Shown: positions 1 to 64,000 of the stretch, one piece after another | Position numbering within the stretch: position 1 is the stretch's first letter | How the letters are laid out: every line of letters starts with the position of its first letter | Source of the DNA: Bacillota bacterium | Lineage (GTDB): Bacteria > Bacillota > Halanaerobiia > B1SED10-174 | Length of the DNA stretch: 64,000 nt | Direction of reading: 5' to 3' | Assembly (NCBI GenBank): GCA_007122335.1 | Contig: SKTZ01000071.1 | Coordinates: forward strand, 2,524 to 66,523 | Translations under genes and position numbers: made by a program | The notes under the pieces: generated by a model | What the model saw: only the letters and a program-made list of their open reading frames with translations | Databases searched by the model: none | Told to the model about the DNA's origin: nothing

Positions 1-307
1 GGTCAATACCCAGATCTGCAAGACCTTCCAGGTAAATGTCCTGAATTTCCAGCGGACTGGGTTTCATGATAACCTGATACTGGTAATAATACTGCACCCG
101 GAAGGGATTTTCTCCATACCTTCCATCAGTCGGTCTCCGGCTGGGCTGGACATAACCCACGTTCCAGGGTTCGGGACCCAGAGCACGCAAAAAAGTTGCG
201 GGGGTCATCGTTCCCGCCCCTACCTCCAAATCATAAGGTTCCTGGATAATACAACCCTGCCGGGCCCAGAATGTATTCAGGCGAAAAATTAGTTCCTGAA
301 AATTCAT
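1..307 (-). CDS. glyQ: glycine--tRNA ligase alpha subunit (5' part; gene continues beyond window start)
   Basis: Reverse translation from ATG at 307 gives [68 protein letters not shown]..., the highly conserved GlyQ N-terminus. Not in the ORF track because it is truncated at the window edge. Confidence 0.85.
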
Positions 308-334
308 TGCCAAAACCTCCTTAACTTTTTTCCC

Positions 335-545
335 ACAAGAAAAAATAAACCCCGTCCCTCCAGGGACGGGGATTGTTCCCCGCGGTTCCACCCTGCTTAA
401 TCCATAAGCAGATTCACTCAAAAAAAATGACTCCAGGGCGCCCTTAAGAAACGGACAATACCGGGCTTCCACCATCACCGGTTCGCTGGGAAAACCTGCC
501 TTCTTAATCTTCCCCTTCACGGTCAGCATTATTCAATTAGAATTA
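335..545 (-). ncRNA. T-box riboswitch leader of glyQ(S), presumed glycine-specific
   Basis: Minus-strand sequence AAGCAGGGTGGAACCGCG (rc of 381-398) matches the T-box consensus AAnnnGGGTGGnACCGCG. A terminator hairpin immediately downstream (CCCCGTCCC-TGGA-GGGACGGGG + UUUAUUUUUU, 341-374) overlaps the T-box and could act as an antiterminator. A GGCA (Gly codon + purine) sits in the upstream stem region. A putative sigma-A promoter lies around 520-560. Confidence 0.75.
341..374 (-). terminator. intrinsic terminator of the T-box leader (attenuator)
   Basis: GC-rich 9-bp stem CCCCGTCCC/GGGACGGGG with a 4-nt loop, followed by a U-run on the minus strand. Confidence 0.75.
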
Positions 546-577
546 TATATTTTTTATACCAGAAATAAAGCCAACTG

Positions 578-1333
578 TCAAGAAGGTTCTTCCAGGAGGG
601 TTTGCAAAAAGGAAAGAGTTTTGAACCTTCTTTCCGAACGATATTCAATAAACTCAGCCAGCAAACTTTCCAGTTCTTTTTGCATTTTAGAATCCACCCG
701 AAGGTTAAAAAGCTGGCGCCAGGGAGTTCCCAGTAATCTGCCTAAAACCTGGCAGGTACCCCAACTAATTTCCCTATCAGATTCTTCAACGCATTCAGGA
801 CATTTAAGCCCTCCCTGGGCAACTGAGAAAAAAGCACTCCCTTTTCCCGGTTTTGTTTCCGCCCCACAATGAACGCAGTTTTCCAGGCGGGGGCGGTATC
901 CCAGGATTGACATTAGCCTGATCTCAAAACTCCTCAGCAGAATCCTTTCTACTCCCCGTTCTTTAAAAATTGCAAGGCTATTAAGCAACAGGGCAAAAAC
1001 AGCTTCGTTAGGGTCATCTTCTTCCATTAAAAAATCAACCATCTCGGCCAAATAGCTGGAAGCAGTCATTAATAAAAGATCTTCCCTTAAAGAAAGATTG
1101 CCCTGAATTATCTCCCCTGATCTCACCCGGGCCAGGGAAGATCCCTGATAGATTGATAGGTGGGAATAGGTAAAGGGCTGGACAAGAGCACTCATATTGC
1201 TTCGGGTTCTTCGCGCCCCATTGGCAACAGCACGAATTTTTCCCGAAGAACGGCTAAAAAAAGTAACCAGTCGATCAGCTTCACCCAGGTCCTTCCCCTT
1301 TAAGGCAATTGCCTCAGTCCTTATCACGGCCAT
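578..1333 (-). CDS. recO: DNA repair protein RecO
   Basis: 251 aa. N-terminal OB-fold-like region and C-terminal CxxC...CxxC zinc motif (CVHCG...CPEC) typical of RecO. Sits in the canonical glyQ-recO-era neighbourhood. Confidence 0.8.
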   Translation of the reverse strand: MAVIRTEAIALKGKDLGEADRLVTFFSRSSGKIRAVANGARRTRSNMSALVQPFTYSHLSIYQGSSLARVRSGEIIQGNLSLREDLLLMTASSYLAEMVDFLMEEDDPNEAVFALLLNSLAIFKERGVERILLRSFEIRLMSILGYRPRLENCVHCGAETKPGKGSAFFSVAQGGLKCPECVEESDREISWGTCQVLGRLLGTPWRQLFNLRVDSKMQKELESLLAEFIEYRSERRFKTLSFLQTLLEEPS

Positions 1334-1339
1334 CCCTTA

Positions 1340-2266
1340 TTATTCCTCCTGCCTGAAAACGCTTTTGATTAAACCTTCCCGGTTAAATTCCAGGATCCAT
1401 TCGTTAATTTTCGGCCGGCCCTCCGCCTGCCATTTATACCACAAACTCTCCGGTCTCTCTCTTACTTTTCCTTCTAAAACCTGGTTTAAAAGAAAAAGAA
1501 AAACACCCCAAAGCCTGGGGGAATCAAGAGGAAAAGCCCTACAGAAAGGCTGTATACCCCGCCAGAGATTATTTAGATCACGCCTCCAGTTTTCACACCC
1601 GTGTTTAATCCCCTCACCCTTTAACGGGACAAAGGTAACAGGAAAGGGAAAGGCTCTACCCAAAATTCTCTCTCCTTTTTCCAGCCTGACAAGGAGAATT
1701 GCACCATCGCTCAAAACAAGGGGAGTTACCAGCCTCCCTCCCACTTTAAGCTGTTCAATTAATTTAGGGGGAATAATTTCCGTTTGCGCCGTTATTATTA
1801 TCCGGTCAAAGGACGCTTTTTCTTTTTCCGGCCAGCCCAGAGTTCCATCGCCTGGCCTTATGTTCACTCCCGGGTATCCCCCCCGGGAGAGATTATCCCG
1901 GGCCCTGCTTATCAAGCCGGCTTCCCTTTCAATAGAAAAAACGAGGCTGTCATCTCCAGCAATATCAGCAAGTAATGCCGCATTATAGCCCGAAGCTGTT
2001 CCTATTTCCAGGATTTTCATTCCGGGCTCCAATTGCAAAATTTCCAGCATAGTTGCTATAACCTGCGGCTGGGAAACTGAACTTCCCGGAAATTTTAGCA
2101 TTACAGCCTGGTCAAAGTAGGCCTGTCGGGCAGGGATAACCCCCTCCAGGAAAACATGGCGGGGGACACGAGAAAAAGCCCCTGCAACAGAATTACTTTG
2201 AATGACCCCTCGCTCCAAAAGCCTGTCAACCATTCGGCGGCGTAAAATATCCATATCTTTAGGCAA
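1340..2266 (-). CDS. pcm: protein-L-isoaspartate O-methyltransferase with ~95-aa C-terminal extension
   Basis: N-terminal ~210 aa carry PIMT motifs (VLEIGTGSGYNAALLA, catalytic S in FPGSSVSQP). An extra C-terminal domain of unknown function follows. Confidence 0.8.
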   Translation of the reverse strand: MPKDMDILRRRMVDRLLERGVIQSNSVAGAFSRVPRHVFLEGVIPARQAYFDQAVMLKFPGSSVSQPQVIATMLEILQLEPGMKILEIGTASGYNAALLADIAGDDSLVFSIEREAGLISRARDNLSRGGYPGVNIRPGDGTLGWPEKEKASFDRIIITAQTEIIPPKLIEQLKVGGRLVTPLVLSDGAILLVRLEKGERILGRAFPFPVTFVPLKGEGIKHGCENWRRDLNNLWRGIQPFCRAFPLDSPRLWGVFLFLLNQVLEGKVRERPESLWYKWQAEGRPKINEWILEFNREGLIKSVFRQEE

Positions 2267-2269
2267 TAA

Positions 2270-2923
2270 TTATTTCCCCTCCATTATTGCTACCCCGGAA
2301 CTGGTTCCAAGGCGATGGGCTCCAGCCTCAATCATTTCCAGTGCTTTTTCTCTGTCTCTGATCCCACCTGAAGCCTTTATTTTGGCCTTCCCCTGCAGGG
2401 TTTCCCTGAACAGGCGGACATCTTCGACCGTAGCTCCACCAGAACCAAAGCCGGTTGATGTTTTAACGTATTCAACTCCAGCTTCCTGGGCAATCCGGGT
2501 TGCCTTTATTTTTTGTTCTCTATTCAGAAAACAGGTTTCAATTATTGCCTTAACTGGTTTTCCTTCAGCTGCTTCAACAACCCCGGTTATATCACTCCTG
2601 ACTTTCTCCAAGTCCCCATCCAGGAGAGCAGAAAAATTAATTACCATATCAATCTCATCTGCCCCATCTTTTAAGGCTCTCCTGACCTCATTGACCTTGG
2701 CAGAAGTATATGTTGCTCCCAGAGGGAACCCAACCACAGTTGCAACCAGCACACCCGTTTTTTGGAGAAGGTTTTTGGCTAGTTGAACATAGTAAGGCAG
2801 AACACAGACTGCAGCAAAACCATGTTCGCGGGCTTCAAAACAGATTTTTTCAACTTCCTTTTTCCCCGCCTGTGGTTTTAAAAGAGTATGGTCAACATAT
2901 TTGGCTAAATCTCTGTTTTCCAC
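2270..2923 (-). CDS. deoC: deoxyribose-phosphate aldolase
   Basis: 217 aa. DeoC signature (HTLLKP...K in KTSTGF Schiff-base region). Confidence 0.85.
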   Translation of the reverse strand: MENRDLAKYVDHTLLKPQAGKKEVEKICFEAREHGFAAVCVLPYYVQLAKNLLQKTGVLVATVVGFPLGATYTSAKVNEVRRALKDGADEIDMVINFSALLDGDLEKVRSDITGVVEAAEGKPVKAIIETCFLNREQKIKATRIAQEAGVEYVKTSTGFGSGGATVEDVRLFRETLQGKAKIKASGGIRDREKALEMIEAGAHRLGTSSGVAIMEGK

Positions 2924-2942
2924 AGTGCTCCCACCTCCTTTT

Positions 2943-3821
2943 TTAACGGTAGCCCAAACGGCGCATTTCTTCTTCCCGGTCCCGCCAGTCCTTTTTAACC
3001 TTTACCCAGATATCAAGATAAACCTTGCTTCCCAACAGTGCTTCAATATCTTCCCGGGCTTTCTGCCCGATTTCTTTCAGCCTGCTTCCTCCCTGCCCGA
3101 TTATAATTCCCTTTTGGGATTTACGTTGAACGTAGATGTGGGCGTGAATATCAACTAATTCCGAACCCTCTCTCTTTTTCATCCCCGTAACCTCAACAGC
3201 AAGAGAATGGGGAACCTCATCCCGGGTTAGAATAAAAGCCTTTTCCCGAATTAGTTCTGCGACGATAAACTGTTCGGGTTGATCTGTAACCATATCCTCG
3301 GGAAAATACTGAGGCCCTTCGGGCAATAAATCTTTTATCTTTTCCACCAGCACTTCTATATTATGTCTTTTTAATGCGGAAATGGTTAGAAATTCATCTT
3401 TAAAAAATTGCCTGTAGGAGGCAGTTTTTTTCTCATCAGAAAGATCTATTTTGTTTACCACACCAATAACAGGAGTTTTTACCTCCCGCAATAGTTCAGC
3501 AATATATTTGTCTCCCCCGCCAGGGTAATACTGCCCATCAACCAGAAATAAAATCCCGTCAACTTCATCCAGAGCTCTCAAGGCAGATTCCAGAAGATAT
3601 TCTCCCATTCGGTCCATTGGTTTATGAACACCTGGAGTATCGATAAAAACCATCTGGCAATCAGGCAGAGTTAAAACTCCCTGAACCTGGTGACGGGTGG
3701 TTTGGGGTCGGTCAGAAATAATAGTAATCTTTTGTCCGACCAGAGCATTTACAAGGGTGGATTTGCCAACATTAGGTCGACCAATAAGGGTTATAAAGCC
3801 TGATCTAAATCCATTTTCCAT
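2943..3821 (-). CDS. era: GTPase Era
   Basis: G1 motif GRPNVGKST, G3 DTPG, G4 NKID and a C-terminal KH domain. I moved the start to MENGFRSGF (3821), because the listed ORF start at 3884 overlaps cdd and exceeds typical Era length. Confidence 0.85.
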   Translation of the reverse strand: MENGFRSGFITLIGRPNVGKSTLVNALVGQKITIISDRPQTTRHQVQGVLTLPDCQMVFIDTPGVHKPMDRMGEYLLESALRALDEVDGILFLVDGQYYPGGGDKYIAELLREVKTPVIGVVNKIDLSDEKKTASYRQFFKDEFLTISALKRHNIEVLVEKIKDLLPEGPQYFPEDMVTDQPEQFIVAELIREKAFILTRDEVPHSLAVEVTGMKKREGSELVDIHAHIYVQRKSQKGIIIGQGGSRLKEIGQKAREDIEALLGSKVYLDIWVKVKKDWRDREEEMRRLGYR

Positions 3822-3834
3822 AGGTTTTTGCCCC

Positions 3835-4224
3835 CTAAAGATTTTCCGGTCCAAAAGCTTCTGGCAAAAGCTCTCGTAAATCAAAGGTGATTATTTCTTC
3901 CCGCCCAATTAAATGTATCTTAAGGTCAGGCTTAAATTCATAAAGGAATTGGCGGCAGGCTCCACACGGAGGGGTGGGGTTATCCTGGTCACCGACAATT
4001 GCGATAGCAATAAAATCCTTTTTTCCCTCGGAAATTGCTTTTACACACGCACTTCTTTCCGCACAAATTGTTAAACCATAGGAGGCGTTCTCTACATTAC
4101 AACCGGAAAAAATCTCTCCATCAGCGGTTAATAATGCGGCCCCAACTGGGAAAACTGAATAGGGAACATAGGCATTTTTCTGGGCCTCAAGAGCTTTTTG
4201 GATTAATCTATCTTCAACCATCAA
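3835..4224 (-). CDS. cdd: cytidine deaminase
   Basis: 129 aa. Zinc-binding CAER...PCGACRQ motifs of homotetrameric Cdd. Confidence 0.85.
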   Translation of the reverse strand: MMVEDRLIQKALEAQKNAYVPYSVFPVGAALLTADGEIFSGCNVENASYGLTICAERSACVKAISEGKKDFIAIAIVGDQDNPTPPCGACRQFLYEFKPDLKIHLIGREEIITFDLRELLPEAFGPENL

Positions 4225-5159
4225 TAACTTACCTCCTGTCCCCGGGGCACAATTTCAACCCAGGTTTTTCCTGCATTAAAATTAATCAATCTTCCCCGAT
4301 CGTCGAGGAAACTGGTCCATCCCGGTCCTACTTTCAACCAGGTTCCTTCAATGACCTGGCCGTCCTGAAAAACCAATAGGGGACCACTGCCCTCCAGGTC
4401 TACTCCAAGCCTTCCCTCTTCATCAAGGATCTGAGTTCGGACAAACTGGATTACTAAATTATCCACCTTTATGGGAGCCCCATTTTCAAGAACATGGGGA
4501 CTTCCATTGACATATCTCTGGTAATAGCCTTCCCAGGGAAGGTACCTGTATTCAACTATATTATTAGCGGAAAACCTTATTCTAACATTTTTCGCCTCCG
4601 GTTCAGTAAGAGAAGTAATGGTAATTGAGGAAAAAGGAAATCTCGATGCTGGAGGAGTGTAATTATGGGTTGCAAGAAAGTCTCTTAAATAGGGCCAGCC
4701 GGAAAATAGGTTATGGGGTGCGCGCAGGGAATTATCCCGGTAAAAATAATCCGAATGGTAAAAATCATCAAGATTATTAATACTCATCCTGTTAATGGCT
4801 TCGTAACCCCCGGGGCTGGCTCCAGCATGAAGCATCACAGCATTATATTCCCGAGCTTTTTGCACCATATATTCCCGGGCGCTTCGAATTGGACCGATCC
4901 TTGTTGGAATATCTTCATAAAAAAGCGCCATTAGCCGGGTTATACCTCCCTCAACAGGAAATTCATAAACTATTGAAGCCTTGTCAAGCCCGGATTGAGT
5001 ATTTCCAGGAACGAAATTATCAATAATAGCCATAACCGGGACCTTTCTTGCGTCACGTGGCAAGGCCAGACCCGTAAATGGAGAACTTGCTTCAATTAAT
5101 GGACTGAAAACAAGTAAAAAAAGGATAACTATAATAATTTTTCGGACTGAACCTACCAT
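4221..5159 (-). CDS. DUF3048 (YerB-like) secreted protein
   Basis: Signal peptide plus the conserved DUF3048 core (P.R.P..V.IDN....P..GL..A..VYE..VEGGITR). Confidence 0.65.
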   Translation of the reverse strand: MVGSVRKIIIVILFLLVFSPLIEASSPFTGLALPRDARKVPVMAIIDNFVPGNTQSGLDKASIVYEFPVEGGITRLMALFYEDIPTRIGPIRSAREYMVQKAREYNAVMLHAGASPGGYEAINRMSINNLDDFYHSDYFYRDNSLRAPHNLFSGWPYLRDFLATHNYTPPASRFPFSSITITSLTEPEAKNVRIRFSANNIVEYRYLPWEGYYQRYVNGSPHVLENGAPIKVDNLVIQFVRTQILDEEGRLGVDLEGSGPLLVFQDGQVIEGTWLKVGPGWTSFLDDRGRLINFNAGKTWVEIVPRGQEVSY

Positions 5160-5171
5160 ACCCTACACTCC

Positions 5172-6218
5172 TCACCCATCTTTTTTGCCCAGGGTAACAC
5201 TTTCCTGAACCTCGATTTCAACTTTAACCCCGAAAACTGCCAGCTCATTTCTCACTATATGCAGAGCACTGCTTAAAACTTCAGGAGAACCAATTGCCTT
5301 AATTACCACCGGATCAACAGGAACAGGTCTCTGGTTAACAAGTATTACCGGTCCTCCGCACCTTATGGCAGAGGTAGCAATTAATCTTTCCCCACCAACT
5401 TCTAACCCTTCCGCCCCTGCTGCAAAAAGTTCATTTACAATTCTCCGGATATCAGTATCGTGAACAATCTGGTCGTTGCGAAAACCCCCCTGGACATCAA
5501 AAACTCTGACCACAATTCCAGGGCCTTCCATTATTTCGTAACCGGAAATTCGGGCGAGTTGTTGCCATCTTCTTTGCCAGTCAGCAATAATCCTGTCTTT
5601 TTCCTGGATAATTTTATCCCTGTTTCCGATAATCTGCTCTTTTTCTTCAATAAATTTATTGAACTGGCTTGCGGAATAAATTTCAACCAGGTCTTCATTC
5701 CAGACAACTTCAATAGGACCCATCGTATCCAGGTAACTCAGGTTCTTTCCCACATTTTCAGGAAAGCTTACTGTCCCCGACCCTTCAATTAACTTGGTTT
5801 CCCCGGAATTTTCCTGGAAAATTAAAACATGGCCCTGTTCGGTTACAAAGTTAAATTCTCTTTCAATGTAATCAATAACCCGGTTAATTTCCCGGTAATG
5901 GTTTTCCCGGGCAACCAGATCCTGAATTCTTGAAGCATATTGGTGTAATATTTCCTTAATTTCAGCTTCGTCATCACTTCTTTCCAGTTCCCATTTCCCC
6001 TGGGCCAGGATTCTGTTCCCATTTTCTTCCAAATAATCTCTTTCTGCGAGCCAATCTTCCCAGAAAGCAAACAGAAATTCCCCCTGAAGTCTGGTTTCTT
6101 TAAGGGGATCTTCCTCTATTTCTTTTTCAGGCTCCCAGGATAAATATATTAAACCGAGATTGAGAAAAATTATTAAAATAAGGGCCAGATACAAAAAAAG
6201 GTTTTTGCTTTTTGCCAT
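5172..6218 (-). CDS. DUF881 (YlxW/YlxX-like) membrane-anchored protein
   Basis: N-terminal TM, coiled-coil middle, and a C-terminal DUF881 domain (GPGIVVRV...DIRRIVNELFAAGAEGLEV...RL). Confidence 0.65.
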   Translation of the reverse strand: MAKSKNLFLYLALILIIFLNLGLIYLSWEPEKEIEEDPLKETRLQGEFLFAFWEDWLAERDYLEENGNRILAQGKWELERSDDEAEIKEILHQYASRIQDLVARENHYREINRVIDYIEREFNFVTEQGHVLIFQENSGETKLIEGSGTVSFPENVGKNLSYLDTMGPIEVVWNEDLVEIYSASQFNKFIEEKEQIIGNRDKIIQEKDRIIADWQRRWQQLARISGYEIMEGPGIVVRVFDVQGGFRNDQIVHDTDIRRIVNELFAAGAEGLEVGGERLIATSAIRCGGPVILVNQRPVPVDPVVIKAIGSPEVLSSALHIVRNELAVFGVKVEIEVQESVTLGKKDG

Positions 6219-6823
6219 TATCTGGCCTCTCCTTTCTCTTTTCTTCCCGGAGGATTAAGAGCCCCCGCTGAAAAAACAAGTTTAAGCCCTTCTTCAACGC
6301 TCATATCCAAAAATTTGATGTCCCTTAAGGGAACAAAAACCAAATGCCCCGAAGTAGGGTTGGGTGTGGTCGGAAGGAAAATATGGACCAGGTTTTCTCC
6401 GGTTTTCTCCTGGATCTCTCCCAGCCCCCGGTAAGTAACAAACCCAATCTGGTAAATACCCCGGCGGGGATACTCAAAAACAACCACTCGTTTAAAAGCC
6501 GTTTTATTCCGAAGAGCAAGGGTATCAGTTAGTTGTTTTACGGCAACATAAATCTGCCGGATCACGGGAATCCGTCCCAGCAAACGCTCTCCAAAACCAA
6601 TTAGCCTTCTGCCCAAAACATTTGTTGCTACCAAACCAACTATCAGGATCAACAGTATGGCCGCAAGATACTCCAGCCCATACCTGGGGCCTCCGAATAG
6701 AAAATCAGCAAGGGGCTGAACAATTTGTCCCAAAAGACTGGCTAAAAGGGCAAGTATATAAATTGTTATTAATAAGGGCATTAAAACCAGTAAACCGGTA
6801 ACAAAATAATGACGAATTTTCAT
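6218..6823 (-). CDS. DUF502 membrane protein
   Basis: Two N-terminal TM helices plus the conserved DUF502 core (IPVIRQIY...VVVFEYPRRG). Confidence 0.65.
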   Translation of the reverse strand: MKIRHYFVTGLLVLMPLLITIYILALLASLLGQIVQPLADFLFGGPRYGLEYLAAILLILIVGLVATNVLGRRLIGFGERLLGRIPVIRQIYVAVKQLTDTLALRNKTAFKRVVVFEYPRRGIYQIGFVTYRGLGEIQEKTGENLVHIFLPTTPNPTSGHLVFVPLRDIKFLDMSVEEGLKLVFSAGALNPPGRKEKGEAR

Positions 6824-7530
6824 TACTGACCTCCTGCAAAAAACTGAAAAATGAGCACCGTTAAAAGAACCCCCAACAAACCTCCCCAGATAACCTCAGA
6901 AATTTTGTGTATCCTGCCCTCAACTCTGCTCTGGGCGACGAGAAAAGCCAGGGAAAACCCAATAAGAATTAAAAGAGGATTATCATTACCAAAACCAATC
7001 ACAGTAGCCAAACTAAAAGCCAAAGCGCTGTGCAAACTTGGCATCCCGCCCTGGAGAGAAAAAGTCTGATTTTGCTTGTACTTGATAAAAAATAAAACGA
7101 CCATTAACAATAAAACAAGGAAAAAAGTTAAATAAGCAGGTTGTTCTAAAAGCCAGTTAAATAGCCTGGGGGAAAAATCATCCAACCTGTTGTAAAATAA
7201 CAAAAAACCAATGATAGCAGCGTTCACAGAAGAAATTAAAACTGCCCCAGCAGCAATATTTTTAATTACCTTGGCCCGAGGGTGATAGTTTGGGGAAACC
7301 AGATCAATTATTCTTTCTACAACCGTATTAAAAAGCTCCATAACCAGGACCAGGGAGATAACAAACAAAAGTATAATAAATTCAACTCGGGTTAATCCCA
7401 AAAGAACTCCCAAAATTAAAACCAGCAAACCAATTATAACATGAATCCTGAGATTTCGCTCTGATTGAAAGGCCTGTTTAATCCCATCAATGGCAAAGGA
7501 AAAACTATCAACCAGTTTTCGAACAGCCAT
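6823..7530 (-). CDS. dgkA: diacylglycerol/undecaprenol kinase (DgkA) fused to a short PAP2-like phosphatase module
   Basis: Residues 1-115 match the prokaryotic DgkA family (NLRIH...MELFNTVVERIIDLVSPNYHPRAK...AAGAVL). The C-terminal ~100 aa carry PAP2 motifs PSLHSA (PSGH-like) and SRVEGRIHKISEV (SRxxxxxHxxxD-like). Confidence 0.65.
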   Translation of the reverse strand: MAVRKLVDSFSFAIDGIKQAFQSERNLRIHVIIGLLVLILGVLLGLTRVEFIILLFVISLVLVMELFNTVVERIIDLVSPNYHPRAKVIKNIAAGAVLISSVNAAIIGFLLFYNRLDDFSPRLFNWLLEQPAYLTFFLVLLLMVVLFFIKYKQNQTFSLQGGMPSLHSALAFSLATVIGFGNDNPLLILIGFSLAFLVAQSRVEGRIHKISEVIWGGLLGVLLTVLIFQFFAGGQ

Positions 7531-7531
7531 C

Positions 7532-7975
7532 CTAACTATCCTCCCGGTCCAGTTCTAAACGGGAAAGGATTTCCTCCTCCTTAACTCGCATTACTTCCCT
7601 TTGATCTTCTTTTTGATGATCATATCCTAAGAGGTGTAAAATCCCGTGCACTAAAAGAAAACCAAGTTCTCTGTCCAGGGAATGACCAAATTCCCTGGCC
7701 TGTTCTTTCGCCCTGGGCCAGGATATGATTATTTCCCCAAAATCATCTTCTCCAAGAGGAAAGGAAAGGACATCGGTGGTTTCATTCAGGCCGCGGTACT
7801 CATTATTCAGCCGTTGCATATCTTCATCATCAACCACGGCAATACTCAATTCTCCAGTTTGATAACCTTCCTGGGTAAGCGCAAACTCTGCAACTCGCAG
7901 CAAAAGCTTTTCTTTTTCCTCGACTCTTTTATCATTAAGTCCATTAAAAAACCCAATTTTAAAACCCATTCGCAT
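7532..7975 (-). CDS. ybeY: rRNA maturation endoribonuclease YbeY
   Basis: HGxLHLxGYDH zinc-binding motif (HGILHLLGYDHQ). Start chosen at an internal Met to limit overlap with the upstream gene; the listed ORF extends to 8011. Confidence 0.8.
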   Translation of the reverse strand: MRMGFKIGFFNGLNDKRVEEKEKLLLRVAEFALTQEGYQTGELSIAVVDDEDMQRLNNEYRGLNETTDVLSFPLGEDDFGEIIISWPRAKEQAREFGHSLDRELGFLLVHGILHLLGYDHQKEDQREVMRVKEEEILSRLELDREDS

Positions 7976-10022
7976 CTGCCTCCCTGATTTCACCGTAATC
8001 CGGATATTCAATTCTTTTGTGGTAAATTCCCATAAGAATTTTGGTGAAGCAATCCTGTATCGGTCCTATATCCTTAAGAGTAAGATCACACTCATCCAGT
8101 TGACCTATCTCAAGTTTTTCTTTAATAAGTTCCTGCACCATCCCGGCCAGGGCCTGGGGATTATCTCTTTCAGCAGATCGAGAACGAACTGCTGCTTCGA
8201 CAACGTCAGCCAGTAAAATCAGAGCTGCTTCCTTGGAGCAGGGTTTTGGCCCATCATACTGGAAATTAGCAGAGCTATTATCTCCCCGCTGCAGGGATTC
8301 CTGGTAAAAATAAGAGATCAGAGAGGTTCCGTGATGCTCCTGGATAATATCCAGAATTGGTTCTGGTAGTTTGTGTTTTTTGGCCATTTCCACTCCATCT
8401 TTAACGTGAGATTTAATAATCAAAGCGCTCAGACTGGGGTTCAATTTATCATGAGGATTACTATCACCAAGAAGGTTCTCGTTGAAAAAATAGGGTCTCT
8501 TGATTTTCCCTACATCATGATAATAAGCCCCTACTCTCGCCAGAAGCGAATCCGCCCCCAGTCTATCTGCAGCTGCTTCAGCAAGATTACCAACGATAAC
8601 ACTGTGGTGATAGGTTCCTGGAGCTTCCATCAGTAATTTTTTTAACAGGGGTTGGTTAGGATTGGAAAGTTCAAGCAGGCGAACTGACGAAGACATCCCC
8701 AGATAATTTTCCAGCAGGGGAAGCAAACCATTGATCAGTATTGCTGCCAGAATACCATTACCCAGCCCCAACCCAACAAGAAGAAAAAGTTTGGTTGGTT
8801 CTACCACGTTCGCCAGGAGAGAAAGAGTAAGAATGGCAATTGCGCAAAAAATTCCAACAATAATCCCCGCTCGAATAAAGTCTCGTCGCTGGCTCACCCT
8901 GGAAACACTGTAAACTCCGGAAATACCACCCACCAGACCAACTGTAATTTCAGGTAAACCACCCTGTAAAACCAGGATGGCCAGAATTGTATAACTAAAG
9001 GTAAAAAAGATGGCAACCCGAGAATCCAAAAGTACTGCAATCAGGATACTACCCACGGCAATGGGGAACAAATACCCTGGATGGGAAACAGGCAAATAGC
9101 TTGTAGCCTGGGCTAAAACCACCATAAATACAGGAAGAAAAGACATCAAAATCATCCGGTTTTCTTTTTCCAGAACCTTGGGGTGAAAATTCCTTAAAAA
9201 TTTGTAGTTTCCAAGAAAAATCAAAAGCATTAGCCCACTTATGCCCGCAAAGTGGGTGGGTTGTAATTGGGGTTGAAGTAATCCCACAGCCTCTAGAAGC
9301 TCAATATCTTCCTCAGTTATAACCTGTCCCTGGCGAATTAAAACTTCCCCCTGGCGGATAGCCCTTGTCACAGGGGTTACTCCCTGGCGGGCTTCCTCCC
9401 TTCGCCGGGCGGTTTCTTCAACATTCAAAACCAGGTTGGGCCGGATAAACCTCTCCCCGAGGAGAACAAGTTGCTCTTTTTCCTGCTCAGTTATATCCAG
9501 TTCTGCAATTCTTGCTGTTACATTTTCTTTTGCTTCATCCAGGTGAGTGGACCGAATACCCCCCTCCATTTCTTCAACGAGAATTCCCTCCAGCTTTTCC
9601 TGCAGAAAACTTCGCCTCTCAGAGGAAACATTGGTCCAGAAACCAAACTGGCCTGTAGAAAGTCCTTCCCACCGGAAGGAACCATTGGGAAAAATATTAT
9701 CTTCACGACGAAAAAAGTTGAAAAAAAAGTTGAGATCACCCCGAGTTCGATCAATAGCCTCCGGATCCTCTTCAATTACATTGGGAACCTGCTGGGCCAT
9801 TTCCTCGCGGAGTTGATCGGTTCTTTCCTCATCAATTAAAACCATATTATTGGGAGCTTCTATATCTTCCCTTGCAACTTCGCCAACGTTAACATCTACC
9901 TGCGCCGGCAAAAAAGAGCTGCCAACAAGCAGGATTAGGGCCAGAAAACTTACAACCGGCCAGAACCATTTCCTCCGGTTTGTATCAGTAAAAAAAGCCT
10001 TGATTAACCTTAACCATTGCAA
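7959..10022 (-). CDS. pgpH: 7TM-HD (PgpH/YqfF-type) membrane phosphohydrolase
   Basis: 687 aa. Extracellular N-domain, 7 TM helices, and a C-terminal HD domain (HHSVIVGNLAE...YYHDVGK). Confidence 0.8.
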   Translation of the reverse strand: MQWLRLIKAFFTDTNRRKWFWPVVSFLALILLVGSSFLPAQVDVNVGEVAREDIEAPNNMVLIDEERTDQLREEMAQQVPNVIEEDPEAIDRTRGDLNFFFNFFRREDNIFPNGSFRWEGLSTGQFGFWTNVSSERRSFLQEKLEGILVEEMEGGIRSTHLDEAKENVTARIAELDITEQEKEQLVLLGERFIRPNLVLNVEETARRREEARQGVTPVTRAIRQGEVLIRQGQVITEEDIELLEAVGLLQPQLQPTHFAGISGLMLLIFLGNYKFLRNFHPKVLEKENRMILMSFLPVFMVVLAQATSYLPVSHPGYLFPIAVGSILIAVLLDSRVAIFFTFSYTILAILVLQGGLPEITVGLVGGISGVYSVSRVSQRRDFIRAGIIVGIFCAIAILTLSLLANVVEPTKLFLLVGLGLGNGILAAILINGLLPLLENYLGMSSSVRLLELSNPNQPLLKKLLMEAPGTYHHSVIVGNLAEAAADRLGADSLLARVGAYYHDVGKIKRPYFFNENLLGDSNPHDKLNPSLSALIIKSHVKDGVEMAKKHKLPEPILDIIQEHHGTSLISYFYQESLQRGDNSSANFQYDGPKPCSKEAALILLADVVEAAVRSRSAERDNPQALAGMVQELIKEKLEIGQLDECDLTLKDIGPIQDCFTKILMGIYHKRIEYPDYGEIREADANGF

Positions 10023-10025
10023 GGC

Positions 10026-11012
10026 CTACCCCTCCTCCTTCTCGTACCGATCATAGGCCTTCAAAATTTCCTGAACAAGTGCATGGCGAACAACATCCCG
10101 GTTTGTCAGGTAAACAAAATCTATTCCCTTAATGTCAGCCAGAATAGCCCGGACAATATTTAACCCCGAATAAGTGTCTTTGGGTAAATCAATCTGGGTC
10201 ACATCTCCGGTTATAACGGCCTTGGACCTGAAGCCCAGGCGGGTAAGAAACATCTTCATCTGTTCCTTTGTAGTATTCTGGGCTTCGTCCAGAATAACAA
10301 AAGAATCGTCAAGGGTCCGCCCCCGCATATAAGCCAGAGGAGCTACTTCGATTACGTCTCTTTCCAGGTATTTGTGGACAATTTCATGTCCCAGGACATC
10401 ATAAAGCGCATCGTATAATGGCCGCAAATAAGGATCTACTTTTTCCTGAAGGTCTCCAGGCAAAAAACCCAGTTTTTCTCCAGCTTCAATAGCGGGCCGG
10501 GTTAAAACAATCCTGGCCACTTCTTTTTTCAAAAAAGCTTTTACCGCCATCACCATTGCCAGGTAGGTTTTCCCGGTCCCGGCAGGGCCGATTCCAAAAA
10601 CAATATCTTTTTTTCGGATTGAATCAACATAGGCTTTTTGCCCAACCGTTTTTGGTTTTATTTTTTTCCCCCGATAGGTTGTATGAATTACATCGCTGTA
10701 AAGGGGGAACAGATCCAGTTTGCCCTCTTCCTGGATGGTTTGAATGGCATAATCAACGTCTCTCTTGGAGATTTGATTTCCGGCAACAACCGCTTTCTGT
10801 AGTTCCTCAATTACCTTCTTTATCTTTTCAATTTCGTCTTTTGTGCCTTTAATTTGAATTTCATTGCCCCTGGCTATTATTTCTGCTGCAAAAGATTCCT
10901 CCAACAGTTTCAAATGGCTGTCATGATAACCAAAAATTCTCAATGCTATTTCATTTGTGGGTAAAACAAAGGTTTCTTTTCTGGACAAAACCAATTCCGC
11001 CCCCTCTTTCAA
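10026..11012 (-). CDS. phoH: PhoH-like ATPase
   Basis: Walker A GPAGTGKT and the conserved PhoH core. Occupies the canonical phoH-pgpH-ybeY-dgkA position. Confidence 0.85.
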   Translation of the reverse strand: MKEGAELVLSRKETFVLPTNEIALRIFGYHDSHLKLLEESFAAEIIARGNEIQIKGTKDEIEKIKKVIEELQKAVVAGNQISKRDVDYAIQTIQEEGKLDLFPLYSDVIHTTYRGKKIKPKTVGQKAYVDSIRKKDIVFGIGPAGTGKTYLAMVMAVKAFLKKEVARIVLTRPAIEAGEKLGFLPGDLQEKVDPYLRPLYDALYDVLGHEIVHKYLERDVIEVAPLAYMRGRTLDDSFVILDEAQNTTKEQMKMFLTRLGFRSKAVITGDVTQIDLPKDTYSGLNIVRAILADIKGIDFVYLTNRDVVRHALVQEILKAYDRYEKEEG

Positions 11013-11380
11013 AAATTTTATGCTAATATTTATTTCTCAGGAATAAAAGAAAAAGAAAAAAACAATCATAAAAACCCAGGCTGGCATTTTTGCTTTTTAA
11101 AGGCCTTCTGATTTATTTCTTCTCTAGAGTATAGTAATTATAAGAAACATCCGCAACCCCTGAACCAGTAATTTTTTCAGCAAAAATCTTGTTAAATTAC
11201 CTGAAAAAAAACCGCAGGGCAAGTTAAATCCCCCTGGCTTGCCCGTTATCAATACTTCTCCTTTTTCCCAAGTTTCTCCTTCTTTTACATACCCCCGTTA
11301 AGTTTAACGCCAATACGCCTGTTTTTAATTCAATATAAAAAAAAGGCCGTTGACCAGATCGGCCAACAGCCAAATAATTC

Positions 11381-12001
11381 CTAGCGACTAATTATCCTTT
11401 TTCTTCGGGCACGCGGGGGGGCAAAAAATTCGGAAAAAATAACCCCCTGGATAATATTCTTTCGAGAAAACCCCAGCTGCATTTTTTTCCTGATTACAAC
11501 TTTTCTTTGAACCACATCTCGGGTTTCCAGTTCTTCTTCAATTTCTCTTTGGATTTTTTCTATTTGTTTTTTGGTTTCCGCTTTTGTTTTAGCCAGTTCA
11601 CTTTTCCAGTCATCTCCCCAGGTACTATCCGAATCAATACTCCAATCTCTTTCTGGATCCATTTGGGTTTGGGAAGAATCTTCACGGGGAACCAGCGGTT
11701 CCTCTGTATAAACTCTTTTTTCATCGAGGTAACCGTGTTCCTCCTGGGTTGCCTGGAATGGTTCGGTTTTATCTTCTATAAAGATATCTTCTGCTCTTGC
11801 TTCCTCCGCTTTTTCCTGTAATGTCCTTTGCTCCTCTTCTCCCCCGTACTTTTCTTCATAGGGGGCACCTAATTCTCTCTGTCTCTGTTCGTTTATCTTT
11901 TCCTTCTGAGCCCGAAAGAAACCGGTCCCTAAAGCACGAATAACCCGGGGCAGAACAAAAAATATCAAAATAAAGGCTAGCGGTGCAAATAGTTCTTCCA
12001 A
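11381..12001 (-). CDS. hypothetical membrane-anchored, highly charged protein (YqfB-like by position)
   Basis: N-terminal TM helix followed by a Glu/Lys/Arg-rich low-complexity region. Sits downstream of floA where B. subtilis has yqfB. Confidence 0.4.
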   Translation of the reverse strand: MEELFAPLAFILIFFVLPRVIRALGTGFFRAQKEKINEQRQRELGAPYEEKYGGEEEQRTLQEKAEEARAEDIFIEDKTEPFQATQEEHGYLDEKRVYTEEPLVPREDSSQTQMDPERDWSIDSDSTWGDDWKSELAKTKAETKKQIEKIQREIEEELETRDVVQRKVVIRKKMQLGFSRKNIIQGVIFSEFFAPPRARRKRIISR

Positions 12002-12013
12002 GAAAAGCCCCCC

Positions 12014-12997
12014 TTAGTTTTCTTCCTTCTCCTCTTCTTCAGGGCGGGTTGCCTTGGAAATTCCGTCCCTCATATCAGTATCCGCTTTTATGTTTTGATA
12101 GTTCATATAGTCCATTACACCAAGGCGACCTGCTTTAAGGGCTTCAGCCAGGGCAATAGGTACCTGGGCTTCGGCTTCGACAACCTTAGCCCGCATTTCT
12201 TCAACCTTGGCCCGCATTTCTTGTTCTTCAGCAACAGCCATGGCCCGTCTTTCTTCCGCTTTGGCCTGGGCAATTCTTTTATCTGCTTCGGCCTGGTCGG
12301 TCTGCAGTTTGGCTCCAATGTTTTTCCCGACATCAACATCGGCGATATCGATGGACAAAATCTCAAAGGCGGTTCCTGAATCCAGCCCCTTTTCCAGAAC
12401 AGTTTTGGAGATGGAGTCTGGATTTTCCAGGACATTCTTGTGAGTTTTTGCTGAACCAACAGTTGTTACAATACCTTCTCCAACACGAGCCAGGACAGTT
12501 TCTTCACCGGCTCCACCAACGAGTCGGTCAATATTTGCCCGAACAGTTACTCTGGCGGTAGCCATTACCTGGATGCCGTCCATAGCCACAGCGGTAACAA
12601 TCGGAGTCTGAATTACCTTGGGATTAACACTCATTTGAACAGCCCGCAAAACATCTCGACCAGCAAGGTCGATAGCCGCAGCCCGCTCAAACTCCAGAGG
12701 AATCTGAGCCCGCTGTGCAGCAATCAGGGCATCCACCACCCGGTCAACATTACCTCCGGCAAGGAAATGAGCTTCTAATCGATCGCTGCTTAGGGGCACT
12801 CCAGCTTTATGGGATTTAATCATCGGTCCCACTATTTTTCCAGGAACTACCCGGCGCAGGCGCATCCCCACAAGATTAAAAATACCAATTTTTACTCCAG
12901 CAGCCCAGGCGGAAATCCAAAGCCCGACGGGAATAAAATAAAAGAATGCGCTTCCCAGAACGATTACCAGAACAATTAAAGCAATATAACCACCCAT
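12014..12997 (-). CDS. floA: flotillin-like protein FloA (YqfA, UPF0365)
   Basis: N-terminal TM plus a SPFH/band-7 domain. C-terminal AE-rich coiled coil typical of FloA. Confidence 0.85.
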
Positions 12998-13015
12998 TAA
13001 AAATACACCTCCAGT

Positions 13016-14314
13016 TTAATCTTCTACTTCTTCAGCCTTCCTGACAATCAACCTATTACCTTCTATCTTTACCACGGTTACCCGGGTTCCTTTTTCAATA
13101 AACCCCCCTTCACTTACTGCATCTATCCTTTCCCCATCAATTTCCACAATTCCCGATGGTCTAAAATAAGATTGAGCAACTCCAATTCTTCCTAGCAGTT
13201 TACTCCTGTCTGCAGGTGCTACGTAACCAAGTTCAACAGTCTCAGAAGTCCCCAGGGCGATCCGACTCCAGACCCCACTCCGGGGTAAAAATTGCAATCC
13301 AATTGCAATCAAAATCACTGAGGCCAACATGGAACCCGCTATCACCTGTAGAGCGAGAGTTGTGTTGGGGAAAATCAAAAAAAGGCTTATTATTATTGCT
13401 CCTAACCCACCCAGCCCTGTAATGCCAAAACCGGGAACAACGAAAATTTCAAGAAAAATCAACACAATTCCGGCCAGGAAAAGAATGGCCACACTCCAGT
13501 GAGAAGCACCTGTAAGCAGGTGACCGGTAAAGAAGGCTGCCAAAGAAAGAATCCCCAGAGTTCCTGGAACTCCCCAGCCAACCGTTACTACTTCCAGGAA
13601 AATTCCCGCAAAACCAATGGTCAGTAAAAGCCCGCTTAGCCAGGGCCCCGCGACAACGCGGGCGAATTGTTCCACTAAAAGGGGATCCACTCTAACCAGA
13701 GAAGCCTCTCCCAGGCCTCTCTCCTCCAGGAATGAACTTAAACTTGCCACCTGCTTATTGGCAATATTCCATTCAACAGCTTCTGCAGAGGAGAGGGTAA
13801 GGATATCCCCACTGCCCACCAGCCCTTCAATTTCGAGTTCTTTATCTACCATGGCCATTGCAACCTCAGGATTTCTCTCCCGGGCTTCTGCAGTTGCCCT
13901 GAATTCAGAACGAAGTGCCGAAACAGTTTTTTCGTCGGCTGGAGCAGGTTCTGCAGCCCCTATGCTTGATCCGGGAGTCATTGCCAGGTAATCTCCGGCC
14001 ATAGCAACCAGGGCGCCTGCGGACCAGGCTCTTCCGCTTACATAGGTGTAAACCGGAATTGAAGAACCAAAAATTGCATCGCGAATTCGAGTTGCTGCGT
14101 TAACAAATCCTCCGAATGTATCAATATAAATTATTACCGCCTTGGCCCCTGCCTCCTCAGCATCACGGATACCTCTCTCAGTTATGGAAGCCAGGCCCAT
14201 ATCAATATCTCCAACAATATCAATTCTATAAACTTTTTCCTCTGTTTGCCCATACAAGAAACCAGAGACACCCAGAATTAATAAAAGAAGAAAAATCAAA
14301 GCCCTTGTCCTCAT
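13016..14314 (-). CDS. nfeD: NfeD-like membrane-bound serine protease
   Basis: Signal/TM, ClpP-class protease domain, multi-TM segment, and a C-terminal OB-fold NfeD domain. Classic partner of floA. Confidence 0.8.
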   Translation of the reverse strand: MRTRALIFLLLLILGVSGFLYGQTEEKVYRIDIVGDIDMGLASITERGIRDAEEAGAKAVIIYIDTFGGFVNAATRIRDAIFGSSIPVYTYVSGRAWSAGALVAMAGDYLAMTPGSSIGAAEPAPADEKTVSALRSEFRATAEARERNPEVAMAMVDKELEIEGLVGSGDILTLSSAEAVEWNIANKQVASLSSFLEERGLGEASLVRVDPLLVEQFARVVAGPWLSGLLLTIGFAGIFLEVVTVGWGVPGTLGILSLAAFFTGHLLTGASHWSVAILFLAGIVLIFLEIFVVPGFGITGLGGLGAIIISLFLIFPNTTLALQVIAGSMLASVILIAIGLQFLPRSGVWSRIALGTSETVELGYVAPADRSKLLGRIGVAQSYFRPSGIVEIDGERIDAVSEGGFIEKGTRVTVVKIEGNRLIVRKAEEVED

Positions 14315-14383
14315 AATTTCACCTCACTTTCACCTTACCTTGTACTTATTCATTTTTTCAACCAAATTTCCTGCTTCTACCAA

Positions 14384-14420
14384 AAAAAAGCCAACCCCTT
14401 TACAGGATTGGCTTTTTTTA
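14384..14420 (-). terminator. intrinsic terminator downstream of the rpsU-yqeY pair
   Basis: AAAAAAAAGCCAACCCCTTTACAGGATTGGCTTTTTTT is a perfect GCCAA(T)CC.../...GG(A)TTGGC hairpin flanked by A- and T-runs, so it can work in both directions. Confidence 0.8.
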
Positions 14421-14445
14421 ATATTTCTAATTAGTCAAAGCTAAA

Positions 14446-14739
14446 TTATTTTCCATTTTCGGGGGGAAGGTATTTTTCTAAAACAGAGATTTCTCTCTCC
14501 AGTCGCTGAGCTTCACCGTCATTTCCCAGCCGCCGGTACTCATCCCTTGCTTCCCGGCGAAGAGAGACTTCCCGCTTTAGAATTTCCACTACTTCGCCGT
14601 CAGAAAGGTCTTTCCGTTTGGATATTTCCTCATTTTTTATTGCAGCCCTTGTTGTCCTGATTGCCGCCAACGGGATTTCTGACCTTTCTATCATTGCTTT
14701 TTTCATGTCCTCCAGCAATATTTCCTTTATGGACGACAT
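14446..14739 (-). CDS. GatB/YqeY-domain protein, N-terminal half only
   Basis: 97 aa. Aligns to the first ~95 aa of B. subtilis YqeY up to the conserved YLP motif, then stops. The 106 nt left before the terminator cannot hold the missing C-half. Confidence 0.6.
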   Translation of the reverse strand: MSSIKEILLEDMKKAMIERSEIPLAAIRTTRAAIKNEEISKRKDLSDGEVVEILKREVSLRREARDEYRRLGNDGEAQRLEREISVLEKYLPPENGK

Positions 14740-14751
14740 GGCCTACCTCCC

Positions 14752-14925
14752 TTATCCACGCCCACGTCGCCGAGAGGCTTCTTTTTTCTTGCGAATATCA
14801 CTCGGCTTTTCATAGTAACGTCTTTTTTTTGCCTCCTGGAAGACACCAGTCTTACGGCATTTATTCTTAAAACGCCGCAGGGCCTTATCCAGAGATTCGT
14901 TTTTCTTTATTCTAATCTCAGCCAT
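14752..14925 (-). CDS. rpsU: 30S ribosomal protein S21
   Basis: 58-codon [60 protein letters not shown]. Absent from the ORF track (below 60 aa) but unmistakably S21. Confidence 0.9.
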
Positions 14926-14966
14926 TGTAAAGTATCCCCCCTCCCAGCTTCCGCATTGCTATAAAC

Positions 14967-14995
14967 ATTATATAACGGTGGGAAAACGCTGTCAA
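14967..14995 (-). promoter_or_regulatory. sigma-A promoter of rpsU
   Basis: Minus-strand TTGACA-17 nt-TATAAT, a perfect consensus, about 40 nt upstream of the rpsU start. Confidence 0.6.
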
Positions 14996-14997
14996 AT

Positions 14998-15336
14998 CTA
15001 TCCGGGAGGCCACTCCATAAAACGCCCACCCAGAAGGTGAAAATGAATGTGGCCAACCGTCTGCCCACCATCATCTCCACAATTATTTACAACCCGAAAC
15101 CCTTTTTCAGAAATCCCTTCCTGCTGGGCAACTTTCTGGATGACGCCAAAAAGACGTCCCAGAAGATCTTGGTCCTTAATTTCCATAATGTTCGAGATAT
15201 GTTCTTTGGGAATTACCAGGTGGTGAACAGGTGCCTGGGGTTTCACATCGGCAAAAACAAGGAATTCATGATCTTCATATACTTTTTGTGCCGGTATGTC
15301 CCCTTCAACAATTTTGCAAAAAATGCAATCTGCCAT
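14998..15336 (-). CDS. HIT-family (histidine triad) nucleotide hydrolase
   Basis: HxHxHLL motif (GHIHFHLLGG). Start moved to MADCIFCK. Confidence 0.8.
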   Translation of the reverse strand: MADCIFCKIVEGDIPAQKVYEDHEFLVFADVKPQAPVHHLVIPKEHISNIMEIKDQDLLGRLFGVIQKVAQQEGISEKGFRVVNNCGDDGGQTVGHIHFHLLGGRFMEWPPG

Positions 15337-15337
15337 G

Positions 15338-16588
15338 TTAGACCTCCTTTCCCCATATGCCATCCTGGAAAAGTTTTTCTCCTCTTACCTTAATTAACTC
15401 CCCCTGCTCCAAATCCTCTTCGAAATAATATTTAATGTAATTGGAAGACCAACCCTGGGCGGGTTCTGTTCCCTCAACTAAAACTTCCATTTCTCTACCT
15501 AAATATTTCGAATTAAACATGGCCTGTTGTTCTTCCCCAATCGCTCGCAAAAACTGGTTTCTCTTTTTTTTCTCGGGTCCAGTTATTTGCTGGTTCATCC
15601 GGGCTGCAGGAGTACCGGCCCTTTTAGAATAAGAAAAAACATGGATCCGACCAAACCCAACTTCCTTTACTACCTCAACAGTTTTGTCGAAATCTTCCTC
15701 GGTCTCACCAGGGAAACCAACCATTACGTCTGTAGTTAAACCAAGATCAGGAATTCTCGACTTGAAATAATTTGTTTTGGCCAGAAAATCCCGAGCTTTA
15801 TATTTTCGGTTCATTATTTCGAGTATTTTATCACTTCCACTCTGCAAAGGCAAATGGAGGTGAGGACAAAGAGCATTTTCTCCCTCCATTAAATCAAGTA
15901 ATTCTTCACTCACCTCGTTAATTTCCAGGGAACTCAATCTTAATCTGGGCAGGGGGGTTTCAAGAATTCTTTCTATAACTTTTTCCAGGGAAAGATTTCC
16001 TCTGCGGTCCCTTCCATAAAAACCCAGGTGAATGCCGGTTAAAACCACTTCTTTGAAGCCGCTCGTAATCAGGGCCTCAATTTCTTCCATAATTTCATCA
16101 ACCGGTTTGCTCCAGACCCTTCCCCGAGCCCTGGGGACAATACAGTAAGCACAGAAGGATTCACAACCCTCTTCAATTTTTAAAAAGGCCCTGGTTCTGT
16201 TGGAATAAAACAGATCCTGGTCTGCTTTCTTTCTCAGTGGTTTTATTCCACTTGCACTTTCAATTAATTCCACAGTTTTATCAAAATCCTGCCGCCCTAT
16301 AACCAGATCTACACCGGGAATCTTTTCGGTTTGCTGTGGATATGCCTGGGGGTAACAACCGTAAAGAACCAGAAAAGGAGTTTTCCCTTCCTTACTCATT
16401 TTTCTCAAGCGTTGCCGGGACTGCCGGGCTGCTTCATTGGTTACTGTACATGAATTTACCAGGAAAATATTGGGAACTTGATCCCCCGAAACTATTTCCC
16501 AGCCCTTATTTTGGAATTCTTTTTTTAGCTGTTCGCTATCGTATTGATTTGCCTTGCAACCAAGGGTAACCACTTTAACCTTCGCCAA
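15338..16588 (-). CDS. mtaB: tRNA threonylcarbamoyladenosine methylthiotransferase MtaB (YqeV)
   Basis: N-terminal MTTase domain (three Cys), radical-SAM CxxxCxxC (CAYCIVP), and a TRAM domain. Confidence 0.8.
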   Translation of the reverse strand: MAKVKVVTLGCKANQYDSEQLKKEFQNKGWEIVSGDQVPNIFLVNSCTVTNEAARQSRQRLRKMSKEGKTPFLVLYGCYPQAYPQQTEKIPGVDLVIGRQDFDKTVELIESASGIKPLRKKADQDLFYSNRTRAFLKIEEGCESFCAYCIVPRARGRVWSKPVDEIMEEIEALITSGFKEVVLTGIHLGFYGRDRRGNLSLEKVIERILETPLPRLRLSSLEINEVSEELLDLMEGENALCPHLHLPLQSGSDKILEIMNRKYKARDFLAKTNYFKSRIPDLGLTTDVMVGFPGETEEDFDKTVEVVKEVGFGRIHVFSYSKRAGTPAARMNQQITGPEKKKRNQFLRAIGEEQQAMFNSKYLGREMEVLVEGTEPAQGWSSNYIKYYFEEDLEQGELIKVRGEKLFQDGIWGKEV

Positions 16589-16591
16589 ATT

Positions 16592-17332
16592 TTATTCCCC
16601 CAAATCTCCGGTGAGGTGTAAAATTATTGTTGCCGCAACCAGTCCTGCGGTATCACTACGCAGAATTCTTTTCCCCAGGGAAAAATCAGAAAATCCCATT
16701 TTCAAAAGCTCCTTCTCCTCCTTGCCTGTAAAACTTCCTTCCGGGCCAATAACCAGGAGAATATTTTCTTCCTCACCCCGGACCTTCAATACATCCTGCA
16801 CCGAATTACCCGAACCCTCCCAGGCCCATAATAAAACATCAAAACCCTTAACAAAATCCTGTAATTCTTCCCATTCCAGCGGTGCCTTAATTTGAGGTAA
16901 AACAGTCCTCCCGGATTGCTGGGCAGCGTTTTTTATTATATTCTGCCACCGTTCAAGTTTTCCTGAAAGATTCTTTCCCTCTACTTTTTTTATTGTTCGC
17001 CGGGAATGGAGTGGAAAAAATGAAGCAATTCCGATTTCTGTTCCCTTTTCCAGAATATATTCAAACCTATCCTTTTTAGGTAAGGCCTGCAGGAGGTGAA
17101 TTTTTTTTCCGGGTTCATTGCTGACCTGCAACTTTTCTCCAACCCCGATCAGGGTTTCCTTCTTTTTGAGTTCTTTGATTTCAGCTAAAAAAACTCCTCC
17201 TTTCCCATCAAGGAGGTTAAGTTTATCTCCTGGAGAAACCCTTAAAACCCGGTAAAGGTAGTGATGATCCTCCCCAGTTAAAAAAACCTCCTCTCCCTCT
17301 TTAAAAGGCTGGGAAACAAAAAGGTTGGTCAA
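16592..17332 (-). CDS. rsmE: 16S rRNA (uracil1498-N3)-methyltransferase RsmE
   Basis: RsmE PUA-like N-domain and SPOUT C-domain. Start proposed at TTG (residue 21 of the listed ORF), which cuts the overlap with prmA from 56 nt to 6 nt. Confidence 0.7.
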   Translation of the reverse strand: MTNLFVSQPFKEGEEVFLTGEDHHYLYRVLRVSPGDKLNLLDGKGGVFLAEIKELKKKETLIGVGEKLQVSNEPGKKIHLLQALPKKDRFEYILEKGTEIGIASFFPLHSRRTIKKVEGKNLSGKLERWQNIIKNAAQQSGRTVLPQIKAPLEWEELQDFVKGFDVLLWAWEGSGNSVQDVLKVRGEEENILLVIGPEGSFTGKEEKELLKMGFSDFSLGKRILRSDTAGLVAATIILHLTGDLGE

Positions 17333-17336
17333 AATA

Positions 17337-18227
17337 TCACCCCTTCTTTTCCAGGTAAAGCCCGGTCCAATCCCCTTCAACCCTCGTATCAAGGATTTCC
17401 CAGGGTGTCGAAACTATTTTTTCCCGGAGCTGGGGAAGTTGCTTGAAAAGAACCCCTGAAAGAACCAGGCCTGCTTTTTTTTCGGTGATTTTATCCAGAT
17501 CTGGCAATACGGAGACGATCTGGGGATAAAGAATATTAATAATAACCCCTGAATATAAACCTCTTAATCCTTTAATAAGGTCCCCTTGCTTTATTTCTAC
17601 CCTGTCCTCAAATTTATTCAACTTAACATTTTTCCGGGCCAGAGAAACTGCTTCAGGGTCATTATCTATACCCGTAACCTCTTTCGCTCCAAGTTTAGCA
17701 GAAGCAATTGCCAGAATTCCGCTTCCTGTTCCCAGATCCAGTATTTTATCATAATTTCTCAGCCAATCCTGAATAAACCCAAGGGCCAGCCTTGTGCTGG
17801 GATGATCGCCTGTCCCAAAAGCCATCCCGCCCCGAAGTTTAATAACCATTCCTTGGGGGATCTTTGTTTTGGAATATTCGGGAGGGATAACCCAAAAACC
17901 ATCGAGGACCTGGCGTGGTTCTTCTGCTTCCCTAATCAGCTTTTCCCAGGAGCGGGAATTAATATCCCGGACACTGTAAAAGACCGGGCCTGGCTCCAGG
18001 CCAAATTCCTGCAATCTTTCAACTTTTTTCTTAATCTTCTCACACTTCTCCCGCCACTCCCGGTTTGCAGGAAGGTAAAAAAGGCAGCCCAGTCGGCTGC
18101 CCTTTTCAACCCAGTTCCATCCTTCTAAATCCTCTGCCTGAAGTATTGGATGCAGGGCTTCTTTTACTTCAGTATTCACTTCCAGATAAACCTCTTTATA
18201 TTTCAAAACATCACACCCCAAAGGCAT
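17337..18227 (-). CDS. prmA: ribosomal protein L11 methyltransferase
   Basis: SAM-binding [12 protein letters not shown] motif and the PrmA N-terminal domain. Confidence 0.85.
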
Positions 18228-19347
18228 CCCGAACTTTTTTCAAAAAACCTTTTTGTTCAGGATTGATTTCATCGCCGCTGATTTGGGCAAACTCTTCCAG
18301 TAAATCTTTTTGTTTCCGGTTAATGTTTTCTGGAATTACTACTCTTGCCTGCACGTAAAGATCTCCACGGCCATAACCCTGAATGTTCTGTAAACCCTTA
18401 TTCTTCAACCGGAATTTTCTTCCAGGTTGCGTCCCGGGGGGAATTTTCAGGGAAACCTTCCCTTCGAGGGTCGGAACCTTGATTTCGTCACCCATTATTG
18501 CCTGGACGATACTAATTGGCACCTCGCAGTAAAGGTTACTTCCGTCCCGTTTAAAAATAGAATGGGGTTCGACTTCAATCACGATGTATAAATCCCCCGG
18601 GGGACCATTGTTGGGGCCCGCTTCACCTTCCCCGGCCATTCTCAATTTGTGTCCGGTATCCACTCCGGGGGGAATGTTTACTTTTAGTGTTCGCTGTCGA
18701 CGAACCTGCCCCTGCCCATTGCAGGTTTTACAGGGATCAGTTATGATTTGCCCTTCTCCCCGGCAGCGTTCGCAGGTTCTGGCCTGGACAAAACTACCAA
18801 AAGCAGTTTGATGGCGGTAGCTTACCTCGCCTCTTCCCCCACACTGGGGACAGGTTTCAGGATGGGATCCCGCTTGAGCCCCGCTGCCACCACAATCAGG
18901 ACAATTCTCAACCCGGGGAATATTTATCTCTTTTTCCCCACCAAAAGCCGCTTCCTCAAATTTGAGGTTCATCTGGTATTGCAGATCTACCCCCCGGCGG
19001 GGCCGGCGAGATGTTCTGGACCGCCGCCCGCCGAAGAACATATCAAATATATCTTCAAAGCCGCTGAAATCCTGGCTGAAATCACCAAAGTCGCCAAAAT
19101 CAGCGCCCTCCATTCCCGCATGACCGTAGCGGTCATATTGGGCTCTCTTGTGTGGATCTGATAACACCTTGTAGGCTTCTGTTAATTCCTTGAATTTTTC
19201 TGCAGACTGGGGATCGTCAGGATTTTTATCAGGATGGTATTTCCTGGTTAATTTCCGATATGCTTTTTTTATGTCCTCTTGTTCGGCGTCCCGGTTGATA
19301 CCCAGGACTTCATAATAGTCTTTTTTGGCCGCCAAAACGGTCACCAC
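18211..19347 (-). CDS. dnaJ: chaperone DnaJ
   Basis: J-domain with HPD, G/F-rich linker, and four CxxCxGxG zinc-finger repeats. Confidence 0.9.
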
Positions 19348-19353
19348 CTCTTA

Positions 19354-21210
19354 CTACTTTTGGTCTTCTTCCTCGTCATCAACTTCTTTAAAATCAGCGT
19401 CATAAACGTTATCCTGTTCGGAAGAAGAGCCTCCCTGGCCAGCCTGAGCTTCCTGTTGCTGTTTTTGTTCTTCCTCCTGCATTCGGGAATAAATCTGAGT
19501 GCTTGCTTCATGCAGGATCTCAGTTAAAGCTTCCTTTTTCTTCCGGATTGGCTCAATGTTGTCTCCTTTTAATGCTTCCTCTAGTTCTTTTTTGGCATTT
19601 TCAACCTTCTCTTTTAATTCAGGATCAAGTTTGTCACCGGATTCTTTAAGGGTCTTTTCAACCTGGAAGACCAGACCATCAGCTTCATTGCGGGTTTCAA
19701 CCTCTTCTTTTTTCTTCTTATCTTCTTCTTCATATTGCTGGGCTTCATTCACCATCTTTTCAATCTCATCTTCGCTTAACCCTGAGGATGATTTGATGGT
19801 GATATTTTTTTTCTTCCCTGTACCCTTATCAACTGCAGAAACATTTACAATTCCGTTTACGTCAATGTCAAATGAAACTTCGATCTGGGGAACTCCTCGG
19901 GGAGCAGGCGGAATATCTGTAAGCTGGAATCTTCCCAGAGTTTTATTATCTTTAGCCATTGCTCTCTCACCCTGGAGAACATGAATATCTACAGAAGTCT
20001 GATTATCAGCAGCAGTAGTGAAAATTTTACTCTGGCTGGTAGGTATTGAGGAATTTCGTTCGATAAGTTTTGTGAAAACTCCTCCCAGGGTTTCAATACC
20101 CAGGGAAAGGGGAGTAACATCAACGAGAACAATGTCGTCAACATCTCCAGCAAGAACACCACCCTGAATTGCGGCACCAATAGCCACACATTCGTCAGGG
20201 TTTACCCCTTTGTTGGGTTCTTTCTCGAGCAGGTTTTTAATTGCTTTTTGAACAGCAGGGATCCTTGTCGAACCTCCTACCAGAATAATTTCGTCAATAT
20301 CTTTTGGAGATAGTTTGGCGTCTTTTAAGGCCTGTCGAGTTGGTCCCATTGTTTTTTCAATAAAATCATCAATTAATTCTTCGAACTTGGCCCGGGTAAT
20401 ATCAATATCCAGATGCTGAGGACCATCTTCAGTCTGGGTAATGAAAGGAAGGTTTACATTGGTAGACATTACTCCAGAGAGTTCAACTTTTGCTTTTTCT
20501 GCAGCTTCAACCAGGCGCTGCATCGCCATTCGATCCCTGCGCAGGTCAACGCCAACTTCTTTTTTAAATTGATCAGCCATATATTCAACCAGGCGCTGGT
20601 CAAAATCATCGCCACCAAGATAGTTGTTTCCACTGGTAGCAACAACTTCAAAAACCCCGTCACCTATCTCCAGGATAGAAACGTCAAAAGTTCCACCGCC
20701 CAGGTCATAGACAAGAATTTTTTCGTCCTTCTTTTTATCCAAGCCGTAAGCAAGAGAAGCAGCAGTTGGTTCGTTGATGATCCGCAAAACTTCAAGACCA
20801 GCAATTTTTCCCGCATCTTTGGTCGCCTGGCGCTGGCTATCACTGAAATAAGCTGGCACAGTAATAACAGCCTGCTTGATTTCCTGGCCCAGGTAATCTT
20901 CGGCATCTTTTTTCATCTTTTGGAGAATCATTGCCGATACTTCCGGGGGAGAATATTCCTTGTCTCCCATTTTGGCCTTGTAGTCGCTTCCCATCTTTCT
21001 TTTTATGGAAGTAACAGTATTATTGGGATTGCTGACAGCCTGCCTCTTGGCGGGCTGGCCCACCAGCCTTTCCCCTTTTTTAGAAAATCCGACCACTGAA
21101 GGAGTGGTCCGGGACCCCTCAGCATTTGGAATTACAGTCCCTTCACCACCTTCAATAACTGCCATGCAGGAGTTGGTGGTCCCTAAATCAATTCCAAGAA
21201 CTTTACTCAT
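19354..21210 (-). CDS. dnaK: chaperone DnaK (Hsp70)
   Basis: Hsp70 signatures [16 protein letters not shown] and the EEVD-like acidic tail. Confidence 0.95.
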
Positions 21211-21811
21211 CTTCGTCGCCTCCTTTATTAACTTTTACCATTGATGGTCGCAAAACTTTGTCTCCCACTTTATAACCTTTCTGGATTACCTCTACGACCA
21301 TCTCTGCAGGTTTATCCTCCAGGCAAACCCTTTCCACAGCCTCATGCAGGTTGTGATCAAAAGGTTTTTCCAGTGCTTCAATCTCTTCCAGGCCCAGTTC
21401 CTCAAGAATTGTCCAGAGCTGTTTGAAAATCATCTCCACGCCTTTGCAGAGATTCTGAGCTTCTTTATTCTCAGGGTTTACCTGCAGAGCTCTTTCAAAA
21501 TTATCTAAAACAGGCAAAAACTCAAGGATAACTTCTTCCTGGGCTCTCACTCGATCCTGAAAACGATTTTTTTCAATACGTTTTTTATAATTTGCAAAAT
21601 CTGCCTTTGCCCTCTGAAGTCGGGCCATGAGTTGCTCATTTTCTTCTTCTTTTTCTCTGATTACCTGCTGCGCTTTTTCCAGCTCTCCTTTTAGCCTCTC
21701 GTAATCATCCTGATGCTCTTCTTCATTTTTTTGGTTGGTTATTTCCTCTTTACCCTTGTCCGATTCTACCTGTTTTTTCTTCGATTTTTTTTTGGAATAA
21801 CTCATGCTCAA
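21203..21811 (-). CDS. grpE: nucleotide exchange factor GrpE
   Basis: Coiled-coil N-terminus plus the GrpE core. Position between hrcA and dnaK. Confidence 0.9.
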
Positions 21812-22845
21812 TCCTCCTCGCGTAAAACCTTGCTTAAGACTTCTGCCATAAAGTTTACCGTCGCCATTACCTTGGGATAATTCATCCTTGTGGGGCCCAG
21901 TATTGCCATCTTTCCAACTGTTTTATCCTGGAAAGAATAGTCGGCCACTACGAGACTGCAATCCCTTATTTCTTCCAGGGGAACCTCCCGGCCGATAACA
22001 ACCTTAAGACCTTCTGTAGGGATCTGATTTAAAAGCTGTTTCAGCATATCTTCCTGTTCAAAAAGTTTCAGAAACACCTTAACTTTTTCCAGGTCAGAAA
22101 ATTCGGGTTGCTCGAGAATATTTGTTGCCCCGTCAAGGTGAATTTTACCCCACTCCTGGTTAGTTCCCTCTTCAGAAATAAACTCAACTAAAGATTTATA
22201 TAGTTCCCGGAAAAGTGTTTTATCTCTAAGTTCTTTTTCCAGTGCCCGGAAAATTTCATTGTTAATATTTTTCAGGGGTAGTCCCTGCAAACGTTCATTT
22301 ATTAACCGAGAAATATGTTCCAGCTCTTCCCGGGCGGGCCTGTTCTGCAGGGTTACTGTCTGGTGTTGGACAAGGCCCGAACTAATAACAACAATTACCG
22401 CTACTTTCTTGCCTTCAAGGGGAACCAGTTGCAGGTGCTGGAAAAAATAATCCGGCGAACTGGGGCTTGCTACGAGAGCAGTGTACCTGGTCAGGTGAGA
22501 AAGCATTCGCGATGTAACCTGCACAATATCCTGGACTTCTTTTTTCCGAACCAGGTATTTTTTCCGGATCATTTCCTCGAAGCTTCCGGGAATTTTTTCA
22601 ATATCAATCAGACTGTCAACATAAAAACGGTACCCCTTGTCTGAAGGAATACGTCCGGCAGAAGTATGCGGTTGTTGTAGATAGCCCAGATCTTCCAGAT
22701 CAGCCATTTCATTGCGTATGGTTGCTGAGCTAACATTTAAATCATATTTCTTGGAAATGGTCCGGGAACCTATTGGTTCGGCGGTGAGAATATATTCATT
22801 AATTACCGCCTTTAAAATTCCTTTTTTCCTCACATTCATTTCCAT
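21808..22845 (-). CDS. hrcA: heat-inducible transcription repressor HrcA
   Basis: N-terminal wHTH and the HrcA C-domain. First gene of the hrcA-grpE-dnaK-dnaJ operon. Confidence 0.9.
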   Translation of the reverse strand: MEMNVRKKGILKAVINEYILTAEPIGSRTISKKYDLNVSSATIRNEMADLEDLGYLQQPHTSAGRIPSDKGYRFYVDSLIDIEKIPGSFEEMIRKKYLVRKKEVQDIVQVTSRMLSHLTRYTALVASPSSPDYFFQHLQLVPLEGKKVAVIVVISSGLVQHQTVTLQNRPAREELEHISRLINERLQGLPLKNINNEIFRALEKELRDKTLFRELYKSLVEFISEEGTNQEWGKIHLDGATNILEQPEFSDLEKVKVFLKLFEQEDMLKQLLNQIPTEGLKVVIGREVPLEEIRDCSLVVADYSFQDKTVGKMAILGPTRMNYPKVMATVNFMAEVLSKVLREED

Positions 22846-22864
22846 TGGGGCCTCACCCTCCCGC

Positions 22865-22891
22865 TTAGCACTCTACCATAAGGAGTGCTAA
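22865..22891. promoter_or_regulatory. CIRCE operator (HrcA binding site)
   Basis: TTAGCACTC-TACCATAAG-GAGTGCTAA, a perfect 9-N9-9 CIRCE consensus between a TTGACA -35 (22927-22932) and the hrcA start. Confidence 0.9.
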
Positions 22892-22928
22892 CATCCTATC
22901 AATAAAATAACACCATAGCCCTCCTTTG

Positions 22929-23348
22929 TCAACCGACAAATCGAGGAACTGTAGCCAGGAGAAAAAAAACCGCTCCCAGCATTATTCCTACCTGAATTAC
23001 AAAACCCGCCGGCCATTTCCACGCAAGGTGAGGTAATTTCCCGCTGTGGGTGGGAAAAAAACGAGGGCCTTTTTTCTTAAAGAAAATGTGGCTAATTATT
23101 ACTTCTATGTCAGGGATGGTCCCCCCAAGTGCTCCCCAGAAAATATAGGCAGGAGAAGGATATAACCACAGGACCATTGCTGCAGTAACCATGGTATCCA
23201 GAAAAATTCCTCTCCTTCCCCGGTAATCATGATGGGGAATAATATCAAGGATTATATGGCTTAAAAGCCCAAGCAGAAAAGCCTGCCAGCTATTTCCAAC
23301 CATCTTGCCTATTGCCGCACCTGCTGCAAAATGCGTGCTTACATACAA
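22929..23348 (-). CDS. small polytopic membrane protein, possible DUF457/YdjM-like metal-dependent hydrolase
   Basis: 139 aa, 3-4 TM helices, and an HHD motif (IIPHHDYRG). Confidence 0.4.
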   Translation of the reverse strand: MYVSTHFAAGAAIGKMVGNSWQAFLLGLLSHIILDIIPHHDYRGRRGIFLDTMVTAAMVLWLYPSPAYIFWGALGGTIPDIEVIISHIFFKKKGPRFFPTHSGKLPHLAWKWPAGFVIQVGIMLGAVFFLLATVPRFVG

Positions 23349-23418
23349 AGTAATTCCCCCCGGTTATTTAATTTTTTCCCCCTCCAGGGATTTCACCATA
23401 TACTTCCTTTTTTACCTC

Positions 23419-23447
23419 TTGCATTTCCTTTGAAGGCGTGATAGAAT
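23419..23447 (+). promoter_or_regulatory. sigma-A promoter of rpsT (extended -10)
   Basis: TTGCAT-17 nt-(TGA)TAGAAT, about 35 nt upstream of the rpsT start. Confidence 0.5.
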
Positions 23448-23483
23448 TTATGTGTTGCAAAAAGGTCCAGAGGAGGTGAAACC

Positions 23484-23750
23484 ATGCCCATCATTGAATC
23501 CGCAAAAAAGCGAGTTCGAATAACCGAAAGAAAAACCCGTCGCAACCGACTTCTTAAATCCCGGCTCAAAACTGCCATCAAGCGTTTTGAACGGGCCGCA
23601 TTAGAAGGGGACAAGGAAAAATCCTCCCAGGAACTGGTCCGGGCACAAAAAATTATCGACCAGAGCGTTGCCAAGGGAATCATCCATAAAAACAATGCAG
23701 CCCGAAAAAAATCGCGCCTGGCTCGCCTTTACAATAAAACAGCTTCTTAA
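23484..23750 (+). CDS. rpsT: 30S ribosomal protein S20
   Basis: 88 aa, basic, with the conserved S20 N-terminus (SAKKRVR..E.K..RN). Confidence 0.9.
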   Translation: MPIIESAKKRVRITERKTRRNRLLKSRLKTAIKRFERAALEGDKEKSSQELVRAQKIIDQSVAKGIIHKNNAARKKSRLARLYNKTAS

Positions 23751-23757
23751 GATTTAA

Positions 23758-23792
23758 CCCGCCTCCATATCAGGAGGGGGTTTTTCTTTTTT
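23758..23792 (+). terminator. terminator after rpsT (convergent with holA)
   Basis: CCTCC-ATATCA-GGAGG stem followed by GGGTTTTTCTTTTTTT. Confidence 0.55.
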
Positions 23793-24798
23793 TAAAGTCT
23801 TTCCAGCGGAATAAAAACATCTCCAGGGAGGGCCGCCATTCCATCTCTCCGCGAACAATTCTTTCTCCAACCAGAGCAACTTCCTGCCAGAGGAAAGACA
23901 GTTCAGAGAAAGAAAAACCGTCGGCAACCCGATAACATTTTTGCAGAGGAAACGGGTGCTCTCCAAGTTTTTTTGCTGCCTCCTGGTGGGAAACACCCTT
24001 TCTTTTAAACTCCCAGGAAAGAGCCAGAAGCCTGATCTGTCTTGCCAGCATTGTAAAAAGGTAAACAGGATTGGTTCCCTGCCGCAGCATTTCGCCAAGC
24101 ATTTCCAGAGCCTTGTTGGTTTCCTGCTTGCTGATTGCATCCATCCATTCAAATACAAATTTTTCATGCAAAACCCGGTCAATGGAAATTATTTCTTCCA
24201 GGAGAGCCCGGGTTATTTTCTTTTCTTCTCCCATGAATAAAAAAACTTTTTCCAGCTCGTTCTCAATTACATATAACTGGTTAAAAAAGGCGTACTCAAG
24301 AAAAAAAAGAGCTTCCCGGTCTATAATCTTTCCCCTGTTTTCTACCTGGGCCTTAATCCAGGAGTGGAGGTTCTGCCCCTTTAAAGACTGGGTTTCAAAA
24401 AAGCGGACTCTTTTTTTGGTCTGTTTGAATACCCTTGTCCTTTTATCTATTTCTTCGCCTGCTGTAATAATTAAATAAACCCCTTTGGGCCAGCTGTCGA
24501 GAAATTCAATGAATTTCTCTTCCCCTGGATTATCCTTGCTCTTAAAAAAACGCCGGGGGCGAAACTGAATTACTTTTTCCCCTCCCAAAAGACTAACAGT
24601 CCGGGCCGAGTTAAAAAGTTTTTCCAGGGCATTCTCTTCTTCTTCATCTATTTTCACCCAGTTAAAGGATCTTTTTTCTTCCGGAACAATTTTCCTAACA
24701 AACTCCCGGACAAACTTTTCTATTAAGTAATCATTGTCGCCCCCGAGCAGGTATACAGGGGCAAGTTCTTCCTTTTTATTCTGTAACTCCCTTAGCAT
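23770..24798 (-). CDS. holA: DNA polymerase III delta subunit
   Basis: 342 aa. HolA N-terminal domain (VYLLGGDNDYLIE) in the canonical comEC-holA-rpsT context. Confidence 0.8.
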   Translation of the reverse strand: MLRELQNKKEELAPVYLLGGDNDYLIEKFVREFVRKIVPEEKRSFNWVKIDEEEENALEKLFNSARTVSLLGGEKVIQFRPRRFFKSKDNPGEEKFIEFLDSWPKGVYLIITAGEEIDKRTRVFKQTKKRVRFFETQSLKGQNLHSWIKAQVENRGKIIDREALFFLEYAFFNQLYVIENELEKVFLFMGEEKKITRALLEEIISIDRVLHEKFVFEWMDAISKQETNKALEMLGEMLRQGTNPVYLFTMLARQIRLLALSWEFKRKGVSHQEAAKKLGEHPFPLQKCYRVADGFSFSELSFLWQEVALVGERIVRGEMEWRPSLEMFLFRWKDFKKRKTPS

Positions 24799-24821
24799 GA
24801 ACTTCTCTCCTTTCCCCTTCT

Positions 24822-27221
24822 TTAATTCTTGCTTAAAATTACCTTTTCCTCTTTTTTATCAGGGGAATTTACCTTTCCACTCCTCTGGAACTTTTGGAAA
24901 GAGAAAAATAAATTTGCATAAGGAAAGAGTTCCCGGGTAGATGCTTTCCATTTTTTCGCCCGCAGGTTTTCTTCTTTATCAACTGAAAAAGTTACGGCCC
25001 CGTGTTTTTTAGTTATAAAAACCTGCACACCCATGTCTTCAAGCCTTTTTAATACCCCGGGATCGGGGTGCCCAAACTGGTTTTTTCCTACCTGGATAAT
25101 TGCGAAAAGGGGTCGGGCTTCCTCTAGAAAAGGTAAACTGGTTGAAGTGGAACTGCCATGGTGGGCAACTTTTAATATATCGACATCCGGAACAAGACCC
25201 TTTTCCACCAATTCTTTTTCTGCTTCCCCTTCAATATCCCCCGTCAATAAAATACTCCATCTTCCAATCTCTATATTTAATACCAGGGAATTGTTGTTGA
25301 GAGGAGATTGGCTTAAAAGATCTTCTCCAGGATGAAGGACCTGGAGGGAATTCCTTGGACCCAGGGAAAATTCTTTTCCCCGCCTTAAAGGAAAGTAATC
25401 GGAACCATTTCCCCTTAATTTATTAAAAAACTCTTCTTCCTGCCAGACCCCCTGAATTGGAGGGCCAAAAACTATTCCTGTTGTTTTCTGTTCAAGTACT
25501 GGCAAAAAGCCCCTGTAGTGGTCTTCGTGAAAATGAGAAATGAAAATTGCATCCAATTCCCTTATACCCCTTTCCCTTAGATAGGGCAGTATTATCCTTT
25601 CCCCGATAGCTCTCCATTCCTGCCCCCAACTACCTCCGGCGTCTATCATTATTTCTCCCGCTTCCGGCAGGAAAATATGGATGGCATCACCCTGGCCCAC
25701 ATCAAGAAAAGTAATTTCTGTCTGTTTTTCTTCCAACTCATAAAAAATCAGGGCCAGGAAGAAAATAATAATTAAAATGGGCAGGGTTCTCTTGGCCATA
25801 AGTGTTTTATATTTTTGCCAGAGGGGTATCCGGGTTGGTTCCAGCCAGAATAAAATTGAAAAAAGAAGGAAATAATAAATAATTACCCCCCAGAGAGGGG
25901 GAGAAGGCACAACTAGGCTGGTTCCAGGCAAATCGGCCCAAATTTCCAGTAAATTTTTCATAACCATTATTGCTGGAAGAGTAATTAATCTCCATAAAAT
26001 ATCCCCCAGGAAAGGAACCATCCCGCAAAACCCACTCATTACAATTATTCCAGTTAAAGGGAGAGCCCAGAGGTTCCCCAGAAAATTCAGGGGATTAATG
26101 ATTTGAAAATGATATGCAGTCAGCGGAGAGGCAGCAAGGGTAGCCAGGATAGAAAAAAGAAACCCCTGTCTGATTTTCCCCTTCACTGGCCTAATGATAT
26201 TTTTGCCCAGGATAATAAAAAAGGTTAGCAAAAAAGAAAGCTGAAAACCCGCTGTCCACAGCAAAAAAGGGTTGCTCAAAATCAAAATCAGGTATGCCAG
26301 AGCCAGATTATTAAACAGGTTGCCTTTCCTTTTTGTTTCCTGCCCCAAACGCAAACCCATGGCCATAATACCCGCTCTTGCAACTGAAGCCCGCCAACCA
26401 ACCAGTCCAATATATATTAAAATTAAAAGGCAGAATAAAGCTGTTTTATATTTACTGCCCAGGGGTAGTTTTTCCAGTCCAAACCACAACAAAAAAGCAA
26501 TAAACCCAATATGTAGACCGGAAACAGCCAGAACATGGCCAAGACCAGCAGCATAAAATGTTTCTCTTTGTTTTTCCAATAAATCCTGCCTTCGGCCTAA
26601 AAGCAAGGCCGCGAGAAATCCTTTTTCCTCCTTACCCAGAGCCCTTTTCATCCTTTCCTCAAGGTAAAGCCGAACCTGGATAAGAGGAGTCCTTTGCTGA
26701 CCAACAACTTTCACTGAATCTGGTTTTAGCCAGATATTACCCCAGACTTTCCCGGCCAGGTTTTGCATTCGCCAGTCGGCTTCTCCCGGATTAGTAGGGG
26801 GGCTTAAGGGGTTGAGATAACCAAAACCCTCCAATATCTTCCCCACCTCCACCTTTTCCCCTCCATTAATCCAGGCCCAATACCCACCGCCAATTTCTCT
26901 CCAGGCGGAAGAAGTTTTTACTTCGACCTGTTCCAGAAGCAAACGGTCTCCTTCCCTGTCCTTGATCCAACCTCTTATAAGCAATTCTTCTCCCGTTAAT
27001 TGATGTATTGCACTATCCTCGTACTCCAATACTGACTTACCCCAAATAAAAAACCCAAGCAAAAAAATCAGGGGTAGGATTACCCCCAGATCCTTTTTCC
27101 GGAACAGAAAAAACAGGCAGAAAAACACAGGAAAAACAAAGGAATAACCCCGGGCAAAAATGATGCCCCCGCTCAAAAAAATAATTATAAGCACTAAGGG
27201 AGAACGGGCTAATAAAATCAA
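24822..27221 (-). CDS. comEC: DNA internalization competence protein ComEC/Rec2
   Basis: 799 aa. Multi-TM competence domain plus a C-terminal metallo-beta-lactamase domain (HFHEDHYRG). Confidence 0.85.
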   Translation of the reverse strand: MILLARSPLVLIIIFLSGGIIFARGYSFVFPVFFCLFFLFRKKDLGVILPLIFLLGFFIWGKSVLEYEDSAIHQLTGEELLIRGWIKDREGDRLLLEQVEVKTSSAWREIGGGYWAWINGGEKVEVGKILEGFGYLNPLSPPTNPGEADWRMQNLAGKVWGNIWLKPDSVKVVGQQRTPLIQVRLYLEERMKRALGKEEKGFLAALLLGRRQDLLEKQRETFYAAGLGHVLAVSGLHIGFIAFLLWFGLEKLPLGSKYKTALFCLLILIYIGLVGWRASVARAGIMAMGLRLGQETKRKGNLFNNLALAYLILILSNPFLLWTAGFQLSFLLTFFIILGKNIIRPVKGKIRQGFLFSILATLAASPLTAYHFQIINPLNFLGNLWALPLTGIIVMSGFCGMVPFLGDILWRLITLPAIMVMKNLLEIWADLPGTSLVVPSPPLWGVIIYYFLLFSILFWLEPTRIPLWQKYKTLMAKRTLPILIIIFFLALIFYELEEKQTEITFLDVGQGDAIHIFLPEAGEIMIDAGGSWGQEWRAIGERIILPYLRERGIRELDAIFISHFHEDHYRGFLPVLEQKTTGIVFGPPIQGVWQEEEFFNKLRGNGSDYFPLRRGKEFSLGPRNSLQVLHPGEDLLSQSPLNNNSLVLNIEIGRWSILLTGDIEGEAEKELVEKGLVPDVDILKVAHHGSSTSTSLPFLEEARPLFAIIQVGKNQFGHPDPGVLKRLEDMGVQVFITKKHGAVTFSVDKEENLRAKKWKASTRELFPYANLFFSFQKFQRSGKVNSPDKKEEKVILSKN

Positions 27222-27811
27222 TAAAAACGGATATGTTCGCGCAGCCTTTCAAGGGTCTTTTCCCCAATTCCAGATATGTTCAAAAGGTCTTCTGGTTTTT
27301 GGAAACCCCCATGTGCCTCGCGGAATTCAATAATTGCCTGAGCCCGGGCGGGGCCAATATTGGGGAGTTGTTCTAATTCTTCCCTGCTGGCCTGGTTAAT
27401 GCTTAAAAGACCCTGATCCGAACCGCTATTTTCCTGTTCCCGCTCTTCAGGTTTAAAAGGAATTTTAACCTGCATTCCGTCAACCAGAGGAGCAGCAAGG
27501 TTGACCTGGTCGGGGTCGGCTTTCACGGATACTCCCCCCGCAGCTTTAATAGCATCCACAATCCTATCACCCGGGGAAAAAATATAAACACCGGGGGACA
27601 TTACTGCCCCTGAAACGTGAATAATTAGCCTTTGCTCACTCTCCTCTCGCGAAGGAGAATTATTTTCCATAACTCCCCCGGAAGGGAAAACCTCCTCCCC
27701 GGATTCCGATCCTCCCGAGAAAAAAACAAGGATAACCCCCAGAACCAGGAAAACAGCAGCAACAATTATTTCCTGCCTGGAAAAGGCAAACATATCCCTC
27801 CCTCCTTCCAA
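27218..27811 (-). CDS. comEA: competence protein ComEA (HhH DNA-binding)
   Basis: N-terminal TM, SLBB-like domain, and a C-terminal double helix-hairpin-helix (INQASREELEQLPNIGPARAQAII). Confidence 0.85.
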   Translation of the reverse strand: MEGGRDMFAFSRQEIIVAAVFLVLGVILVFFSGGSESGEEVFPSGGVMENNSPSREESEQRLIIHVSGAVMSPGVYIFSPGDRIVDAIKAAGGVSVKADPDQVNLAAPLVDGMQVKIPFKPEEREQENSGSDQGLLSINQASREELEQLPNIGPARAQAIIEFREAHGGFQKPEDLLNISGIGEKTLERLREHIRFY

Positions 27812-27852
27812 CTATAAAATTCTATATATGTAAAAAATTTCCTTTTGCGGTA

Positions 27853-27878
27853 CAAAAAAACCTGCATGGAATGCAGGT
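27853..27878 (-). terminator. intrinsic terminator downstream of rsfS
   Basis: CCTGCAT-GGA-ATGCAGG hairpin followed by a U-run on the minus strand. Confidence 0.75.
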
Positions 27879-28049
27879 CAGTTTGAAAAACAACTTAAAG
27901 AAATTCCCTTTCCTCGTGATCAAGATTAATATAAACGAGGAAAACAGGTTTCCTTAAACCTATTAGAGCTTAAAGCAAACCAGTTAAGCATATATTAATA
28001 CACCAAGGGACAGTTTTAGGCTGATCAGAAATAGGATTGCGAAAAGTGA

Positions 28050-28403
28050 CTAAGACATTAGTTCAAGCTGAGGGGCGTCAGCCCACAGTTTTTCCAGTTG
28101 ATAATATTCGCGAGCTTCTCGATGGAAAACGTGGACAATAACTTCTCCGTAATCCATTAAAACCCAGCGACTATCTTTTTCCCCTTCAATTCGAGCCGGG
28201 CTTATTTCCTGGACTCCCAAACCTTCTTTAATGCCTTTGACGATTGCTTGAACCTGTCTTTCATTGTTTCCACTGATTAAAATGAAATAATCGGCAACCA
28301 GGGAAATCCCCTGTAAGTCAATGGAAACAATATTATCCCCTTTCTTGTCTTCAGCCAGCCTGGCTATTTCCCTTGTTAATTCTTCTCCGTTTTTGATTGT
28401 CAA
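28050..28403 (-). CDS. rsfS: ribosomal silencing factor RsfS (Iojap)
   Basis: 117 aa. Conserved RsfS core (DYFVI.SG.N.RQ..AI...V). Confidence 0.85.
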   Translation of the reverse strand: MTIKNGEELTREIARLAEDKKGDNIVSIDLQGISLVADYFILISGNNERQVQAIVKGIKEGLGVQEISPARIEGEKDSRWVLMDYGEVIVHVFHREAREYYQLEKLWADAPQLELMS

Positions 28404-29575
28404 ATTGTTCCTCCTTCCTCATATCTTTTTTGATCCTCACCCAGAGTTATCCTTATTTCCCCTGAGTTTAACTCTTCATTTTCCCGGGGGACACCACCGA
28501 TCAAAGAAGACACCCTCAATGCTCCTTCAAGCCCTCCCGGGCCATAGTCAATCGAAGTATATTCATGGTCAAACCTTTCGGCGTTGCCCATCTTTCGTAC
28601 CGAAAAACCCCAGTATTCAAGGATTTCTCCCCTGTCTCCAGCAAGGCCAGAAATCCCCGCTCCATTTAAAACATCCACTTCATAACGAACATTTTCCAGG
28701 TAATCCTTGGTATTCAGCATGCTCAAAGAAACCATTTCAATCCCTTCTTCATTAGGAACCCAGTAAGAAATACCATTAATATATTCCGGCGTGCCAGGGA
28801 GAATGGTCATCTCAATTCTATCCCGGGGAAAATCAACCAGCATCTTTGATAACCTGACCATGTCCCGAAAAGGAAGATCAGTCCGGAAAAAATCGTTAAT
28901 CTCGCTTAACAGGTTTGGGATTTTAGGAATTATGCTCATTTTGAAGGCCTGGTCAATCAGGGCGTTCATAAACTGCTGTTGCCTTTCAATACGGCCAATA
29001 TCAGCCCTGATGGGTTCCCTGTACCGAACGTAATGCAGGGACTTCTCCCCATCCAAAACCTGTAAACCGGGTTGAATATTAATATAAAGATCTCCCGCTT
29101 CGTCGATGTAGTGCATTCTCTGTTTTACATTAAGCTCAACACCACCAAGGACATCTATAATATTAACAAAACCGTCAAAGTCTAATTCCATGTAAAAATG
29201 AATTGGAACGTTGAGCATTTCTTCGACAGTTTTTACCGTAAGGTCAATACCACCACGGGAATAAGCTGAGTTAATTTTGGAATAGTTAGAATAACCGGGA
29301 ATTTTTACCCTGGTATCCCGGGGCAGGGAAACAATACCCAGACCGTTTCCAACCAAGTCAGCGCTGACCAGGAAAAGAGTGTCCGGTCGGGGGATCCCAT
29401 CTGCTCCAGCATCATAGCCAATTACAAGAGCATTAACCAGTTTTTGATTGTCCTCATCCTGCAAAACCTTGAGCTCCTCTGAACTGAATAAATCAGCCAG
29501 ATAAATGCCTCCGGCAATAATCAGGACCAGGAAAACCACCCCGGCAATTTTAAAAACCTTTTTAAAATTTTTCAT
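28400..29575 (-). CDS. LytR-CpsA-Psr (LCP) family protein with C-terminal LytR_C domain
   Basis: N-terminal TM, LCP catalytic domain (conserved R/D residues), and a LytR_C tail. Confidence 0.75.
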   Translation of the reverse strand: MKNFKKVFKIAGVVFLVLIIAGGIYLADLFSSEELKVLQDEDNQKLVNALVIGYDAGADGIPRPDTLFLVSADLVGNGLGIVSLPRDTRVKIPGYSNYSKINSAYSRGGIDLTVKTVEEMLNVPIHFYMELDFDGFVNIIDVLGGVELNVKQRMHYIDEAGDLYINIQPGLQVLDGEKSLHYVRYREPIRADIGRIERQQQFMNALIDQAFKMSIIPKIPNLLSEINDFFRTDLPFRDMVRLSKMLVDFPRDRIEMTILPGTPEYINGISYWVPNEEGIEMVSLSMLNTKDYLENVRYEVDVLNGAGISGLAGDRGEILEYWGFSVRKMGNAERFDHEYTSIDYGPGGLEGALRVSSLIGGVPRENEELNSGEIRITLGEDQKRYEEGGTI

Positions 29576-29606
29576 AGGAAGAACCAGCTCCCTTAAAATA
29601 TCTGTC

Positions 29607-30242
29607 TTATAAGTAAATCCGATTTTTTAATATATACTCTTCCACGGCAGGAGGGGTTAAATAGGAAATCCCGCCCTTATCTTTCACCCTTCTCCTCAAT
29701 TCAGTAGATGAAATATTTACCGCAGGCATAACAACGGGATGAAGACGCGCCCCGTTTTCTTTTTCTTTTATTTGTTCAATTATAGGGTTGGGGTCTCCTT
29801 CTCTGCTTACAACAATTATATCATATTGAGTTAAAATTTCACGGGGGTTTTTCCAGGAAAATATTTCTTCAAGGGAATCCTTTCCCATTATAAAATAAAG
29901 AGAAATCCCTGGCAAATTTTTTTTCAAATAATCCAGTGTTTTTATTGTATAATCCGGCCCATCATTTTTCAACTCAAAATCCCATACCTCAAAAAAGGGG
30001 TTATCAGCAATTGCCTTCTGGATCATTTCCAGTCTCTGGCGGGGAGTGGCAAGTGGCTGTGCGTCTTTTGCCATCTTATGCGGAGGTACCCCCGCAGGAA
30101 CAAAAAAAACCTGATCGAGTTTCAGCTCGAGGCGAGCTGTTTCGGCCATTAAAAGGTGCCCATAATGGGGAGGATCAAAAGTTCCTCCAAGGATCCCAAT
30201 CCGGGAAGTATTTTCTCTCAAGCGGGGCAATCCTTCATCCAT
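29607..30242 (-). CDS. nadD: nicotinate-nucleotide adenylyltransferase
   Basis: GGTFDPPHYGH nucleotidyltransferase motif. Confidence 0.85.
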   Translation of the reverse strand: MDEGLPRLRENTSRIGILGGTFDPPHYGHLLMAETARLELKLDQVFFVPAGVPPHKMAKDAQPLATPRQRLEMIQKAIADNPFFEVWDFELKNDGPDYTIKTLDYLKKNLPGISLYFIMGKDSLEEIFSWKNPREILTQYDIIVVSREGDPNPIIEQIKEKENGARLHPVVMPAVNISSTELRRRVKDKGGISYLTPPAVEEYILKNRIYL

Positions 30243-30304
30243 TATACCCTCTCCTTTCCCTGCATATATTCAACAAAACACCCCAATACCCTTGCCCTGA
30301 AATA

Positions 30305-31186
30305 TCAACTTATCCTTTTCTTTTTTTTGACTCCTCCCAGGGCCAGATAAATGCCCACAAGGATTAACGCCCCTCCGAAAAAAGTCAGGTGATGAGGGGT
30401 CTCTCCCAGGATAAAAAAGGCAAAAACAGTTGCTCCTACAGGTTCCCCCAGGATGCTAAGAGCAACAAAAGAAGCCGGGAGGTATTTTAAGCTCCAGTTT
30501 AAAGAGGAGTGGCCTACGATTGTAGGGATCAGGGCCAGAAGGAAAAAAAAGCTATAGGTAGCCTGACTATAGCCAAAAAGAGGCACCCGCAATAAAAAAC
30601 AAAAACCCAATAAAAAAATGGCCGCAGTTGAATAGGCCATAAAAATATAGGGCAATAAACCCAGAGTTGCCCGGATCCTGCTCCCCAGAATGAAATAAAA
30701 CGCAACAAAAACTGCTCCCAGCAAAGCAAGGATATTACCCCTGATTGCTTCGGGCTCTCCCATTGTCAGGTCTCCCCAGCCAATTAAAAGTCCCCCTGCT
30801 ACCGAAAGAAGGAGCCCCAGAACAAACAGTTTGTTAATTTTCTCCCCCAGAAACATAAGTCCCATTAACGTTACAAAGAGGGGCTGGGTTGAGACAAAAA
30901 CAACCGCCGAAGCAACTGAGGTATAGGTAAAAGCCTGAACCCAAAAAGCAAAATGCAGAGCCAGGAAAAATCCCGCTGCCAGAGAAAGCCAAATTACACG
31001 GGAATCCAGGTTTAGCAACTTCTCTCTATGGAAAAACATTACTGGTGAGAGCAAAATGGAGCTGAGTCCCATCCTATAAAAAGCAATCGCCAGGGCTGGA
31101 GCATCAGCCATTCTTATAAAAATTGCAGCAAAGGAAACAGAAATGACACCAAGTAAAACTATTATTAAAGCCAGCTGCTTTTTTTC
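30305..31186 (-). CDS. EamA/DMT-family transporter (10 TM)
   Basis: Two EamA repeats. The sequence just upstream of the listed Met encodes a further hydrophobic helix (LALIIVLLGVISVSFAAIFIRM) after a GGAGG RBS, so the true start is probably a non-ATG codon near 31186. Confidence 0.65.
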   Translation of the reverse strand, partial: EKKQLALIIVLLGVISVSFAAIFIRMADAPALAIAFYRMGLSSILLSPVMFFHREKLLNLDSRVIWLSLAAGFFLALHFAFWVQAFTYTSVASAVVFVSTQPLFVTLMGLMFLGEKINKLFVLGLLLSVAGGLLIGWGDLTMGEPEAIRGNILALLGAVFVAFYFILGSRIRATLGLLPYIFMAYSTAAIFLLGFCFLLRVPLFGYSQATYSFFFLLALIPTIVGHSSLNWSLKYLPASFVALSILGEPVGATVFAFFILGETPHHLTFFGGALILVGIYLALGGVKKKKRIS

Positions 31187-31314
31187 CAGTTTAATTCCTC
31201 CTGTTCCTGAGGGAAAAAAGTTCTTATAATTTAATTATTCGTTTGTTTTCTCTTTATCCCTCTAGGAAAAGGTCTCTAAAATAAAGGGTTTTTCCCAGTA
31301 CCTGTTTTTCTTAA

Positions 31315-31683
31315 TTAACCCCCGTTTAAAACTTTTTCAATTACTTGCACAACGTTATCCTTTTTAAATGGCTTAACGATAAAATGCTTCGCCCCTGCAA
31401 CTATGGCTTTTTTAATATAAGCTTCTTGACCCATGGCTGAAATTACTAAAACCCTTGCTGAAGAATCAATTTCCAGAATTTCTTTCATTGCCGTTATTCC
31501 ATCTTTTTCCGGCATGGTAATATCCATTGTAACCAGATCTGGTTCGGTTTCTTTGTATAATTTAATTGCCTCATTCCCATTTGTTGCCTCTCCCGCCACT
31601 TCATAATCCTGGCTTTCTAAAATATTTCTCAAATTCAGGCGCATAAATGACGCATCGTCAACAATTAAAATCTTTTTCCCCAA
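31315..31683 (-). CDS. cheY: CheY-like single-domain response regulator
   Basis: 122 aa. DD...D57 (TMDITMP)...K pocket typical of CheY. Confidence 0.8.
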   Translation of the reverse strand: MGKKILIVDDASFMRLNLRNILESQDYEVAGEATNGNEAIKLYKETEPDLVTMDITMPEKDGITAMKEILEIDSSARVLVISAMGQEAYIKKAIVAGAKHFIVKPFKKDNVVQVIEKVLNGG

Positions 31684-31712
31684 AGGGCATCCCTCCCGAG
31701 GTTACCCAAAAA

Positions 31713-32078
31713 TTAACTGGCAAGAACCTTGTTCAGGGTTTCAATGATCTTTTCTTTCTTAAAAGGTTTCACAATAAAATTTTTAGCCCCACTCATAATT
31801 GCCTTCTTTATATATGTCTCCTGCCCCATGGCTGAAACCATAATAACTTTTGCCTGGGGGTCCATTTCCATAATTTCTTCCATTGCTGCCAGGCCGTCCA
31901 TTTCAGGCATTGTAATGTCCATGGTAACAACATCAGGTTTTTCGGCCTGGTAAAGCTGGACCGCTTCCTGACCATTGGTCCCTTCACCAATAATTTCAAA
32001 ACCCTCGCTTTCTAAAATGTTTTTTAAATTTAAACGCATAAAAGATGCATCATCAACAACCAGTACTTTGGCGCTCAA
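31713..32078 (-). CDS. cheY: CheY-like single-domain response regulator (tandem paralog)
   Basis: 121 aa, about 65% identical to the downstream copy. Its start overlaps the cheA stop. Confidence 0.8.
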   Translation of the reverse strand: MSAKVLVVDDASFMRLNLKNILESEGFEIIGEGTNGQEAVQLYQAEKPDVVTMDITMPEMDGLAAMEEIMEMDPQAKVIMVSAMGQETYIKKAIMSGAKNFIVKPFKKEKIIETLNKVLAS

Positions 32079-34098
32079 CCGAATCTCCTCCTTTTTTAAA
32101 GCTTTTTAAAATTCCCTGGATATCAAGTATCAAAGCGACTTCACCGTTTCCCTTAATCGTTGCTCCGGAGATTCCGGGGATTTCTCCAAATAGTTTATCC
32201 TTTCCCATAAAATCACCCAGGGATTTAACGACTATTTCCTGTTCCCCAATTACTCCTTCCACCATTATCGCTACCATACGTCCTTTTACACCACCGATTA
32301 TTAGAAAGCCTTCCTCGTGAGAATTCCCCAGTTGGAAAAATTCACCCAACCTGATCAGGGGAATTACCTGTTCCCGCCAGGTAACAACCTCCCTGCTTTT
32401 AACGGTTTTAATTACCTCCCTGCGATTGTTCTTATTTACCAAAATAGTTTCAAAAATTGCCGATAACGGAATAGCATAATCATTCCCTTTTTCCCTGACC
32501 ATAAGAGCCTGGACAATGGCGAGGGTTAATGGAAGAACTATTTTTATGCTGGTCCCTTCTCCGGGTTGGCTGGTTATTTCCACTTCTCCATCAAGTTTTT
32601 CAATATTGGTCCTGACTACATCCATTCCAACTCCTCGGCCGGAAAGGTCATTAACAGTTTCACTTGTTGAAAACCCTGGTTCCAAAATAAGTTCCAGGAG
32701 ACTTTCGGAGTCCATTTCTTCCCCTTCTTTTGCTGTTATCAAACCTTTTTCTAAAGCCCGTGACTTAATTTTCTCGGGATCAACTCCAGCCCCATCATCC
32801 TTAACTTCAATTATTATATTATTTTCCTCCTGCCAGGCATTAAGGGCCAAAAGCCCCTGGGAAGGCTTTCCCTCTTTTTCTCTTCGGTCAGGGGTCTCAA
32901 TTCCATGGTCTATAGCATTCCTTACGAGGTGAACAAGGGGGTCAAAAACTTCCTGGAGAATGGTTCGGTCCAGTTCGGTATCCTCCCCTGAAAATTTCAG
33001 TTTTACATCTTTACCCGTTTGCCGGGATATATCCCGAACCAGCCTGGGAAAACGTTTGAAAATGCTCCCCACAGGGTACATTCGAATATCCATTACTGAC
33101 TCATGGAGCTCAGTCGCGATAAAATCGACATGAGGAATTGTTTGCAGCAACGCCTGGGCTTCAAGGTTATCCCGGGAGTTTGCTTTTATCCCTTTGGAAA
33201 TTTCTAATAGTCTTTCCTTATCAATTACTAGTTCACCCACCAGTTTCATTAACTGGTCAACTTTTTCAATATCAACCCTTATACTTTCTCTGCTTTCACC
33301 CCGTTGGGAAAAGCTTTCTTTTACCTCCTGAAAATATTCTCCTGATTTCCCATTTTCAATATCTTCCAGGGTATATATTTTAAATTCTTCGTTCTCCAGT
33401 GATTGCCCAATCACCCTGGAAATTTCATCAGTTTGTTTCTCAGTACAGATTAGCATGGAGAAAAAAGGCAAATCTCCTTCAACTTCATCCAGGTGCGGTG
33501 GATAAGTTTTTATTATCTCTCCTTCGTCTTTAAGGTTATTCAAAACCAAAAATGCCACCATGCTCTGCATTTCTTTTTGATGGATTAATTCAAAACAAAT
33601 AAAGAAAACATTTTTTTCTTGATTTTTTTCTTTTAAGTTTTTTAATTCCTGGGATGTCAAATATATTTTTTTATCAATATCTGTTTCTTTTTTTTCACTA
33701 TCTTTGGAGGTAATTTCCCCAAATCTCTGTAACAAATGATCTATTTCCGGGTTTTCCGTTTCGGGAAGACCCTTTTCAACATTTTCCCGAAGATGTTTAA
33801 GTGTATCAAGGGAAATAAACAAAAGATCAATGATATCATCGCTTAAAATTCCGGGACTATTACGCAGTTTGTCCAGAACATTTTCCATTTCATGAGTCAG
33901 GTTGGCAATTGGGGTATAACCCATACTTCCAGCAGACCCTTTTAAAGAATGGGCCATCCGGAAAAACTCATCAATTATCTCACGCTCTTCTCCGTTTTCT
34001 TCAAGTTGCATAACGGCTTTTTCCATTATTTCAAGCTGTTCATCCGCTTCTTGTAGGAAAAGCTTTTTGAATTTTTCAAAGTCAATATTTTCCATCAT
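32053..34098 (-). CDS. cheA: chemotaxis histidine kinase CheA
   Basis: P1 HPt (AHSLKGSAG), P2, P3 dimerization, P4 HATPase (G1/G2 boxes), and a P5 CheW-like domain. Confidence 0.9.
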   Translation of the reverse strand: MMENIDFEKFKKLFLQEADEQLEIMEKAVMQLEENGEEREIIDEFFRMAHSLKGSAGSMGYTPIANLTHEMENVLDKLRNSPGILSDDIIDLLFISLDTLKHLRENVEKGLPETENPEIDHLLQRFGEITSKDSEKKETDIDKKIYLTSQELKNLKEKNQEKNVFFICFELIHQKEMQSMVAFLVLNNLKDEGEIIKTYPPHLDEVEGDLPFFSMLICTEKQTDEISRVIGQSLENEEFKIYTLEDIENGKSGEYFQEVKESFSQRGESRESIRVDIEKVDQLMKLVGELVIDKERLLEISKGIKANSRDNLEAQALLQTIPHVDFIATELHESVMDIRMYPVGSIFKRFPRLVRDISRQTGKDVKLKFSGEDTELDRTILQEVFDPLVHLVRNAIDHGIETPDRREKEGKPSQGLLALNAWQEENNIIIEVKDDGAGVDPEKIKSRALEKGLITAKEGEEMDSESLLELILEPGFSTSETVNDLSGRGVGMDVVRTNIEKLDGEVEITSQPGEGTSIKIVLPLTLAIVQALMVREKGNDYAIPLSAIFETILVNKNNRREVIKTVKSREVVTWREQVIPLIRLGEFFQLGNSHEEGFLIIGGVKGRMVAIMVEGVIGEQEIVVKSLGDFMGKDKLFGEIPGISGATIKGNGEVALILDIQGILKSFKKGGDSVERQSTGC

Positions 34099-34107
34099 TT
34101 TCTCCCC

Positions 34108-34578
34108 TTACCTGGCAATTTTTGCTAGTTCTTCATTCTCACGAGGAGATAAAATGTTTCCAATGTCCAGAACAATAACCAACCTTTCATTATATCTGGC
34201 AATTCCGGAAATGAAAAAAGAATTTACCTGGGATATTTCCCGGGGAGGTTCATCAATAGCCTCTTTATCAACATTTAAAACTTCATTCACCCTGTCAACT
34301 AGGAGCCCAATAAATTTATCTTCCTGTTTTACAACTATTATTCTGGTTTCCTTATCTACTTTTTTGTTTTCCAGATCAAATCTTTTCCCCAGATCAATTA
34401 CAGGTATAACGTCTCCCCTCAGGTTAATTACGCCTTCTACAAATTCTGGAGCCCGGGGAACATGGGTAATACCAATTTCCTTTAAGCGTTTGATTTCATG
34501 AATCCTGAGAATATCAACCCCATATTCTTCCCCGGAAAGTTGAAAAGTAACAAGCTGAATTTGTTGGTTTTTTGCCAT
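34108..34578 (-). CDS. cheW: chemotaxis coupling protein CheW
   Basis: 156 aa. Single CheW domain. Confidence 0.85.
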   Translation of the reverse strand: MAKNQQIQLVTFQLSGEEYGVDILRIHEIKRLKEIGITHVPRAPEFVEGVINLRGDVIPVIDLGKRFDLENKKVDKETRIIVVKQEDKFIGLLVDRVNEVLNVDKEAIDEPPREISQVNSFFISGIARYNERLVIVLDIGNILSPRENEELAKIAR

Positions 34579-34728
34579 TCCTTTAACCTCACCTTCCTTT
34601 TAATTGCTTTACACAGATTTTAATTATAACCTGGAAAATAAAATAACCCCTTTACCGGATTAAGATAGTTAAATTGCTTCCTACTATCTTTTTATCGGCA
34701 AAAGGGGCTAGGTTTTTAACCGTTTATT

Positions 34729-35793
34729 TTAAATACTTTTGGAATCAGCTATTTCAATCATTGGTTCTCCAACAATAACTTCACCAACTATTATTGAAGA
34801 CGGTACATCGGCATCCTTTTCCAGTTCCTTTATTACACTTTCCACCTTCTCCGGTTTTACAGCTGCCAGTAACCCACCCGATGTCATTGCATCGCAGAGC
34901 AGAAACTTATGGTACCGGGGGGTATTGTTCCAGTTAACGTTGTTTTCCAAAAATTTAATATTCCGCAATGTTCCCCCGGGAACAACTCCTTTTTGGGCCA
35001 GGACCTCACTGCCGGCGATAAACCAATCCGAACTAATTATTAGCCTGGCCGCAGTTCCACTGGCCTCCATCATCTCAAAAAGGTGCCCCATAAGTCCAAA
35101 GCCAGTTATATCGGTCATGGCATTTACAGTGTCAAAATTCAATACTTTTGCCCCGGCTCTATTTAATGTAGCCATGATTTCTACGGCGTTCTGGATATCT
35201 TTTTCTTCTACCATTGCTCCTTTTACTCCCGTTGATAGAATTCCTGCACCGATCGGTTTAGTCATTACCAGCACATCCCCCGGACGGGCGCCTCCTTTTT
35301 TAATTATCCTCCGGGGGTGAATTAACCCGGTTGCAGAAAGCCCGTATTTTGGTTCATCATCATCCACTGTATGCCCGCCAATTAGAACAGCGCCAGCCTC
35401 CTCAACCTTTTCCTGCCCACCATTTAAAATTTCACCCAGGATTTCCAGGGGAATCTTCTGGGAAGGAAAGCAAACAACATTAAGAGCAGTAATTGGTTCT
35501 GCTCCCATTGCATAAAGGTCACTTAGAGCATTTGCAGCAGCTATTCTGCCAAAATCTCTTCCGTCGTCAACAATCGGTGTAAAAAAATCAATTGTCTGGA
35601 CCAAGGCCTGGTCCTCACTTATCTGGTAAATCCCCGCATCATCAATAATGTCCAGGCCTACCAGAACCTCTTTCCGAGATTGTGGTTGGGGTAATAGGGA
35701 AAGGATAGTTTTTAGGGCCTCCGGCCCCATTTTGCATCCTCAACCGGCTTTTTGCGAAAAACTTGTCAGGCGAACCTTTTTCCGGTTATTCAC
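34729..35793 (-). CDS. selD: selenide, water dikinase SelD; selenoprotein with in-frame UGA (Sec) at 35740-35742
   Basis: The listed ORF (start 35730) lacks the SelD N-terminal active site. Reading upstream in frame gives GTG-NNRKKVRLTSFSQKAG-U(TGA)-GCK-MGPEAL..., which matches the SelD consensus RLTxxSxxAG(C/U)GCKI. GGAGGTG RBS 7 nt upstream. A GGGCC-GGA-GGCCC hairpin starts 12 nt after the UGA, consistent with a bacterial SECIS. Confidence 0.85.
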
Positions 35794-37180
35794 TTTCCTT
35801 CACCTCCTGCGCAATCCTGGCTAGTTCTGTTTTTAGGATGTCCTCTTCCTCTGGTGAAACTGTTCGCAGGTTAAATTCAATTTTCCCCTTAAAAACACTT
35901 GCAATTATTGGAATTTCAGCTTCTCTTAATTTCTGATGGAACTGGCTTAACTCCAAATTTTTCCCCCGAAGATGTAAAACCGGTCCTGGAATTGCTTCCT
36001 GGGGAAGAGTTCCTCCACCGCTAAATGAAGTCCCCTCTCCGATTGACATTTTAAAATTGGAGGGGATTTTTTCTTCAAGGTACGTGTGGATATCTTCAGT
36101 CCTTTCTAGAAGCTCTTTTTCTGTCATTTGAAACATTTTATAAGTTGGGATGAAATCAGGCTGATACAGCAGGTATTGGCGCAAAGTAGCTTCAAGTGCA
36201 GCCAGGGAAAGTTTATCAATTCTTAAAGCCCTCAACAGGTTGTTTCGGGCCATTTTATCAATTAAATCCTTGCGACCCAGGATAATTCCGGCCTGGGCAC
36301 CGCCCAAAAGCTTATCCCCGCTAAAAGAAACTAAATCTAACTTCCCTGAAGTAATTTCGTTTAAAGATGGCTCCCCAGGTAAAGGCCAGAGGGATCCGCT
36401 TCCCAGGTCATAATAGGATATCAGATTATGCTTTTGGGCCAGAGACCCCAGGTCTTCAACTCCCACTTCTTCAGTAAACCCAGTGATACGATAGTTTGAT
36501 GGGTGGACCTTAATTAAAAGTTTTGTGTCCTCTCCTATAGCTTCCTCGTAATCCTCTAGGTGGGTTCTGTTGGTGGTACCCACCTCTCGCAGGCTAACCC
36601 CTCCCTTGGACATAACTTCTGGGATCCTGAAAGAACCACCGATCTCAACAAGTTCACCCCGGGATATTATTGCTTCTCCACCCCGGGCCAGGGTATCAAG
36701 AACGAGTAAAACAGCCGCAGCATTATTATTAACAATAAGTGCTTTTTCCGCTCCAGTCAGGAGTGACAGAAGAAAACCACAAATATCCTGTCTTGAACCT
36801 CTTTTCCCCGTGGAGAGATCATATTCCAGGTTGCAATAACCGGAACCTATCCATCTTAGGTTTTTTATCCCCGCGGGGGGGATGGGTGCCCTGCCCAGGT
36901 TTGTATGCAAAATAATCCCGGTTGCATTTACCACTTTTTGCAACCGGGGAGTTAAAAGTCCCTGGCAACGCAAAATCACTTCCTGGAATATATCCTCCGC
37001 ACCCTTCCAGAGCAGTTTTTCTGAAGAGTCTTGAGATATTTCCGTCCGGAGTTCTTCGACAATAAACCGGACTAATCTTTTGACACCAGGAGAAGATGGT
37101 ACCCCCTGTTTTTTCAGTTCACCCAATACGCTATCAATTCCAGGAAGCTGCCTTAATAAAGAATTATCCATCATGATCAA
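35786..37180 (-). CDS. selA: L-seryl-tRNA(Sec) selenium transferase
   Basis: 464 aa. LHTNLGRA, VNNNAAAVLL, SRGELVEIGGSFRIP and the PLP-lysine FSGDKLLGG are all conserved with E. coli SelA. Its stop overlaps the selD start by 8 nt. Confidence 0.85.
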   Translation of the reverse strand: MIMMDNSLLRQLPGIDSVLGELKKQGVPSSPGVKRLVRFIVEELRTEISQDSSEKLLWKGAEDIFQEVILRCQGLLTPRLQKVVNATGIILHTNLGRAPIPPAGIKNLRWIGSGYCNLEYDLSTGKRGSRQDICGFLLSLLTGAEKALIVNNNAAAVLLVLDTLARGGEAIISRGELVEIGGSFRIPEVMSKGGVSLREVGTTNRTHLEDYEEAIGEDTKLLIKVHPSNYRITGFTEEVGVEDLGSLAQKHNLISYYDLGSGSLWPLPGEPSLNEITSGKLDLVSFSGDKLLGGAQAGIILGRKDLIDKMARNNLLRALRIDKLSLAALEATLRQYLLYQPDFIPTYKMFQMTEKELLERTEDIHTYLEEKIPSNFKMSIGEGTSFSGGGTLPQEAIPGPVLHLRGKNLELSQFHQKLREAEIPIIASVFKGKIEFNLRTVSPEEEDILKTELARIAQEVKESE

Positions 37181-37559
37181 GTCCTTTGAGCAATCGAAAT
37201 TGAACTACCCGGGAGCGAGGACCGTCAAATTCGCAGAAATAAATCCGCTGCCAGGTTCCCAGATCCAGATGATTGTCTTTGAAGGGAATAATAACCGAAG
37301 AACCAACCAGAGTTGATTGTAAATGGGCTGGCCCATTCCCTTCCCGGTGAAGATAGCTTCCCCTGGAAATTCTATCCAGATGTTGAAGGATATCTTCCTG
37401 GACATCAGGGTCTGCCCCTTCATTGATCGTAACACCTGCAGTGGTATGGGAAACAAAAACCAGGAGGGCACCTTCCCCTTTTTCCGGAAGGATCCTCTTT
37501 AACTGTTCGGTAATATCAATCATTTCCATTTTTTTGTTGGATTCAACCTGAAACTGCAC
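37164..37559 (-). CDS. YjbQ/UPF0047 family protein
   Basis: 131 aa with the conserved HTTAG...EG...H core. Overlaps the selA start by 17 nt. Confidence 0.7.
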   Translation of the reverse strand: MQFQVESNKKMEMIDITEQLKRILPEKGEGALLVFVSHTTAGVTINEGADPDVQEDILQHLDRISRGSYLHREGNGPAHLQSTLVGSSVIIPFKDNHLDLGTWQRIYFCEFDGPRSRVVQFRLLKGLDHDG

Positions 37560-37580
37560 TTTAAAACCCCCTCCAGGGAA

Positions 37581-38456
37581 CTAGATCAACCCGGCATCAA
37601 AAGTGGTAATGGAGATTGTTTCTGGGCCGCTGTGGCAGGCTATTGTTGGGGCAAGGCGGGCGCGAATTGTAACAAACTCTTTATCCAGCTTTTCCTCGAT
37701 TAAACTCCTGACCTGTTCAATACTTTTTTCTTGAGGGATGCCTCCCCAAGCCAGCAGAAGAACCGGTTTATCAGCAGTACTCATTCTTTCTAAAGCTAGT
37801 TCAGCCATTTTCTTATAAAGCCCTTTGCTTCCCCTGACCTTATCTAAGGGAGCGATTTCTCCTTTAGAAACTGTCAGTATCGGCTTGATATTTAAAAACC
37901 CTGCAACAAATCCCTTAGCCCTTCCTACTCGACCGTTTTTCACCAGGTAATCCATGGTTTCTACCGAAAAGGCTTCAAAAATAGGTTCCTCTTCTTTAAG
38001 CTGTTCTATAAACTGAATAATTTTATCCTTGTCTTTTTCTTTCTTCATTTTTTCTACAACTGCATAGACAAAAAGCCCTAAAGGAGGACCAACCTGGCCG
38101 GTATCAATTGGTATTATTTCCATATCAGTTACCATTTCTGACGCAAGTCTTGCGGCCTGAACTGTCCCACTCATTTTATGGGAAATATGTAGGGAAAGGA
38201 CTGTGTCGTACCCTTCTTCTTTTAAGCTTTCAAATACTTCAACAAAATCTTTGGCCTGGGGTTGGGTCGTCCGGGGTAGGTTTTCCATTTCTCCAGCCAT
38301 CCGATCATAAAATTCTTCGTGGCTGATGGTTATCTGGTCGACAAACTCCTCTTCCCCGAAATGGATATGCATGCTTACCCTATGGATATTATGTTCGGCG
38401 AAAAAGTCCTGGGGCAAATCACAACTGGTATCAGTAACAATAGCAATTTTACTCAT
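37581..38456 (-). CDS. DegV-family fatty-acid-binding protein
   Basis: IAIVTDS..DLP N-terminus and the DegV fold length. Confidence 0.8.
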   Translation of the reverse strand: MSKIAIVTDTSCDLPQDFFAEHNIHRVSMHIHFGEEEFVDQITISHEEFYDRMAGEMENLPRTTQPQAKDFVEVFESLKEEGYDTVLSLHISHKMSGTVQAARLASEMVTDMEIIPIDTGQVGPPLGLFVYAVVEKMKKEKDKDKIIQFIEQLKEEEPIFEAFSVETMDYLVKNGRVGRAKGFVAGFLNIKPILTVSKGEIAPLDKVRGSKGLYKKMAELALERMSTADKPVLLLAWGGIPQEKSIEQVRSLIEEKLDKEFVTIRARLAPTIACHSGPETISITTFDAGLI

Positions 38457-38745
38457 ACTTGATTCCCCTTTCCTTTGTTTTATTCATCTTCAGTTTCCAT
38501 ACTCTATTAATTAGCAATAAGGTTATTAAATCCTTCTTATATTAAAAATTTCACCCCCACGAAAAATACTTGAATAACATGTTTTTAAGATAACCTTATC
38601 CACTTGTTCTCTTCAAGAAAAGCAGATGATCCTGAACCCAGTTCAAAATTCAAGTGAAATTGCATTCTCAATAAAAAACCCCCCTGTTAAACTCAGCGGA
38701 GGGTTTTACCCTCAAAAGTGAGGGATATAAAAATAAAGGAACCTT

Positions 38746-39156
38746 CTAGTGCCGACTTAACTGCACTGGTTTATTGCCTCCTATTCCCAACAGGTCTTTC
38801 CCGCCAAGACCAAACATTTTTTCTCCTACTTCAATTAACCCCGCATGGAGTAAAAGGTGTTTGACAGGGGGAACCTGTTCTTCTTTCAAATCTGTCCAGA
38901 AAAAGGACCCACCTTCTTTTAAAACCCGCAACCCCTCCTCGAAAAGGGTAGTCCGCAGGGGAAATTTTTGTTTAAAAATCACCGTGTCAAAATAGTTGGA
39001 ATCAAAAGGAAGCCTTCGGAGATTGCTTTTTTCTTCCAGGGGATCCACTTCCAGAATTAAATTACTTTTATTTCGCCTTCCGGCAGGCTCAATCCATATC
39101 CTGTAGCGGGAAGCTTCACAAACAATGGTTAAGTCTGCGACAACTCCATTCATCAA
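38746..39156 (-). CDS. hypothetical protein, degenerate class-I methyltransferase-like C-terminal fragment
   Basis: 136 aa. Post-I/II motifs (LEVDPLE...FDSNYFDTVIF...LFEEGLRVLKEGGSFFW) but no GxGxG SAM-binding motif. Confidence 0.35.
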   Translation of the reverse strand: MMNGVVADLTIVCEASRYRIWIEPAGRRNKSNLILEVDPLEEKSNLRRLPFDSNYFDTVIFKQKFPLRTTLFEEGLRVLKEGGSFFWTDLKEEQVPPVKHLLLHAGLIEVGEKMFGLGGKDLLGIGGNKPVQLSRH

Positions 39157-39230
39157 AATACTCCTCTCTAAAGAGTTCTCCTTTAAAATATTCTCTCTTT
39201 AATTCGTTTTTCCTTTATTGTATTACTATA

Positions 39231-39830
39231 TCATAGAACCCCATTTTTTTCAAGTTCCTTTTTAAGACCCTTTATCCTCAGATAGCGATGGGTCAAAAAA
39301 CCAATCTTTTCAGCAGCATCAACATTTTCCCGGCGGTCATCAATAAAAAAAGATTCTTCAGCTTTCAGGGAAAAGGTTTCCATTAATTTAAGGTAAATCT
39401 CCTCTTCCGGTTTTAAAAAGCCTTCCTCCGCCGATATTACTCCCCCCTGAAAATAAGAAAAGAAATCGAATTTTTCTCGAACAATTTCCCAGGCCCTGCT
39501 ATGAAAATTTGATAGATAAAATAGGAGAAACCCCTTTTGTTTTATTGGTTTAATTAAATCAGAGGCGGGAAGGGGTTTTAAAATTTTCGGCCAGTCTTTA
39601 AGCACCTCTTCGATTTCCTGGTTGTACTGGGGAAAATATTTCTTCAATTGATTTTTTGCCTCTTCACTTGTAATTATACCTCGGTCAAGTTGTTCCCAAA
39701 ATTTTCCCTGAAAAATAATAACTTCCAACCTATCCGCTTTTTTCCCCGGTCCGTATTTTTCCTGTAAATAATCCCGGGGTTTAAAACTGAGCAGAACTTC
39801 ACCGATATCAAAAATTATATTTCTTATCAC
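39231..39830 (-). CDS. HAD-superfamily hydrolase
   Basis: Motif I FDIGEVL (DxG/D) and motif IV FIDDRRENVDAA. Confidence 0.7.
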   Translation of the reverse strand: MIRNIIFDIGEVLLSFKPRDYLQEKYGPGKKADRLEVIIFQGKFWEQLDRGIITSEEAKNQLKKYFPQYNQEIEEVLKDWPKILKPLPASDLIKPIKQKGFLLFYLSNFHSRAWEIVREKFDFFSYFQGGVISAEEGFLKPEEEIYLKLMETFSLKAEESFFIDDRRENVDAAEKIGFLTHRYLRIKGLKKELEKNGVL

Positions 39831-39981
39831 CTGACCACTCCTGTTTCCCGGATTATTACTTTCCCCCTTTACTTAATTACCACTGATGTATCATAACATA
39901 TAATACCTTTGCATAACAAGGTTAAATTGAAAAAATATAAGATAGGAACTAAATTATTAAAAATCCTTTTTTGCAAAAGCA

Positions 39982-40009
39982 CAAAAAAAGAAGCCGCGTA
40001 AAGCGGCTC
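39982..40009 (-). terminator. intrinsic terminator downstream of the macro-domain gene
   Basis: AGCCGC-GTAAA-GCGGCT hairpin followed by a U-run on the minus strand. Confidence 0.7.
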
Positions 40010-40010
40010 C

Positions 40011-40541
40011 CTAAATTAACCTTAGTTCATTTTTATGGATCTCAAAACCCTTTTCCCCGAAAAGGACAAAGCGGGCTTTTATTACTACGGGATTTTTGGT
40101 TAATTCCTCCAGAACCGTTTTAACAGCTATTTTAGCCGCATCTTTGGTTGGATAACCAAAAGCCCCTGTTGAAATGGCGGGGAAAGCAATTGATTTGATT
40201 TTATTTTCCTGAGCAAGCCTGATTGCGTTTCGATAACACCGCGCTAAAAGTTCATCTTCCGGGTGATCCTGCCCATAGACCGGTCCCAAACAGTGGATAA
40301 TATAAGGATTGGGAAGGTTATAACCCCGGGTCAGAACAGCTTCTCCGGGGTCTATTGGAGCCAGGGGCCTGCATTCTTCAACAAGTTCTGGGCCCGCGGC
40401 CCTGTGGATCGCCCCCGCAACACCTCCTCCGGGCAACAGCTCAGCATTAGCAGCATTTACCACAGCTTCAATATCCTCCTGCCAGGTAATATCTCCCTGA
40501 ACTAATTCCAACCGGCCCCCATTTACCTTCCGTTCAATCAT
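40011..40541 (-). CDS. macro-domain protein (O-acetyl-ADP-ribose deacetylase, YmdB-like)
   Basis: VNAANAELLPGGGVAGAIHRAAG and AFPAISTGAFGYP macro motifs. Start moved to MIERKVNGG. Confidence 0.75.
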   Translation of the reverse strand: MIERKVNGGRLELVQGDITWQEDIEAVVNAANAELLPGGGVAGAIHRAAGPELVEECRPLAPIDPGEAVLTRGYNLPNPYIIHCLGPVYGQDHPEDELLARCYRNAIRLAQENKIKSIAFPAISTGAFGYPTKDAAKIAVKTVLEELTKNPVVIKARFVLFGEKGFEIHKNELRLI

Positions 40542-40551
40542 TCTGCCCCTC

Positions 40552-41082
40552 CTATCCTTCAAATACTTCCCCGTGAACTCTCTCTTCACGGTAATGGGTA
40601 TTCGGTTTTTTTTCTTTTTCGGGATAACCTATCGCAGCCAGACCAAGGGGCCTTATTTTTTCCGGGATTTTGAGCAAATCTTTAATCACTTTTTCTCTTT
40701 CCTCATTGGGGTGGACTCCAAGCCAGACTCCACCTAAATCAAGGCTGGAAGCTGCAAGTAGAAGGTTTTGCATGGCTGCCGAGCAATCCTGAACCCAGTA
40801 GGAAAGGCCTGAGTTCTTACTTGTGGCCTCTTCGGGATCTCCACAAACCACAACACAAAGAGGTGCCTCCTTCAGCATTTTTGCATAAGGATGAACTTCA
40901 GCAAGCTGGTCAAGTATTTCCCTCTGGGTTACGACAATAAAATGCCAGGGTTGGCGATTCGCCGCAGAAGGAGCAGCCATTGCGGCTTTCATCAAAAGAT
41001 TAATTTTCTCCTCCTCGACTGGCTTGGCCTTGTACCTCCTGATGCTTCTTCTTTTTAAAATCCAACTGACACGTTCCTCCAT
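40552..41082 (-). CDS. nitroreductase-family protein
   Basis: RRSIRRY...P.....PSAANRQPW signature. Confidence 0.75.
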   Translation of the reverse strand: MEERVSWILKRRSIRRYKAKPVEEEKINLLMKAAMAAPSAANRQPWHFIVVTQREILDQLAEVHPYAKMLKEAPLCVVVCGDPEEATSKNSGLSYWVQDCSAAMQNLLLAASSLDLGGVWLGVHPNEEREKVIKDLLKIPEKIRPLGLAAIGYPEKEKKPNTHYREERVHGEVFEG

Positions 41083-41864
41083 TAGAATTCCTCCTCTGGA
41101 TTAATTAGCTTGCAGGCAAAAACAAGATAGCCTGTATGACCTGTCATCACATCTTCCGGTCTAAACCGTTCTGCATTAAGCTTATAACCTCTGCGGAAAA
41201 TTTCAGAAATTTCGTTAATAAAATAACCAGAAGCCTGGAGAGTGGAGATAATCCTGGTAACCTGATTGGTAGTGGGCAGCAAAAACCCCAGACGCCCCCC
41301 TGGTTTTAGAGCATTATCGACTACTGATAGAACCTCCCAGGGGTATTTCATATCGAGAAAAAAAGCATCAAATTCAGGCGTTAATTCAACTTCCTGCAAA
41401 GGTTTATTATGAAAGACCGTATTATCAAATTCCCGGCAGGATTCAAGATTCTGCTGAATAATTTCCGCAAAATCTGACCTTCTTTCAAATGTATGCACTT
41501 CTCCTTTTTCTCCCACAGCCCGGGAAAGAATTGCTGTCAAAGCACCAGATCCTGTCCCCGCCTCACCAACTTTTTTCCCGGGAAAAATATCCAGATTGAG
41601 GATAATATATCCTGCTTCTTTTGGGTAGATTATCTGAGTCTTTCGATGCATATATTCCATTATGTATTCCTGTAAGGAGCAGGACAGGACAAAAAACCTC
41701 TTTCCACCCAGGGTGAAAGAATTCCCTACCTCAATTTGCTCCAGTTCCTCATTTTTTATCATCCCATTGGGCAATCCTTTGGGTTTGGGATCATCCAGGT
41801 CGAAAACCTTTTTAAATTTCTTTCCGTCAGCGATTATTCGAAACCTATTTAATCTTTTTTCCAT
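41082..41864 (-). CDS. trmI: tRNA (adenine-N1)-methyltransferase TrmI/Gcd14-like
   Basis: Class-I MTase motif EAGTGSGALT and the TrmI C-terminal region. Confidence 0.7.
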   Translation of the reverse strand: MEKRLNRFRIIADGKKFKKVFDLDDPKPKGLPNGMIKNEELEQIEVGNSFTLGGKRFFVLSCSLQEYIMEYMHRKTQIIYPKEAGYIILNLDIFPGKKVGEAGTGSGALTAILSRAVGEKGEVHTFERRSDFAEIIQQNLESCREFDNTVFHNKPLQEVELTPEFDAFFLDMKYPWEVLSVVDNALKPGGRLGFLLPTTNQVTRIISTLQASGYFINEISEIFRRGYKLNAERFRPEDVMTGHTGYLVFACKLINPEEEF

Positions 41865-42015
41865 TATTTCAACTCCTATCTACGGCTTAGCTGCAAAGTC
41901 CTCTCCTCATTAAGTAATTTCTCCAGTTTTTCTTTCTATCCTCCCTCTTTAAAGGCAGGAAATGGTTTTTTTTGAACGAAATAGACATTGATTACAAAAG
42001 AAAGGAGATCAAAAC

Positions 42016-42375
42016 TTGAAAAGACTATATCGATCAAAAGAAAACCGGATGATCGCTGGTATTGCAGGAGGGTTGGCAGAATATTTTGGGGTGGACCCGG
42101 TCCTGATTCGTTTAATCTGGATCATATCCATTTTATTCGGGGGAGCAGGAATTTTTGCCTATCTTATTGGCTGGTTGATTATTCCCGAAGGAGATAGAGA
42201 ACCAGGACAGCAACAAAACGAGCCCGGGATGCAGGGGCTTGGATTAATCCTTATTATCGTCGGTATTGCACTTTTCCTTCGCTATTTAATTCCCATTCCT
42301 TTCGCCAGGTTTTTCTGGCCCCTGGCCCTGGTGGCTCTTGGGGTTTTCCTTCTCTGGCGAGCAAACCAGGACTGA
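42016..42375 (+). CDS. PspC-domain membrane protein
   Basis: LYRSKENRMIAGIAGGLAEYFGVDPVLIRLIWI is the PspC signature. TTG start with an AAGGAG RBS 8 nt upstream. Confidence 0.65.
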   Translation: MKRLYRSKENRMIAGIAGGLAEYFGVDPVLIRLIWIISILFGGAGIFAYLIGWLIIPEGDREPGQQQNEPGMQGLGLILIIVGIALFLRYLIPIPFARFFWPLALVALGVFLLWRANQD

Positions 42376-42376
42376 C

Positions 42377-43243
42377 TTAGTTCCTCTCAATTGGGAAGGA
42401 CATGCAGCGGGGTCCACCCCCGCTTTTCCGAACTTCATGCAGGGGAAGGACAAATAACTCCATTCCCAGGCTTTTTAATAGCTCATTAACTCTTTCTGCT
42501 CCAGGGTGGCTGATAATTTTTTCTTCACCAATATTCAGCAAATTGCAGGCGTGCTGAAACACCTCTTCCCTTTCAACTTCGATGAATGCAAATTTTTTTT
42601 GCCTGAGCAATTGAAACAAGGACACCGGCAATGCCTCGGGGCAGACCAAAACAACTTTTTCTGCGATTACATTACAGATCATATCCAGGTGCAGATATTC
42701 TGCGGGAAAATCAACTGGAACAAGGTCAATTCCGGCATCGTAAAGTAGTGTTTCTAAAACCTTGAAACCCAGCCAATCGGTCCTTGCACCAATTCCAACC
42801 AGGGCTGTATTTTCGTCCAAAAACATGAAGTCTCCGCCTTCGAAGATCCCCCGGTCCATTTTATGGAAAACCGGAACTTTTTTCTCCAGAAAAATTTCCT
42901 CTACCGGCCTGTGTTCACCCCATCTTTCTGGTTTTAATAACCGGCCCAGAATTATTCCCTTGGCTGTTGTCACACCAAGGTCCCTTACATTTATCTGGTA
43001 GGAAAACCTTTTATAGGTCTTTGGTTTTATCACCTGGATCCCGTTTTCCCTGAGACAGAAGGAAAATTCCTCGTGTTCTTCTTTGGCCCTCTCGATATTA
43101 ACCTCGCCACTCTGGTTATGCCTGGCGGCGATAACATTTATCGGCTCATCAATACAAAGGTTTTCAGGTGGACATATCAGCATTTTCTTTATTTTCCCGT
43201 ATTCGTTTTTGACCATTTTATCGCCTCTCTTTTTTAATCCCAA
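42377..43243 (-). CDS. amidinotransferase-superfamily hydrolase (DDAH/CtlX/arginine-deiminase-like)
   Basis: 288 aa ending in GGGPRCMSFPI, the catalytic-Cys motif of the ADI/DDAH superfamily. Confidence 0.6.
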   Translation of the reverse strand: MGLKKRGDKMVKNEYGKIKKMLICPPENLCIDEPINVIAARHNQSGEVNIERAKEEHEEFSFCLRENGIQVIKPKTYKRFSYQINVRDLGVTTAKGIILGRLLKPERWGEHRPVEEIFLEKKVPVFHKMDRGIFEGGDFMFLDENTALVGIGARTDWLGFKVLETLLYDAGIDLVPVDFPAEYLHLDMICNVIAEKVVLVCPEALPVSLFQLLRQKKFAFIEVEREEVFQHACNLLNIGEEKIISHPGAERVNELLKSLGMELFVLPLHEVRKSGGGPRCMSFPIERN

Positions 43244-43318
43244 AGGAAATTGTATTCTCTTTTAATTATTTCTTCTAAAAACTGAAGGCTCTTTCCTTTT
43301 CTCCAAGGAGGTTTTTTA

Positions 43319-44626
43319 ATGTACCATAAAATCGGCCTGCCCGGAGCAGTAATTATGACGGTGGGAACGGTTATCGGGGCCGGAATTTTTATCCTGATTG
43401 GCCCGCTGGGAGTAACAACAGGGCCCGGTCTTTTTTTCTGTTATTTAGCAGCTCTGATTGTTGCCGCAGGATCTGCCGTTTGCTATGCCCAGGTTGCAGC
43501 AGTTTTCCCAACTACAGCAGCGACCTATCGGTATGCCAGGATGTTTTACTCCGATTACATAGGTTTCATTGTGGGGTGGCTGAGGTGGATAACAGCTTGT
43601 TATGCACTAGCTTTAATGGGAATGGGTTTCGCAGATTACCTGGGTCCCCTTTTGCACCTGGACAAAAAATTTCTGGCCCTAGGCATCATGCTTTTGTTCT
43701 ACATAGTAAATGTCCTGGGACTAAAAACAACCCAGCTTGTGCAGGGTATGCTTGTTATTATTGTGGTAAGCGGATTGCTTGCATTCACGGGATGGGGGCT
43801 TCCCTCCACGGACCTTTCCCGCCTTGGGGGTTGGACTGAAGTTGGTTGGGGTCCGCTTCTCCAGGGAACCGCTGCAGCTTTTTTTGCTTACACAGGGCTT
43901 TATTTTATTGCGGAAATCGGGGATGAGGTAAAAAATGCCCAGCGAAATATTCCCCTGGCCATTTTCCTGTCCTCCATAATCCTGGGAGCAATTTATCTCT
44001 CCGTAGCAATCGTTTTTTCCGGAGGACTGGGCTGGGAAAAGATAAAAGAAATCCAGCCTAACCTTGCCCAGGCCGCAGGAGTTCTGCTCCCCCCACAACT
44101 TGCAAGCCTGGTTCGTTTGAGTGCTGTTGTGGCCATTTTTACTCCGATCAATGCCATTTATACTGCCAGCAGCCGGCTTCTTTTCAGTCTTGCAAAGGAC
44201 GGCTTTTTACCTAAATTCCTGACCCGGACCAATTATTTTGGCGCCCCGGGCCTTGCGCTGACCATTAACTTAATTTTGGGGATAATTGTCGTTCTCTTTG
44301 ATCTTTCTATTATTTTTTTAGGAGCCTTAAACTCCCTGGTAGCCCTTGTTGGCATGGCCTTAACAGCCGGAGCTTCTCTCCAGCTTTCCCGGCGTTTTCC
44401 CCGGGAGGTAGCCCGGGCCCCAATGATTTTAAAAAAAGGAACTCTGCGCTTTTGGGCCCTTTTTACCATAATTTCCACAATTCTCTTAACTATTTCTTCT
44501 TTCTGGGAAGATCCTAAAATTTTCCTTTCCCTTGCTCTTTGGCTTGGAGCGGGCAGCTTTTATTTTCACCTTCATAAAAAATATTTCCAGCAGAAAATTC
44601 TGGAAAGAAAAAATAACGAGGCGTGA
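43319..44626 (+). CDS. APC-family amino-acid permease (12 TM)
   Basis: 435 aa. N-terminal GTVIGAGIF amino-acid permease signature. Confidence 0.8.
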   Translation: MYHKIGLPGAVIMTVGTVIGAGIFILIGPLGVTTGPGLFFCYLAALIVAAGSAVCYAQVAAVFPTTAATYRYARMFYSDYIGFIVGWLRWITACYALALMGMGFADYLGPLLHLDKKFLALGIMLLFYIVNVLGLKTTQLVQGMLVIIVVSGLLAFTGWGLPSTDLSRLGGWTEVGWGPLLQGTAAAFFAYTGLYFIAEIGDEVKNAQRNIPLAIFLSSIILGAIYLSVAIVFSGGLGWEKIKEIQPNLAQAAGVLLPPQLASLVRLSAVVAIFTPINAIYTASSRLLFSLAKDGFLPKFLTRTNYFGAPGLALTINLILGIIVVLFDLSIIFLGALNSLVALVGMALTAGASLQLSRRFPREVARAPMILKKGTLRFWALFTIISTILLTISSFWEDPKIFLSLALWLGAGSFYFHLHKKYFQQKILERKNNEA

Positions 44627-44763
44627 ATTTCAAAAAATTTATAACTCCGGGTAAGAGATAATATTTCAAACCATGTTTTTATTTACAACCTAAATTTATT
44701 ATGATAGATTAAAAAAACAAAGTCAATATCCACGCTTTTTCTATCTGGAAGGGAGTTTTTTTT

Positions 44764-45702
44764 ATGGAGGAAATTCTGCAGGTTGAAAACCTTTCAAAAA
44801 GTTTCGGGGGAAAAATTGCGGTTGACAATATCAGCTTTTCTGTCCCCAGGGGACAAATTCTCGGGTTTTTGGGGCCCAACGGAGCAGGAAAAACCACTTC
44901 TTTAAGGATTATTATGGGGATATTAAATCCGGATAAAGGGGATATTTTCTTTAACTTTAACGGCAAACCCTCTTCCCTGGACAAAACCAAAGTGGGTTAT
45001 CTCCCCGAAGAGAAAGGTCTTTATGAAGAAGCAAAGGTTCTTCCTAACCTGATTTATATTGGTCAATTGAAAGGGATGAAAAAAAACAGTGCCCGCCAAA
45101 AAGCCCAAAAATGGCTGGAAAGGGTTGGGCTTGAAGAATATGCCAATCAGAAATTCGATAAGCTTTCCCGGGGGATGAAACAGAAAGTCCAATTCATCGC
45201 CTCAGTTCTCCACGATCCCGAGTTTTTAGTCCTGGATGAGCCTTTTGCCGGGCTTGATCCGGTTAACCAAAATTTTTTCATGCAGGTTGTCAGGGAACTC
45301 CAAGAACAGGGCAAAACCATTCTTTTTTCCGCCCATCAAATGAACCTTGTTGAAGAAATCTGCGATTCAATTTTTTTGATTAATAAGGGGAAACAAATAC
45401 TTAGCGGTAACCTCAAGGAAATAAAAGAGAGCTATAAAGAATATAATGTGAACATCTATTTTAATCCAGAGAACGATCCTTCTTTTTTACTCGACAACCC
45501 GGATATTCAGATTAACAAAAAAAATATCGGTTACCTCAATTTTACTTTCCAGGGGGATAACAAAATTAACAAACTAATTGACCAAATCACGGCAAATCTT
45601 GATCTAAAAGAAATTCAGGCTTCACCCCCTCCTCTTCACGATATCTTTATCAACGCCGTCCAGGAAAGGGGTGAAGAAGTCGATGAAAATCAGTTTGCCT
45701 AA
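44764..45702 (+). CDS. ABC transporter ATP-binding protein (ABC-2 type)
   Basis: Walker A GPNGAGKTT, LSRGMKQK signature, Walker B LVLDEP. Confidence 0.85.
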   Translation: MEEILQVENLSKSFGGKIAVDNISFSVPRGQILGFLGPNGAGKTTSLRIIMGILNPDKGDIFFNFNGKPSSLDKTKVGYLPEEKGLYEEAKVLPNLIYIGQLKGMKKNSARQKAQKWLERVGLEEYANQKFDKLSRGMKQKVQFIASVLHDPEFLVLDEPFAGLDPVNQNFFMQVVRELQEQGKTILFSAHQMNLVEEICDSIFLINKGKQILSGNLKEIKESYKEYNVNIYFNPENDPSFLLDNPDIQINKKNIGYLNFTFQGDNKINKLIDQITANLDLKEIQASPPPLHDIFINAVQERGEEVDENQFA

Positions 45703-46891
45703 TGCCAAAAAAGTAGCGAAATGGGAATTCACCAAGGGAATTCGCACTCCCATGTTTTTGGTCCTTACTTTTGTTATTCCCCTGCTCATCCTGGGAATTG
45801 GTAGTTTAGAATTTATTACCCAGGAATTCAGGCAGGCCCAAACAATGGAATTAGCCTTAATTGACAATACTGGAGAAATTGGACCCCGGCTTTTAGAACA
45901 GACAGAGAACACCAATATTCAGTTAGAAATTTTTACGGGGAGCCAGGAGGAATTAAAACAAAAAACCCTCAATGGGGCCTATGACGGGTTTCTCATTATA
46001 ACCCCGGAAAACCTCCGGGAAGGGCATTTTCAGATTTTCTCCGGTGATCCCCGGAATATTGCCCCCGCCCAGATCCGGCCCCACCTGGAAAAAGTAATTA
46101 CCGAATTCCGTCTGGAATCTCTTGGGCTGGTAAAAGAGGAGATCTCCTCTGCCACAAGGCCGGTTTCCCTGGGCGTCCAGGCCCTGGAAGAGGAGGCTCC
46201 CTTTGCTATTGCAAGGTTTTTGGTCCCTATTGCCCTGGGCATGATCCTTCTTTTATCGGTAATTTTTTCCGGGCAGATGTTAATGTATGGGGTAATAAAA
46301 GAAAAAAGAAATCGCGTGGTGGAAATCCTTCTATCCTCTATTTCTTCTTTTGACCTTCTTACCGGGAAAATAATGGGTTATGGGCTGCTCAGTCTTTTAC
46401 AGGTAGGAATATGGACCACAGCGGGGCTCCTTACTGCTTCAAGATTTGTTAACTTCCAGGACCTGGGTTTGTCCCTGGAAATTATCCTGCCTCCCTTTAT
46501 TATTTTCCTGTTAGGATATATAATGCTGGCTTCTTTATTCGCCGCACTTGGGGCAACAATGAAGGAAGCAGAAGAAGGTTCTCAGGCTCAGGGGTTAATA
46601 ATTCTAATCCCCATGATCCCCTTATTTCTCTCAGGTCTTTTAATAACAGCTCCCAATGCCCTCTGGGTAAGGATTTTTACTCACATTCCACCATTTATTC
46701 CTGCTATGGCCCTTTTACGGATGGGAGCAACAACTCTTCCCTGGTGGGAAATGGGGACCATCGTCCTGGCCCTGTTACTTTCAATTGTCCTCTTTATTTA
46801 CATCGGGAGCAGAATTTTTTCCCGTGGTATTCTTCAGTATGAAGCAATTGGTTTTAAAGATTTATCCAAGATTCTTCGGAAAAAATATTAA
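45671..46891 (+). CDS. ABC-2 family transporter permease
   Basis: 406 aa. One N-terminal TM, a large extracytoplasmic loop, and 5 C-terminal TM helices. Translationally coupled to the ATPase by a 32-nt overlap. Confidence 0.75.
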   Translation: MKKSMKISLPNAKKVAKWEFTKGIRTPMFLVLTFVIPLLILGIGSLEFITQEFRQAQTMELALIDNTGEIGPRLLEQTENTNIQLEIFTGSQEELKQKTLNGAYDGFLIITPENLREGHFQIFSGDPRNIAPAQIRPHLEKVITEFRLESLGLVKEEISSATRPVSLGVQALEEEAPFAIARFLVPIALGMILLLSVIFSGQMLMYGVIKEKRNRVVEILLSSISSFDLLTGKIMGYGLLSLLQVGIWTTAGLLTASRFVNFQDLGLSLEIILPPFIIFLLGYIMLASLFAALGATMKEAEEGSQAQGLIILIPMIPLFLSGLLITAPNALWVRIFTHIPPFIPAMALLRMGATTLPWWEMGTIVLALLLSIVLFIYIGSRIFSRGILQYEAIGFKDLSKILRKKY

Positions 46892-46909
46892 AATTAATGG
46901 AGGGATTCG

Positions 46910-48688
46910 ATGACCAGAATTAATATTGAAAAACTGGCTTCATTGCCGTCATTTTATTTACCCCGCCTGTCACCAAAAGGCGACCTTCTGGCTTTTTTTG
47001 GAGATTATTCGGGCCAGATGGAAATCTATATAAAAGACCTGAAAACAGGCGACACCAGACAGGTAACAAATGGGGATGCCCCTCGCTCCATAAGGGCCCA
47101 GTTTATCTGGCATCCAGATAATAAGCATATTATCTTTCCCAGGGACCGGGACGGGGACGAAAACCATAACCTGTTTTTACTTAATACCAAAACGGGGAAC
47201 ATAAAGCAATTAACCAGTTATTCTGCCCAGCATTATCCTGTAGATGTGGACAAAGATGGTAAATACTTAAGCCTGACCTCCAACCGGGAAGGGCAGTTAA
47301 ATCTTTTTCTACTCAACCTAGATTCTGGAGAACTGGAGCAAATGACTTCTTTTCCCAGGCCTGTTTCCGGAGGAAACTGGTCTCCCGATGGTAAGGGAAT
47401 ATATTTCAACACAAACGAAACTCAGGACACCAGGAATAATGACATTTACCTGCTAAATTTAGAAAACAGGACTACCCAGAAGATTTTTTCTTCAGGGGCA
47501 GGCCATAGTGACCATTGCCAAAAGGTATCACCCTGCGGAAAATATCTGGGCCTGAACACGGAAAAAGAGGGTCGGACCCAGGCTGCAATCCTGCACCTTG
47601 AAACGGGGACAGTTTATTATCCGAAAACCGGTGAAGCAGAAAGCCATTTCATGGATTTTAGTCCCAGCAGTGAAAAGTGTTTGATCCGGATAAATCACAA
47701 CGCCAGTCTCAGGTTAAGGGAATATGATCTCTTTACGGGTAAAATCAGCAACCCCGAACCAGAAAGTGGTTTTACTTCCTGGGGAGAATATAAATCAGAA
47801 GAAGAAATATTTGCCCTGTTTGAAGATACTACCCATCGCCCAGAACTTATTTCCTTCCCAGGAAAAAAGTTGATTATCCCCGCTTCTTATAACGGGTACA
47901 AACCAGAAGATTTTGTTCCAGGCAGGTTAATTTCCTACCCTTCTATTGATGGTCTTGAAATCCAGGCCATTCTCTATTTGCCCCCAGGAAAAGGACCTCA
48001 TCCAGCAATTGTTATGGTCCACGGGGGGCCACTTTCCCAGGATTTCCTGGCCTTCAATCCTTTCTGCCAGTTTTTAACCAGCCTTGGTTTTGCTGTTTTA
48101 CGCCCCAATTACCGGGGTTCAACCGGTTATGGAAAAGAATTCCGGGAAAAAATCCTTGGTGACATCGGGGGAATGGAGGCCGAAGATGTAGCCCGGGGAG
48201 CAAAATTTCTGGAGAGTTTACCGGAAATTGATTCGGAAAGAATTCTCTGTATTGGAGGGAGTTACGGTGGCTACATGACCTACTGGCAGCTGGTAACCCG
48301 CCCTGAACAGTGGGCAGGAGGAATTGCCTGGATTGGAATAACTGATTGGGAAAAGCTATTCGATTCCTCGGTTGAGCATTTTAAATATTTACTGGAACAT
48401 ATTTTCAAAGCTCGTCCCGAAAAATCAAAACTCTACCGGGAAAGATCTCCCATTCACCTTGCTGAAAATTTAAGGGCCCCCCTGCAAATAATTCACGGGG
48501 TTAACGACCCCCGAGTTCCCCTTGAGCAGGCTTTAATTTTCCGGGATAAATTAAAGGAGTTGGGTTATGAAGAAAACCAAGACTTTTTCTATGAGGAACT
48601 GACTGAAGAGGGTCATGGAACCCAGGATATCCAGCAAAAAATCCGGATTTTCAAGCTCATGGAAAAATTCCTGGAAAAGTTTAAATAA
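46910..48688 (+). CDS. S9 family serine peptidase (prolyl oligopeptidase/acylaminoacyl-peptidase-like) with N-terminal beta-propeller
   Basis: TolB-like propeller repeats plus a C-terminal alpha/beta hydrolase domain with GGSYGG nucleophile elbow, Asp and His. Confidence 0.85.
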   Translation: MTRINIEKLASLPSFYLPRLSPKGDLLAFFGDYSGQMEIYIKDLKTGDTRQVTNGDAPRSIRAQFIWHPDNKHIIFPRDRDGDENHNLFLLNTKTGNIKQLTSYSAQHYPVDVDKDGKYLSLTSNREGQLNLFLLNLDSGELEQMTSFPRPVSGGNWSPDGKGIYFNTNETQDTRNNDIYLLNLENRTTQKIFSSGAGHSDHCQKVSPCGKYLGLNTEKEGRTQAAILHLETGTVYYPKTGEAESHFMDFSPSSEKCLIRINHNASLRLREYDLFTGKISNPEPESGFTSWGEYKSEEEIFALFEDTTHRPELISFPGKKLIIPASYNGYKPEDFVPGRLISYPSIDGLEIQAILYLPPGKGPHPAIVMVHGGPLSQDFLAFNPFCQFLTSLGFAVLRPNYRGSTGYGKEFREKILGDIGGMEAEDVARGAKFLESLPEIDSERILCIGGSYGGYMTYWQLVTRPEQWAGGIAWIGITDWEKLFDSSVEHFKYLLEHIFKARPEKSKLYRERSPIHLAENLRAPLQIIHGVNDPRVPLEQALIFRDKLKELGYEENQDFFYEELTEEGHGTQDIQQKIRIFKLMEKFLEKFK

Positions 48689-48694
48689 TATAAA

Positions 48695-48741
48695 GGGGCG
48701 GGATTATAAACTCAAAAGTTTATTCTCCCGCCCTTTTTTTG
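48695..48741 (+). terminator. intrinsic terminator after the S9 peptidase gene
   Basis: GGGGCGGGA...TCCCGCCC 8-bp GC stem followed by TTTTTTT. Overlaps the 3' end of the convergent methyltransferase gene. Confidence 0.7.
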
Positions 48742-49325
48742 CCTTTCCAGAAAATCTGTTGACTCCTGCGCAGGGTTAATCTCCCGATAAAACCAGCTTC
48801 TTTTCCCCACTTCTTAATCAAATCTTCATCAACCCTTTTAATTGATCTTAAAAAAATCCTTTCCAGGCCAATAATAATTTTTACCAGGAATTTTTCCTGG
48901 TCTGGCTCCTGGACCACCATGACCCCGCGCGGTTTCAAAACCCGGAAGGCTTCTCTAAACAAAGCGGACGGGTCATCGGAATGATGAAGGGTTTCAATAA
49001 CGGTAACTCGATCGAAGGTATTATTATCGAAAGGAAGATCTTCCCCCCTACCCTGAACGGTTTTAATATTCTCCATTTTAGGAACCCTTTTCAGCATCTC
49101 ACAGCTGGGATCAAGAACAGTAAAATGAAGGCAGGGACCCGGGTTCTTGGAAATAATCCGTTCAGCCAGAAGCCCCGTTCCGCCCCCAATATCGAGAATT
49201 TCACAGGACCTATTTTCTCCTCGCAGGACCAGGAGTCGAATTACCCTTTCGGGGTAATGAATCCCCAGGGCTTTGACCAGGAAATTATATACAGGTGCTA
49301 TATATTTAAAGCTTATAACAACCAC
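48720..49325 (-). CDS. class I SAM-dependent methyltransferase (type 11)
   Basis: ILDIGGGTG motif I, DPS post-I, FDRV motif II. Confidence 0.75.
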   Translation of the reverse strand: MVVISFKYIAPVYNFLVKALGIHYPERVIRLLVLRGENRSCEILDIGGGTGLLAERIISKNPGPCLHFTVLDPSCEMLKRVPKMENIKTVQGRGEDLPFDNNTFDRVTVIETLHHSDDPSALFREAFRVLKPRGVMVVQEPDQEKFLVKIIIGLERIFLRSIKRVDEDLIKKWGKEAGFIGRLTLRRSQQIFWKGKKRAGE

Positions 49326-49393
49326 TCCCTCTCTCCCTGACCTTCTAAACTAACAGGAGAACAAAAACAGTTATTAACAGGAATTCCTCTGGC

Positions 49394-49711
49394 CTATTTT
49401 TTTGTTTCGCTATCAATCCAGCGGAGAAAATCAGGATTACCTTTTTCAATTGGCCAGGTAATAACACAGGGGACATCATAGGAGTGCACATTTTTTACTT
49501 CCTGAACCAGGTCTTCAATCAAAGAAGTTCTTGTTTTTCCCACTACAAGGAACTCTTTTTTTGACTGGACCTCCCCTTCCCAGCGGAAAAAGGATTTTAC
49601 ACCGGACATAACATTTGCGCAGGCAACCAGGTTTTTCTCAACAAGGCTTGTGGCTACCCGTTCCGCTTCTTTCTCATCACCGGCAGTAATATAGAAAAAT
49701 GACCTTCCCAA
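49394..49711 (-). CDS. cutA: divalent-cation tolerance protein CutA
   Basis: 105 aa. Conserved CutA1 core (AEKIA..LVE..LAAC). Confidence 0.85.
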   Translation of the reverse strand: MGRSFFYITAGDEKEAERVATSLVEKNLVACANVMSGVKSFFRWEGEVQSKKEFLVVGKTRTSLIEDLVQEVKNVHSYDVPCVITWPIEKGNPDFLRWIDSETKK

Positions 49712-49726
49712 TGATCTCCCTCCTCC

Positions 49727-50197
49727 TTATTTATTATCCTGAATTCTTTTTTCTGACCCCAGTTCTTTTTTTACCAAACCTTCAATTCGCCCAAAAGACA
49801 GCTCCTTTTCTTCACCACCCAGTTGAAGAAAACCTTTGGTTAAATCTTCCACAGTAGATTCAAGTAAAATCATAAACTGCTGTAGAGCGAAATTATAACG
49901 AGGATCTTCAGGGTCTTTGCCAAATAGAGAATGCAAAAATCCTTCCAGCATCTGGTCCATATCCCAGAGTTTAATATGTAACAGTTCATGAATAATGGTT
50001 TCTTCGAGATTTTCGCTGGTCGGATTGAAAACGTTAACAAGCAGAATAGCTTTTTTATCATCCCGATCAACTTTAACATCGCCGGTCTTCCGCCATTTCT
50101 GGTTAACAACCTCTAACCGAATATCCCAGTCCCGCAGTCGTAAAATCTCCTGCCACTTTTCCAGGTAAGAAAGTAAATCTTTTTCCTTGAATTCCAT
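49727..50197 (-). CDS. hypothetical protein with HExxH motif (possible SprT/WLM-like minimal zinc metallohydrolase)
   Basis: 156 aa. IIHELLHIKLWDMD contains HExxH followed by an acidic residue. No other recognisable domain. Confidence 0.35.
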   Translation of the reverse strand: MEFKEKDLLSYLEKWQEILRLRDWDIRLEVVNQKWRKTGDVKVDRDDKKAILLVNVFNPTSENLEETIIHELLHIKLWDMDQMLEGFLHSLFGKDPEDPRYNFALQQFMILLESTVEDLTKGFLQLGGEEKELSFGRIEGLVKKELGSEKRIQDNK

Positions 50198-50220
50198 TTA
50201 AATCACCTCAAACAATTTTT

Positions 50221-50379
50221 TCAGTTGGCTTTTTTTCCCGAGAAATAATCAAAAATTGCCCCAATTGCAATTCCTAGAGAAAAGCCAAGTGCAATATTAT
50301 CCACAATTAAACCAAACATTAACCCCAACGCAATTCCAACGCTAATCCCCTTGCCATAAAAATGTTTTCCTTCAGCCAA
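50221..50379 (-). CDS. small glycine-zipper membrane peptide (about 52 aa)
   Basis: TTG start after a GGGGGGAG RBS. Encodes LAEGKHFYGKGISVGIALGLMFGLIVDNIALGFSLGIAIGAIFDYFSGKKAN with GxxxG repeats. Below the ORF-track threshold. Confidence 0.3.
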   Translation of the reverse strand: MAEGKHFYGKGISVGIALGLMFGLIVDNIALGFSLGIAIGAIFDYFSGKKAN

Positions 50380-50431
50380 AAAACTCCCCCCGTCTCAAAT
50401 AGAACTCGGTGGATTTTCAAAACCAAGTTTT

Positions 50432-51157
50432 TCAGGATCCCAACCCCGCCCTTACAACAATTGCCGGACTTTCCACAGAGTAAGGGGTTAGCTTAAAATC
50501 CCCAAAGAATTCATTTTTATTGAATCCAGATTCTTTTAAAGCCCTTTCCAGTTCTTCCCGGCACAGGGCCTGAAGTTTTACCTCCTGCTCATAAACCCGG
50601 TTTTGATTTTTCACCCGCAAACGGGTCCGGAAAAGCACACTCTTTTCTGCTTGCGAAATGGTATAAAATCTTTCGAACTTAATTTTTTCATTTTCAATTA
50701 CAGGAAGTTCTTTTATTCTTTCTCTCAGAATACGATCATAATTGACAATTTGCAGGAAAAACCAGCCCCGCGCATCTATTATTTTAGCAGTTTTTTTAAT
50801 AAAATCAAAAATTTTCTCCCTGGTGGGAAGGTGAACCAGTGTATTCCCAAAACAAACAACTCCGGAAAAACTATTTTCCGCAAATTTTTTATCCACTTCA
50901 AGCATATCCATATGCCAATATTCCAGGTTTGGGAGGGCATCTTCCTGCTTCGCTGTTTGGACCATACTTTCATTCAAATCTATTCCCACCACCCTATACC
51001 CCCTTTCAGCAAGGGCCCGGGTCAGGTTCCCAGTAGCAGAACCAACTTCAATAATACTTGCCCCGGGAAAAAGGCTTGCAGTAATAAATTCTACTTGTTG
51101 AGAATTCAGAGGGAAAATATAATTATAATAACGACTTATTGCAGTATAGAAATCCAT
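50432..51157 (-). CDS. class I SAM-dependent methyltransferase
   Basis: IIEVGSATGNLTRALA motif I and DLNESM post-I. Start set at MDFYTAIS, which has an AAGGAG RBS 9 nt upstream; the listed ORF starts 75 nt earlier. Confidence 0.7.
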   Translation of the reverse strand: MDFYTAISRYYNYIFPLNSQQVEFITASLFPGASIIEVGSATGNLTRALAERGYRVVGIDLNESMVQTAKQEDALPNLEYWHMDMLEVDKKFAENSFSGVVCFGNTLVHLPTREKIFDFIKKTAKIIDARGWFFLQIVNYDRILRERIKELPVIENEKIKFERFYTISQAEKSVLFRTRLRVKNQNRVYEQEVKLQALCREELERALKESGFNKNEFFGDFKLTPYSVESPAIVVRAGLGS

Positions 51158-51443
51158 CTTCCAGTTCTCCTTTAAATTAATTTTCCCGAGAAAAACGTTC
51201 TTTTTATAATAAGGATATTTTATCCTTTGCAAATTTCGTCACCCCTCCTTTCCATTCCTTTGAAAAACCAGTTTTTATTTTCATACTCCTCTTTTTATTT
51301 TTTAAAAACCGGAATTCAAACTATCAATCCAACTTTATGTATACTTTTTCTTTTACCTGGTTTATAATGTTGATGAATGAAAAAATTTTAAAAAAATTAA
51401 CTGCAATTTCTCAATCCCCCAAAATGAAGCGGAGGTTTTTTAA

Positions 51444-52769
51444 TTGGGTAAACTAAAAATAATATTATTCTTCTTCATTCTAACTATTCTTTTCTCCACT
51501 ACAGTTTTTGGCAATTCACAGGATAATTCCAGTTCTCTGCAAAAGATTGCCGTTTTAAACTTTTCTGTTCTCGATGAAAAGGGGAACCTGATTGATCCCC
51601 TGCATCTCCAGCATACCGAATTATTAAGCCTGTCCCGGACCATGGCCATGGGAATTGCCTCCCGGCTGGTTCAGTACAGGAACTTTGACGTTTATGACCC
51701 AATGTTATTGCGGGAAAAGAAAAATATTGCTCCCTTCCCTCCTGAAATGACTCCTTATGAGCAGGCTCAAATTCTCCTGACTCAGCACGGTTTCGACCAG
51801 GTAATCACAGGATCAATTACTTCAATGTCCAATATTGTTGTTCTTGGCGTCCAGCGGTTTGATTTAGAGGATGATAAACCCCGATTGCTTGGTTCATCCA
51901 TGGCCACGGCTCCTCGAACGAGCGATGCCCCCGCCCAGATCGATTCGCTGCTTTCCATTTTATTTCCGCCCGAAACTCCTGTTATCGAGCGTTCCATCGA
52001 ACAAATTTTTGTCGCCCCCACCATGCTCAGGATCAGTCTTGGTTCTTCACATAAGATAAACCCTCTCGCTTTAGATAGTCTGGGTCGTCCTGTTCCAGAC
52101 CCCACTTTCTTATATATTTCAAGTGACGAAAGCAGGGTTCATGTCGATGATAATGGAGTTATAACGGCCTTAAAACCTGGGACAACTACCATCAGTATTA
52201 GAGGAGTAAGCCGAAGCGCAAGCTCTGGTTCTCCGGCAACAATGACTGTGGTTGTTGTTCCGCCCGTTTTTGGTATCCGGGTAGGCTCATTAATCCCCGA
52301 CGCTTTTGAAGGTGGGAATTTCCCCGTTAAGATGGGTTTCAGGTTTACTCCCTCATTTGACCAGGGAGGTCCCAAAGACCCTCTTGCCGAGGCTTCTAAA
52401 GCAGCCAGCGCTGATCCTACAAACCCCCTGGCTTATGTTGGAACTTTCTTTAGTTCCCTGTTTTCCAGCGGGATAATGACTTTTGATCTGGATTTTGATC
52501 CCAGTGATGAACTTCTATTTGCATTAAGTGGAATTCAGAGAACCTCCAGTGGTTTCATTGGCACTGGTGTTGGTTATGCAACTCCCCTGGGGATGAGTGA
52601 AACAAAGGGTTTTGTTTTCAGGTTTACAGCCGGAACCCAGATATTTTCTTTTTCCCGGGTAACTCTGCCCGTGGAAACCAACATAGATATGATTTTCCCA
52701 ACCAGCGGAACAGGTCGACCGTCCTTTCGCTTCGGGATCAATTTTGGTATCGATCTTTTTCCTCTTTAA
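51444..52769 (+). CDS. secreted protein of unknown function, paralog A (signal peptide, CsgG/LpoB-like N-domain, Big_2 Ig-like domain, beta-rich C-terminus)
   Basis: 441 aa. TTG start with GGAGG RBS and a hydrophobic signal peptide. IAVLNFSVLDEKGN...FDQVITGSI is an alpha/beta domain of CsgG/LpoB/TolB-N type. LRISLGSSHKI...LKPGTTTISIRGVS is Big_2-like. The C-terminal ~190 aa show alternating hydrophobic beta-strand periodicity and end in FRFGINFGIDLFPL. Confidence 0.6.
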   Translation: MGKLKIILFFFILTILFSTTVFGNSQDNSSSLQKIAVLNFSVLDEKGNLIDPLHLQHTELLSLSRTMAMGIASRLVQYRNFDVYDPMLLREKKNIAPFPPEMTPYEQAQILLTQHGFDQVITGSITSMSNIVVLGVQRFDLEDDKPRLLGSSMATAPRTSDAPAQIDSLLSILFPPETPVIERSIEQIFVAPTMLRISLGSSHKINPLALDSLGRPVPDPTFLYISSDESRVHVDDNGVITALKPGTTTISIRGVSRSASSGSPATMTVVVVPPVFGIRVGSLIPDAFEGGNFPVKMGFRFTPSFDQGGPKDPLAEASKAASADPTNPLAYVGTFFSSLFSSGIMTFDLDFDPSDELLFALSGIQRTSSGFIGTGVGYATPLGMSETKGFVFRFTAGTQIFSFSRVTLPVETNIDMIFPTSGTGRPSFRFGINFGIDLFPL

Positions 52770-52775
52770 TAATCC

Positions 52776-52812
52776 GCACCTGCCTCTGCAGGTGCTTTTT
52801 TGTTTTTTGAAA
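52776..52812 (+). terminator. intrinsic terminator after paralog A
   Basis: GCACCTGC-CTCT-GCAGGTGC perfect hairpin followed by TTTTTTGTTTTTT. Confidence 0.85.
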
Positions 52813-52941
52813 AGCAATAATAGGAAATTATTTCTTTTTGCTATACTTACCTCGGGCTTTAGGGTATAATTATTTTTAAACAGAGTTTGCTGGAAATTTT
52901 GTTTTTTTATTGCCATAGTTTTATTTTAAAGGGGGCTTTTT

Positions 52942-54267
52942 ATGTTTAAATTAAAAACCTTTCTATTGGTTCTTTGCCTGGTTTGTTTAATATCTTTACC
53001 AGCAGAGGCCGGGAATCTAAACATTGCAGAACAAAAAGAGAAAATAGCTGTCCTGAATTTTTCTATTCTTGATGAACAAGGAAACCTATTAGATCCCCTT
53101 TCCCTTGGAAACGCAGAAATAATAACCCTTTCTCGTTCAATGCCCCTGGGAGTTGCTTCCAGGTTAGTCCAATTCGGTAATTTCGAAGTATATGACCATA
53201 TGTATCTTAAAGAAACCATTGAGGTAATTCCATTTCCGGTTGATATGCCTCCCTTTGAGCAGGCTCGAATTTTACTTACAGAATATGGTTTTGACCAGGT
53301 AATTATCGGTTCTATTGCCCCCATGCAAAACCTTGTAATTATTGGTCTGCAGCGATATGATTATTTTCGAGACAAACCTCGTATCCTTGGTTCAGCAATG
53401 ACAACTGCCCCCCGAACAACAGATGTGCCTGCTCAAATCGACCCTCTACTTACAAAGCTATTCCCACCAGAAATTCCAGTTATTGAAAGCCCCATAGACC
53501 AGGTTTATGTTATCCCCAGTCTGCTTCGGATTAACCTCGGTTCATCCCATCAAATTTCGGCCATCGCCCTGGACAGTCTGGGACGCCCCCTAACAGACCC
53601 CACGTTTTTATATATTTCAGGTGACGAATCTAAGGTTTTTGTTGATGAAGGAGGCAGAATCAAGGGCCTGCAGCCCGGGACCACTACTGTCAGCGTGCGG
53701 GGAATCAGCCGGACTGCTCGTTCTGGCCCCCCTGCAACCATGACCGTAGTTGTAGTTCCTCCCGCCTTTGGGATCCGGCTGGGAACCTTACTCACCGACC
53801 GCTCCGGAACTGATAGTTTTCCCATTCGGATGGGATTCAGATTCACTCCATCCTTTGACCAGAGTTTGCAGAAACAAGATCTCCCGGCCACACCCGCCCC
53901 CGCTGCAGCAACTGATCCCACAAACCCCCTGGCCTTCATCGGCTCCTTTTTCAGCTCTCTATTAACCAGTGGATTAATGACCTTCGACCTTGATTTTGAC
54001 CCCAATGATGAGATCCTTTTCGCCCTAAATGGTATCCAGAGATCCTCAACCGGTTACATCGGGACAGGGGTGGGGTACGCCACTCCTCTGGGTGAAAGCG
54101 AAACCCAGGGTTTTGTTTTCCGCTTTACTGCCGGGGTTCAGGTCCGTTCAATGTCAAGGTTGAGTTTCCCCGTGGAAGCAATTGTTGACATGATCATTCC
54201 CACTACGGGAGACATCCGGCCTTCATTCCGCCTGGGAGTCAACCTGGGAATTGATCTTTTCCCCTGA
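52942..54267 (+). CDS. secreted protein of unknown function, paralog B (same architecture as 51444-52769)
   Basis: 441 aa, about 60% identical to paralog A over the full length with the same domain order. Own promoter region and terminator. Confidence 0.6.
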   Translation: MFKLKTFLLVLCLVCLISLPAEAGNLNIAEQKEKIAVLNFSILDEQGNLLDPLSLGNAEIITLSRSMPLGVASRLVQFGNFEVYDHMYLKETIEVIPFPVDMPPFEQARILLTEYGFDQVIIGSIAPMQNLVIIGLQRYDYFRDKPRILGSAMTTAPRTTDVPAQIDPLLTKLFPPEIPVIESPIDQVYVIPSLLRINLGSSHQISAIALDSLGRPLTDPTFLYISGDESKVFVDEGGRIKGLQPGTTTVSVRGISRTARSGPPATMTVVVVPPAFGIRLGTLLTDRSGTDSFPIRMGFRFTPSFDQSLQKQDLPATPAPAAATDPTNPLAFIGSFFSSLLTSGLMTFDLDFDPNDEILFALNGIQRSSTGYIGTGVGYATPLGESETQGFVFRFTAGVQVRSMSRLSFPVEAIVDMIIPTTGDIRPSFRLGVNLGIDLFP

Positions 54268-54279
54268 TAGTTTAAAAAT

Positions 54280-54308
54280 CACCTGCCCAGTGGGCAGGTG
54301 ATTTTTTA
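54280..54308 (+). terminator. bidirectional intrinsic terminator between paralog B and the DUF123 gene
   Basis: CACCTGCCC-AGT-GGGCAGGTG perfect hairpin flanked by an A-run and a T-run. Confidence 0.85.
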
Positions 54309-54689
54309 TTCTTTACCGGGTAGAGGATGGGATCCGGGAAAATAATATAAATGGGAAGGACAATTGCAATCTGAAGAACCAAAACCCGGCATTATGACCT
54401 CTCCTCCCTCGGCGGCAAGAATTTCTGCGATTTGGCATTCTGAACCCATATTTTCGGGATATAAACGGAGGGAAACAGGAAAAGCCCTGCTGGAAAGATA
54501 ATCAATGTGCCACCTTTTTTTCTTGTGAGAACTTAAATGGCGGGCTACTCTGGACCGGATCCCTTTTTGGGCCCTACCCACATAAAAATAAAATCCAGGC
54601 GGGAAATATTCCCGCCCTTTTTTACCCACTGTTATCTCCTGTCCTGAAAACAGATTTAGCTTTAAACAGTAAAATTTATAACCCACCAA
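54306..54689 (-). CDS. DUF123 protein (GIY-YIG-like nuclease superfamily)
   Basis: GFYFYVGRAQKG...RVARHLS.HKKKRWHIDYL and C-terminal GFGSSDCNCPSHLYYF match the DUF123 family, which is mostly archaeal. Confidence 0.6.
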   Translation of the reverse strand: MVGYKFYCLKLNLFSGQEITVGKKGREYFPPGFYFYVGRAQKGIRSRVARHLSSHKKKRWHIDYLSSRAFPVSLRLYPENMGSECQIAEILAAEGGEVIMPGFGSSDCNCPSHLYYFPGSHPLPGKE

Positions 54690-54721
54690 AACTTATCCGC
54701 CTCCAAACCTAAACAGTGGCC

Positions 54722-55570
54722 TTATTTGAAATACATGCAGACTCCGACAACTCCTGGACCGGAATGGACTCCAAGGGTTGGTCCAATATCTCCAAAGAAA
54801 GAGGCCTCAATTTCGAAAGCCTGTTCTAAAGCCTGCTGCATTTTCTTTCCCATTTCCTGGGCATCCCCCTGAGCAATGGCCAGACCCCCGGGTTCTCGTC
54901 CCTGAGAATAATCCTGGAATTTTCTCACCACTTCCCTGATTACCTGGGGTTTGTTACGGGCCCGGCCTGCAGGTGCCACTCCCTCTGGGACTAACTGGAG
55001 AATGGGTTTAACTTTTAATATGGAACCCATCAGACTTTTGGCTTTACTTATCCTGCCCCCCAGATACAGGTATTTTAAACTGTCCAGGGTAAAATATGTT
55101 GCACTGTTATCCCGGACACTCTGGAGATGTTCCAAAACCTGGTCAGAAGAATATCCCTTTTTGATAGCATTTACCGCTTCCCTGATCTGAAGCCCAATGC
55201 CCAGGCTAACTGTATAAGAATCAAAAATATGGATTGCACCTTCCACTTTCTCTCGGGCCAACTGTGCAGCATTTATGGTCCCGCTCAAACTTGAAGATAA
55301 GTGGATAGAGATAATTTTACGATAATCTTTTAATAACTCCTGGTAAACACGGATAAAATCCTCGGGAGGTGGTTGTGATGATTTAGGCAGGGTATCGGAA
55401 GAACGCAAACGCTTGTAGAATTCTGCTGGTTTAATATCTTCGCCATCTCGATATTCCCCGTCAGGGAAAATTACCCGCAGGGGAACAATTTTTATATTAT
55501 GTTCTCGGGCAAAATCCTGGGGTAAATCAGCAGTGCTATCTGTTACGAGGGCTATATCCTTCATATTCAA
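54722..55570 (-). CDS. DegV-family fatty-acid-binding protein (second copy)
   Basis: IALVTDSTADLP N-terminus and the DegV fold. Confidence 0.8.
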   Translation of the reverse strand: MNMKDIALVTDSTADLPQDFAREHNIKIVPLRVIFPDGEYRDGEDIKPAEFYKRLRSSDTLPKSSQPPPEDFIRVYQELLKDYRKIISIHLSSSLSGTINAAQLAREKVEGAIHIFDSYTVSLGIGLQIREAVNAIKKGYSSDQVLEHLQSVRDNSATYFTLDSLKYLYLGGRISKAKSLMGSILKVKPILQLVPEGVAPAGRARNKPQVIREVVRKFQDYSQGREPGGLAIAQGDAQEMGKKMQQALEQAFEIEASFFGDIGPTLGVHSGPGVVGVCMYFK

Positions 55571-55586
55571 ACCTCCCCTTTTTGAA

Positions 55587-55940
55587 CTAAAAACTTATAA
55601 CCTTATCTGCTTCTTCAATCCAATCGGCAAGCAAATCCATTCCTCCTTTTTCCGCTCCCTCAATTAAATCCAGGTTTTCCAGACCCCTGAACTGGGCACA
55701 TGTACCGCAATAACTAACCCTGGCGCCTTTTTTTATTATTGATTTCAACATCCGTTCAATATTATAAAAGCCCTGGGTTGTTTTTTGATTAACCAGCAGG
55801 GCGGTTACAGCATCTGCAAACAGGAACAAAAAAAGTTCTATATCCCTTTTCCCGCGCTGCAGAGCCATCGCCGTCCTCAAACCGTTATATGTCCTATCGC
55901 TTCCGTAAGGGGCCCCTTGGATTATTACTAAAATTTTCAT
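55587..55940 (-). CDS. DsrE/DsrF/TusD-like sulfur-relay family protein
   Basis: 117 aa. KILVIIQGAPYGS N-terminus and a conserved Cys in CGTC. Confidence 0.65.
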   Translation of the reverse strand: MKILVIIQGAPYGSDRTYNGLRTAMALQRGKRDIELFLFLFADAVTALLVNQKTTQGFYNIERMLKSIIKKGARVSYCGTCAQFRGLENLDLIEGAEKGGMDLLADWIEEADKVISF

Positions 55941-56004
55941 GCTTTTTCCTCCCCCATTTTATTTCCTGCCTTTCTCTGAGAATCCTTTAAATTCAATTGT
56001 TTTT

Positions 56005-56433
56005 TTATTTCTCCTGACAGGTCGGACAAACCCCATAAACATTAAGCCGATGATCGATAATACTATAGTTTGTTTCTCTGCTTAAATCTTTTTCTAAGTG
56101 ACGCAGGGGGCAGCCCAGAGGTAATACTTCTCCACAACCCATACAGATCAAATGGTGGTGGTGGTCGCCTGTATTTAATTCAAAATACTTCTCCCCTGTT
56201 CCCAGATCAATTTCCCGGATTAAACCCCGCTTACTGAAAGCTTGAAGGTTACGATATACCGTTGATAATTCAAGAAAATCTTCACTGGAGGTTAATTCAC
56301 TAAAAATTTCCCGGGCATTCAGCGGGCCATTGGTTTTAATTAAAACCCTTAGTATTTCTTTTCGCTGACGGGTCAGGCGGAGACCACACTCTCGCAGTTT
56401 TTTCTCCCAGAACTCACACTTTTCCCTAACCAT
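56005..56433 (-). CDS. zur: Fur-family metalloregulator, probably Zur
   Basis: wHTH plus HHHH...CxxC...CxxC metal sites. Last gene of the znu operon. Confidence 0.7.
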   Translation of the reverse strand: MVREKCEFWEKKLRECGLRLTRQRKEILRVLIKTNGPLNAREIFSELTSSEDFLELSTVYRNLQAFSKRGLIREIDLGTGEKYFELNTGDHHHHLICMGCGEVLPLGCPLRHLEKDLSRETNYSIIDHRLNVYGVCPTCQEK

Positions 56434-57289
56434 TTTCCAACCTCTTTTCCTTAAGACCAAGTTCTTTGCGCTCCAGGGCTTTTTTAACCCCTTTTATCAG
56501 AAACGTTAGTAAAAGGATGCAAACACTTCCCAGTATAATAGTTCCTCCCGGAGCAAGATCCCAGTAAAAAGACAAAATCAAACCAGCGTTTACAGAAACA
56601 ACTCCAAACAACATGCTAAAAAAAACGGTTTCTTTGAAGCTCCTGGCAATCTGCAGGGCAGCAGCAACAGGAAGGACAATCAGCGAAGAAATCAAAAGCC
56701 CTCCTATTATTCTCATGGAAAGGGCCACTACAATTGCCACCATTATCATAAAAATTGTGTTGAATAATTTTACTGGTACCCCTGATAATTTCGCTTCTTC
56801 TTCGTTAAAGGCAACAAAGAAAAAACCGTAATAAAAAACCCCTACCCCCAAAGCAATTATTGCCCCCAGGGGAATAATTACCAGCAAGTCCTGCCTCGTT
56901 ACAAGAGAAATGCTACCAAATAAATAGCTGTAAATAGCAACATTACTATCAGAAAGGCTAATCAAGATTGTGGCCATACCCAACCCGCTGGCCAGTATAA
57001 TTGCCAGGGATAATTCAGCATAACCCCGGTAACCTGAATGGCGGAGCTTTTCAATACCTATCGCCGCACAGACAGCCACCACAATAGCAATTGGAACAGG
57101 ATAAATCCCCAGAAAAATACCCAGGGCAACTCCTGCAAGAGCCACATGGGAGAGAGTGTGGCCAATCAAGGAAAGCCTTTTTAAATTCAAAAAAACTCCG
57201 ATCAGGGGAACCACCAGCCCGATTACATTTCCGACCAGAAAACCCCTTTGCATAAATGAATAACTAAATATTTCCGGCATTTCCCTCAC
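56426..57289 (-). CDS. znuB: zinc/manganese ABC transporter permease
   Basis: 8-TM ABC-3 family permease. Confidence 0.8.
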   Translation of the reverse strand: MREMPEIFSYSFMQRGFLVGNVIGLVVPLIGVFLNLKRLSLIGHTLSHVALAGVALGIFLGIYPVPIAIVVAVCAAIGIEKLRHSGYRGYAELSLAIILASGLGMATILISLSDSNVAIYSYLFGSISLVTRQDLLVIIPLGAIIALGVGVFYYGFFFVAFNEEEAKLSGVPVKLFNTIFMIMVAIVVALSMRIIGGLLISSLIVLPVAAALQIARSFKETVFFSMLFGVVSVNAGLILSFYWDLAPGGTIILGSVCILLLTFLIKGVKKALERKELGLKEKRLENG

Positions 57290-58047
57290 TCCTCATGATG
57301 GTGGCTGGGGATTAAAAGCTTATCTTCTTTCCGGGCCTGGCGAATATAATCATTGTAGTCAAACTCACTGGCACAGTGGGGGAAAATCCTGCCCCCACCA
57401 AAACACACAATCCTGTTAACCTGGTTGCTGATTACATGGAGGTCGTGGGAAATCATTATTATCGTTATTCCCAGCTCCCTGTGCAACTGGTTAATTACCT
57501 TGTAGAAATCGTTCTGGGCTTCCTGGTCCACCCCAACAAGGGGTTCATCAAGCAGGATTAAGTCGGGCTCGGTTACCAGGGTTCGGGCAATGAATACTCT
57601 CTGTTGCTGACCTCCCGATAATTTCCCAATGGGTTTGTTTTTTAAGTCTTCCATATCAACCAGTTGCAAAGCTTTTTTTATTCGGGCCTTTAAAGCGGGT
57701 GTTAATAGCTTAAACATCCCCATCTCCTGATATAGGTTGGCTCCAACTATTTCTCCAGCGGTAGCGGGGAAGCTCTGGTTAAATTCACGGACATTCTGGG
57801 AGATATAACCGACCCGGCCCCGGGCAGAAAATTTTTCGGCAGGTTGCCCGAAAATTTTAATTTTCCCTTTCTGGGGTTTTAAAAATCCCAGGATGAGCTT
57901 GAATAAGGTGCTTTTCCCGGACCCGTTGGGACCCAAAAAAGCCACAAATTCACCATTTTTCACTTCCAGGTTAATTTCTTTGAGCACCCAATTGTTTTCA
58001 TAGGCGAAAAACAAATCACTAATTTCGATAATTTTATCCATTTTCAT
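57286..58047 (-). CDS. znuC: zinc/manganese ABC transporter ATP-binding protein
   Basis: Walker A GPNGSGKST, LSGGQQQR signature, ILLDEP Walker B, and a His-rich tail SHHHEE. Confidence 0.8.
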   Translation of the reverse strand: MKMDKIIEISDLFFAYENNWVLKEINLEVKNGEFVAFLGPNGSGKSTLFKLILGFLKPQKGKIKIFGQPAEKFSARGRVGYISQNVREFNQSFPATAGEIVGANLYQEMGMFKLLTPALKARIKKALQLVDMEDLKNKPIGKLSGGQQQRVFIARTLVTEPDLILLDEPLVGVDQEAQNDFYKVINQLHRELGITIIMISHDLHVISNQVNRIVCFGGGRIFPHCASEFDYNDYIRQARKEDKLLIPSHHHEE

Positions 58048-58966
58048 CCACCAGAGCTTTCTTAAGACTCTCCAGATTTTTTTCCATCAGGGAAAAATAA
58101 TCCTCTCCTCTTTCTTTTTCCTCAAGGGTTAAACCCTCAATCGGGTTAAGAGTTGAAATTTCCAGATTTGCCTCTTCAGCCAACACATTGGCGGTCCTTG
58201 GAGCAGCAAGGGTTTCCAGAAAAATGAATTTTATTCCATGTTCCTCAACTTCTCTGACCAGGCGAGCAAGGGCATGGGGCGAAGGTTCCGCGTGCGGAGA
58301 AATCCCGGAAACGGAAATTTCTTTCAAACCAAACCTTGAGGCAAGGTACCCAAAAGCAGCGTGGGAGGTAAGAATATAGTCACTGTATCTCTGTTCCAGA
58401 GCCTTCCTATATTCATCATCTAATTGAATAATCTTTTCTTCATATTCAGCAAAATTTTGAGCGAAGTTGCTGCTATTTTCTGGCCAGTTTTCGGCCAGCT
58501 TATCTCTAACCAGTTCACCAATTTTTATCATGTTATCAAAATCCAGCCAGATATGGGGATCGTATGGCCCATGGTCGTGATCGTGACTGTGGCCATGATC
58601 GTGGTCATGTTCAGGATCTTCACCTAATTTACGTAACCTAGCTACATCACTCACCTTAACCGTCTTAACTCCAGCTTCCTCAAGGTTGGAAACTGCTTTC
58701 TCCGCCCAGGGTTCCATCCCCAGCCCAATATAAAAGAAAATTTCTGCTCCTTCCAAATCAGCCAGTCTCCTGGGAGATGGTTCATAACCATGTGCATCAG
58801 CACCGTGTGGGACAAGTTGTTTTACTTCGACATTTTCTCCTCCGATCAATTCTACTAAATCAAATAAAGGGAAAACGCTTACATAGACAACCGGTCGGGC
58901 CAGGGCCGGGAGAGAAACAAACCCAATTAACAAAAAAATTATTAAAAAACTTACCCTTGATTTCAT
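58034..58966 (-). CDS. znuA: zinc ABC transporter substrate-binding lipoprotein with His/Asp-rich loop
   Basis: Signal peptide (MKSRVSFLIIFLLIGFVSLPA), cluster-9 SBP fold, and the loop EHDHDHGHSHDHDHG characteristic of ZnuA. Confidence 0.8.
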   Translation of the reverse strand: MKSRVSFLIIFLLIGFVSLPALARPVVYVSVFPLFDLVELIGGENVEVKQLVPHGADAHGYEPSPRRLADLEGAEIFFYIGLGMEPWAEKAVSNLEEAGVKTVKVSDVARLRKLGEDPEHDHDHGHSHDHDHGPYDPHIWLDFDNMIKIGELVRDKLAENWPENSSNFAQNFAEYEEKIIQLDDEYRKALEQRYSDYILTSHAAFGYLASRFGLKEISVSGISPHAEPSPHALARLVREVEEHGIKFIFLETLAAPRTANVLAEEANLEISTLNPIEGLTLEEKERGEDYFSLMEKNLESLKKALVDENG

Positions 58967-58984
58967 ATCACTCCTCCTCTTCCT

Positions 58985-59005
58985 CTTGCAAATGGTTTGC
59001 ATTTA
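58985..59005. promoter_or_regulatory. candidate metalloregulator operator (inverted repeat TGCAAA-N3-TTTGCA) at the znuA promoter
   Basis: CTTGCAAATGGTTTGCATTT lies 20-40 nt upstream of the predicted znuA start. The related palindromes TTTGCAAA at 59116-59123 and TTTGCAA at 59166-59172 sit in the same intergenic region. Confidence 0.3.
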
Positions 59006-59185
59006 CAGTTTAATGATATTAAAATTACCTTCCGCTGTCAAGTTTAAGCAGATCTTGGGGAGCAGTAAAACCCTTTTTAAAAACTATTAAAACCGGGAAA
59101 ATATAAATTTGCAAAAGCAGGAAGAAATATTAAATGAGGGAAATAGAAAAATATAAACTTTTAATTTGCAAGGGGGACATGCTGG

Positions 59186-60580
59186 ATGGAAAAAATTTCA
59201 GGTTCTTTTAAAGAAAAATTCGGCAAGATTTTATCGGAAAAAATGGCCAGGGAAAGTATTCCTGGAATGAGCGTGGCGATTGTAAGAGAAGGTGATTTGA
59301 TCTACACAAGGGGCTTTGGAGCCAGGAATCTTCAAAAAAACCTTCCAGTAACTCCGGATACCCTTTTTGGCGTGGGATCCTGTACCAAATCCCTGACTTC
59401 CCTGGCTATCCTGCAGTTAGCGGAAAGAAATTTATTGGACCTTCAGGACCCGGTAAGCAAATATCTGCCCCTTACTGTCGACCAGGGACAAAAACTAATA
59501 ACGGTTCATCACTTAATGTCCATGTCTTCGGGACTTCCCAACCTTGGTGTAGCGGAACAGGTGATTTTCCGTTTTCTGGGGGGCCCCGAAAAATACATCC
59601 CCATCAGCAGTGTTGAAGATCTCATCCAGCATGTTAACGGTGCAGGAGAAGAAATTGCTGCCGAACCCGGAGAGAGAATGTTTTATCTCAATTCTGGCTA
59701 CACCCTCCTCGGAGAAATTGTGGCCAGGGTTAGCGGCAAACCATTTGCTGATTATATCGAAGAAGAAATTCTAAAACCCCTGCAGATGAACCGCTCTACT
59801 TTTTCCCAGAAAAAATTCTCCGGGGATCAAGATATTATGACCCCTTACCTGCAGGAAACCAAAGAAGGAAAAAAGTTATCAAAACCTTCCGAACATCCTT
59901 TTCACCTGTTTATTCACGGGCCAGGGGGTTTGCTCAGTTCGGCCCGCGAAATGGCCAATTACTTAATTTTTCAAATGAAGAGGAAAACATCTCTGGGGCA
60001 AGAACTCCTCGAACCCAAAAGAATGGAGGAAATGTTTGAAATCCACTGTGAAACAGAAGATTCCAGAAACTCCCTTTCCCCGTTTGGTCGAACGGGTTAC
60101 GGATATGGCTGGAATATAGAAAAAGATTTTTTCGGACAAAAACTGATCAGCCATGGCGGATCAACAGGAGTTTCCAGTGCATTCCTGGCCTTCCTCCCTG
60201 GTAAAAAAGTTGGAATTGCAGCTGCAGCAAATGTGGGAGGGCTCCCGGCATCAACACTTCAAGCAGCTTTACTTGAATTTATCGGCCACAAAATGGAGGA
60301 ATTCCCTCCCATAAAAGCAGAGGAAAAAATGGAAAGGTTTACGGGTAAATACGAGTCTTATAAAGGAATAACTGAAGTTTCTGTTGTCAAAAAAAACGGC
60401 TTATTATTCCTGGAAGGACAGCAGGAAAGCTATCCCCTGATACCCAAAACCGAAAACCTGGAGGAAAACCACTTTTATATCTACTCTGGGATAGGTCAAA
60501 AAACAATGGTAGAGTTTTGGGAAAAATATCCCGGAGAAATTGACCTTTTGGTCGAAAGAAACCGCTTCCATAAAAAATAA
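59186..60580 (+). CDS. beta-lactamase-family serine hydrolase (class C/PBP4*-like) with C-terminal beta domain
   Basis: SxxK motif GVGSCTKS, YxN motif YLNSGY, and HGG (ISHGGSTG). Confidence 0.75.
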   Translation: MEKISGSFKEKFGKILSEKMARESIPGMSVAIVREGDLIYTRGFGARNLQKNLPVTPDTLFGVGSCTKSLTSLAILQLAERNLLDLQDPVSKYLPLTVDQGQKLITVHHLMSMSSGLPNLGVAEQVIFRFLGGPEKYIPISSVEDLIQHVNGAGEEIAAEPGERMFYLNSGYTLLGEIVARVSGKPFADYIEEEILKPLQMNRSTFSQKKFSGDQDIMTPYLQETKEGKKLSKPSEHPFHLFIHGPGGLLSSAREMANYLIFQMKRKTSLGQELLEPKRMEEMFEIHCETEDSRNSLSPFGRTGYGYGWNIEKDFFGQKLISHGGSTGVSSAFLAFLPGKKVGIAAAANVGGLPASTLQAALLEFIGHKMEEFPPIKAEEKMERFTGKYESYKGITEVSVVKKNGLLFLEGQQESYPLIPKTENLEENHFYIYSGIGQKTMVEFWEKYPGEIDLLVERNRFHKK

Positions 60581-60593
60581 ACCAAAGAAAAAA

Positions 60594-60627
60594 CTACCCC
60601 TCTTTCCTGGGAAGGGTAGTTTTTTTC
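60594..60627 (+). terminator. bidirectional intrinsic terminator
   Basis: CTACCC...GGGTAG hairpin followed by TTTTTTT and preceded by an A-run. Lies between convergent genes. Confidence 0.8.
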
Positions 60628-60642
60628 TTCTCTTTTTTCATT

Positions 60643-61377
60643 TTATAATATCTGGCTTAAAAACTGTTTGGTTCGAGGATGCTGGGGAGAATCGAAGATT
60701 GCTCCTGGAGTTCCAGTCTCAATGATTTTACCTTCATCCATATAAAATACTCTTTCAGCAACTTCCCTGGCAAAACCCATTTCATGGGTTACAACTGCCA
60801 TGGTCATTCCCTTTTTGGCCAGGTCTTTCATAACATTTAAAACTTCCCCTACAAGCTCGGGGTCCAGAGCAGAAGTAGGTTCATCAAAAAGCATTAACTC
60901 TGGTTTCATTGCCAGGGCCCGGGCTATTGCAACCCGCTGCTTCTGTCCACCGGAAAGCATTTCCGGATATTCATCGGCTTTATCCTCAAGCCCCACCTGC
61001 TCCAAAAGCTCCATTCCTTCTTCCCGGGCTGTTTTTCTTGGAGTACCTGTAACCTGAACGGGACCTTCAATAACATTTTGCATTACTGTCATGTGGGGAA
61101 AAAGGTTGAAATGCTGAAATACCATTCCGATTTTTTTCCGGACCTTGTTCAGGTTCTCCCTGTAAGGATTGATCTCTTTTCCATTTATCCAGATTTCGCC
61201 TTTCTGGGCTTCTTCCAGGAAGTTAATACATCGTAAAAGAGTGCTTTTCCCAGAACCGGAGGCTCCGATGAAAACAACCACCTCCGAAGGGTCAACTTCC
61301 AGAGAAATATCCCTGAGAACGTGAAGGTCTCCAAACCACTTATTTAAATTTTTTAATTTCACAATTGGTTGGCTCAT
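60643..61377 (-). CDS. polar amino-acid ABC transporter ATP-binding protein (GlnQ-like)
   Basis: Walker [18 protein letters not shown] signature, Walker [13 protein letters not shown]. Confidence 0.85.
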
Positions 61378-61394
61378 TGCAACCTCCTTGGCTT

Positions 61395-62096
61395 TTAAAG
61401 AATTTCACTGCTCTGCCGTTTAGATGTTTCCAGGGTCTTTTCAATCTTCTGGACAACAACCGAAAACAGGGTCACCAGGATTAAATAAAAGGCACCTGCA
61501 AGCATGTAAAACTCCATCTGCTGGTATGTGGAAGCACCCAAGCGGCGGGAGGTCATATAAATCTCGTTAACAGTTATCAGTCCGGCAAGTGACGAATCCT
61601 TGAGAGCGATAATAAATTGATTGCCCAATGGAGGGATTACCCGGCGCAGGGCCTGGGGAAGGATAATCCTTCTCATGGTCTGGCTCTGGGTCATCCCCAG
61701 TGAACGAGCAGCTTCCGTTTGTCCGGTACTGATAGATTGAATACCACCCCGGAAAATCTCGGCGATATAAGCGCCATTGTGAATTCCAAGACCAATACTT
61801 CCGGCTACAAAGGCACTCAATTCAATTCCAATTCCCGGCAGGGCAAAGTAAATGAAAGAAAGCTGGACAATAAGCGGAGTTCCCCTGATAACGGTAATAT
61901 ATAAATCTGCGATCCGATTAAGCAGTTTTACCCGGGTTAGCTTGGCCAGAGCAGTTACCAGGCCAATAACAATCCCCAGTAAAATTGAAAGCACGGTAAT
62001 TTGAATGGTTATCCAAATCGCCGGTAAAAACAAAGGAGAATACGTTTTGATAAATTCTAATACTGCCATGGCTACCTCCTTTATAAAGAATTCCAA
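61395..62096 (-). CDS. polar amino-acid ABC transporter permease (HisM/GlnP-like)
   Basis: EAA-like loop ([23 protein letters not shown]) and 5 TM helices. Confidence 0.8.
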
Positions 62097-62141
62097 AAAA
62101 AATGGCCGGGTAAGGGCCCGGCCCTTTATTTATCTATTTTA

Positions 62142-62900
62142 CTATTGGGAAATATCCCTGCCAAACCATTTTTCGCTTATTTCCAGGTATGTTCCGTCTT
62201 CTTTCATTTCGGCAAGGGCTGTATTGATTGCCTGAAGTAACTCGGGGTGATCTTTATGGATAGCAACGGCGATTGTTTCCTCATAAAGAAGGTCCCCGGC
62301 AAGTTCGAAATCAAGTTCCATTTCCTCTGTCATGTAAAGTCCGATCAGACGGTCGGTAATTACTCCATCTACCCGACCCAGCTGCAGATCCTGCAGGGTC
62401 TGTTCTTCTGCTTCATAAAGAACAACGTCAGTTACACCTGGCATCTGGCGGGCTTCCTCTTCAAAAGTGGTGCCCACAACAACTGCAATGCGAGCATCTT
62501 CCAGGTCTTCAGGAGATTCTATTCCAGAACCTTCCTGGACCAGAAGCTGTGCACCAGATAGATAATAAGGATCGCTAAAGTTAACCTGCTTGGAACGTTC
62601 CTCAGTTATGGCCATACTTCCCAGAATTGCATCATATCTCTTGGCCTGCAGCCCCCCGATGATGGTATCCCAAGCCGTGGTAACAATTACGGGGGCAAGA
62701 TCCATTCTGCGAGCAATTTCTTTAGCAATATCGACATCAAAACCTACCACTTCCCCGGTTACTTCAACGTAATTAAAGGGTGGATAGGCTCCACTCATGG
62801 CAAAACTGATTTCTTCGTCAGGGATGCCGCCCTGGACAGCTCCAGTTCCAATTCCTAATCCCAAAAACAATACCAGCACAAATCCAATTATTTTACGCAA
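62142..62900 (-). CDS. polar amino-acid ABC transporter substrate-binding protein (family 3 SBP)
   Basis: Signal peptide plus the PBPb fold. TTG start with a GGGAG RBS. Confidence 0.8.
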   Translation of the reverse strand: MRKIIGFVLVLFLGLGIGTGAVQGGIPDEEISFAMSGAYPPFNYVEVTGEVVGFDVDIAKEIARRMDLAPVIVTTAWDTIIGGLQAKRYDAILGSMAITEERSKQVNFSDPYYLSGAQLLVQEGSGIESPEDLEDARIAVVVGTTFEEEARQMPGVTDVVLYEAEEQTLQDLQLGRVDGVITDRLIGLYMTEEMELDFELAGDLLYEETIAVAIHKDHPELLQAINTALAEMKEDGTYLEISEKWFGRDISQ

Positions 62901-63568
62901 ATGTCATCTCCCTTTCCTAGTTTGATAACACGCTTATCCCAAACCAACATGTCATAAAATTAACCAGCAATTTTTTATTTTTTTCGGAAACCTACCAAAA
63001 GGTTCCCCGTTTGCTGGCTTTTTAATTATATCTAACAAACCCGGAAGGAGCAAATCTCCTGTAGTACGATAAAGAGAACCCCTTTAAGCATGCTCAAAGG
63101 GGTATGCGATTAACTGAATTATATTTACATTTAGGGCGAAAATACTCCCTAATTCTCTTATTTTCAAAGGCGGTCGCTCTAGTTTGAGTATTTTTATTCC
63201 TTTGATTGAATATAATCTTTCGGGTCTCTCCCAACTCCCTTTTCACAGGGGCTCAGGTAATTGAATTAAAAATAATCAAGGTTTTTTTACCTTTTTATGG
63301 GATTTTCTCCCGCCAGGAAAAAATTGCAATCCGGATTTTAAAATAACCTTTCATTCCATAGAAACAAAGGCCTGATGGGATTTTCAATTCTCTCCGGTTG
63401 AATATACTTGGACAAAACCTTCTGTTTAAGACAAGTAAATATTCAAGGTAGCTAAAATTAAGAAAATTTTATTCTCTTTGCAAAAAAACCCTTTTTCAGG
63501 AGGTTAATAGTTTGCCAATTGAAATTTCCGCCGGGAAACTGACCTTTTAAATTGCTCTCTTCCAAAGC

Positions 63569-64000
63569 TTAATCCTCTTCCTCGCCGGGTACAAGGTTGC
63601 CCAGTTTGTTTTGTAAACGTCTAAAATGAGAACCCCTCCAGTAAATTTTGTTACAACCAGGGCAGAGTTTGAATTTCCGGTAATATTTTTTTGTTTTGGG
63701 CTCCAGGCGATCCCAGATTTCTTCCGGGTTTACCGTTTTTAATATTGTATTGCAACCAGGGCAGCGGCTCAGGGGTTTTATTTTTTCTCTAAGATTGAAA
63801 TAATCCAGGACCTCTTCTAATTGAAAGTAGGGGTCATCACTGCGGGGCATATAACCCTGGGAAACCCTGCTTGTTTTCAAGTCAGAAAGTTTCCGGGTGA
63901 GGACAATCCGGTCCGCCTCTTCCGCTTCACCTTTAAAAACCACATCTAAGCCCAAAACTCTCATTAAACGGACCAGTTTGCCCAAATGATCAGCCGCCAA
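63569..64000 (-). CDS. Mut7-C/DUF82 PIN-like RNase domain protein with C-terminal zinc ribbon (C-terminal part; gene continues beyond window end)
   Basis: CPGCN...CPGCN zinc ribbon and the DUF82 C-terminal signature. Truncated at the window edge. Confidence 0.55.
   Translation of the reverse strand: MAADHLGKLVRLMRVLGLDVVFKGEAEEADRIVLTRKLSDLKTSRVSQGYMPRSDDPYFQLEEVLDYFNLREKIKPLSRCPGCNTILKTVNPEEIWDRLEPKTKKYYRKFKLCPGCNKIYWRGSHFRRLQNKLGNLVPGEEED

Follow-up and report, generated by a model that had tools for sequence, protein, structure and literature searches.

A probable selenocysteine-type selD gene with an in-frame UGA and a SECIS-like hairpin in an uncultured Halobacteroidaceae lineage

SelD and FdhA are the most widespread selenoprotein families in bacteria, and SelD genes of the selenocysteine (Sec) type are known in Haemophilus influenzae, Clostridia and Deltaproteobacteria (PMC1794560). 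Among prokaryotes, 19% of SelD genes encode Sec; its position never varies, and the genes concerned are usually mis-annotated (PMC4561486). The joint presence of SelA and SelD is an accepted sign that Sec is used, and Eubacterium acidaminophilum is cited as an example of the selDABC-type gene cluster (PMC12013277).

The selD gene considered here lies in a window (the whole stretch of 64,000 nucleotides that was analysed) from a Bacillota bacterium, and it is an ordinary member of this long-known and common bacterial Sec-type group. With Sec-type enzymes such as that of Aquifex aeolicus (PDB 2YYE/2ZOD) it shares the protein family and a single Sec position in the N-terminal Gly-rich loop, and with bacterial Sec-type selD genes in general an in-frame UGA followed by a stem-loop inside the coding sequence, as well as routine truncation by gene callers. 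It differs from most Clostridia and Deltaproteobacteria, which have G-U-AAK or G-U-ASK, in carrying the loop AG-U-GCK of the E. coli, Bacillus and Alicyclobacillus type, and from other Sec-type selD genes in its order, selA and then selD, with neither selB nor selC nearby. In the selDABC-type clusters of Clostridia (L017, L018, L021, L036, L087) the Sec-type selD likewise adjoins selA, but selB and tRNA-Sec come directly after, whereas here the place is taken by chemotaxis genes. The loop of E. coli SelD (3U0O), AGCGCKISP, corresponds to AGUGCKMGP here and Lys20 is common to both; the E. coli enzyme has Cys, hence neither UGA nor SECIS, unlike the present gene.

The features of the gene, with the evidence behind each, are as follows.

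34729 to 35793, minus strand: full-length selD (selenide, water dikinase), 354 codons plus stop TAA at 34731-34729, Sec at codon 18 (translation, TIGR00476, NF002098, 3U0O alignment).
35791 to 35793, minus strand: start codon GTG of selD (sequence; sole start codon between the upstream in-frame stop and the UGA).
35801 to 35807, minus strand: GGAGGTG ribosome-binding site within the 3' end of selA, the GGAGG lying 9 nt ahead of the GTG (sequence and conservation in relatives).
35740 to 35742, minus strand: in-frame UGA, codon 18, read as Sec and homologous to Cys17 of E. coli SelD (alignment and conservation).

The selD frame is closed upstream by the TGA at 35802-35800 on the minus strand, and between this stop and the TGA at 35742-35740 it holds no ATG, GTG or TTG other than the GTG at 35793-35791. 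From that GTG run 17 sense codons, V/M-NNRKKVRLTSFSQKAG, followed by the TGA and by GCKMGPEAL; the first codons after the TGA are GGA TGC AAA ATG (G-C-K-M), and from there the frame is unbroken to the TAA. The ribosome-binding site, CAGGAGGTG, is kept at the same distance in L001, L007, L008 and L009, while L008 and L099 have ATG in place of the GTG. The mechanically listed ORF covers only 34729 to 35730 (333 aa, ATG start), and the same shortened product is given by public gene calls on 18 contigs, which include three metagenome-assembled genomes at NCBI (PWFX01, SLAQ01, PWVI01), JGI 3300027784, and Logan and ENA assemblies. This ORF, devoid of the catalytic loop, is an annotation artefact. 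An earlier note on this DNA had claimed that the ORF starting at ATG 35730 lacks the catalytic N-terminus, that the true start is a GTG at 35793 preceded by GGAGGTG, and that a TGA at 35740-35742 is followed by GCK-MGPEAL. The start, its GGAGG at 9 nt and the TGA with its downstream codons are exact in the sequence, the latter to the base, and the upstream frame does align to the N-terminus of SelD.

For profile scoring of the 354-residue SelD the UGA codon was replaced by Cys. The extended protein reached 380.5 bits against TIGR00476 (cutoff 125) and 359.4 bits against NF002098 (cutoff 299), with alignments beginning at residues 4-8 and, for TIGR00476, at model position 1, upstream of the TGA; this is the alignment of the translated 35793-34729 region that the earlier note had proposed as a check. 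Compared with E. coli SelD 3U0O (E = 7e-77, query 5-340), the alignment starts from residue 4-5, the TGA falls on the catalytic Cys17 and Lys20 is conserved, the aligned segment around the UGA being KKVRLTSFSQKAG[U]GCKMGPEALKTIL. The extended protein also aligns with the Aquifex SelD 2YYE/2ZOD, with the TGA on the catalytic Cys/Sec, and precomputed Pfam matches (PF00586 and PF02769) place AIRS and AIRS_C (PurM-like) domains on the 333-aa product. The Gly-rich loop AG-U-GCK matches AGCGCK of 3U0O, which bears out the active-site consensus with Sec for Cys put forward in the earlier note, and it exists only if the UGA is read through. Both Cys17 and Lys20 are needed for catalysis in E. coli SelD, and the enzyme without both is catalytically dead; a product starting at Met22 would therefore be inactive.

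The UGA is conserved well beyond this contig. Six fetched independent assemblies (NCBI, JGI, Logan and ENA) are identical through the selD region, TGA included, which excludes a sequencing error. The nearest relatives found by a SelD-based genome scan are three soda-lake genomes labelled 'Halobacteroidaceae bacterium', with 90%, 76% and 76% identity; a fourth (L099), whose SelA is 64% identical, was added later. The TGA at codon 18 is kept in all four of these diverged relatives (the fourth read by eye). Upstream of it, 11 of the 13 codons whose amino acid is invariant between the window and L007, L008 and L009 carry synonymous changes, and the 17-codon stretch is thus translated. At this codon the 80 related SelD loci, drawn from many phyla, show TGA in 58 cases and TGC or TGT in 22. 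Within the window, 12 of 48 conserved genes end in an ordinary TGA stop, which shows that TGA has not been reassigned. We estimate a probability of about 0.93 that selD here is a selenocysteine-type gene, with the UGA read as Sec in conjunction with the hairpin described below and the 333-aa ORF artefactual.

Two other observations were made among the related loci. L011 and L042 are two contigs of one Planctomycetota genome (MB_PLM_2), each with a near-identical Sec-type selD, so that either the gene is duplicated or the bin contains redundant contigs. A 2.5-kb contig assigned to the bin 'Thermoplasmatales archaeon JdFR-43' (L045:1-2533) has a tRNA-Sec (4-98) together with a bacterial-type Sec-SelD with the in-CDS hairpin GGUCC-GGC-GGACC, and is probably a mis-binned bacterial contig.

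Directly downstream of the UGA, still within the coding sequence, the transcript can be folded into two nested elements.

35713 to 35729, minus strand: apical SECIS-like hairpin UGGGGCC-GGA-GGCCCUA, with its core GGGCC/GGCCC at 35727-35715 (RNAfold, synonymous freeze, covariation).
35701 to 35741, minus strand: extended stem-loop pairing GAGGAUG (35741-35735) with UAUCCUU (35707-35701) (RNAfold; weaker, clade-specific, and including two bases of the UGA).

The core consists of GGGCC (35727-35723), GGA (35722-35720) and GGCCC (35719-35715), and begins 12 nt after the UGA, exactly where the earlier note had placed a GGGCC-GGA-GGCCC hairpin; its loop begins 17 nt after the UGA. RNAfold predicts a 7-bp upper stem (35729-35713) together with the lower stem, at -20.9 kcal/mol and z = -2.6. 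The definition of the bacterial SECIS reportedly goes back to E. coli fdhF/fdnG and to the bSECISearch consensus, in work by Liu et al. in 1998 and Zhang and Gladyshev in 2005. Like that element, the present hairpin is a stem-loop directly 3' of the UGA, with the upper stem about 11 nt after it and an apical loop, 16-37 nt from the UGA, with G in its first positions. It departs from the consensus in its very small 3-nt GGA loop, its perfect 5-7 bp GC stem and the lack of an evident bulged U. The GGA loop at 17 nt fits the reported bSECISearch criterion, a G-containing apical loop at about 16-37 nt from the UGA.

The hairpin is shared across Sec-type SelD. Among 56 distinct Sec-type sequences from many phyla, the pattern GGNCC-GGN-GGNCC recurs with its loop 17 nt after the UGA. 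At columns 18-26, position three of the Gly codon pairs with position two of the Ala/Asp codon; this pair reads U-A in 28 sequences but G-C in 12, a compensatory change. Pairing is found in 74.5% of cells, as against 70.5% in shuffled alignments, with none of 500 shuffles reaching the observed value; the covariation comes mainly from this one pair, the remaining stem pairs being invariant or changed on one side only. Folds of Sec-type sequences are stronger than those of 22 Cys-type ones (mean z -1.44 vs -0.38, Mann-Whitney p = 0.001). Within the Halobacteroidaceae clade, comparison over the first 70 codons of selD gave no synonymous change in the four Gly-Pro-Glu-Ala codons of the hairpin, against 31 in the 44 comparable codons outside it (Fisher p = 0.012). 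Together, the pairing, the covariation and the frozen synonymous sites lend the predicted RNA structure evolutionary support, which is modest because a single pair covaries. The hairpin sits in codons for the conserved peptide GPEAL/GPGDL, and the protein therefore accounts for some of its conservation. The lower stem is maintained through wobble-compatible changes in L007-L009, though not in the same register in L099, so only the apical hairpin is treated as a conserved element.

That the hairpin is a by-product of the conserved peptide M-G-P-E-A-L, devoid of RNA function, with Sec inserted by way of another element, is very unlikely. The reading draws on the position of the hairpin within conserved codons and on the fact that some Cys-type SelD also encode GPxDL; the Cys-type GPxDL sequences L010, L015 and L076, however, do not form the hairpin, and neither the frozen G-P-E-A synonymous sites amid variable ones nor the covariation of the Gly third position (G/U) with the Ala/Asp second position (C/A) follows from the peptide.

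A search of Rfam, run over the whole window at gathering thresholds and over 35600-35850 in permissive mode, gave no SECIS family; its only weak match, eiav_FSE at 18 bits against a gathering score of 40, was set aside as a chance hairpin resemblance. Two copies of the 13-nt palindrome GGGCCNNNGGCCC are present in the window against an expectation of 0.13, the one outside the hairpin lying at 40390-40402 (GGGCCCGCGGCCC) within a macro-domain gene region. A terminator-like reading of the hairpin palindrome on the plus strand was rejected, as no plus-strand gene ends there.

Upstream of selD, two overlapping genes are encoded on the same strand.

35786 to 37180, minus strand: selA, L-seryl-tRNA(Sec) selenium transferase (TIGR00474, 512 bits, cutoff 268).
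37164 to 37559, minus strand: yjbQ-family gene, directly upstream and overlapping the selA start (TIGR00149, 121 bits; a selenium link is not implied).

The selA ORF has 464 aa, with gene callers beginning at ATG 37171 (461 aa), and its stop TAA at 35788-35786, within GTGAATAA, overlaps the start of selD by 8 nt; the earlier note had placed selA immediately upstream with this overlap, and both its identity and its position hold. With its GTG overlapping the selA stop and a GGAGG site of its own, selD is probably translationally coupled to selA. The order on the minus strand is degV, yjbQ, selA, selD, cheW, cheA, cheY, cheY, and the block from degV to cheA recurs in L001-L007, L009 and L099. 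The rest of the window holds housekeeping genes (recO, era, ybeY, phoH, dnaK, dnaJ, grpE, hrcA, holA, comEC, transporters).

Several features of this neighbourhood deserve mention in their own right. The adjacency of yjbQ and selA with overlapping ends is found in this Halobacteroidaceae clade only, among 86 loci checked. Two DegV-family (FakB-like) genes are present in the window, in the 37164-38456 region and at 54722-55570, one of which heads the degV-yjbQ-selA-selD block. Tandem paralogues of 441 aa each, 66% identical, occupy 51444-52769 and 52942-54267 on the plus strand, with no NCBIfam match and no Pfam on record. In L101:8398-16841, where SelA is 49% identical, degV, selA, cheW and cheA are kept, and a methyl-accepting chemotaxis protein and a 320-nt gap stand between selA and the chemotaxis genes in place of selD; selD was therefore lost from this position in L101 or never joined it. 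Close SelA protein clusters number five (100, 89, 75, 64 and 56% identity), all source-checked ones coming from soda-lake samples. The next matches, about 47-48% identical, are named Syntrophia, Smithella or Deltaproteobacteria, not Clostridia, a distribution that an ancient horizontal acquisition could explain, as could deep divergence alone.

The earlier note predicted that the genome carries selB and selC elsewhere, and these partners of SelA and SelD in Sec decoding were searched for around the locus and in databases. No selB was found in the 64-kb window or in the 10 kb past either end (about 84 kb in all, the flanks being read from a 123.7-kb ENA contig). ARAGORN found no tRNA-Sec, nor a tRNA of any kind, in the window and its 10-kb flanks, and Rfam found no tRNA-Sec in the window. 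ARAGORN does find tRNA-Sec in 10 other loci, next to selB, which indicates that the tool works. Within 10 kb of Sec-type selD, selA is present in 13 of 58 loci and selB in 11 of 58; given the latter figure, the local absence of selB and selC says little. In a SelB profile search for the same organism, the 120 matches listed were all Clostridium- or Syntrophomonadaceae-like proteins; one candidate, P0061, shared SelD's source pattern and was discarded as coming from a fermentation-metagenome Clostridium, an unrelated organism. The SelA search yielded no cultured or named close relative that could provide a nearer SelB query, and the neighbourhoods of the 64% and 49% SelA relatives contain no selB.

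The earlier note also considered other selenoproteins of the genome likely to be mis-annotated. A scan of the window for further in-frame TGAs that connect two open stretches revealed no additional candidate selenoprotein gene, only upstream stops and overlaps with neighbouring genes. One of these, a TGA ahead of phoH, happens to share the 19/336 codon geometry, and the peptide upstream of it is not protein-like. Among the other loci, an unrelated Clostridium-like organism from fermentation metagenomes (L087:11980-21900; also L089-L094) has tRNA-Sec directly after selB, and about 100 nt past the tRNA-Sec come a phage-type integrase and a series of prophage genes. L088 shares the selD-selA-selB-tRNA-Sec order but lacks the integrase at this place, and the arrangement in L087 looks like a prophage integrated at selC.

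Other readings of the UGA were weighed against selenocysteine insertion. A highly improbable one takes the TGA as the true stop of a 17-codon leader, with SelD starting at ATG 35730 as a truncated protein, inactive, altered in function or the product of a pseudogene. It can point to the 333-aa product in all automatic gene calls and to selB and selC not being found in the roughly 84 kb around the locus or through the SelB database search. It is at odds with the purifying selection on the 17 upstream codons as protein, visible in their synonymous changes, with the alignment of these codons to the SelD N-terminus, and with the recurrence of the same TGA in most related loci. The bases before ATG 35730, GGTTGAGGATGCAAA, moreover contain no Shine-Dalgarno-like sequence directly upstream, and a SelD without Cys17 and Lys20 would be dead judging from the E. 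coli enzyme. The chance that the TGA is a sequencing or assembly error for TGC or TGT in a Cys-type selD is vanishingly small: a single base does separate these codons, but the identical contigs were independently assembled and the TGA also stands in four diverged relatives.

Very little credence is given to a reading in which near-cognate decoding or a suppressor tRNA places one of the standard amino acids (Cys, Trp or Gly) at the UGA and the hairpin acts solely as a stimulator of read-through. The failure to find selB and selC within about 84 kb would fit such a case, but selD is probably coupled to selA, the only known role of which, to our knowledge, is the synthesis of Sec-tRNA(Sec), and in the window TGA serves other genes as a normal stop. 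The hairpin geometry is, in addition, that of Sec-type SelD genes which adjoin selB and tRNA-Sec. UGA-adjacent stem-loops can promote non-Sec read-through in some SPS genes, and the HRE/SRE elements of eukaryotic SPS genes have been discussed (PMC4561486); on the other side, the position is Sec in all known Sec-type SelD (PMC4561486). Extremely unlikely, finally, is a lineage without canonical selB and/or selC in which the conserved UGA and hairpin are decoded otherwise, for example by SelB-independent insertion of Sec or Cys, with selA and selD as an isolated and possibly horizontally acquired pair. The isolation of the pair is supported by the nearest SelA outside the small clade being only about 47-48% identical and of the Syntrophia type.

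If the UGA is read as selenocysteine, as we consider most probable, the course of events can be sketched from the bacterial Sec pathway, which is summarised in PMC9312934 and PMC12013277. One mRNA carries selA and selD, with the GTG of selD overlapping the selA stop, and the ribosome would arrive at the UGA, codon 18 of selD. SelB-GTP-Sec-tRNA(Sec) may then be recruited, by analogy with described systems, by the GC-rich, GGA-looped hairpin that lies 10-12 nt downstream, so that Sec would be inserted instead of termination taking place. The expected product is a 354-residue enzyme whose flexible N-terminal loop AG-U-GCK would contain the catalytic residues Sec and Lys, equivalent to Cys17 and Lys20 of E. 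coli. As in the known pathway, SelD would make selenophosphate, and SelA would use it to turn Ser-tRNA(Sec) into Sec-tRNA(Sec). The synthesis of SelD would thus need its own product, which amounts to a positive feedback loop.

The main value of the finding is the correction of an annotation, and the knowledge of Sec decoding is unchanged by it: the SelD product in public records should have 354 residues with Sec at position 18. For the biology of the organism, selD marks an uncultured haloalkaliphilic Halobacteroidaceae lineage as a selenocysteine user, and its genome is therefore worth searching for other selenoprotein genes.

Follow-up and report, generated by a model that had tools for sequence, protein, structure and literature searches.

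Background

In Proteobacteria, proteins of the TolB-N/PelC/CsgG/LpoB fold class are nearly always tethered to the outer membrane (OM) by an N-terminal lipid or through binding to a lipoprotein. PelC is a 12-mer and CsgG a 9-mer, and flagellar H-ring proteins also form rings. Diderm Firmicutes (Negativicutes, Halanaerobiales and Limnochordia) occupy a central place in the debate on the origin and loss of the outer membrane. To our knowledge, their OM proteome is barely known beyond Veillonella and Acetonema, with almost nothing for Limnochordia and Halanaerobiales. OmpM of diderm Firmicutes, whose hosts lack Lpp, Pal and Lol, joins an N-terminal periplasmic module to a C-terminal OM barrel (PMC10628300); besides its SLH domain, OmpM has a coiled-coil stalk and a trimeric porin barrel of 16 strands (PMC13018214). 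Likewise, the elongated MlaD of Veillonella parvula carries a small C-terminal 10-strand barrel on a periplasmic module, where Proteobacteria use the OM lipoprotein MlaA (PMC10665443).

The family described here, found as a tandem gene pair in the window (i.e. the whole 64-kb stretch of DNA that was analysed), shares with OmpM both its lineages and its module-plus-barrel logic. Yet, no SLH hit was recorded in 49 of 49 members and no long helix was predicted in the model. It is also unlike MlaD, which is built from unrelated domains (MCE with a long helix), is anchored in the inner membrane as well and is hexameric. Compared with the TolB-N/PelC/CsgG/LpoB/HpaA/GNA1162/FlgO class, the family lacks the lipobox Cys and would be attached by a barrel instead of a lipid; the C-terminal six-bladed beta-propeller of TolB (PD40 repeats) is missing too. 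Type Va and type Ve proteins also carry a soluble module and an OM barrel in a single chain, and intimin has Big-type Ig domains as the family has Big_2. However, their 12-stranded barrels, pore-spanning linkers and surface-exposed passengers, as well as the N-terminal barrel of type Ve, had no counterpart here.

Organization of the tandem locus

Two adjacent genes on the plus strand coded for proteins of 441 amino acids each that were 66% identical over their full length, confirming the original prediction of neighbouring paralogs of equal length. The features of the locus were the following:

51340-51368, plus strand: promoter-like box of gene 1, TATACTT-N16-TATAAT
51444-52769, plus strand: paralog 1 (ORF of 441 aa, TTG start, RBS GGAGG at 51431-51435)
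52776-52795, plus strand: intrinsic terminator of gene 1, GCACCTGC-CTCT-GCAGGTGC followed by a T-run
52842-52870, plus strand: promoter-like box of gene 2, TATACTT-N16-TATAAT
52942-54267, plus strand: paralog 2 (441 aa, ATG start, RBS GGGGG at 52931-52935)
54274-54306: bidirectional terminator common to gene 2 and the convergent DUF123 gene

The promoter-like box was detected through alignment; a generic sigma-70 scan yielded no convincing promoter on the plus strand. Its two matches were the only ones in the whole window, where 0.01 was expected, and it was unchanged in both paralogs and in the L014 orthologs. The terminator of gene 1 had an energy of -15.2 kcal/mol (z -4.84), and the bidirectional one, a 15-bp perfect stem between an A-run and a T-run, reached -23.5 kcal/mol on the plus strand and -24.0 on the minus strand. 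Each gene thus possesses its own promoter-like region and terminator, as first proposed, with a conserved box, an RBS and a perfect-stem terminator at both. The tandem pair arose as a clade-specific duplication in which promoter box, gene and terminator were copied together as one transcription unit; this duplication was confined to a soda-lake clade affiliated with Halanaerobiales.

Domain architecture

Both paralogs displayed the same architecture, and the anticipated domain order, i.e. a CsgG/LpoB/TolB-N-like domain, Big_2 and a beta-rich C-terminal module, proved correct. Upstream of the C-terminal module, the following segments were delineated, the domain limits of paralog 2 being carried over from paralog 1 by alignment:

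51444-51512, plus strand: type I signal peptide of paralog 1 (residues 1-23, ...VFG/NS, without lipobox)
Residues 1-23 of paralog 2: signal peptide (AEA/G)
51540-51962, plus strand: alpha/beta domain of paralog 1 (residues 33-173), TolB-N/PelC/CsgG/LpoB-like fold
~53038-53460, plus strand: alpha/beta domain of paralog 2
52002-52259, plus strand: Big_2 Ig-like domain of paralog 1 (residues 187-272)
~53500-53757, plus strand: Big_2 domain of paralog 2

The cleavage site of paralog 1 was placed by eye, and its model contained an N-terminal helix at residues 2-23. Throughout the family, N-termini displayed AxA-type type I sites without a conserved Cys; a lipoprotein reading was ruled out on the missing lipobox. 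When the N-terminal module was examined for the alpha/beta fold of the CsgG/PelC/LpoB class, this fold was present. Its closest folds included PelC, CsgG, TraT and the LPHT-ring protein, with TolB-N and LpoB equally close. At the sequence level, the domain gave no significant Pfam match (6 of 49 members gave weak FlgO hits, none better than E >= 0.008) and no NCBIfam or PDB sequence match, and its profile recovered only fragments of the same family, and no other architecture, among 5.8 billion proteins.

The second domain had an Ig-like beta-sandwich fold. The two copies in the window scored 17.7 and 15.6 bits against Big_2 (PF02368), for a gathering score of 22.8 bits; all 49 family members (49/49) matched this profile at E <= 1, the best value being 4.7e-8, and a precomputed PF02368 assignment was on record for most homologs. 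Sub-threshold Big_2 was the only match when the full protein and the profiles of the N-terminal domain and barrel were compared with Pfam, NCBIfam and PDB sequences. Neither the N-terminal domain nor the barrel matched anything in these collections, which agrees with the earlier statement that no characterised family has such an architecture; full-length homology to one, which had been named as a refutation, was not found there. The folds of the family are known ones, but as a sequence family and in the way its domains are combined it is new.

The C-terminal barrel

52266-52766, plus strand: 8-stranded beta-barrel of paralog 1 (residues 275-441, C-terminal GIDLFPL)
52422-52472, plus strand: Ser-rich amphipathic helix of paralog 1 (residues 327-343, NPLxxxSSFFxSLLTxG), located within the long segment that connects strand 2 to strand 3
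~53764-54264, plus strand: barrel of paralog 2

In the predicted structure of paralog 1, the C-terminal module formed a closed antiparallel 8-stranded barrel. In the alignment, one face of its strands was about 100% hydrophobic yet variable and the other consisted of invariant G/R/D/E/N. This dyad pattern, derived from the alignment and not from coordinates, corresponded to an entropy of 1.15 for the hydrophobic face against 0.25 for the polar/charged one (p = 1e-9), and did not appear in the soluble domains, which the alignment also covered and which served as negative control. A variable hydrophobic face combined with an invariant polar one is the mark of a barrel that faces lipid on the outside and is lined by conserved polar residues on the inside. 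An outer-membrane beta-barrel is the best explanation of the module. The suspicion of such a barrel in the original prediction is thereby supported, and the combination that would have spoken against it, a soluble C-terminal beta-sandwich without conserved co-occurrence, was not encountered.

Small 8-stranded OM barrels (OmpA N-domain, OprF-N, OmpX, OmpW, NspA and PagL) displayed no sequence relationship to this one. Fifteen barrel sequences searched against Pfam and the barrel searched against PDB sequences gave no hit at E <= 10, and hhalign against approximate sequences of OmpA-N and OmpX returned probabilities of 0.3% and 1.5%, respectively, a weak negative. In OmpA the barrel precedes the soluble domain, whereas here it is C-terminal to the soluble domains. 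In contrast to these small barrels, external loops did not exceed 12 aa, the periplasmic side carried a 41-residue insertion with the conserved Ser-rich helix, and the chain ended in F-P instead of a terminal aromatic. The Ser-rich helix had a constant length of 17 residues (entropy 0.73) and followed a variable segment, rich in P/T/A/S and 17-28 aa long; its position in the model is unreliable, pLDDT at residues 327-343 being low (37-53). The last strand read R-x-G-x-N-x-G-x-D-L-F, after which the chain closed with P, PL or Q; its Phe, 98% conserved, stood at position -2 or -3, the beta-signal having its aromatic at the terminus. Big_2 and strand 1 were linked by a PP dipeptide only.

Distribution and conservation

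Paralog 1 had 62 full-length homologs. When 1.84 billion representatives were searched exhaustively with a profile, multi-Big_2 repeat proteins dominated the output, and only six or seven more divergent full-length or near-full-length members were added. The family was found only in Limnochordia MAGs and in the soda-lake clade. Limnochordia and Halanaerobiales are diderm Firmicute lineages (PMC11456536, PMC10628300). The Firmicutes-like context that had seemed puzzling for such a protein was thus real, but the contradiction disappears because every host lineage is diderm. Outer-membrane marker genes did not occur within the 64-kb window.

Comparison of paralog 1 with its L013 ortholog gave a dN/dS of 0.045, and that of paralog 2 with its L014 ortholog 0.072; in orthologous comparisons values ranged from 0.025 to 0.07 in all three domains. 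The codon comparison of the two barrels with each other is invalid, a 1-residue indel shifting the register and synonymous sites being saturated. Both copies are maintained by purifying selection, contrary to the diversifying pressure initially suggested. An association with DUF123 had also been put forward; a functional link was rejected, this gene being convergent and conserved next to the pair in the soda-lake clade alone.

Putative function and alternative explanations

The family probably consists of integral OM proteins of diderm Firmicutes, in which the barrel would serve as anchor for a likely interaction or scaffold module. We infer membrane insertion, topology, anchor role and scaffold function along the following lines. 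Once the protein has been exported by Sec and its type I signal peptide removed, the last ~165 residues would fold in the outer membrane as an 8-stranded OmpA/OmpW-type barrel, presumably inserted by BamA. Its lumen would be packed with the invariant Arg/Asp/Glu network; such a filled lumen, together with very short external loops, suggests an anchor and not a channel. Since both termini of an even-stranded barrel are periplasmic, Big_2 would hang right below the membrane as a spacer, tied to strand 1 by Pro-Pro, and would keep the alpha/beta domain in the periplasm, several nanometres away from the membrane. In this position, the domain would most likely act in protein-protein interaction or as a scaffold at the OM/cell-wall interface. 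The N-terminal domains are thus most likely periplasmic, and the fused barrel may substitute for a lipid anchor in lineages without Lol.

Other readings of the same architecture were considered. A water-soluble 8-stranded barrel (an avidin-, YceI- or lipocalin-like ligand binder) in a secreted, periplasmic or wall-associated protein, possibly of a monoderm host, is improbable. The autotransporter analogy of the original prediction was not supported. Still more doubtful than a soluble barrel is a reading in which the barrel would export the alpha/beta and Big_2 domains to the surface, in the manner of a type V system or of the Helicobacter Hop adhesins, with the duplication providing surface variation. 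Hop proteins do have an 8-stranded "interrupted barrel", but carry their passenger as an insertion behind strand 1; in the present family, the N-terminal domains precede that strand. A barrel of only eight strands, lined inside by invariant Arg/Asp/Glu/Gly, has no pore through which a passenger could pass; the PP junction contains no linker helix that could span one, and neither Autotransporter nor other type V Pfam hits were obtained. Moreover, the fold relatives of the N-terminal domain are all periplasmic, and all three domains were under strong purifying selection, without any hypervariable surface region.

An oligomeric ring or secretion funnel, with the N-terminal domains forming a ring under the OM below a crown of small barrels and serving polymer export or flagellar/chemotaxis-associated envelope structures, refines the OM-anchor explanation and is not a true alternative to it. 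The ring-forming relatives (PelC, CsgG, TraT and the LPHT-ring protein), the weak FlgO hits and a block of DUF2207, family and MCP genes on one strand, which recurs at about a dozen loci of Limnochordia, are consistent with it. It is nevertheless quite unlikely: TolB-N and LpoB, equally close folds, occur as monomers, MCP genes have abundant paralogs and this synteny is restricted to one clade, and no polysaccharide-export or flagellar genes were adjacent in the window.

Implications for diderm Firmicutes

These proteins represent a lineage-restricted, strongly constrained candidate OMP, hitherto named only "Ig-like domain-containing protein" in databases. They would also provide, after OmpM and the barrel-bearing MlaD, a third example of Lol-less organisms anchoring a periplasmic module through a C-terminal barrel fused to it. 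If general, this pattern would offer a simple search rule for equivalents of the missing OM lipoproteins in diderm Firmicutes, and the family could serve as a phyletic marker of the outer membrane in uncultured Firmicute MAGs. Practical impact is modest pending a function. Tentatively, and with rather low confidence, the family might be one case of a general rule, by which Lol-less diderm Firmicutes fuse lipoprotein-type modules to a minimal 8-stranded barrel, here forming an oligomeric sub-OM ring or a connector from the OM to the wall or inner membrane, perhaps with the DUF2207 protein; if true, this would be a new envelope system specific to diderm Firmicutes. In many Limnochordia, the gene directly upstream of the family member coded for a DUF2207 membrane protein.

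Tandem gene pair and expression signals

Two adjacent open reading frames formed the tandem pair announced in the original prediction. The two proteins aligned over 409 residues with one gap (BLASTP, 66% identity and 83% positives), identity being somewhat above the earlier estimate. The features of the pair are as follows.

51340-51368, plus strand: TATACTT-N16-TATAAT upstream of gene 1 (pattern match)
51444-52769, plus strand: gene 1 (paralog 1), open reading frame of exactly 441 aa
52776-52795, plus strand: gene 1 terminator, perfect 8-bp stem and T-run, -15.2 kcal/mol, z -4.8
52842-52870, plus strand: TATACTT-N16-TATAAT upstream of gene 2 (pattern match)
52942-54267, plus strand: gene 2 (paralog 2), open reading frame of exactly 441 aa
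54274-54306, both strands: gene 2 terminator, perfect 15-bp stem, -23.5 kcal/mol on the plus strand and -24.0 on the minus strand

Gene 1 started with TTG (GGAGG 8 nt before) and gene 2 with ATG (GGGGG 6 nt before). As predicted, a perfect-stem hairpin with a T-run followed each gene. The second one is a symmetric bidirectional terminator, common to gene 2 and the convergent DUF123 gene (54306-54689), since A- and T-runs flank its stem. Both terminator stems displayed a CACCTGC/GCAGGTG core. This shared core suggests that the terminator was copied together with the gene; the duplication therefore covered a complete transcription unit, from promoter box through gene to terminator.

Since a generic promoter scan of the plus strand was unconvincing, both upstream regions were aligned with the orthologous regions of a second species (locus L014). 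In this alignment a TATACTT box was invariant and was followed, after 16 nt, by a perfect TATAAT. Across the 64-kb window the complete pattern had just two matches, against 0.01 expected, each of them upstream of a paralog, and it preceded every intact copy in related metagenome-assembled genomes (MAGs). It was unchanged across paralogs and species, although synonymous divergence was saturated. Because the -35-like box is non-canonical, the element might serve an alternative sigma factor or a regulator instead of being a plain sigma-70 promoter. Independent transcription of both genes, as originally proposed, was well supported by promoter boxes and terminators, as far as sequence alone can tell.

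Domain organization

An AlphaFold2 model of paralog 1 (49-sequence alignment, mean pLDDT 75.8) displayed the following elements.

Residues 2-23: N-terminal helix
Residues 33-173: alpha/beta domain
Residues 187-272: all-beta domain
Residues 275-283, 296-302, 344-351, 356-366, 371-381, 389-402, 406-419 and 427-438: eight barrel strands
Between strands 2 and 3: 41-residue connection with a helix at 328-342, where the model is poor
Residues 327-343 (52422-52472, plus strand): extent of this Ser-rich helix by conservation, with an equivalent in paralog 2

The predicted N-terminal domain resembled TolB-N, PelC, CsgG and HpaA, and the middle one Big_2 and S-layer Ig domains. Together with the domain matches, the model showed the initial domain assignment to be correct. 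Big_2 was the sole domain detectable by sequence (49/49 members, best E 4.7e-8), both window copies scoring under its gathering score. Apart from weak FlgO matches in 6/49 members, the N-terminal domain found no Pfam match, nor did the barrel sequences, and neither the N-domain profile nor the barrel profile matched PDB sequences. Comparison of the barrel profile with OmpA-N and OmpX gave hhalign probabilities below 2%, a weak negative. Signal peptides of the family were of type I and devoid of a lipobox.

Conservation of the barrel

Lipid exposure was assessed from the alignment columns. In all eight strands, one face was about 100% hydrophobic with I, L, V, F and M freely swapped, and the other carried invariant Gly, Arg, Asp, Glu, Asn, Thr or Gln (polar positions R279, R296, R300, D348, D350, E356, R366, R393, R405, E411, D415, R429, N433 and D437). 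Mean entropy in the barrel was 1.15 for hydrophobic columns versus 0.25 for non-hydrophobic ones (Mann-Whitney p = 1e-9). For the strands of the two soluble domains, Big_2 and the N-domain, that alignment gave a difference that was small, opposite in direction and not significant. A variable hydrophobic face opposed to a frozen charged one is the pattern expected of a barrel that touches lipid on its outside and packs its polar side into a salt-bridged lumen, as OmpA does; the reverse would be expected of a soluble barrel.

The chain stopped right after the last strand, at G-x-D-L-F-P (DLFP in 40/48 sequences; DLFQ, NFFQ or DLYP in divergent members). The conserved C-terminal aromatic residue occupied position -2 (-3 in proteins ending in FPL), not the very last one. 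If both termini lie in the periplasm, as is usual, the variable connections with indels are the odd ones (L1, L3 and L4), and T2 and T3 are fixed in length, a pattern that fits the canonical topology without proving it. External loops were all 12 residues or shorter. The sole long insertion was the connection of strands 2 and 3, predicted to be periplasmic. It comprised a variable P/T/A/S-rich stretch of 17-28 aa followed by the Ser-rich amphipathic helix (NPLxxxSSFFxSLLTxG), which was fixed in length and highly conserved. The helix was poorly modelled, at pLDDT 37-53, and none of the known small outer membrane (OM) proteins offers an obvious equivalent.

Selection on both copies

A word-indexed search recovered 62 full-length homologs (417-471 aa, identity down to 46%), none of them named beyond 'hypothetical' or 'Ig-like domain-containing protein'. 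Codon comparison with orthologs from two sister MAGs placed dN/dS at 0.025-0.07 for every one of the three domains, the signal peptide alone being relaxed. Both copies are consequently under strong purifying selection, contrary to the diversifying pressure initially suggested. Divergence between the paralogs was even (identity 61% in the N-domain, 69% in Big_2 and 67-91% in most barrel strands), with the lowest values in the signal peptide and first barrel loop.

Distribution and host envelope

Soda-lake metagenome contigs carry the locus of the window; gene 1 was identical at the DNA level in three of them (loci L007, L009 and L010), and GCA_003554285.1 was near-identical. A scan of 185,579 GTDB species representatives uncovered relatives at 25 loci, four in soda-lake MAGs labelled 'Halobacteroidaceae bacterium' (a family within order Halanaerobiales) and about twenty in MAGs of digester or UBA provenance titled 'Firmicutes/Bacillota bacterium', among them Candidatus Darwinibacter acetoxidans. 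NCBI labels a number of the homologs 'Limnochordia bacterium'. A few divergent members, full-length or nearly so and alike in architecture and C-terminus, came from an exhaustive profile search; their amino-acid composition is suggestive of high-GC hosts. Among named organisms, the window DnaK was closest to Halanaerobiales (Halothermothrix orenii 76%, several Halanaerobiales MAGs 75-76%, versus 70-72% for other Clostridia), a placement by similarity, not phylogeny, and indicative only.

An outer membrane was seen by TEM in Limnochordia, and the OM gene cluster occurs in 46/46 UBA Limnochordia genomes analysed (PMC11456536). Limnochordia, Halanaerobiales and Negativicutes are the diderm Firmicute lineages, and Lol, Pal and Lpp are confined to Gracilicutes or subsets thereof (PMC10628300). 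An OM-type barrel in a Firmicute is therefore straightforwardly explained, and the contradiction with the host seen in the original prediction disappeared. As a caveat, the window itself contained no OM marker genes; its housekeeping genes follow the usual gene order of Firmicutes.

Genomic context

Three features were conserved among soda-lake MAGs only: the tandem duplication, an upstream divergent methyltransferase and a downstream DUF123-DegV-DsrE-Fur-ZnuABC block. A functional link with DUF123, whose gene is convergent, was not borne out. In two sister MAGs of this clade the second copy was damaged, by an apparent frameshift near codon 379 (L013, 7545-8806) and by loss of an internal stretch of about residues 191-387 (L015, 7181-7849); both missed the exact promoter box. 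They could be true pseudogenes or artefacts of MAG assembly (collapse between paralogs).

Outside the soda-lake clade the gene was single-copy. About a dozen digester Limnochordia loci (L001 6181-11026; L003 4452-10980; also L017, L019, L021, L022, L028, L029, L031 and L032) displayed a same-strand block with, in this order, DUF2207 (a predicted membrane protein of about 600 aa), the family gene and a methyl-accepting chemotaxis protein. As just 30 nt separate DUF2207 from the family gene in L001, the DUF2207 protein is a possible inner-membrane partner. Neighbours were unrelated in other clades, and no family-wide operon partner was found across the compared loci.

Proposed localisation and architecture

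The best-supported interpretation is a BAM-type integral OM protein anchored by a narrow, plugged 8-stranded barrel, and we consider this localisation and architecture likely; any specific function could be proposed with low confidence only. An even strand number places both termini on the same side, which is periplasmic in all known OM proteins. An 8-stranded barrel with a filled lumen leaves no passage for a polypeptide, and Big_2 is linked to strand 1 by Pro-Pro only. For these reasons, Big_2 would be a spacer hanging into the periplasm with the TolB-N/PelC/LpoB-like module. Type V-like surface display of the N-terminal domains, the autotransporter analogy prompted by their position before a C-terminal barrel, is disfavoured by strand number, charged lumen, absence of a linker, periplasmic fold relatives and uniform purifying selection.

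Nearly all structural relatives of the N-terminal module are periplasmic and attached to the OM, either through a lipid anchor (PelC, CsgG, LpoB, HpaA and GNA1162) or via a lipoprotein (TolB-Pal). Lol is missing from diderm Firmicutes, and V. parvula is not known to have OM lipoproteins; its MlaD has a C-terminal OM barrel fused to it, in place of the lipoprotein MlaA (PMC10665443). A. longum, too, is devoid of Lol, along with BamB-E, LptE and MlaA (PMC13018214). With relatives attached by lipid or lipoprotein, no lipobox in the family, host lineages without Lol and MlaD as a precedent, the family would be a barrel-anchored counterpart of those periplasmic scaffold modules that are of lipoprotein type, at work where the OM meets the cell wall. 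The genes, their signals, the predicted folds, the asymmetry in conservation, the distribution and the purifying selection are what the sequences show; membrane insertion, topology, anchor role and scaffold function are inferred. By analogy with PelC or CsgG, an oligomeric ring would be an attractive refinement.

Like OmpM and barrel-bearing MlaD, the family would join a periplasmic module to an OM barrel at the C-terminus, in diderm Firmicutes without Lol, and it resembles OmpA reversed; it falls outside all three by sequence and domain content. The folds are all known, but the sequence family, which no database annotates, its domain combination and its lineage restriction are new. With OmpM, MlaD and SonA as precedents the finding is not startling; its relevance is to the envelopes of diderm Firmicutes and to how the trafficking of OM lipoproteins evolved.

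Other features of the window

SelA (L-seryl-tRNA(Sec) selenium transferase, E 1.5e-128) adjoined an AIR-synthase-related, SelD-like protein (34729-37180, minus strand), which implies selenocysteine use; neither tRNA-Sec nor any other Rfam family was detected in the window at gathering thresholds. Two DegV-family (fatty-acid-binding) paralogs occurred at 37581-38456 and 54722-55570 (both minus strand), one directly downstream of the DUF123 gene. LCP proteins are usually tied to wall-polymer attachment in monoderm Firmicutes, so the LytR_cpsA_psr (LCP) and LytR_C protein at 28400-29575 (minus strand) is notable in a putatively diderm host. GC skew was negative over 1-64000 (-0.03 to -0.24) and large ORFs lay mostly on the minus strand, the paralog pair and block 43319-48688 being among the few plus-strand genes. 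The interval from CutA1 to the methyltransferase, immediately upstream of the pair, contained a conserved 156-aa ORF without Pfam match (49727-50197, minus strand). A tiny ORF in this interval (52 aa in L007, 7280-7438; 55 aa at the same position with a Gly_zipper match in L011 and L012) was syntenic with it within the soda-lake clade.
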